Shown: positions 1-20,000 of the stretch, one piece after another
Numbering within the stretch: the first letter of the stretch is position 1
How the letters are laid out: every line of letters begins with the position of its first letter
IMG/VR virus record: IMGVR_UViG_3300025154_000091
DNA: 20,000 nt
Strand: one strand, 5' to 3'
DNA from: an uncultured virus (IMG/VR IMGVR_UViG_3300025154_000091)
Lineage: Duplodnaviria; Heunggongvirae; Uroviricota; Caudoviricetes
Notes under the pieces: generated by a model
Database searches by the model: none
Told to the model about the DNA's origin: nothing
What the model saw: the letters and a program-made list of their open reading frames with translations, nothing else
Position numbers and translations under genes: made by a program

Positions 1-204
1 ACAGCTTACGATGGCAGCATGAACCCTTTGACACACCTGCGATTCGGGTACAATCTCACAGTGCCTATAGGCTTCTTGCAGACCCAACTGTGGAACAAGT
101 CTGCGAGTGATGCGGAGATACTGAGTGTTTTGGAAGAAGCTATAGATAATACAGTTTTTGAAGACAACCTTGAAATGCTAGACAACTTGGAGTTACTCGG
201 ATGA
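1..204 (+). CDS. 3' end of a gene running in from upstream; possible virion protein (LamG-like C-terminus)
   Basis: Frame 1 is open from base 1 (TAYDGSMNPLTHLRFG...QLWNKSASDAEI...). The TGA overlaps the next ATG (ATGA, 201-204). The 'WNKxxSDAEI' ending resembles LamG/concanavalin-like domain ends. Confidence 0.6.
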   Translation, partial: TAYDGSMNPLTHLRFGYNLTVPIGFLQTQLWNKSASDAEILSVLEEAIDNTVFEDNLEMLDNLELLG

Positions 205-1175
205 AGAAACTACTGACAGTTCTATTGATACTTTTACTCCCAACACTCTCAATAGCAGCACAACAGACTATCTTAGGAGGGTCTGGGGTGTTGTGGGGAG
301 ATGAGAAGGTTAAGCTTAATTCAAACTTTACTGAGATCTATGGTTGGGTGGATCAGAATGTCAAGACTACTAGCAATCCGTCGTTTGTTAGTATTCATGC
401 AACTGGAGGGAATCTAGCAGCCAGCAATGCACAAGTAACTAAGAAGTGGATTACAGCGCTACCTTACGTAGCTAATGTAACCTCTGTTATTCATGGTGGT
501 AAGATGTATATCTGCACTAGTAGTCATACCTCTGGTGCTACTACTGAACCTGGAGTTGGAACTAGCTGGGCTACTGTGTGGACTATAGGGTATATGGGAG
601 CTTCTGATGTTTCAGTAATTGCTACAGGGTTTGATGGAAATCTTGCTGCTACTGATAATACCTTACAACTTGTAGCTCAGAGGGTAGATGACCTAGCGGT
701 TTCAGGACTCGCCTCTCTCCCCACAGCCGACAATCAACTGATGCAGGCTACCGGATCAGGAACCTATGCATGGACCAGCACACTTGAGGGCATAGGCAGC
801 ATAGAAGCAACCGGCACCCTGCAGGGCCGAATGGTCTTCAACTCCTACGCCACAGATACGGCTCTGACCGCTGACAGCAACAACTCGGCTGTCGTCCAGC
901 TTACTGTCGCTGGCGAGGCTACCATGTGGGACTGCGAGGCTGCCAACGTCGGTGACTTCGTCATGCTCTGGGCGCGAGACGCGGAGAAAATCGAGGTTGT
1001 ACCGGCATCCGGGGATCATTTCAACCTCTTCGCTGGTACAACCCTGACTGCAGATTACGAGCTTGATATGGCAGCGACTGCGGGAACAAAGGTTACGTTG
1101 ATGTGTACCGCCGACGATACGTGGTCGGTGTATTCTGAGACCGCTGCCTGTGCTGATGGAGGAGTAGCTGACTAA
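201..1175 (+). CDS. Tail-fibre/virion-appendage-like protein with signal peptide and CBM5/12-like module
   Basis: N-terminus MKKLLTVLLILLLPTLSIAA is signal-peptide-like, followed by AQQTI...LNSNFTEIY. W...Y...VIHGGKMYICTSSHTS...EPG...W resembles a CBM5/12-type module. The body is Thr/Ala/Gly-rich. Confidence 0.7.
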   Translation: MKKLLTVLLILLLPTLSIAAQQTILGGSGVLWGDEKVKLNSNFTEIYGWVDQNVKTTSNPSFVSIHATGGNLAASNAQVTKKWITALPYVANVTSVIHGGKMYICTSSHTSGATTEPGVGTSWATVWTIGYMGASDVSVIATGFDGNLAATDNTLQLVAQRVDDLAVSGLASLPTADNQLMQATGSGTYAWTSTLEGIGSIEATGTLQGRMVFNSYATDTALTADSNNSAVVQLTVAGEATMWDCEAANVGDFVMLWARDAEKIEVVPASGDHFNLFAGTTLTADYELDMAATAGTKVTLMCTADDTWSVYSETAACADGGVAD

Positions 1176-1867
1176 TGAAGAAAACCATACTGATTTTAAT
1201 ACTATGCTTGTGGGCCTCGGCTTCGTGGGCATTTCCTCCTGGGTTTATTGGGGCGAGTTCACAGGGGACGGCTAGTGGAACACCTGATCCATCTATCACC
1301 TACGAAACCTATTCCAGCAACAGCGGGACGGGAGCTGCTGTAACCTTCACCACTCCTATAGGAACCACAGACGGTGACCTTCTGGTTATGGTGGTCAACG
1401 AGGACGCAGGAAACGGCATCACGCCACTTGCAGGGTGGACACAGATTGCCTATGTTGATAATTATGCGTCCGCCGACGCGGGGGTATATTACCGAGTATT
1501 TCAGACCGGTGATGCGGTTCCGTCCGCTACCTTAGGTTTATCTACCGAGTGGTCAGGGGTTGTGGTGAGATTGAGCAAAACATCTGGAACGTGGTCGATA
1601 GATGACTTCGCTGCCGCTGGAACGCTAGTTCCGCTTACAGTCACTGCGACAAGCCCAGGAATGTTGCTCTTCTTGTGGGGGTCTGATGATCCAGCCACTA
1701 TCAACACTCCTCCCGCTGGTATGGCAGAGGTAGTGATAGTCACTCCCGCCAGTAGTCGTGCTGGTGCTTGGAGGCAGAATGTTTCTTCGGCTGGCGATTA
1801 CGAAAAAGCACTAAACGTAACCGACCAAAACGCTCACTTTCTGGTAGCCCTAGGGCTGACGCCATGA
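1175..1867 (+). CDS. Secreted or virion-associated beta-rich protein with signal peptide
   Basis: MKKTILILILCLWASASWA has an A-x-A cleavage motif. TAATG coupling to the upstream gene. GTTDGDLLVMVV...GWTQI...VYYR pattern is common in phage tail/adhesin proteins. Confidence 0.65.
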   Translation: MKKTILILILCLWASASWAFPPGFIGASSQGTASGTPDPSITYETYSSNSGTGAAVTFTTPIGTTDGDLLVMVVNEDAGNGITPLAGWTQIAYVDNYASADAGVYYRVFQTGDAVPSATLGLSTEWSGVVVRLSKTSGTWSIDDFAAAGTLVPLTVTATSPGMLLFLWGSDDPATINTPPAGMAEVVIVTPASSRAGAWRQNVSSAGDYEKALNVTDQNAHFLVALGLTP

Positions 1868-3636
1868 TTATTAGATTGCTACTCTTACTGTCGCTTCTCA
1901 GCTGTCCGGGTCTGTCTTTCGGGGCAGTTCATGATATCACCGGCCTGCCGATCACAGCTTCAGGGTGGATTGACTTTGCCACAATTACCGGGGAAGGCGC
2001 TTACGCAACCTCTCGCGTCATCTTTGTTTCCTCAACAGACGGCAATGATGGGACCGGGACACCAGACACAATCGCCAACGTCTTGTTCGATGTCTACGGG
2101 TCTTTTCAGTCAACCGGAACCATCCATCCTTACGCCACGGTAGCCGCTGGATACGCTCAACTGAGAGACGGGTATGCAGATATCCTTTTGCTCAAGAGGG
2201 GGAACAACTGGGTGACACGGTTTTCTACTGGCGGGGTTGGCAACTGGACAAAATCCGGGGCCTCGACATCTGCCAGGATGATAGTATCCAGTTACGGGAC
2301 AGGTGAGAGGGCAAAGATAACATCTGACGAAGCGGGCAACGAGGCGCTGAAGATCTACGGAGGAGACAATCTGATATTTTCCTCAGTGTGGTTTTACTGT
2401 CCAACGTGGGAGTCCAGTACCCCTGGCATAAGTGTCCTGCTCGACTCGAATGATATCCTTTTTGAGGATCTTTTTGTCGAGAAGCATTGGAAGAACGTCA
2501 TCCAGGGTGACACCGTAAACATGGGCATTTTCGTCAACAACCTTGCCATCAGGAGATCAACCTTTTCTGAGATGTCCGCCCATGATGGAATGTGGTACGC
2601 GGCAATTGCCGATAACGTCCTGTTTGAAGAGAGCATATTTTATAAGCCGCACGACCCCGACGCCCTTGCCCCTGCTGTTGAGGGTAGGCATTTTTACCTA
2701 TCACCAGACGGCCCGAATGGTGACACGCACCACGACCTCACCAATGTAGTCATGAGAGGAAACATCCTCTATTACTCCGACCGTGGGGGGGTTGACGGAA
2801 GGTCTGGAGGACTGTTCGACAACAACCTCTTCGTTCAAGCTCCTGTAAATGTCGGAGGGTTTGGCGGAAGCTCGGGATCAATCCAGTCGGGAACAGTAAT
2901 AAGAAACAATGTATTCGCAGAAGGCTCGGCAAATACCGGGGAGGGGACAAAACTCAAGCTCATCAATATGTTGAACACTGAGGTGCATCACAACATATTC
3001 ATCGACCCCGTTGGCGTAACGGCATCCACTTACGGCATAACTCTTTTAGGTGATGGAGAGGGGTTAAACTATTCGGAGAACGTCAGCATCCACGACAACG
3101 TGATGTATAACATCAAGGGGTCTGGGTCAGGGCGAGGGATTTATATTTACGGCCTCACCTCAGTTACCGGGAACAGCATCTATGATAACGATATCCAGAT
3201 GCCAGCAGGATCAACCGACCTCATCGGGGTTTACAGCACCTCAATGGCGGGCTTCAGCTTTTCCGGCAACAGATACTTTACCTCAGCCGCTGCCGGGGAC
3301 TGGTTCGAACCCGGAGGAACTGTCGCGGGATGGGTAACGGCTAGCGGGGAGACTGGGCACTCGACAACGGAAGTTGCGTACACGGATGCAACCCGGACGG
3401 TCAAGACCTACAACGTCACACTTGGAGGTACAGCCTCAACTCCAGAGTTTATGGCTGCAACGCTCGCTCAATCGCGCCAGAACTGGCAAACCGAATACAC
3501 AGCTGATGCGGTCAATGACTACATCCGGATTGGGTTTGGATTGGAGGAACAAGGCTGGGTTCCTGGTGTAGGAATGGGACTGAATGGCGCAGGTAGCATG
3601 CCACTCTCTGGTGCTGGAACGATGGGGTTGCAATAA
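1864..3636 (+). CDS. Right-handed beta-helix (pectin-lyase-like) protein; putative tailspike/depolymerase with signal peptide
   Basis: Likely start is ATG 1864 (ATGA overlap with the upstream stop), not 1768. MIIRLLLLLSLLSCPGLSFG leader. IFVSSTDGNDG...PYATV...LLLKRG pattern, then repeated Asn-ladder motifs (MRGNIL, FDNNLF, IRNNVF, VHHNIF, IHDNVM, FSGNRY). Confidence 0.8.
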   Translation: MIIRLLLLLSLLSCPGLSFGAVHDITGLPITASGWIDFATITGEGAYATSRVIFVSSTDGNDGTGTPDTIANVLFDVYGSFQSTGTIHPYATVAAGYAQLRDGYADILLLKRGNNWVTRFSTGGVGNWTKSGASTSARMIVSSYGTGERAKITSDEAGNEALKIYGGDNLIFSSVWFYCPTWESSTPGISVLLDSNDILFEDLFVEKHWKNVIQGDTVNMGIFVNNLAIRRSTFSEMSAHDGMWYAAIADNVLFEESIFYKPHDPDALAPAVEGRHFYLSPDGPNGDTHHDLTNVVMRGNILYYSDRGGVDGRSGGLFDNNLFVQAPVNVGGFGGSSGSIQSGTVIRNNVFAEGSANTGEGTKLKLINMLNTEVHHNIFIDPVGVTASTYGITLLGDGEGLNYSENVSIHDNVMYNIKGSGSGRGIYIYGLTSVTGNSIYDNDIQMPAGSTDLIGVYSTSMAGFSFSGNRYFTSAAAGDWFEPGGTVAGWVTASGETGHSTTEVAYTDATRTVKTYNVTLGGTASTPEFMAATLAQSRQNWQTEYTADAVNDYIRIGFGLEEQGWVPGVGMGLNGAGSMPLSGAGTMGLQ

Positions 3637-3657
3637 CAAGACTGTGAGGTACAATAT

Positions 3658-4143
3658 ATGATAGTAAATAGAGGACCATCATTTGGAGTCTACTACCTTG
3701 TAGACCCTACAGCACCTAATAAACTATTCGGTGCTAGGTGGGAGAACTATTGGTATATGGGAAGTGGTGTGTCCTTCTTCATCTTACTAAAGGATCTGTC
3801 AGGTGTACCAGATAATCCAGTTCATTCAGAATCCTTCGATGTGGATTTGTCTACTGCAGATGATCTAGCAACTATGACTCTGTTTCAATCCCTGTTGTTC
3901 GGGAGTGTCCTATACCTTGAAGGATTAAAACCAGTACCTAGATACTTGGTAGAGTTAGATATTGCTGAAGGGCTTACAGGCCCTGAGATAATCGACAAGA
4001 GGGCAGCTATACTTGTGCCTGAGTTCTTAGGGTTCAAGTTAGCTGACGTTCTTAGAGACTTCCCAGAACTCTGGAGCCCTACGATAGATGAAGATGGAAA
4101 CGAAGTTCCAAACATAATGAGGTGTAGTCTTGAAATGGCTTAA
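3658..4143 (+). CDS. Hypothetical phage protein
   Basis: 161-aa ORF with a GAGGT Shine-Dalgarno upstream; fits the operon packing. Confidence 0.7.
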   Translation: MIVNRGPSFGVYYLVDPTAPNKLFGARWENYWYMGSGVSFFILLKDLSGVPDNPVHSESFDVDLSTADDLATMTLFQSLLFGSVLYLEGLKPVPRYLVELDIAEGLTGPEIIDKRAAILVPEFLGFKLADVLRDFPELWSPTIDEDGNEVPNIMRCSLEMA

Positions 4144-4618
4144 TGTACTACTGGTGGTATTGATGTTGGGAGTATTCACCACAGGTTGTGACGGTGGTGG
4201 AGATGAGCCAACAATGATTGAAGAGAACGATCCTAATAGCATCTATAACAAGGAGCTTGATAGGCTTAAGAATGCTCCACCCACTGATGTTCCTACAACC
4301 CCAACAGTAACTCCTCCTAGTTCTAATAGGTCTGAGACGTTTACTAGTTACGGTGAAAGGAATGGTGGTAGGAAAGCATGGAGGATTAATAAGAAAGGCC
4401 CTCAGTTCGGTAAGAGGATTAAGGTAGTCTTTAGTAATGGCCATACAGTTATGGTGAATGACACATCTCACAACTATAGAGAGGGTGATGGGTTTGTATT
4501 CAAGCCCGGTATCGGGCCTAATGGAACAGGTGACAGTGACACAGGTACAGCTCATGGTGGAGTGTACCTACATGCACCTTATGGCAATAACAGCAACACA
4601 GTAACCTTCTACTTCTAA
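4130..4618 (+). CDS. Putative lipoprotein
   Basis: TTG start after GAGGTG. Hydrophobic leader ending FTTG-C (lipobox-like), then a Pro/Thr linker and a basic beta domain. Confidence 0.7.
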   Translation: MKWLNVLLVVLMLGVFTTGCDGGGDEPTMIEENDPNSIYNKELDRLKNAPPTDVPTTPTVTPPSSNRSETFTSYGERNGGRKAWRINKKGPQFGKRIKVVFSNGHTVMVNDTSHNYREGDGFVFKPGIGPNGTGDSDTGTAHGGVYLHAPYGNNSNTVTFYF

Positions 4619-4627
4619 GAGGAATAT

Positions 4628-5128
4628 ATGAATAAGAAAACTATCTTTATCCTTATAGCAGCTGTAGTGTTGCTGGTAGGGTGCGGAACTAAAGAGTATA
4701 ATGATGCTGTAAAGGATATGAATACGATGAACAGGAAGGCTTATGCTGAGGGTATGGCTGCCTGTAAGGGTGATCCTGCATGTCAGGTAGGTCTCTCAGC
4801 AGCTTACTTCGGTAATGCTGGACAGGTGCCTCTAGCTAAGCCAGACACGGTCCTCGACTATGCTAAGGCTGCACTCCCTTTCGCGCAGCTCTGGGTGCAG
4901 TGGGATGGTTCTGGTAACTCAGCTGGTAGTGGTGGAGTCACCTTTAGGAATGTGAAGTTTGGTAGAGATGCTGTCATCAGCGGATTCAATACTACCAAGA
5001 GCACTACCATCACTGAAGATAACAATGACAGGGAGTTCTCCCTTCAGGCACCTCCAGGTACTAGCGGAATCAGTGATGGTGGAGTTACATCATTCGAACC
5101 TATTAACCCTGCTCCTCCTGCTCTGTAA
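4628..5128 (+). CDS. Putative lipoprotein
   Basis: GAGG RBS. MNKKTIFILIAAVVLLVG-C is a canonical lipobox. Internal CKGDPAC pair. Confidence 0.75.
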   Translation: MNKKTIFILIAAVVLLVGCGTKEYNDAVKDMNTMNRKAYAEGMAACKGDPACQVGLSAAYFGNAGQVPLAKPDTVLDYAKAALPFAQLWVQWDGSGNSAGSGGVTFRNVKFGRDAVISGFNTTKSTTITEDNNDREFSLQAPPGTSGISDGGVTSFEPINPAPPAL

Positions 5129-5253
5129 TGAAACAACTAGTCCTCATAGTCCTTATACTTCTACTAGCATCTTGCTCTAGGACTATGACCTGTGAGGATT
5201 ACTTACAATCTATAACTGGAGAGTACATAGAGTGTCCTCATGAAAACTTGTAG
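5128..5253 (+). CDS. Small lipoprotein, 41 aa (not in ORF track)
   Basis: TAATG coupling. Translation MKQLVLIVLILLLASCSRTMTCEDYLQSITGEYIECPHENL contains an LAS-C lipobox. Confidence 0.7.
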   Translation: MKQLVLIVLILLLASCSRTMTCEDYLQSITGEYIECPHENL

Positions 5254-5329
5254 CTATTGTAATAGGAAGTATAGAGAACCTCACTGTCCTATATGTGGTA
5301 TGTCGGAGGTAGATGATGGTTGTGGTTGA
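5240..5329 (+). CDS. 29-aa CxxC...CxxC zinc-ribbon microprotein (not in ORF track)
   Basis: Translation MKTCSYCNRKYREPHCPICGMSEVDDGCG. It fills the gap between the lipoprotein and the holin. Confidence 0.5.
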   Translation: MKTCSYCNRKYREPHCPICGMSEVDDGCG

Positions 5330-5576
5330 CTTGTTCAAAGCTATTAAGAAGGGTAAGGAGCTGAAGGACTCTAAGACTTGGAGTAATGTCCAGGCTCTAA
5401 GCTCTGTCTTTGTAGCTATCGTAGCATTTGGTGTAGGTGCAGCTCGTCTATTAGGTGTAGAGATTCCTATTACTGATGAGCAAATTATAGTATTCAGTGG
5501 TGGACTAGCTGGTGTGGCATGGACTATTAATGGTGTCATCTCTGTAGCCACCCATAAAGATGCAGGAGTTGAATAA
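5313..5576 (+). CDS. Putative holin
   Basis: GGAGGT RBS. Small protein with a basic N-terminus and two hydrophobic segments, located upstream of the endolysin. Confidence 0.65.
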   Translation: MMVVVDLFKAIKKGKELKDSKTWSNVQALSSVFVAIVAFGVGAARLLGVEIPITDEQIIVFSGGLAGVAWTINGVISVATHKDAGVE

Positions 5577-5845
5577 TGGATAAGCTTAAGTTTTTGTTCT
5601 CGTCTGTCTGGGAGTTCCTTCTTCCTTTGATTAAGATCCTCATGACTGATGCAGGTGCTGTACTATCTAAAGCAGCTGCAGATGCTGTGAGTACTGTAGC
5701 TGTCACACTGGCTGATAAGGATGGGGCTACAAAGCGCGAGGCTGCCTTTAAAATGATCGTTGCTACTCTTACGGCTGCAGGTATTACCTTATCTAAAAGG
5801 TTCGTTAATGCTGCCTTAGAGGCTGCTGTGCTGCGATTGAAATGA
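5576..5845 (+). CDS. LL-H-like holin or lysis-associated membrane protein
   Basis: AADAV...GATKREAAF...GITLS...VNAALEAAV resembles the LL-H holin family. It sits immediately before the endolysin. Confidence 0.55.
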   Translation: MDKLKFLFSSVWEFLLPLIKILMTDAGAVLSKAAADAVSTVAVTLADKDGATKREAAFKMIVATLTAAGITLSKRFVNAALEAAVLRLK

Positions 5846-5863
5846 ATCCCTGAAGGTGATACT

Positions 5864-6256
5864 ATGTATGAGATGTTGAAGAGACATGAAGGGTTCAGAA
5901 GTAAGATGTATAAAGACTCTGTCGGAGTGTGGACTATAGGGTATGGTCTGAACCTAGAGGCTGGTATCACCGAAGAGGAAGCTGCATACTTACTAGATAT
6001 GAGGGTGAAGAAGATTGAGGAAAGGTTAAGTAAATCCTTACACTTCTGGAATGATCTATCACCAATAAGGAAAGAAGTCTTAATCAATATGGCCTATAAT
6101 CTAGGTGTTGATGGGCTCTTAAAGTTTCATACAACCTTAAGGCTTGTTGGAGAGAAGAGGTACGAGGAAGCATCTAATCAAATGCTAAACAGCTTATGGG
6201 CTAGACAGGTCCCTACTAGGGCTAAAGAACTCTCTAACTTATTCAAGGGCGGGTGA
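5864..6256 (+). CDS. Endolysin, T4-lysozyme-like (GH24)
   Basis: Catalytic E-x8-D-x5-T motif (EGFRSKMYKDSVGVWTIGYG), plus NMAYNLG and SLWARQVPTRA. Confidence 0.93.
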   Translation: MYEMLKRHEGFRSKMYKDSVGVWTIGYGLNLEAGITEEEAAYLLDMRVKKIEERLSKSLHFWNDLSPIRKEVLINMAYNLGVDGLLKFHTTLRLVGEKRYEEASNQMLNSLWARQVPTRAKELSNLFKGG

Positions 6257-6855
6257 TGGGATCATATAATATTGCATCTCAATTAAATGTAGGGAACGTA
6301 TCAGGGAATAGTTACTTTAGAATAGAGGAGGATGGGAGCATACAGATGCTAGGAGATGCATCTATGTGGGAAGATCTTAGATTTCCAGCTACTCAGACTA
6401 AACTAGGAGCTAACCTAAAACCAGATTTTGACTTTACTGACATAGGATTACTCTTCCCACAGAATAACACAGGTGAAGTTGTGTATATGGTAGTCCAACT
6501 TCCACATAACTACAAGCTTGGCACATCTCTTCGTCCTCATATACACTTTATCCAGAGTGCAGCTACAGTACCGGTGTTTAAGATTAGTTATAGGTGGATA
6601 AACAATAGTGGAACTGTTGGGAGCTTTACTACTATAGCAACTACAACACTTAGATATACGTACACTAGTGGTAGTATACTTCAGGTAGCAGAATTCCCAG
6701 AGGTAGTAGCACCTACTGGTGTAAAGCTATCTTCTATGCTAGATATAAAACTTTACAGAGAGGATAATGTCGTAACAGGTGATGTGCTGGTGAAGGAGTT
6801 TGATATTCACTATCAGCTAGATTCTTTTGGATCTAGAACAGTAGGAACTAAATAA
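6253..6855 (+). CDS. Hypothetical virion-associated protein
   Basis: 200-aa ORF coupled to the endolysin stop. Beta-rich; WEDLRFP...QLPHNYK...PHIH...DIHYQ pattern. Confidence 0.6.
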   Translation: MMGSYNIASQLNVGNVSGNSYFRIEEDGSIQMLGDASMWEDLRFPATQTKLGANLKPDFDFTDIGLLFPQNNTGEVVYMVVQLPHNYKLGTSLRPHIHFIQSAATVPVFKISYRWINNSGTVGSFTTIATTTLRYTYTSGSILQVAEFPEVVAPTGVKLSSMLDIKLYREDNVVTGDVLVKEFDIHYQLDSFGSRTVGTK

Positions 6856-6872
6856 TCTATAGGAGCTAACGA

Positions 6873-7697
6873 ATGGCAAGGAAAGAAATACGTGGTGTAT
6901 CTATCAACAGCGATGAGAGGGATGATCTTAATTCGAACTTCACTGAGCTGTATAGTAATCTTGGTATTGTGGGAGTAACCGCAAGTGCTGCTGAGCTAAA
7001 CATCCTTGATGGTGTTACTGCTACTGCAGCTGAACTTAACTATTTGGATATTGCTTCCCTCGGAACGGGAGCTGCTAGTAAGGCTGTAGTTCTTGATGCT
7101 AACTCTGATTGGACAGCTCCAGTTAATAGTGTCATTAAGTACTTCCAACTTAAAGATGCTGATGATACTCTGCTGTCTACTACCCTTGAGTATATAAACC
7201 AGAACTGTGATCCTACACTCCAGCAGATGACTCCTGGTGCTGGCTTCAAGGGTGTCAACACTATTCATAAGGTTGGTGTACGTCTCACAGGTGCTGTGAA
7301 GAAGACTGAGATCATGATCGATCTTACGGATGCTAAGTCTGTAGCTACAGATCTGGATATCATCGGTCTCTCTGGCGTATCTCATATCGGACAGATCACA
7401 GCAGCTCTGAATGGTACGGTCCTTATGGGTAAGGTCACTTGCCTTGAGGTTCCTGTAGGGGGTGCTGTTGATATCGACCTCTATACTGCTACTGAAGGTA
7501 CTGGTGCATATGATGGTCTTGTCACTGATCTTACAGAGACTGCTCTTGTAACTGCTGGTGGTAACTGGACTCTTGGTCTGGAGAAGACTATGGCTGCTGT
7601 CCCTGCTGCTAATGCTTATCTGTATCTGACTTCAGGCGCAGCTACTGCAGGTACCTACTCAGCTGGTAAGTTCTTGATTGAGTTCTGGGGATATTAA
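6873..7697 (+). CDS. Putative virion fibre/decoration protein
   Basis: AGGAG RBS. N-terminal LNSNFTELY, tandem TA(S/T)AAELNxLD repeats typical of phage fibres, Gly/Ala/Thr-rich, aromatic C-terminus. Confidence 0.65.
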   Translation: MARKEIRGVSINSDERDDLNSNFTELYSNLGIVGVTASAAELNILDGVTATAAELNYLDIASLGTGAASKAVVLDANSDWTAPVNSVIKYFQLKDADDTLLSTTLEYINQNCDPTLQQMTPGAGFKGVNTIHKVGVRLTGAVKKTEIMIDLTDAKSVATDLDIIGLSGVSHIGQITAALNGTVLMGKVTCLEVPVGGAVDIDLYTATEGTGAYDGLVTDLTETALVTAGGNWTLGLEKTMAAVPAANAYLYLTSGAATAGTYSAGKFLIEFWGY

Positions 7698-7715
7698 TAT
7701 TTATTAATCTAAACG

Positions 7716-7760
7716 CAAAAAGGCCCTATAGGTTTGATTCCTATAGGGCCTTTGTTGTTT
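7716..7760. terminator. Bidirectional rho-independent terminator between the convergent arms
   Basis: Perfect 14-bp inverted repeat AAAGGCCCTATAGG (7719-7732) / CCTATAGGGCCTTT (7740-7753) with a 7-nt loop. A-run on the left and T-rich run on the right. Confidence 0.92.
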
Positions 7761-7775
7761 GTAGTGTATTAATTC

Positions 7776-9662
7776 TTACAGTTCACACTGTCCTCCAGCA
7801 CATGCATACTCTTGTGAGGATGTAGTATTATCCTCCACCTCATAGTCCTTCAATCTTTCCCAATCAATCGTAGGAAATGTAGATGCTACTAGCTCATACT
7901 CCTCTTGTGTACATGGATTATATGGATTGATCTCATAGACTGAGCTGTCTACTGGGAAGAATGATAATCCTCCAATACAATCCCAGTTCTTCCAGACCCA
8001 AGCTTGTACCTCTGGGAAATCCTTATCAGTATAGTAGATAGTCTGACTAGGGTTACCATCGCACCAATGATCCCTATAGGTCTTCCAGAGTTCTAGCTGT
8101 TCTATAGGTCCCATATCACCCTGAGTAATAGAACCTTCAGGTGCTCTGATGGGGAAGGAGAAGTAAGTCTTATCACCTTTTATTTGATGAGGAACTCCTT
8201 GGTCTTTGAGCATCTTAGTGAGAGGGTCTTTATTATCTTGCGTAACTTTGCGGATAAAGAACTTGCTGTACCTTGGGTGCATCCCCGAACTGGAGTCGAC
8301 CAGTTGAGATACAGTACCACTAGGCTTAACAAGAGTAAGTTGCACAGAAGGACTAATGCCAAGTCTTTCAGCCCACAATCCATTAGTAGATCTTGCTTCC
8401 TCCTTTAATATAACTAACACATCTTTAAGTGTTTGCCAGGAATGGCCGGCCATGAAATGACCTCTTCCACTCATTACAGGGTGATCCATTACACCTGTAA
8501 GGCTCACACCTAATAGTCTTTCATCCTCTGCATTCTTCTTCCAAACCTTACGTATGTATCTAAAATCTGTGAGTGTGGACTGTAAGGTTCCTATGATAGT
8601 TGCAACCCTCACCTTCTCCTTCAAGGTTTCAAGAGTATCATCGGGTCTTACCACTACCTCAGTGAGATTACATAACCCACCAGAGCTACGGAGAATTGCT
8701 TCGCCGCAAGGATTCAAGATGTAGTGCATCTCAGGATCTCTACCACACTCTATAGCCTTCTGCCTTAGAGCTTCCTGATTAATCATCCCCCTCTCACCAG
8801 CCTTACTCTTATACATACTCCTGAACTCACCCAAGAAGGAATCAAGGTCAGGTCTCTCAGTGTACATTACTGAGTTGTTAGCTAAGAACCTCTGAGGATC
8901 TGTCAGGTAGAACTCTCCCGTCTTACAACGTCGCATCCTATCATCAGTAAGATTAGAAATAGAGATGCATGCAGATCTCCTAACTCCTCCCACGATAACC
9001 GTGTCAGCAATCTGACAGATGAGATCATGACACTCGAGACTATTAAGCTTCCTACCAACAGCCCTATTGAACAGCGCAACAACTTTCCTAAACAATAGAT
9101 CAAGCGGCTCCGGTCCACTACTTCTGCCTCCAAAGGTTTTAAGTCTAGCACCTGCAGGTCTCACTAAACTAAGATCCCACTTAGGTACATCTCCATTGTA
9201 CAGCAGGGCTATTAGTTCCTTTAGCGCCTTGCTCCAGCCTTCCTTACTGTCTTGAACTACAATGGTTGTATCTGTAGCATGCATATCCTCAGAGACTACA
9301 GGCATCTTAGTAATGAACTGTCTCTCTACTGAGAACCCTACACCACTACCATTCATTAGGATGTAGAAGATCTCATCGAAGGCACGAGGATGATCTATAG
9401 CGATGCCGGCACAGTTATACCCTGCAAGGTTGTCCCTCTTCAAGGCACGACCAGCAGTCATCATGGCTCTCATACTTGGCATGACTTCCATATTGTAGAT
9501 GGCATCACCTATAAGCATACCATCTGTATCATCAATCATACCTGTATCTATGAAGAACCCTACATACCTATCTACTGTTTCATCCCAAGTCTCTCTACGC
9601 TTCAGCTTATCCCTAAAGCGGGCATACTTACTAATATGAATGTAGCGCATATAGTCATTCAT
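7776..9662 (-). CDS. nrdJ: Class II (adenosylcobalamin-dependent) ribonucleotide reductase
   Basis: Motifs PSMRAM, YNC, GSGVGFS, GGVRRSA, NPCGE (thiyl Cys), CNLTE, KPSGTVSQL and C-terminal CAGGQC. No class I beta subunit is in the window. Confidence 0.9.
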   Translation of the reverse strand: MNDYMRYIHISKYARFRDKLKRRETWDETVDRYVGFFIDTGMIDDTDGMLIGDAIYNMEVMPSMRAMMTAGRALKRDNLAGYNCAGIAIDHPRAFDEIFYILMNGSGVGFSVERQFITKMPVVSEDMHATDTTIVVQDSKEGWSKALKELIALLYNGDVPKWDLSLVRPAGARLKTFGGRSSGPEPLDLLFRKVVALFNRAVGRKLNSLECHDLICQIADTVIVGGVRRSACISISNLTDDRMRRCKTGEFYLTDPQRFLANNSVMYTERPDLDSFLGEFRSMYKSKAGERGMINQEALRQKAIECGRDPEMHYILNPCGEAILRSSGGLCNLTEVVVRPDDTLETLKEKVRVATIIGTLQSTLTDFRYIRKVWKKNAEDERLLGVSLTGVMDHPVMSGRGHFMAGHSWQTLKDVLVILKEEARSTNGLWAERLGISPSVQLTLVKPSGTVSQLVDSSSGMHPRYSKFFIRKVTQDNKDPLTKMLKDQGVPHQIKGDKTYFSFPIRAPEGSITQGDMGPIEQLELWKTYRDHWCDGNPSQTIYYTDKDFPEVQAWVWKNWDCIGGLSFFPVDSSVYEINPYNPCTQEEYELVASTFPTIDWERLKDYEVEDNTTSSQEYACAGGQCEL

Positions 9663-10236
9663 TTATATGCTCCGAGATTTTCCTACACATATCTATAAAA
9701 TCTTCTTGACTCATATCTTGTTTCATTATATTTATACGCTTATCTACAAATTGTATATTAGATTTAACATACCCGACATTAGAATCTATCCTATCTACCG
9801 AAGCACTTCCTCTGGGTTTTGTCACATCAGAGTATTGCACCTCCGAGAAGCACAACTCAACACCACTTAGGGCGCATTTACCATCTTGCTTCACCCACTG
9901 CTCCTCTAAATCTTCTATAGAAATAGAACACTCTAATACCCTACCTCTATTCAATGTATTGCGTATTTTGGCAAGCACTGAGTGAGGAACCACATTAACA
10001 CCTTTCCAATGAGGGCTGCTACTTCCCCTTTTAGATTCTCCATTACACTTCCTACAAGACCTAGGAGAGTTCTTTCCAAACAACGTAGAGGGCTGTATAA
10101 ATCTTTTAAATCCGCACTTACATTCTACCTCCCACATTTGATATCCTGTAGGTTCAACAATCTTCTCCGTACTAAGTATAGTCCAGTCGTGAACTATACT
10201 ACCACAACTAGTCTGTATATCATATTTTCCATTCAA
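9655..10236 (-). CDS. HNH-like (homing) endonuclease
   Basis: WEVECKCG...SCRKC N-terminus. QDGKCALSG...SVDRIDSNVGYVKSNIQFV...INIMK is a ββα-Me nuclease signature. AT-rich. Confidence 0.8.
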   Translation of the reverse strand: MNGKYDIQTSCGSIVHDWTILSTEKIVEPTGYQMWEVECKCGFKRFIQPSTLFGKNSPRSCRKCNGESKRGSSSPHWKGVNVVPHSVLAKIRNTLNRGRVLECSISIEDLEEQWVKQDGKCALSGVELCFSEVQYSDVTKPRGSASVDRIDSNVGYVKSNIQFVDKRINIMKQDMSQEDFIDMCRKISEHINE

Positions 10237-10242
10237 ACCATC

Positions 10243-10320
10243 TTACCTCTCAATAAAGAACCACCATATTAGCACGAACACTGCTATGTATATCTCTGCT
10301 CCTGGCCATGATACTTCCAC
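10243..10320 (-). CDS. Possible 25-aa membrane peptide
   Basis: GTG overlaps the upstream TAG. Translation (M)EVSWPGAEIYIAVFVLIWWFFIER fills the gap. Confidence 0.4.
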   Translation of the reverse strand: MEVSWPGAEIYIAVFVLIWWFFIER

Positions 10321-10793
10321 TAGTCTTTTCCCGAAAGACTCTTCTGCTTATTGAGCTTAGTGATAATCAACTCTAAAGTAGCTAGGGCATTCCAAGCCCT
10401 ATGAGCTGCATGCAATAGTCCTGACTCAGGGTCTTTCTCCTCACCACTATGAAGTGCCAGATCATGCCTACCAAGGGCATCCTCGTATCTATCAAGAGCG
10501 TTATCCACAAATCTCCAAGACCCGGGTTGTTTGTATTTCTCCACCCCATAAGTAGTCACTCCAGCTACCAACTCTAAAGCCTTAGAGAAGTCAGACTTCA
10601 TAAGGCCTACCATCGCCTTGCCCTGATCATACTTCTTATCTTTGGCACCTGTAGGATCTTCTTCAACACTCAGCTCTTTAAGGAAATCTACATCCCAATG
10701 ATAGACAATAGGATTGGAACTCATCGGCCTGACAGCAGTACCTTTCATCTGATTCATCCACTCTTTATAATCAAACACAGGATTTACCTCCAT
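10320..10793 (-). CDS. dATP/dGTP diphosphohydrolase-domain protein (DUF5664-like)
   Basis: KYDQGK...L...VAGVTTYGVEKY...WR...RYEDALGRH...GEEKDPESGLLHAAHRAWNAL. Confidence 0.85.
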   Translation of the reverse strand: MEVNPVFDYKEWMNQMKGTAVRPMSSNPIVYHWDVDFLKELSVEEDPTGAKDKKYDQGKAMVGLMKSDFSKALELVAGVTTYGVEKYKQPGSWRFVDNALDRYEDALGRHDLALHSGEEKDPESGLLHAAHRAWNALATLELIITKLNKQKSLSGKD

Positions 10794-11223
10794 TGATCTC
10801 GGACTCCTTAATGGCTAATAGTTTAAACGGACTAACACCTTTAGAGTGATAGACTTCGCTAGCAGATCTCCTCAGTTGTGGTCTTACACTCCACCCTACG
10901 GGGGTTGGTTCTGATTCACAGAGCTGATTAAGGATATCTAGATCCTCTGAAGATATACTAGGAGCAGGTTCTGGTCTACGCTCTGAGTACTCACACACTA
11001 TGCCGGGACTAATCTGTGCATCACTAGGACTAGATACAACATACGCTTCAGGACCTGAGGTTGCTCTATCTACCTGCCTCCTATACGTATCCTCACGATT
11101 CCTAGTATATTCCTGATACCACATCTCATACCTAGAAGGTGATGTAGACCTAGATGCTGTGGAAGACTCTACAGCTCTCCTTGCAGCTACTAAATACTCC
11201 CCATATGAATTAACACTAGGCAT
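10771..11223 (-). CDS. Hypothetical Ser/Arg/Pro-rich protein
   Basis: 150-aa ORF overlapping both neighbours in operon fashion. Confidence 0.55.
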   Translation of the reverse strand: MPSVNSYGEYLVAARRAVESSTASRSTSPSRYEMWYQEYTRNREDTYRRQVDRATSGPEAYVVSSPSDAQISPGIVCEYSERRPEPAPSISSEDLDILNQLCESEPTPVGWSVRPQLRRSASEVYHSKGVSPFKLLAIKESEINGGKSCV

Positions 11224-11464
11224 TATTCAAATCCCAGTTAGTATCTTCAACACCTCTAGGGTCATCACCTATAGTCCTAGAGTAGTTATCCTTACTCCAA
11301 CAGAACCCTTTAAGGACGAATCCAGCACACCCTACACCCCGGGTAATATTAAATCCTTCACACTCAGGGCATGGCATCTCTATTGGGTTATCTCTTTGTG
11401 CTACTGGAAGGAGTTCTTCCCACTTATGTTTACAATCTAGACAACTGTATGTATAGGTTGGCAT
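11216..11464 (-). CDS. FmdB-family zinc-ribbon protein
   Basis: MPTYTYSCLDC...CPEC...FVLKG.W...Y pattern; GGAGG RBS. Confidence 0.85.
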   Translation of the reverse strand: MPTYTYSCLDCKHKWEELLPVAQRDNPIEMPCPECEGFNITRGVGCAGFVLKGFCWSKDNYSRTIGDDPRGVEDTNWDLNNA

Positions 11465-11616
11465 TAATAATGGTCCTCCATATCTTCATCATCTTCACTA
11501 TCAATCAATTCAATCATATCATTAACCTCTTCATAGAGATCTTCAAGGTTACTAATCTCAGCAGTGATAGATGTAGCTACAGCAGTAAGCTTACGAACTA
11601 CAGTCTTCTTCTTCAT
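11464..11616 (-). CDS. 50-aa protein with basic N-terminus and acidic tail (not in ORF track)
   Basis: Translation MKKKTVVRKLTAVATSITAEISNLEDLYEEVNDMIELIDSEDDEDMEDHY. ATGA and TAATG overlaps at both ends. Confidence 0.7.
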   Translation of the reverse strand: MKKKTVVRKLTAVATSITAEISNLEDLYEEVNDMIELIDSEDDEDMEDHY

Positions 11617-12302
11617 ATCTCAAGGTTCTCCGTATTCTTATCAAGTCTTAATCTTTTAAAGCGTGGATGCCTCATCTTCATACCGGGGGTCCATCCCATC
11701 ATCTCTACCTCAATAATACACCCCATAAGATCGCTATCCCAATATGCATCTCTCTGAAAATCAGATAACCCCGAACCCACATCACCATAATTGGTGATAA
11801 AGGATCCTAGTTTTCCTGTATACTTACCATCACCCTCTATCCTGCCAGTAATCCTTACATCAATAGTGTATACAGGCTTTACTTTATACATAGTAGATCC
11901 TTGGTAAAGTACAAGACCCTCTTCACCTCGGAGCAATGCATCCTTAAGGCACTGCATGATGAGAGTTTCACTAGGTTCATCTACTAGTGATAGGATCATG
12001 CGATTATCTATAACATCTGCATGACCTATAGAATATAGATGTGAACCATTCACAGTGTAAGCTCCTCTCTTCTTAACCAAAGAGATTGAGGTCTCCCAAT
12101 TAATATCGAAGACCTCGAAGGTTCCTTTAAGTGTAGGAAACCTATCGAAGATATCTTCAAAGTTATATAGAGGCTTATCATTCCTACTCATAGCTGATCT
12201 GGTAGAGGAATCTATAGTCACGTTGACTCCATCCAGCTTCTTTGTTATCAACCAAGTACCTTTTAGACTACCACCATTATAAGGCTTCATCTTCATCTTC
12301 AT
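11613..12302 (-). CDS. ATP-dependent DNA ligase (minimal, ~229 aa)
   Basis: Motif I KKLDG, motif IV EGLVL, motif V YKVKP, and an OB fold ending RHPRFKRLRLDK. Likely start is ATG 12302. Confidence 0.85.
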   Translation of the reverse strand: MKMKMKPYNGGSLKGTWLITKKLDGVNVTIDSSTRSAMSRNDKPLYNFEDIFDRFPTLKGTFEVFDINWETSISLVKKRGAYTVNGSHLYSIGHADVIDNRMILSLVDEPSETLIMQCLKDALLRGEEGLVLYQGSTMYKVKPVYTIDVRITGRIEGDGKYTGKLGSFITNYGDVGSGLSDFQRDAYWDSDLMGCIIEVEMMGWTPGMKMRHPRFKRLRLDKNTENLEI

Positions 12303-12480
12303 AATCGTCTTCCCTTTCAGGTGGTGTATAGATAGTTCTCCAACAGTTCCTACTCTTATACATACCACACTCCCTAGAGAAGTCATCCCAATCAAAGATG
12401 TGGGCTCTCCTAGAGAGGTGGCATTTATGACGTGAGCAGGTTCTTATGAGGCAATCAAATGCGGTACAATATACTCTCAC
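12277..12480 (-). CDS. Cys-rich hypothetical protein
   Basis: 67 aa with several Cys (YC...C...C.RH...C) and an acidic tail; overlaps the dut stop. Confidence 0.55.
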   Translation of the reverse strand: MRVYCTAFDCLIRTCSRHKCHLSRRAHIFDWDDFSRECGMYKSRNCWRTIYTPPEREDDYEDEDEAL

Positions 12481-12896
12481 CTACCAGTACTGCCCATACC
12501 TCCAGCACCCCTTATAGTTTCTGATAGGGTAGTCACCACCTCTAAATCTCCAGCATAGTGAGGAACAAATGTGATCTGTGCGAACCTATCACCCTTCTTA
12601 AGATGAGCTCCATCGGTCCCATGATTGAACATCTTCACCTTAACCTCCCCCGTATAGTCGCTATCCACAACTCCGAGAGATGCTACACACTCAAGCCTAA
12701 AGGCCATAGAGGAGCGGTGGGTAAGAAGCCCTAACCACCCCTTGTCTATCTCAAATGCAACGCCTGTACCTATAACCTCGCTCATTCCTGGAAGGATTAG
12801 GATATCCTCGGTGCTATAAAGATCGTAAGCACCAGCCCACATAGAACCTTTAGTAGGAACGATAGAGTCTTTCTGCAACTTCATTACCTTAACCAT
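12477..12896 (-). CDS. dut: Trimeric dUTPase
   Basis: All five motifs present: GAYDL, RSS, GVVDSDYTGEV, GDRFAQ, RGAGGMGSTG. Confidence 0.95.
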   Translation of the reverse strand: MVKVMKLQKDSIVPTKGSMWAGAYDLYSTEDILILPGMSEVIGTGVAFEIDKGWLGLLTHRSSMAFRLECVASLGVVDSDYTGEVKVKMFNHGTDGAHLKKGDRFAQITFVPHYAGDLEVVTTLSETIRGAGGMGSTGR

Positions 12897-12999
12897 TCAA
12901 TACTCCTGCTAATACCCAACCTAAGCACCAAGCTAATGCAGCAGCTACAGCAAGTGCGATAAAGTAATACACCTTACTATCAAGTAGTTTCTTAAACAT
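12889..12999 (-). CDS. 36-aa single-TM membrane protein (not in ORF track)
   Basis: GGAGG RBS. Translation MFKKLLDSKVYYFIALAVAAALAWCLGWVLAGVLNG. Confidence 0.6.
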   Translation of the reverse strand: MFKKLLDSKVYYFIALAVAAALAWCLGWVLAGVLNG

Positions 13000-13213
13000 G
13001 ATATTCCTCCAAGTAAAGACTTCCTAAGAAATCAGTCTTGAATACATTATGCACTGAGCACCTAGGACAGGTAGCTACAGCACCATGAGTGGTAAGAGCT
13101 ACGATACTATCCATCCTACCACCACATTCGTATTCTCCATGACCATAGTCTGATAACATTGTCAACTCATGGTGCCACACTACACACTTACCGGACACTG
13201 TAGAGAAACTCAT
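12992..13213 (-). CDS. Hypothetical small Cys/His protein (start uncertain)
   Basis: Fills the gap between genes; contains CPRC. Confidence 0.45.
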   Translation of the reverse strand: MSFSTVSGKCVVWHHELTMLSDYGHGEYECGGRMDSIVALTTHGAVATCPRCSVHNVFKTDFLGSLYLEEYHV

Positions 13214-13718
13214 AATATTTTAACCCCTTCATAGCTTCACAAAATGTACTCCACTCTGGAAGTTTGTGATTACTCCTCTGATTAATAATATTCTTCAAGG
13301 TCTTATAGTTAGTACATACTATTCGCTCCTGAATGAATCCACATGGAAGCATTTTCTTTATGAAAGATGTCGGTGCATTACCATCAATACAACTATTAAG
13401 ATAGTTGAGATATGAACTGGGTATACCCTCCTCGAAATCTTCCTGAAGCAGTGGTCGCTTCTTTATAGTGTGCATCGTTGACTCACTCTGCTTCGTGACC
13501 CCTACCCTGTATGTGTCAAATTGTATATGGAAATCTAAAGGTGCTGTTACACTCATCCACACTACCATACTTTCGAGAAACTTATCGTGGCCGCCACCTC
13601 CGAGCTTAGCTAACTTAAGAGCCACCCCATACATATTATCAGGGTTCGCATTATAAGACAATGCAAGTCCCCTCATAGCACAATCAAACCCTGCCTCATC
13701 AAGTATCTTAATCTTCAT
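13188..13718 (-). CDS. ThyX-like (flavin-dependent thymidylate synthase fold) protein, divergent
   Basis: GHDKFLE, V.APL, QFDTYRVG...QSESTMH, MLPCG and NYKTLKNIINQR..H...EW align with the ThyX layout. Confidence 0.7.
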   Translation of the reverse strand: MKIKILDEAGFDCAMRGLALSYNANPDNMYGVALKLAKLGGGGHDKFLESMVVWMSVTAPLDFHIQFDTYRVGVTKQSESTMHTIKKRPLLQEDFEEGIPSSYLNYLNSCIDGNAPTSFIKKMLPCGFIQERIVCTNYKTLKNIINQRSNHKLPEWSTFCEAMKGLKYYEFLYSVR

Positions 13719-13724
13719 TTATCC

Positions 13725-13928
13725 TCACAGAATATGACAGTTGTACCACTGGAGGAACTCATCCCTATCAGTAGCTTCTTCTATCAGCATGGTTGAACTC
13801 TTCCGCAACTCATTCTTACTAAAGATATCGTAGGAGTTACCAGAGTTAGTAAGTACATACATCTCATCCCTCTTAGTGACATCACGAATAGTATGACATA
13901 AGGTGCCGTTGTACGCCCTACTCGCCAC
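13725..13928 (-). CDS. Hypothetical protein
   Basis: Likely GTG start at 13928 after GAGGT. The track's 14015 start overlaps another gene. Confidence 0.55.
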   Translation of the reverse strand: MASRAYNGTLCHTIRDVTKRDEMYVLTNSGNSYDIFSKNELRKSSTMLIEEATDRDEFLQWYNCHIL

Positions 13929-14097
13929 CTCTATACCTCTTCGTGATGCTGAAGCCTGATACAACCTCGAGTGACCTAATCTTTTCAGTCTCTGGAAACG
14001 TGAGTAGGAAGTCATTCAGTTCCTCTTTGTTGGGGAACTCCTGTACAAAAGTATCACCAGTGCTCATATCAATGATGAGCCAGAATTTAGGATTCAT
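13918..14097 (-). CDS. 59-aa hypothetical protein (not in ORF track)
   Basis: TAATG coupling. Translation MNPKFWLIIDMSTGDTFVQEFPNKEELNDFLLTFPETEKIRSLEVVSGFSITKRYRGGE. Confidence 0.65.
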   Translation of the reverse strand: MNPKFWLIIDMSTGDTFVQEFPNKEELNDFLLTFPETEKIRSLEVVSGFSITKRYRGGE

Positions 14098-14294
14098 TAA
14101 AGCTTACACCTATCATCTATTTTATACTCATCACGAATCCTAAAGTTTTTATCAAACCCCTTATTCCCCGGGTGTGTGCACCACCAAATGGTTGGGTAAG
14201 GCTCTGAAGTAAACGCACAATCGTGCTCTATTGAGCTGTTTGTTACATAGTGACAATCTCTACACCTACTAATATTTAAAGTAATAATCTTCAT
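14097..14294 (-). CDS. Cys-rich hypothetical protein
   Basis: CRDCHY...C...WCTH...C pattern; TAATG coupling at both ends. Confidence 0.65.
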   Translation of the reverse strand: MKIITLNISRCRDCHYVTNSSIEHDCAFTSEPYPTIWWCTHPGNKGFDKNFRIRDEYKIDDRCKL

Positions 14295-14980
14295 TATTTA
14301 CCCATAGGAATCATGATAGGTCTACCCTCAACGATGGCAGCACAACCCCTGATAGGCCTACCAAGCTGAGTCTTATTGTACCTATAGGGACTACCCTTAT
14401 CCGAGATAAGACACCCTGCATCGAGACCCCACAGCAGCTTCTCTCCATTATCAAATGCAGTAGCACCAAACTTGGTGTGCGAGTGACCTAAGACTACAGA
14501 CCTGTTAAGAATCTTAGCAGCCGAGATAGCACCTCCATTCAGTGTATGAGCAAACAACCAATTACTTCTATCAGAATCTACTGTCAACCTTAACTCCTTC
14601 TTTAACCTCCACCCTTCAGGTGCCCCTACCACCTCCATGTAAGGGATCATGAACTCTCTAGGAACTCCTGCAACCCTAGAAGCTTTATAAGCTCTATCAT
14701 CATGATTAGATGATAAGATCTCTAGGGATGGAAAGATCTTTGCTAGGTCCTGCACAAACTTCCTACCCTTTTTAAGTTCATCAGACCAAGTATCCTTATG
14801 CTCAATACTCTTGGGGAAGGAACTGACGGAGTAGATGTCAAGAAGGTCGCCTAGATGGATAACCCTATCAGGCTTGTAGTAAGCCGCTGCATCTCTTACG
14901 AAATCTAAAGTATCTTTATGGTGATAGGGGCTGTGGGTGTCTCCGACAATGAGGAGTGAGTTGTTACTATAGCGTTTCAT
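14294..14980 (-). CDS. Calcineurin-like metallophosphoesterase
   Basis: Motifs GDTH, GDLLD, SNHD, H and GHSH. Confidence 0.9.
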   Translation of the reverse strand: MKRYSNNSLLIVGDTHSPYHHKDTLDFVRDAAAYYKPDRVIHLGDLLDIYSVSSFPKSIEHKDTWSDELKKGRKFVQDLAKIFPSLEILSSNHDDRAYKASRVAGVPREFMIPYMEVVGAPEGWRLKKELRLTVDSDRSNWLFAHTLNGGAISAAKILNRSVVLGHSHTKFGATAFDNGEKLLWGLDAGCLISDKGSPYRYNKTQLGRPIRGCAAIVEGRPIMIPMGK

Positions 14981-15479
14981 AGATCTCCTGTTTGTATTTT
15001 CTTAAATCCTCAATAGTCCAGACACCATCTCTCAGTACATCAGGGAATGTATCAGGTGTAAAGTAGATGATCTTATTCTTATAGCACCATTCAGCCAGCG
15101 ATAAATAAGTACCATCCTTACGCATCTTACATCCAGCATAAGCCTTCTTATTAGGATCACTGAAGAGGAACACAAGCTCCTTCTCAGGGTTGTCTCTAAT
15201 AATAGAGAGATACTTCTGGCAATCAGCACTACCCTTCTGAAAGTAACCTTTAACCTCGATCAGGATATTAGGGTGCTGTGGGTGTACGAAGTCTGGGTTA
15301 TAGATATGAGGTACTGTATAGCTCACCTTTGATTCTTTAGGTTCATAGAGGTAATTGCAGAGACACTCTCTAGCAACCTTTACCTCTAATGTGGATTTGT
15401 AAGGAGTGCCCTTAGCCTTGCGGATCTCAAGATCTTCCTTACTGCAGTAGGTTCTCTTTTTTCTATAGGTTCTCGACAA
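14967..15479 (-). CDS. Endonuclease I-like Holliday junction resolvase (T7 gp3-like)
   Basis: YKSTLE...YNPDF...IEVKGYF...FLF...WC. Likely TTG start at 15479 after GGAG. Confidence 0.85.
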   Translation of the reverse strand: MSRTYRKKRTYCSKEDLEIRKAKGTPYKSTLEVKVARECLCNYLYEPKESKVSYTVPHIYNPDFVHPQHPNILIEVKGYFQKGSADCQKYLSIIRDNPEKELVFLFSDPNKKAYAGCKMRKDGTYLSLAEWCYKNKIIYFTPDTFPDVLRDGVWTIEDLRKYKQEIYETL

Positions 15480-16278
15480 GCAATATCTCCTTGTAGTATG
15501 GCTCTCTCTTCTGCATGATCCACAATAGATCACAATTCTCTTTCATGAACTGCTCCCAATAACTACCAAACCTACACTGATACTCTTTAGCTGCTAGATC
15601 AAACATCTCCTGTGCAGTCTTACAGTTATTAATATTATCTAATACCTTAGCCTTAGCACCCAGACCATAGATGCCTGGGATATTATCAGTAGGGTCACCG
15701 GTTATAACTTGTCTATAGAAAGCTGCATCAGCTTCTTGTTCTGACACCTCATACAACCTCTCTTCGGCCCAGTTAAAATGGCTACCGGGAATACAATTAA
15801 GATCTTTATCTAATGTGGCTATGATATCTACACCGGGAGTATGAGCAATCCCTATAGCATCATCAGCCTCCATACCTACTGATACATCAGCGTCATAGTT
15901 ATCTACAAGGAACTGACGGATACCATCCAAATGTACAGGCTTCTGAATAGATACTCGGTTACCTTTATAGGGCTGAATGGTTGCAACTTGGTATCTGAAG
16001 TTACTCTTACCAGTTAGATACACCTTGTAGTCTATACCAACCTTCTCTATGATCCCCTCGATATAGGACATGGTAGACTTGACTACCTTATCCCACGGCT
16101 CAGGTTCATAGAAGATCTCTATGGCTGAGTCATCTACACCATCAGCCTTTAGGATCTTGTTGAGTTGTGTCTTACTATCAAAGACTGTACCCTTGTAGCG
16201 ATACTTCTTCCCATCACAGGCTGAGGATACTGCATAGCAGCAGATATCCCCATCTATGTGAGCTATAGCATCTTTCAT
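15463..16278 (-). CDS. 5'-3' exonuclease (T7 gp6-like)
   Basis: Motifs IDGD, NFR...YKGNR, EADD, DKDL and GDPTDNIPG..GLG. Confidence 0.92.
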   Translation of the reverse strand: MKDAIAHIDGDICCYAVSSACDGKKYRYKGTVFDSKTQLNKILKADGVDDSAIEIFYEPEPWDKVVKSTMSYIEGIIEKVGIDYKVYLTGKSNFRYQVATIQPYKGNRVSIQKPVHLDGIRQFLVDNYDADVSVGMEADDAIGIAHTPGVDIIATLDKDLNCIPGSHFNWAEERLYEVSEQEADAAFYRQVITGDPTDNIPGIYGLGAKAKVLDNINNCKTAQEMFDLAAKEYQCRFGSYWEQFMKENCDLLWIMQKREPYYKEILLVENL

Positions 16279-16445
16279 TTCTTATTCACAATAGATATAA
16301 ACAGCAAAGCTGGGGCAGCAAGACCTATTATAAGAACTACAGGAATATCAATCAGCCCCGACTTCTGCTCATTCTCTTTTAAAACATCTAGGGTAAGAGC
16401 AACACCAAACACCCACCACAATAGAAGTGCCAATTGAAAGATCAT
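16275..16445 (-). CDS. Small two-TM membrane protein
   Basis: Likely start is ATG 16445 (ATGA overlap). Two hydrophobic stretches. Confidence 0.55.
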   Translation of the reverse strand: MIFQLALLLWWVFGVALTLDVLKENEQKSGLIDIPVVLIIGLAAPALLFISIVNKK

Positions 16446-16705
16446 GGTTTCCTTATCTCTTCCCAATGCATCTGGCATCGATGTGCATCGTATACATTGT
16501 TGTATCTATACCTACCATCAGGAGATACCCACCATATACCATCCTTCTTCCAGCCTCTGTCAGTTATTAGATTCCATGACCTGACATATGAAGATTCATA
16601 TTCACCTATATCTTCTTTAGGAATATTAACCACCTCCCCTGAGTCATCGTATTTAACCCACCAGTCAAACGTTGATGTGCCTTCTCTAATCTTCTGCTCA
16701 GTCAT
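16442..16705 (-). CDS. Hypothetical protein
   Basis: GAGGAG RBS; Trp-rich (GWKKDGIWWVSPDG). Confidence 0.6.
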   Translation of the reverse strand: MTEQKIREGTSTFDWWVKYDDSGEVVNIPKEDIGEYESSYVRSWNLITDRGWKKDGIWWVSPDGRYRYNNVYDAHRCQMHWEEIRKP

Positions 16706-16877
16706 CTAGCTCCTCTGTATCATCATCTTGGAATATAGCCACAGCTTCATCATAGCCCTCCCAACTATCTACACCACAAATAAGTAGGCAAGACAAGAAA
16801 TTCTCATGAGCGACGAGCCCGTCGTATTCGTCTTTTGATATTGTAACAGTATCAGAACTCTTCGTTGTCTTCATCAT
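16698..16877 (-). CDS. Small phage protein with GVD(N/S)WEGY motif
   Basis: VTISKDEYDGL...FLSCL..CGVDSWEGYDEA is a motif recurrent in lytic phage proteins. Start is near 16874/16877. Confidence 0.65.
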   Translation of the reverse strand: MMKTTKSSDTVTISKDEYDGLVAHENFLSCLLICGVDSWEGYDEAVAIFQDDDTEELDD

Positions 16878-17346
16878 TGCTGCCAGTACCTTCAGTCTCA
16901 TCATTGAACTCATCAGTTCCATCAACAACATCGAACTCATCAGAGTCCTGATCTCCACCACCTGCATAGGCTACAAGGTCTACGATCTGAATGGCCTGAA
17001 GGTCAGCACTCAAACCCTTCTTACCTTTATACTCCCAAGCAAACGGAGCGAACTGTACATTAACAATACTACCATTCCCGATAATACCATTGAAGGTATT
17101 CTTACCAGCATCTACTACTCGGGGTGGTGGGTTCTCACCTACTACAGCACCTGCTTTCTTCTTATCTACATTCCGTTTGAACTTGTACTCATACACATCA
17201 TCATCGTTCCGCTTCACCTTCAGCCCTGCAGCCTTTAGCTTCTTAGCTTCATCATCTGACAGCAGAAGAGTAACCCTCCAACAAGGATCAAACTTAGTAT
17301 CTGCTTGCTTGGTATAGGCCCACATTGCAATTCCAGTAGTCTTCAT
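16852..17346 (-). CDS. ssDNA-binding protein (T7 gp2.5-like)
   Basis: PRVVD...IGNGSIVNV...LQAIQIVDLVAY, acidic tail ending in Phe. Confidence 0.85.
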   Translation of the reverse strand: MKTTGIAMWAYTKQADTKFDPCWRVTLLLSDDEAKKLKAAGLKVKRNDDDVYEYKFKRNVDKKKAGAVVGENPPPRVVDAGKNTFNGIIGNGSIVNVQFAPFAWEYKGKKGLSADLQAIQIVDLVAYAGGGDQDSDEFDVVDGTDEFNDETEGTGSNDEDNEEF

Positions 17347-17873
17347 ATTGTAACTCCCATCTTTAATTGAATTTCTTTGATGATACGCTTCTTCATATAA
17401 CCAGCTTTCCTAATAGTAACCTTAGCAGCCTTGGCCACCTCAGCCTTAGGATCACTATGGATAATCAAACCATAGTATATAATTCTATCCAGTTTATCTT
17501 TAGGTGCTAGACCCTCTATGATACCATCGTAATCATCATTCTCCTCATAGTTATGTTCTGTTCTTGGTTCGTCATCAGTATCTACAAGACTATCTATAGG
17601 TACCTCGATCTCTTCTCTGCGCTGCAGCTTCTTGATGTGAGCTATCATCTCATAGCGGATACTATTAGATGCATAAGTATTAAACTGAAAGCCCCTAGCA
17701 GGATCGTACTTCAATGAAGACTTCCTCAAGGCTATCATACCTATCCCCATCAGATCTTCTCGGTGCCCTTGCCACCTCCTGTTGCGCTCTCTAGATAGGA
17801 ACTCATCTACTACGACCTCAACCATTCCGAAGAAGTCTTCACACAATTGCTTACGCTCAGTATCAGTTAAGAT
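17343..17873 (-). CDS. Sigma70-family RNA polymerase sigma-like factor
   Basis: Region 2 signature EDLMGIGMIALRKSSLKYDPARGFQFNTYASNSIR and a C-terminal HTH (KAEVAKAAKVT). Start is uncertain: ATC 17873 behind AAGGAG, or TTG 17846. Confidence 0.8.
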   Translation of the reverse strand: MLTDTERKQLCEDFFGMVEVVVDEFLSRERNRRWQGHREDLMGIGMIALRKSSLKYDPARGFQFNTYASNSIRYEMIAHIKKLQRREEIEVPIDSLVDTDDEPRTEHNYEENDDYDGIIEGLAPKDKLDRIIYYGLIIHSDPKAEVAKAAKVTIRKAGYMKKRIIKEIQLKMGVTI

Positions 17874-18016
17874 ATTGTTCTCCTTATTTTTAGCATTGTA
17901 TACCTCTTATGATTCTTCTTAACAAAGATCTGTAGATGGTTGTCTAGACGTTGATGACAGAATTTCATATTGTGCCTGTTCTCTCCACCTATGTATAAGA
18001 TGTAACAGAATCTCAT
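17867..18016 (-). CDS. 49-aa microprotein C of tandem family (not in ORF track)
   Basis: Translation MRFCYILYIGGENRHNMKFCHQRLDNHLQIFVKKNHKRYTMLKIRRTIS. ATGA overlap with the upstream ORF. Confidence 0.65.
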   Translation of the reverse strand: MRFCYILYIGGENRHNMKFCHQRLDNHLQIFVKKNHKRYTMLKIRRTIS

Positions 18017-18162
18017 ATCACCCTCTTAATCTTTAGTATCTTATAAGTACTAGGTCTCCCTAATACATAATCTACAAGACGACCACCATCTAGACTATCT
18101 ACAAGGATGACTCTGTTATCCCTACCCTCATTACTTAGGTAGATAATAAAATACTTTCTCAT
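18013..18162 (-). CDS. 49-aa microprotein B of tandem family (not in ORF track)
   Basis: Translation MRKYFIIYLSNEGRDNRVILVDSLDGGRLVDYVLGRPSTYKILKIKRVI. Confidence 0.65.
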   Translation of the reverse strand: MRKYFIIYLSNEGRDNRVILVDSLDGGRLVDYVLGRPSTYKILKIKRVI

Positions 18163-18196
18163 ATCATTAAGACTCTATTTATTATATAGTAACTCA

Positions 18197-18358
18197 TCAC
18201 TCGATTGTCCTCCGAATCTTTAAGGTAGTATAGAACATTCTTCCAGACTTTGAGTCTAGGTAAGGGCCTGTAGTCCTATCATCTGGGAGAATATATAGAG
18301 GAACCACTGACCTACCTGTTCGTTCAACACCCTCTAACATGATTAAGAATCGTCTCAT
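18197..18358 (-). CDS. 53-aa microprotein A of tandem family
   Basis: ATG 18358 overlaps the HNH stop (TGATG) with GAGGTG RBS. Translation MRRFLIMLEG...FYTTLKIRRTIE. Confidence 0.65.
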   Translation of the reverse strand: MRRFLIMLEGVERTGRSVVPLYILPDDRTTGPYLDSKSGRMFYTTLKIRRTIE

Positions 18359-18828
18359 CAATGCACCTCTGCCCAATTTTTTCCAGAAAGTATTCCAGCT
18401 ATCGCTCCTGATGGGTATCCGAAAAAGACTAAACACTTTCTCCTATACCCTATTGATATTAAAAGTTTTATATCCCTTACCTCATCTTCTGTCAGTAAAG
18501 CTCTAGAGTTTCTAACACCCTTAGCAGATCTATTACCTAAGCTATAAGAGTGTTTTATATTCTCACTATGAGATACCCACCTAAGATTATCTACACTATT
18601 GTTCAATCGAACACCATCAATATGATCTACATCTGAGAAATGATATGGGTTTGGGAGATAAACCTCTGCCACTAATCTGTGTACAGCCTTACACACCCTA
18701 CCCCTATCGGTGTTTATATTTACAGTAAGATAACCTCTCCCATTATCGGAAGATTTTATTAACTTACCAAACTTATTAAACACCTCTCCATCTTTTGTTA
18801 CATGATACGAGTAATAGTTTGAGATCAT
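18358..18828 (-). CDS. HNH homing endonuclease (NUMOD4/HNH_3 type)
   Basis: Y.VTKDGEV, GYLTV, VHRLVAEVYLPNP, VDHIDGVRLNNSVDNLRWVSHSEN and a C-terminal HTH-like segment. Confidence 0.9.
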   Translation of the reverse strand: MISNYYSYHVTKDGEVFNKFGKLIKSSDNGRGYLTVNINTDRGRVCKAVHRLVAEVYLPNPYHFSDVDHIDGVRLNNSVDNLRWVSHSENIKHSYSLGNRSAKGVRNSRALLTEDEVRDIKLLISIGYRRKCLVFFGYPSGAIAGILSGKNWAEVH

Positions 18829-18850
18829 AGCACACCACACTTGAGTTTAG

Positions 18851-18879
18851 ATTATAATACATTAGAGTATCCTTACGAA
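18851..18879 (-). promoter_or_regulatory. Putative sigma70-type promoter for the HNH gene
   Basis: On the - strand: TTCGTA, 17-nt spacer, TATAAT, within the polA-HNH gap. Confidence 0.45.
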
Positions 18880-18902
18880 CTATAATCTATATAGTGTGAT
18901 GA

Positions 18903-19988
18903 TTAGTGAACGTCGGCCCAGGTCATCCCTATTTTCACATCAGCATCTATAGGTACTATAAGATTGAGCTGACCTTGGACCATGTTAGCACCAAGCTTTA
19001 TAATCTTTGAAGCTTCTTCAGCATGCTCAGGTAAGCACCTATAAGCGGCCTCATCGTGGTATTCCAGCATCTGCCTACAATAAATACCAGTACCCTCAAG
19101 CATTTTATTAGTATTTATTAACCACATCTTAAAGATTAGAGCTGCTGTAGATTGTATAGCTGTATTAAGAAGCTTATACTCTTGTCTAACTTGAATCTTC
19201 CTACCATCAAGCCCGACTATATACTTATTCTTCTTGAAGAACTTGGACAAGTAGTCGACAACCATCTTTACTCCTAGATTGCCAGACCAAAATGAGTCTA
19301 TATATTCTTCAGCTTTCTCTTCTGAACAACCAAGAATCCTTGAGAGCTTAGGAGCTCTGGCTCCGTAGAATATTGCATACTGAAAACTCTTCGCAACATC
19401 CCTAGTATTCTGTATAAGATCGGCATTATATTGGTGAAGATCAGGGACCGAATTGATAACATTCCAGTAGGCACCACCATCAAAGAGAGATGCCCAGTGT
19501 GCTGTAACTCTTGCCTCTATCTGAGCAAGGTCAGCACCTATCATCACATAAGGGTCCCACACCCTGAAGAGTGATCGCATCTCCCTACCATAGATGACAG
19601 ACTTCTTAGCCTTTGGAACATTACATACAGCACCACTGTGTGTGGTCCTTCCTGTTGGGGTAGCACAAGGCATACCATCTGCAGTCACTCTACCATCCGA
19701 GCGTACCTTAGATAGGATGCCCTTATTCTCAGGATCCTTTAGGTTCTCGATAGTTCTCCTTCTGTGTACAAGGACGTTTCTTCGAGCAACTAACTGGCCT
19801 AACTCACCCTTAATAGATCCGAAGGAATCTTCAGTGAGCTTTGGGGATGTAGGTTCCTTAGTCTTCTTATCTATATTCCACTGAGTAGGAACCCAACCAA
19901 CAGAAAGTAAGAATGCTTTTACTTGTTCGTGACTGTTGAGATTGATTCGTTCGTACTTGATCTTACAGTATGGTCCACGAATATTCAT
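18903..19988 (-). CDS. polA: Family A DNA polymerase, polymerase domain only (T7-like)
   Basis: TPTGRTTH, NVP, motif A GADLAQIEAR, motif B RDVAKSFQYAIFYG (Tyr at the E. coli F762 position), LNTAIQS, motif C HDE, and C-terminal WADVH. Confidence 0.93.
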   Translation of the reverse strand: MNIRGPYCKIKYERINLNSHEQVKAFLLSVGWVPTQWNIDKKTKEPTSPKLTEDSFGSIKGELGQLVARRNVLVHRRRTIENLKDPENKGILSKVRSDGRVTADGMPCATPTGRTTHSGAVCNVPKAKKSVIYGREMRSLFRVWDPYVMIGADLAQIEARVTAHWASLFDGGAYWNVINSVPDLHQYNADLIQNTRDVAKSFQYAIFYGARAPKLSRILGCSEEKAEEYIDSFWSGNLGVKMVVDYLSKFFKKNKYIVGLDGRKIQVRQEYKLLNTAIQSTAALIFKMWLINTNKMLEGTGIYCRQMLEYHDEAAYRCLPEHAEEASKIIKLGANMVQGQLNLIVPIDADVKIGMTWADVH

Positions 19989-20000
19989 GCGCTATAATCT

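Follow-up and report, generated by a model that had tools for sequence, protein, structure and literature searches.

The window, the whole 20-kb stretch of DNA that was analysed, forms the last 20 kb of a single 64,520-bp contig (G000 C1) of an uncultured phage. On the minus strand are genes for a family A polymerase, an HNH protein, a sigma-70-type factor, an SSB and an exonuclease, together with three small open reading frames (ORFs A, B and C); the features around the small ORFs are collected in Table 1. The window polymerase has no more than 33% identity to the isolate phage matches listed. The HNH protein ends in W-A-E-V-H (18358-18375, minus strand) and the polymerase in W-A-D-V-H (18903-18920, minus strand), and the polymerase of an allele lacking the HNH gene ends in W-A-E-V-H.

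Table 1. Features of the polymerase-to-sigma region, in window coordinates
Feature	Coordinates	Strand	Remarks
Family A DNA polymerase gene (polymerase half)	18903..19988	-	Profile match; flanks the slot of A, B and C upstream
HNH endonuclease gene	18358..18840	-	Pfam and PHROGs matches; upstream of A and provides its Shine-Dalgarno (SD) site; missing in alleles L002 and L014
A	18197..18358	-	Family member, 53 aa; its start and the HNH stop overlap (TGATG)
Junction 1	18195..18223	-	From the conserved Leu of A through its remaining tail codons, with the SD and the overlap of stop and start
Bridge ORF	18159..18200	-	13 codons, between A and B; likely a re-initiation linker
B	18013..18162	-	Family member, 49 aa; lacking in alleles L002 and L014
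Junction 2	18013..18036	-	B tail codons with the SD for C and the ATGA overlap
C	17867..18016	-	49-aa family member; predicted strand-helix-strand
Junction 3	17867..17893	-	C tail codons with AGGAG and the overlap onto the inferred start of sigma; both co-occurring alleles rejoin here (shared contigs end at 17887 and 17895)
Phage sigma-70-type factor	17343..17873	-	PF04542 and phrog_351; start at ATC 17873 inferred, TTG 17846 is the first standard start

The polymerase-to-sigma region is repeated at both ends of the contig (C1:1-2182 versus 62302-64520) with 76-86% identity, and both versions are found side by side in public contigs, rejoining at 17887-17895. The end repeat and the co-occurring public alleles suggest that the contig joins two co-occurring strains and is thus likely to be a two-strain chimera. 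The window allele itself is found on single public contigs, over 17858-19987 with no differences and over 17866-19854 with one; these contigs carry a groundwater metagenome label, come from one study and are possibly the window's own source. At C1:1514-2182 (L001) the polymerase 5' end is present in two copies (a 43-bp repeat), with a 186-aa endonuclease-like ORF between them. Further repeats at C1:14034-14187, C1:28382-28552 and window positions 7695-7778 comprise two long inverted repeats resembling hairpins, a tandem duplication of 87 bp and, between the convergent gene blocks, another inverted repeat.

The coordinates, translations and lengths of the three tandem ORFs in the preliminary description are all correct, and the 13-codon ORF said to bridge A to B through GTGA and ATGA overlaps is present in the sequence. 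The SD-like words reported within the tail codons of A, B and C are also there; paired with a generic anti-SD motif, which may not be that of the host, they give duplex energies of -9.5, -6.3 and -8.2. The whole-protein similarity of A, B and C is well above that of shuffled sequences (z of 4.8-8.6), and aligning the A-group profile with that of the B/C group gives 90.6% over 46 columns, to which the ends contribute in part. The middles had been called unrelated, which is so for A and C (p = 0.50) but not for B and C (z = 2.65, p = 0.011); A and B give p = 0.071 (1000 shuffles). The second residue of the common Met-Arg start is partly dictated by the ATGA overlap. The three ORFs are paralogues, and their array is not a unit of three; it is a single slot within a genome-wide family.

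In a six-frame search of G000 the same ending turned up throughout the replication block. The contig and the window allele together hold about 19 intact copies (one of them doubtful) and two broken ones, or about 20 per genome. The broken members lie at C1 ~9070-9230 and 7367-7500 (L001); the former is intact in L006 and L009, where it encodes 55 aa with two Cys pairs, and the latter has no counterpart in L006. With near relatives included there are 69 distinct ORFs of 41-76 aa in ~43 orthogroups (70 candidates less one false row, a frame within the helicase gene at L003:5689-5865). The alignment used for profiles (A2) has 55 rows, among them L014:1028-1168, and represents 54 of the 69 ORFs, near-duplicates and odd bodies having been trimmed. 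The common tail is not a matter of chance: a pattern describing it, written after the sequences had been inspected, ends three of the five frames of 30 or more codons in the slot and 18 of the 61 in the replication block, against 0 of 836 elsewhere in the genome. A list of 120 coupled small-ORF ends drawn up without reference to the motif contains 54 with the tail, every one inside the replication block, and a DNA matrix trained solely on relatives had all of its top 20 matches on the coding strand, each followed by a stop 7-8 codons past the conserved Leu. All copies are located between the ATP-grasp gene and the sigma gene, with none among the small early genes.

A second lineage, with a polymerase 62% identical, carries the family in the same slots. 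Its members rank as the top six of 8,237 ORFs from 103 loci when scored with the first-lineage profile, and with the tails masked 7 of the 16 second-lineage bodies match first-lineage bodies (p ≤ 0.03); a family profile without the tail gives the three best second-lineage members E values of just 0.23-1.2. In both lineages family members sit between the exonuclease-like and polymerase genes into which the polymerase is split (G000 C1 ~2177-3342; L055, L057). Beyond these lineages, 22 other amidotransferase-bearing loci and three distant polymerase loci have 0-1 tail-like ends each, and 77 of 79 polymerase loci have 0-2 scattered ones, a weak form of absence as many of these loci are short or do not extend over the slots. 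The family has been found only in the replication block of one uncultured phage and its relatives.

The slot differs between alleles by whole genes, as the proposal of copy-number variation in relatives had anticipated. The window reads HNH-A-bridge-B-C, L002 reads X-bridge-C', L014 reads A'-D-bridge-C''-E-F and L003 has HNH and three other members. B is missing in L002, where the join falls at TGATATGAGA, which is common to both flanking junctions. Numbering the tail from the conserved Leu as position 0, pairs with the same body and a different next gene (n = 14) have an identity of 0.74-0.93 through +1 and fall to background at +5 and +6 (0.36 and 0.48 versus 0.37 and 0.54), while in pairs that share the next gene and differ in body (n = 35) the identity is close to background ahead of position 0 and rises to 0.83 at +6/+7; the pairs are not independent, the latter class contains diverged orthologues and three end patterns were dropped beforehand. 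Compared in this way, the alleles show presence or absence of whole genes with switch points inside the tail, and the tail is likely to be the crossover site for gene swaps. The description of a cassette-like paralogous family is supported.

The translation signals would form a chain. A has a strong SD (-9.5) in the end of the HNH gene, the bridge ORF start is served by the tail of A and the start of C by the tail of B. A bridge ORF of 12-13 codons is kept in four alleles (window, L002, L014 and L003), likely because the gene that follows it has almost no SD of its own (-2.1 to -2.4 in the window, L002 and L014). The proposed coupled relay into the sigma gene agrees with the overlaps and SD placement, but the SD of C cannot serve the TTG at 17846; it fits the ATC at 17873. 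The sigma frame has no ATG near the AGGAG of C, and an ATC lies 6 nt past the AGGAG in the window, L002 and L014; in L003 an ATG follows one codon further on, and the window's TTG corresponds to TTA. The codons from the ATC to the first TTG have four synonymous differences and one amino-acid difference between the window and L014. The sigma gene is thus likely to start at the non-standard ATC 17873, aided by the overlap with the end of C, and such a start could keep sigma translation low.

The family members are under purifying selection as proteins. Over 21 orthologue pairs the dN/dS is 0.26, against 1.05 and 1.25 for shifted frames of the same DNA; the pairs were chosen by protein likeness and tail pattern and share members, which biases the values somewhat low, and the equal lengths of the orthologous reading frames are a consequence of this selection. 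The family ORFs are therefore real genes. By part, the dN/dS is 0.12 for the N-terminus, 0.29 for the middle, 0.26 for positions -3..+2 and 0.40 for the last residues, compared with 0.05-0.18 for core phage genes. A differs from its L014 orthologue by 12 synonymous and four amino-acid differences (dN/dS of 0.09) and C has a dN/dS of 0.23 against the other allele; B has no orthologue among the 69 family ORFs and hence no value. There is no average sign of positive selection over the 21 pairs and the middles, at 0.29, do not bear out the term `diversifying' if positive selection is meant by it; their diversity therefore comes from old divergence and gene turnover.

The proteins resemble little else. 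A, B and C match no family at E ≤ 1 in Pfam or PHROGs. The best E values for 55 members are 0.0013 in Pfam (two members, to an unrelated fungal domain), 0.057 in PHROGs and 0.0075 in PADLOC (one member), and a PDB sequence search gave no matches at E ≤ 10. A homologue search with C alone returned only C. The 55-member profile retrieved members of its own clade and two long proteins, one of 756 aa and repetitive and the other of 3017 aa with 45 matched stretches, which were deemed to be chance matches; the word-indexed database search was confined to one length class. In the ESM Atlas the best score for B was 0.83, to unnamed clusters and in the chance range, and C had no usable named match. 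Across Pfam, PHROGs, PADLOC, PDB and the protein and locus searches no relatives were found outside the two phage lineages. The main texts of the largely non-subscription literature searched give no description of such a family, and genome scans for the host returned nothing useful. A small ORF that is not a member (L057:10105-10338) is the top match to the family profile without the tail (E of 0.02) and is DUF7336-like with a Pfam E of 0.0005, below the cut-off; it is possibly a distant relative of the scaffold.

The model of C, built from eight sequences (pLDDT 69, pTM 0.45), has strands at residues 3-8 and 39-44 and a helix at 26-34, with the last five residues outside the strand; the pairing of the strands is read from secondary-structure letters rather than contacts. 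The division between strand and free end in this model matches that between a protein-constrained strand and an SD-coded overhang. Fold searches with the model gave a best Z of 3.9 and no Foldseek match at E ≤ 0.001. The model of A (pLDDT 45) is unusable and has no helix. Most members have a hydrophobic run at residues 3-8 and an internal basic-x-hydrophobic run, and bodies are weakly alike across orthogroups (mean z of 0.68; 0.31 for the middles). A putative common fold is likely.

The reading that we favour, and would trust about as far as we would doubt it, is that the family is a library of accessory cassettes built on one small beta scaffold, in which coupled promoter-less genes recombine at their junctions and carry inserts aimed at host targets. 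The first strand, the internal R-x-hydrophobic strand and the tail strand would make up one scaffold with two variable inserts, the shared ~25-nt tail being predicted to close the small beta-sheet. The genes would be read as coupled chains between core genes, ending at the weak, ATC-started sigma gene. Recombination between any two junctions would add or remove a gene and leave the next one with a working SD and start. The genetic part of this reading is well supported; the assignment of the proteins as accessory host-interaction factors, in counter-defence or host take-over, is by analogy only. A more specific version is put forward tentatively and is, in our view, some way from probable: the ~25-nt junction may serve at once as docking or fold-closing strand, as the next ribosome-binding site (RBS) and as recombination arm, such that 20 or more effectors on one scaffold would address one common host partner and be retuned by whole-gene swaps within the replication operon.

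Another possibility, which we consider rather unlikely, is that the tail strand is a portable docking tag and the bodies are payloads. The tag might extend a sheet of a single partner and present basic side chains to it, as the inhibitor T7 Gp2 does with RNA polymerase, or might be a targeting signal like the capsid targeting sequence (CTS) of T4. The profiles of the two lineages align over the last 17 columns only, that is, in the tail alone, and bodies of 39-96 aa, Cys-rich and acidic ones included, end in it. Gp2 is a small protein whose last strand has two basic residues one apart, and C is predicted to be strand-helix-strand; by eye, Leu-Lys-Ile-Arg aligns with T55-R56-V57-R58 of Gp2, a strand that is described as extending the beta' jaw sheet (PMC3778932). 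Against this, position +1 is variable (K, T, R, L, I or V), +4 can be E, P or H, and the first hydrophobic strand is as well conserved (dN/dS of 0.12), which fits a shared scaffold. Homology to Gp2 was rejected: the hhalign comparisons gave 0.5% and 0.3%, and there is no Pfam, PHROG or PDB sequence match to it. Gp2, with a fold of three strands and a helix, is not among the fold-search matches listed for the C model (pLDDT 69). It differs in being a single gene and in an acidic strip that is not seen in A, B and C (PMC3778932). The T-even internal proteins are small, accessory and share a terminal peptide, and IPI and IPIII counter host defences; their CTS comprises the ten N-terminal residues and is cut off by the prohead protease (PMC9026906 and PMC9391042). 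The family members have no N-terminal capsid targeting sequence, Met1 being the sole invariant N-terminal residue; the peptide that they have in common lies at the C-terminus, where it overlaps an RBS, and is present ~20 times.

We give little credence to the idea that the proteins act on the phage itself, as regulators of its replication operon or replisome (polymerase, SSB and sigma), rather than on the host. It would explain the confinement of every copy to the stretch ending at the sigma gene, the retention of the slots in the second lineage and the net basic charge of most members. Gene content nevertheless turns over in co-occurring strains with a near-identical sigma gene, and the polymerase-sigma slot of L052 has no member.

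Similarly improbable as a whole is the view that the ORFs are near-neutral coupling spacers, whose tail arose as a by-product of SD and ATGA overlap and was spread by duplication. It accounts for the K/R-R part of the tail: the next start is 20 nt past the Leu in 42 of the 69 rows, the mean SD energy in the +3/+4 zone is -7.1, Arg codons in the tail are nearly all AGR, and with a shifted start register Arg(+4) gives way to Glu, Pro or His. This part is likely to be largely the SD site of the next gene, and a larger share of the tail may be driven by the RBS than is credited here, as the K-V codons (AAG-GT) are also able to provide a second-register SD (-3.8 to -5.9). The Leu/Ile-Val core and the last residue behave differently. 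Positions 0..+2 pair weakly with the anti-SD (mean of -2.2) and change silently: Leu(0) has six silent changes and one L/F replacement, position +2 has seven silent changes and five replacements that are all I/V, and +1 has three and five, with four of the latter K/R. The synonymous difference at -3..+2 (0.42) equals that of the middles (0.44), and 33 of the 43 orthogroups have a hydrophobic or aromatic residue at -3. Seven-codon tails without the RTGA overlap end in L, V, I or Y in 18 of 18 cases in one count and in L or I in 10 of 10 in another. In the second lineage the next start lies at offsets of 11-27 nt or is missing and L-x-[IV]-K is kept, although these positions, unlike the last residue, belonged to the search pattern. 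The motif is also kept in nine of the 69 rows (eight genes) with a weak SD or none, one of them without a coupled start; 13 `control' junctions are excluded from the count, as they were defined by not matching the tail pattern. Coupled small ORFs outside the replication block end otherwise, and dN/dS over whole genes is 0.26. Conservation at the protein level is thus shown for the Y-x-x-L-x-[IV] part of the tail, in particular Leu(0) and Ile/Val(+2), and for the hydrophobic residue at its end. The RBS view is largely refuted for the core and last residue and holds for the K/R-R part, and RBS constraint does not fully explain the similarity, the alternative that the preliminary description had itself raised, given the dN/dS values, the silent changes at the core and the tails free of RTGA.

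It is very unlikely that the tail is a C-terminal degron of the ClpX C-motif-2 type, with the members as short-lived proteins, protease decoys or adaptors. Most tails have basic residues followed by a non-polar free C-terminus, and such basic-basic-x-hydrophobic ends resemble the MuA degron RRKKAI (PMC8138137 and PMC12723719); however, between 0 and 12 residues follow +4, some ends are acidic, shortened, extended or without the second basic residue, and the best-kept residues are in the predicted strand and not at the free end. Least credible of all is a DNA or RNA element (a promoter or PeSL-like cassette) with an incidental peptide: there is a third-position bias, with CTA or TTA in 28 of 40 Leu codons, and the repeat does behave as a homology arm, but synonymous sites vary freely, no conserved upstream box occurs to -75 in 43 orthogroups, promoter-like sites (6 versus 7.7 expected) and terminator-like sites (1 versus 0.9) over 17000-19200 are at chance, and each of the 20 best DNA matches lies in frame and has its stop.

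The cassette reading has its closest parallel in the PeSL cassettes of the hyperplastic regions of T4-type phages, where intergenic sigma-70 promoters are accompanied by stem-loops (Arbiol et al., 2010, PMC2839356). There too, small genes without homologues are gained, lost or replaced through repeated junctions that include an SD and a start codon, and gain and loss between junction repeats is present here as judged from the comparison of strains. The junctions of the window have no intergenic space and no sigma-70-like promoter above chance over 17000-19200, and the one terminator-like stem-loop site in this slot lies inside the HNH gene. The repeat here, in contrast to what is described for PeSLs (PMC2839356), is ~25 nt of coding sequence, and the genes are paralogues in coupled chains placed between core replication genes. 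In T4, short homologies of 6-10 bp suffice for the gain and loss of counter-defence genes; these are unique and incidental, whereas here one junction recurs in register with stop and start (PMC9391042). The shuffling of accessory genes as cassettes is of a kind already known; the protein family is new.

Phage accessory genes are mostly unrelated singletons, which makes their functions hard to test. With some 20 paralogues in each genome and over 40 orthogroups from a few strains, joined by one junction and a putative scaffold, the family offers a ready panel for structure determination, pull-downs and counter-defence screens. The silent-change counts, the tails free of overlap and the switch-point profile can be reused wherever a protein signal has to be separated from a by-product of the RBS. 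For the phage itself, the junction shows how genes could be added to or dropped from an essential operon with the translation of the next gene left intact.

Follow-up and report, generated by a model that had tools for sequence, protein, structure and literature searches.

A free-standing HNH endonuclease gene lying directly behind the DNA polymerase gene (polA) of a phage carries, as its own last residues and stop (W-A-E-V-H-stop), what is very likely the captured old end of polA, judging from the two protein families. We think it probable that the nuclease gained these five polA codons and the stop by landing in the polA end, and that it spreads by attacking HNH-free polA, with a nick or a cut, at polymerase motif C (YH/DE, the slash marking the junction that related elements interrupt). 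The anatomy of the locus, its empty allele, the loss of the nuclease family's own tail, the intron-borne family members at YH/DE, a hairpin and a shared sequence motif are observations; this anatomy is real and well supported, and the mechanism is what we infer from it.

The window—the whole 20,000-nt stretch of DNA that was analyzed—belongs to a 64.5-kb phage contig (G000 C1), and the features of the locus are as follows (window coordinates, read from polA downstream).

18903..19988, minus strand: PolA polymerase-domain gene, HNH-plus allele, 361 aa (PF00476, E 9e-39)
19048..19070, minus strand: motif C region (Q-M-L-E-Y-H/D-E-A), predicted target in the empty allele and predicted resistant form here
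18903..18929, minus strand: functional polA end, G-M-T-W-A-D-V-H-stop (by sequence; identical peptide in L002)
18833..18901, minus strand: RNA hairpin pairing the HNH ribosome-binding region (~18833-18841); z -4.27 in the window, -4.01 in L002
18887..18895, minus strand: ACTATATAG motif in the 5' arm of the hairpin, candidate phage promoter element
18358..18828, minus strand: free-standing I-HmuI-like HNH endonuclease, 156 aa from ATG (PF13392, 1U3E)
18358..18375, minus strand: W-A-E-V-H-TGA, very likely the captured old polA end, in-frame C-terminus of the HNH in place of the family tail
18197..18358, minus strand: 53-aa microprotein, TGATG-coupled to the HNH stop (in the empty allele, identically coupled straight after polA)

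The window polA is the polymerase domain alone of a split gene whose exonuclease domain is a separate upstream gene (a 245-aa exonuclease-like gene at L001:2704-3441 and the 361-aa polymerase gene at 4001-5086, with microproteins between); many PolA relatives are likewise ~360 aa long and some are ~600 aa. Its 3' codons read GGG ATG ACC TGG GCC GAC GTT CAC TAA. The HNH frame opens at ATG 18828 or GTG 18840 and closes at 18358 with GGA AAA AAT TGG GCA GAG GTG CAT TGA. These matching endings (GMTWADVH in polA, GKNWAEVH in the HNH) had been picked out in a sequence-only reading of the same DNA; they are there, and a second HNH-plus allele (L002) retains the arrangement, with polA ending GMTWADVH and the HNH ending GKNWGDVH. 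Chance does not account for the pair, as the two-tail pattern is matched once here and in none of 200 shuffles of the window. That the element is intron-free, also claimed in that reading, agrees with a search of 17000-20000 in which no group I intron was detected; a placement of the HNH inside such an intron is ruled out by this and by a polA that runs uninterrupted to its stop, in colinearity with the empty allele. The 53-aa microprotein is the first of three that end in an L-K-I-[RK]-R motif and that have no Pfam or PHROG family match. Arrays of hypervariable ORFs of 42-76 aa, with a C-terminal L-[KR]-[IV]-[KR]-[RK]-x-[LIV], overlapping stops and starts and a purine-rich site within the motif, occur at window 17867-18358, at L001:1503-3997 and elsewhere on G000 C1 (18 ORFs), and possibly form a cassette system.

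An HNH-free allele of this locus is present in the same assembly and the same samples as the window allele. It occupies the first 1.5 kb of the source contig (polA at G000 C1:428-1513) and is identical, in the part compared, to L003; as in I-HmuI-type elements, the nuclease is therefore optional, with an empty allele in close relatives (L003, G000 C1:1-1513). The empty polA closes with GTA GGA ATG ACT TGG GCG GAG GTA CAT TGA TG (peptide GMTWAEVH), and its stop overlaps the start of the next microprotein (TGATG) just as the HNH stop does in the window. This lends support to the proposal that the old polA end sits in frame on the HNH, with the coupling preserved. An HNH-free polA had been expected to end GKNWAEVH and to be coupled directly to the microprotein; the coupling is as foreseen and the ending is GMTWAEVH, which is also not the GMTWADVH that had been named as evidence against capture.

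Assembly structure places the alleles side by side. In run X1, a single unbranched contig of 2096 nt spans the empty allele and one of 2130 nt the window allele, the two being alternative paths from a shared 32-nt node (the polA start) to a shared contig (the sigma-factor gene); depths of 8.5 on the window path and 27.9 on the empty path sum to the shared 36.5, a figure used here as topology only, X1 and the other run used stemming from a single study that is possibly the window's own source. The source contig's two ends are themselves two alleles of one locus (G000 C1:1-2174 against window 17780-20000), i.e., the assembly joins coexisting strains. The alleles with DNA context number three (window, L002 and L003), all from one study. 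Window and empty polA share 85% aa and 77% nt identity, with identity ranging from 65 to 90% along the whole gene, and synonymous sites are saturated among the alleles (dS 1.3-2.4). Of the three, the empty polA stands furthest apart (dS 1.6-2.4 vs 1.3), which fits an outgroup.

Over the 20 nt that begin with the Trp codon, the HNH tail has 2 mismatches to the empty polA end, a match that is weak by itself (P=0.13), and 6 to the end of the polA beside it, a count that stays within the ~23% background seen among polA alleles (binomial P=0.30); over the 18 nt ahead of that codon, the HNH has 11-13 mismatches to polA ends. These DNA statistics alone are weak; the case for capture rests on the protein families and on the shared TGATG. 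We aligned 28 of the 36 HNH matches P0004-P0039 (of the other eight, four are near-duplicates, two partial and two distant). All 28 of these outside homologs keep the Trp, carry Ser at W+4 and run 8-16 residues beyond the Trp, and none of the 28 has A/G at W+1 or E/D at W+2; the family's own tail, x-x-I-S-x-x-Y-x-F, is replaced in the window HNH. It is this uniform extension past the Trp that makes a captured polA end very likely. On the other side of the comparison, 101 of 120 PolA relatives end G-x-x-W-x-x-x-H, with AEV the commonest filling (17/101), and two of the 120 end exactly GKNWAEVH.

The residues ahead of the Trp say less. Among the outside HNH homologs, K and N each occur in 16/28 at the positions before the invariant W, with G at -3 in 3/28; K-N is thus native to both families and not diagnostic of polA origin, and A-E-V-H-stop is polA-type only. 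The shared K-N-W would have made the junction easy, and the sequence allows it anywhere between G and W. The suggestion that polA supplied the entire GKNWAEVH accordingly narrows to W-A-E-V-H-stop, the clearly polA-derived part. Native K-N-W is also what might recommend a convergent origin, in which the nuclease's own helix-turn-helix ending drifted towards that of PolA, but after the Trp nothing in the 28 outside homologs resembles AEVH-stop, a W-x-x-x-H ending occurs among the 120 HNH matches listed in P0001 and P0002 only (both of this lineage), and the HNH stop and TGATG match the empty allele. Convergence is already largely refuted and we regard it as most improbable; nor do homologs at other loci, aligned or listed, end GKNWAEVH, the finding that had been singled out as telling for it. 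Wider scans returned the same lineage or nothing: the HNH-tail pattern has two matches in viral contigs, both already-known alleles, and a metagenome scan with a polA alignment gave no match. A same-strand polA neighbor was looked for at 93 HNH loci; six have one and none of the six has the tail, and in the two of the top five phage matches that were examined (SPG24 and Gaspode) the HNH is not at polA. No phage report of in-frame tail capture was found in the literature covered, most subscription journals lying outside that coverage.

The nuclease itself matches PF13392 (E 4e-11) and the I-HmuI structure 1U3E both by sequence (E 1e-7) and by predicted fold, with an HNH core of D-H and Asn residues and a C-terminal helical domain as in I-HmuI; family searches returned HNH families only. 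Core residues H69, N77, N81 and N90 are invariant in 31 aligned rows, and comparison of the window and L002 proteins (dN 0.17, dS 1.48; dN/dS ~0.12) indicates purifying selection. The family tree is poorly resolved: the three tail-bearing proteins form one group with weak support (94/69), and the five members described next are scattered through it.

Where the nuclease cuts is suggested by its relatives. Five family members with polA context (loci L016-L019 and L084, i.e., the best phage matches phiA009, KLEP7 and GEC_vB_MG and the viral contigs L016 and L084) interrupt polA at YH/DE, and their proteins are 40-47% identical to the window HNH. All five have TAC CAT at the close of exon 1, G as the last base of the insert and GAT GAR at the start of exon 2; searched against Rfam, the L019 insert alone scored (39 bits, below the cut-off). 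In the window the corresponding H/D junction lies at 19056/19055, ~50 codons upstream of the last polA codons. The 23 nt of the motif C region are identical in the window and L002 and different in L003, the two HNH-plus alleles reading CTG GAA TAC CAC GAT GAG GC and the empty one ATC TGC TAT CAT GAT GAA TA. Codons 308-317 hold 11 differences shared by the HNH-plus alleles (p=0.002 for this span, p=0.22 for any such span, the span having been chosen after viewing the alignment). The Glu two residues before the motif C His occurs in 4 of 104 PolA relatives, the four closest, and in the 11-nt core of the intron junction the empty and HNH-plus alleles have one mismatch each. PolA site 881 is, we assume, the motif C His of HDE. 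Introns of PhiI/W31 are placed at site 881 in the portion of PMC3428280 available to us. Separately, L126:1348-2498 holds an ORF-free group I intron at YH/DE (79 bits, Rfam) together with a free-standing, tail-less HNH behind polA, which by its sequence is a collaborative-homing layout.

Two features, the intron-borne family members at motif C and the changes around it that HNH-plus alleles share, lead us to favor motif C of HNH-free polA as the probable cut site over the last polA codons. The latter would place the target across the polA end, such that it is split upon insertion, with the respelled WADVH end conferring resistance on the carrier. This is how a classical homing endonuclease behaves, its insertion splitting its own target, and the insertion point does lie in the last codons, where both HNH-plus alleles read GAC GTT CAC against GAG GTA CAT in the empty one. 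Yet the tail differences do not rise above background, and YH/DE, not the gene end, is the place marked by those family members that have polA context. Furthermore, an AEVH end occurs together with the HNH-plus form of motif C in P0121 and P0247 (proteins without DNA context, 95% like the window polymerase), which makes a role for the Asp of WADVH less credible; and, according to the section of PMC2988022 consulted, the cut of a free-standing nuclease typically falls hundreds of bases away from the nuclease's gene. We therefore consider a last-codon target unlikely. The same evidence leaves the recoded, cleavage-resistant end proposed in the sequence-only reading unsupported: since synonymous sites are saturated among the alleles, 'recoding' is not needed to account for the tail's spelling.

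A neutral reading concerns the landing site rather than the cut. If W-x-x-x-H-stop were a general microhomology landing site, the HNH could have arrived as passive cargo that does not home via polA, and the empty allele could be a precise loss by recombination between the two tails, which would give exactly the empty ending. Recurrent duplications of the polA end keep this reading alive. In the phage-like loci L035 and L164 the PolA tail is duplicated around a non-nuclease ORF of 170-190 aa (in L035 a weak DruA match, ended in frame by the duplicated tail), and in bacterial polA (L034, L056, L171, L177 and L186) a second copy of the last codons lies ~550 nt downstream, as a longer tail duplication and again with non-nuclease cargo in between. 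Against it, the present cargo comes from a family with ties to introns at polA motif C, is under purifying selection with control signals typical of homing nucleases, and is missing from the allele whose divergence fits an outgroup; we judge passive insertion improbable. The two-tail scans behind these comparisons yielded five viral loci at a gap of 510-540 (two real, the window contig and L002, and three chance), one viral locus at 480-510 (L164), 51 metagenome loci (both tails real in five, L034, L035, L039, which is this locus, L041 and L056, and not in 46) and 27 loci in genomes (three polA tail duplications, L171, L177 and L186, and 24 not); as they cover a single spelling of the tail and spacings within a 60-nt range, they give no measure of frequency.

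On these comparisons the PolA end (W-x-x-x-H-stop) appears as a recurring landing site, and nucleases sit at both ends of the gene. In L041 an unrelated nuclease (phrog_3322; reverse strand 1197-1763) behind a PolA ending GESWAETH shows the same kind of tail: it ends GANWSEAH, as no other sequence does among 120 homologs. The HNH-free allele has a mirror-image element of its own, an Endo VII nuclease (PF02945) after polA codon 10 (L003:3341-4030; G000 C1:1514-2174, minus strand), whose stranded polA start equals that of the window allele at 30/30 nt and whose working start differs at 7/30. Further intron-like inserts occur in the lineage, from L004:4618 onward after the polA motif B codons and at L003:522-747 in the primase-helicase. 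A broader scheme can be offered tentatively, as one we would not yet back: phages may possess gene-end-replacing homing elements, resembling the yeast WHO elements discussed below, that wear the orphaned end; the HNH at the 3' end and the Endo VII at the 5' end would fight over one polA on mutually exclusive 2.1-kb alleles, each evicting the other, and the W-x-x-x-H-stop site would have been reused independently by the L041 nuclease.

Between polA and the HNH lies a spacer of 74 nt whose hairpin was equaled in stability by 0/200 shuffles and shows one A-U to G-C double change between alleles. Folding of shorter transcripts frees the ribosome-binding site only partly (unpaired probability from 0.03 to 0.17-0.33). 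The ACTATATAG motif recurs in the source contig at 10 copies against ~1.9 expected (G000 C1: 2131, 5447, 7165, 14312, 63415 and five more), 5/10 of them 40-67 nt before endonuclease ORFs, and one copy precedes the intron ORF in L004; it is a candidate promoter for the phage sigma factor encoded at window 17343-17846. Thus the promoter earlier ascribed to the element takes the form of a control region (hairpin plus ACTATATAG), with promoter function predicted. A sigma-70 promoter was sought in the spacer and rejected, there being none on the minus strand and five sites in the region as a whole against 3.9 by chance. Hairpin-plus-late-promoter control is described for T4-type phage nucleases, e.g., Aeh1 mobE and I-TevI, in the passages available of PMC2988022.

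We propose the following history for capture at the polA end and spread through motif C. A fragment consisting of the 3' part of a related polA, its stop, the control region and the HNH would have recombined into polA, upstream by homology and downstream where the nuclease's native x-K-N-W met polA's G-x-[TN]-W (9/12 nt alike in present sequences). That join would have removed ~9 native HNH residues, placed the old A-E-V-H-stop in frame behind the rest and left the TGATG coupling intact. In mixed infection the HNH would then attack the empty allele around YH/DE, and repair would copy the donor from YH/DE through the HNH to shared sequence ~460 nt downstream. Carriers would owe their resistance to the motif C codons, not to the last codons, and the hairpin would block HNH translation from polA read-through RNA until transcription begins at ACTATATAG.

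The value of this locus lies in a clean pair of occupied and empty alleles with a specific target prediction (motif C vs the last codons). It offers a possible route by which an intron-type nuclease becomes free-standing with an essential gene and its translational coupling intact, a point relevant to the question of interconversion between free-standing and intronic nucleases. If the broader scheme is true, a phage version with rival elements at both gene ends would widen the category of gene-end replacement—called rare in the portion seen of the WHO preprint (bioRxiv 10.64898/2026.08.13.744650)—and explain mosaic polymerase alleles.

Among known systems, T3 gene 5.3 shares the position, a free-standing HNH directly behind polA, and the pairing with homologous intron-borne nucleases at H/DE. 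Bonocora and Shub are said to have found, in 2009, that T3 gene 5.3 and the intron-borne I-TslI cleave the same site. Orthology with gp5.3 does not extend to the window nuclease, however (28% over 68 aa, E 0.012), and gp5.3 was rejected as a tail-bearing precedent since it is without a polA tail. Collaborative homing in T3/T7-like phages is treated in the part consulted of PMC10448857, which with the excerpts used of PMC3984707 and PMC6083498 provides background. The fold and HNH core are those of the I-HmuI family (1U3E), but the window HNH is not in an intron and the intron of I-HmuI is at PolA site 674, not 881 (PMC3428280, same portion). With Aeh1 mobE and I-TevI, as presented in those passages of PMC2988022, it shares a hairpin over the ribosome-binding site with a promoter-like motif in the 5' arm.

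Closer in logic are elements that replace gene ends. In the WHO elements at yeast FBA1, as far as the available text of the two accounts goes (Coughlan et al. 2020, PMC7282813; bioRxiv 10.64898/2026.08.13.744650), an intron-free and intein-free nuclease likewise follows an essential gene, a foreign 3' end keeps the host gene complete with the old end remaining downstream (here in miniature, five codons), and sensitive and resistant alleles coexist, as is predicted here. In contrast to WHO as described there, the window nuclease is HNH rather than LAGLIDADG/intein-zinc finger, its leftover is translated as the nuclease's own C-terminus, its alleles diverge over the whole gene (77% nt) instead of the 3' half, no clusters are seen, and allele-specific cleavage is a prediction. 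The mobile endonuclease ORF (mORF) hybrids of fungal mitochondria (Allomyces atp6; Glomus atp6/atp9/cox2/nad3), in the sections seen of PMC3630166, have the same order of foreign C-terminus, endonuclease and native C-terminus, and C-terminal duplications in this context are reported in the part seen of PMC6279837. Those nucleases, however, are LAGLIDADG or GIY-YIG in a mitochondrial gene where ours is a phage HNH, and here a very short native end stands in for the tail of the nuclease and preserves the stop-start coupling. Compared at the level of sequence, the element appears to work like WHO elements, fungal mORFs and T3 gene 5.3, and belongs to none of them.
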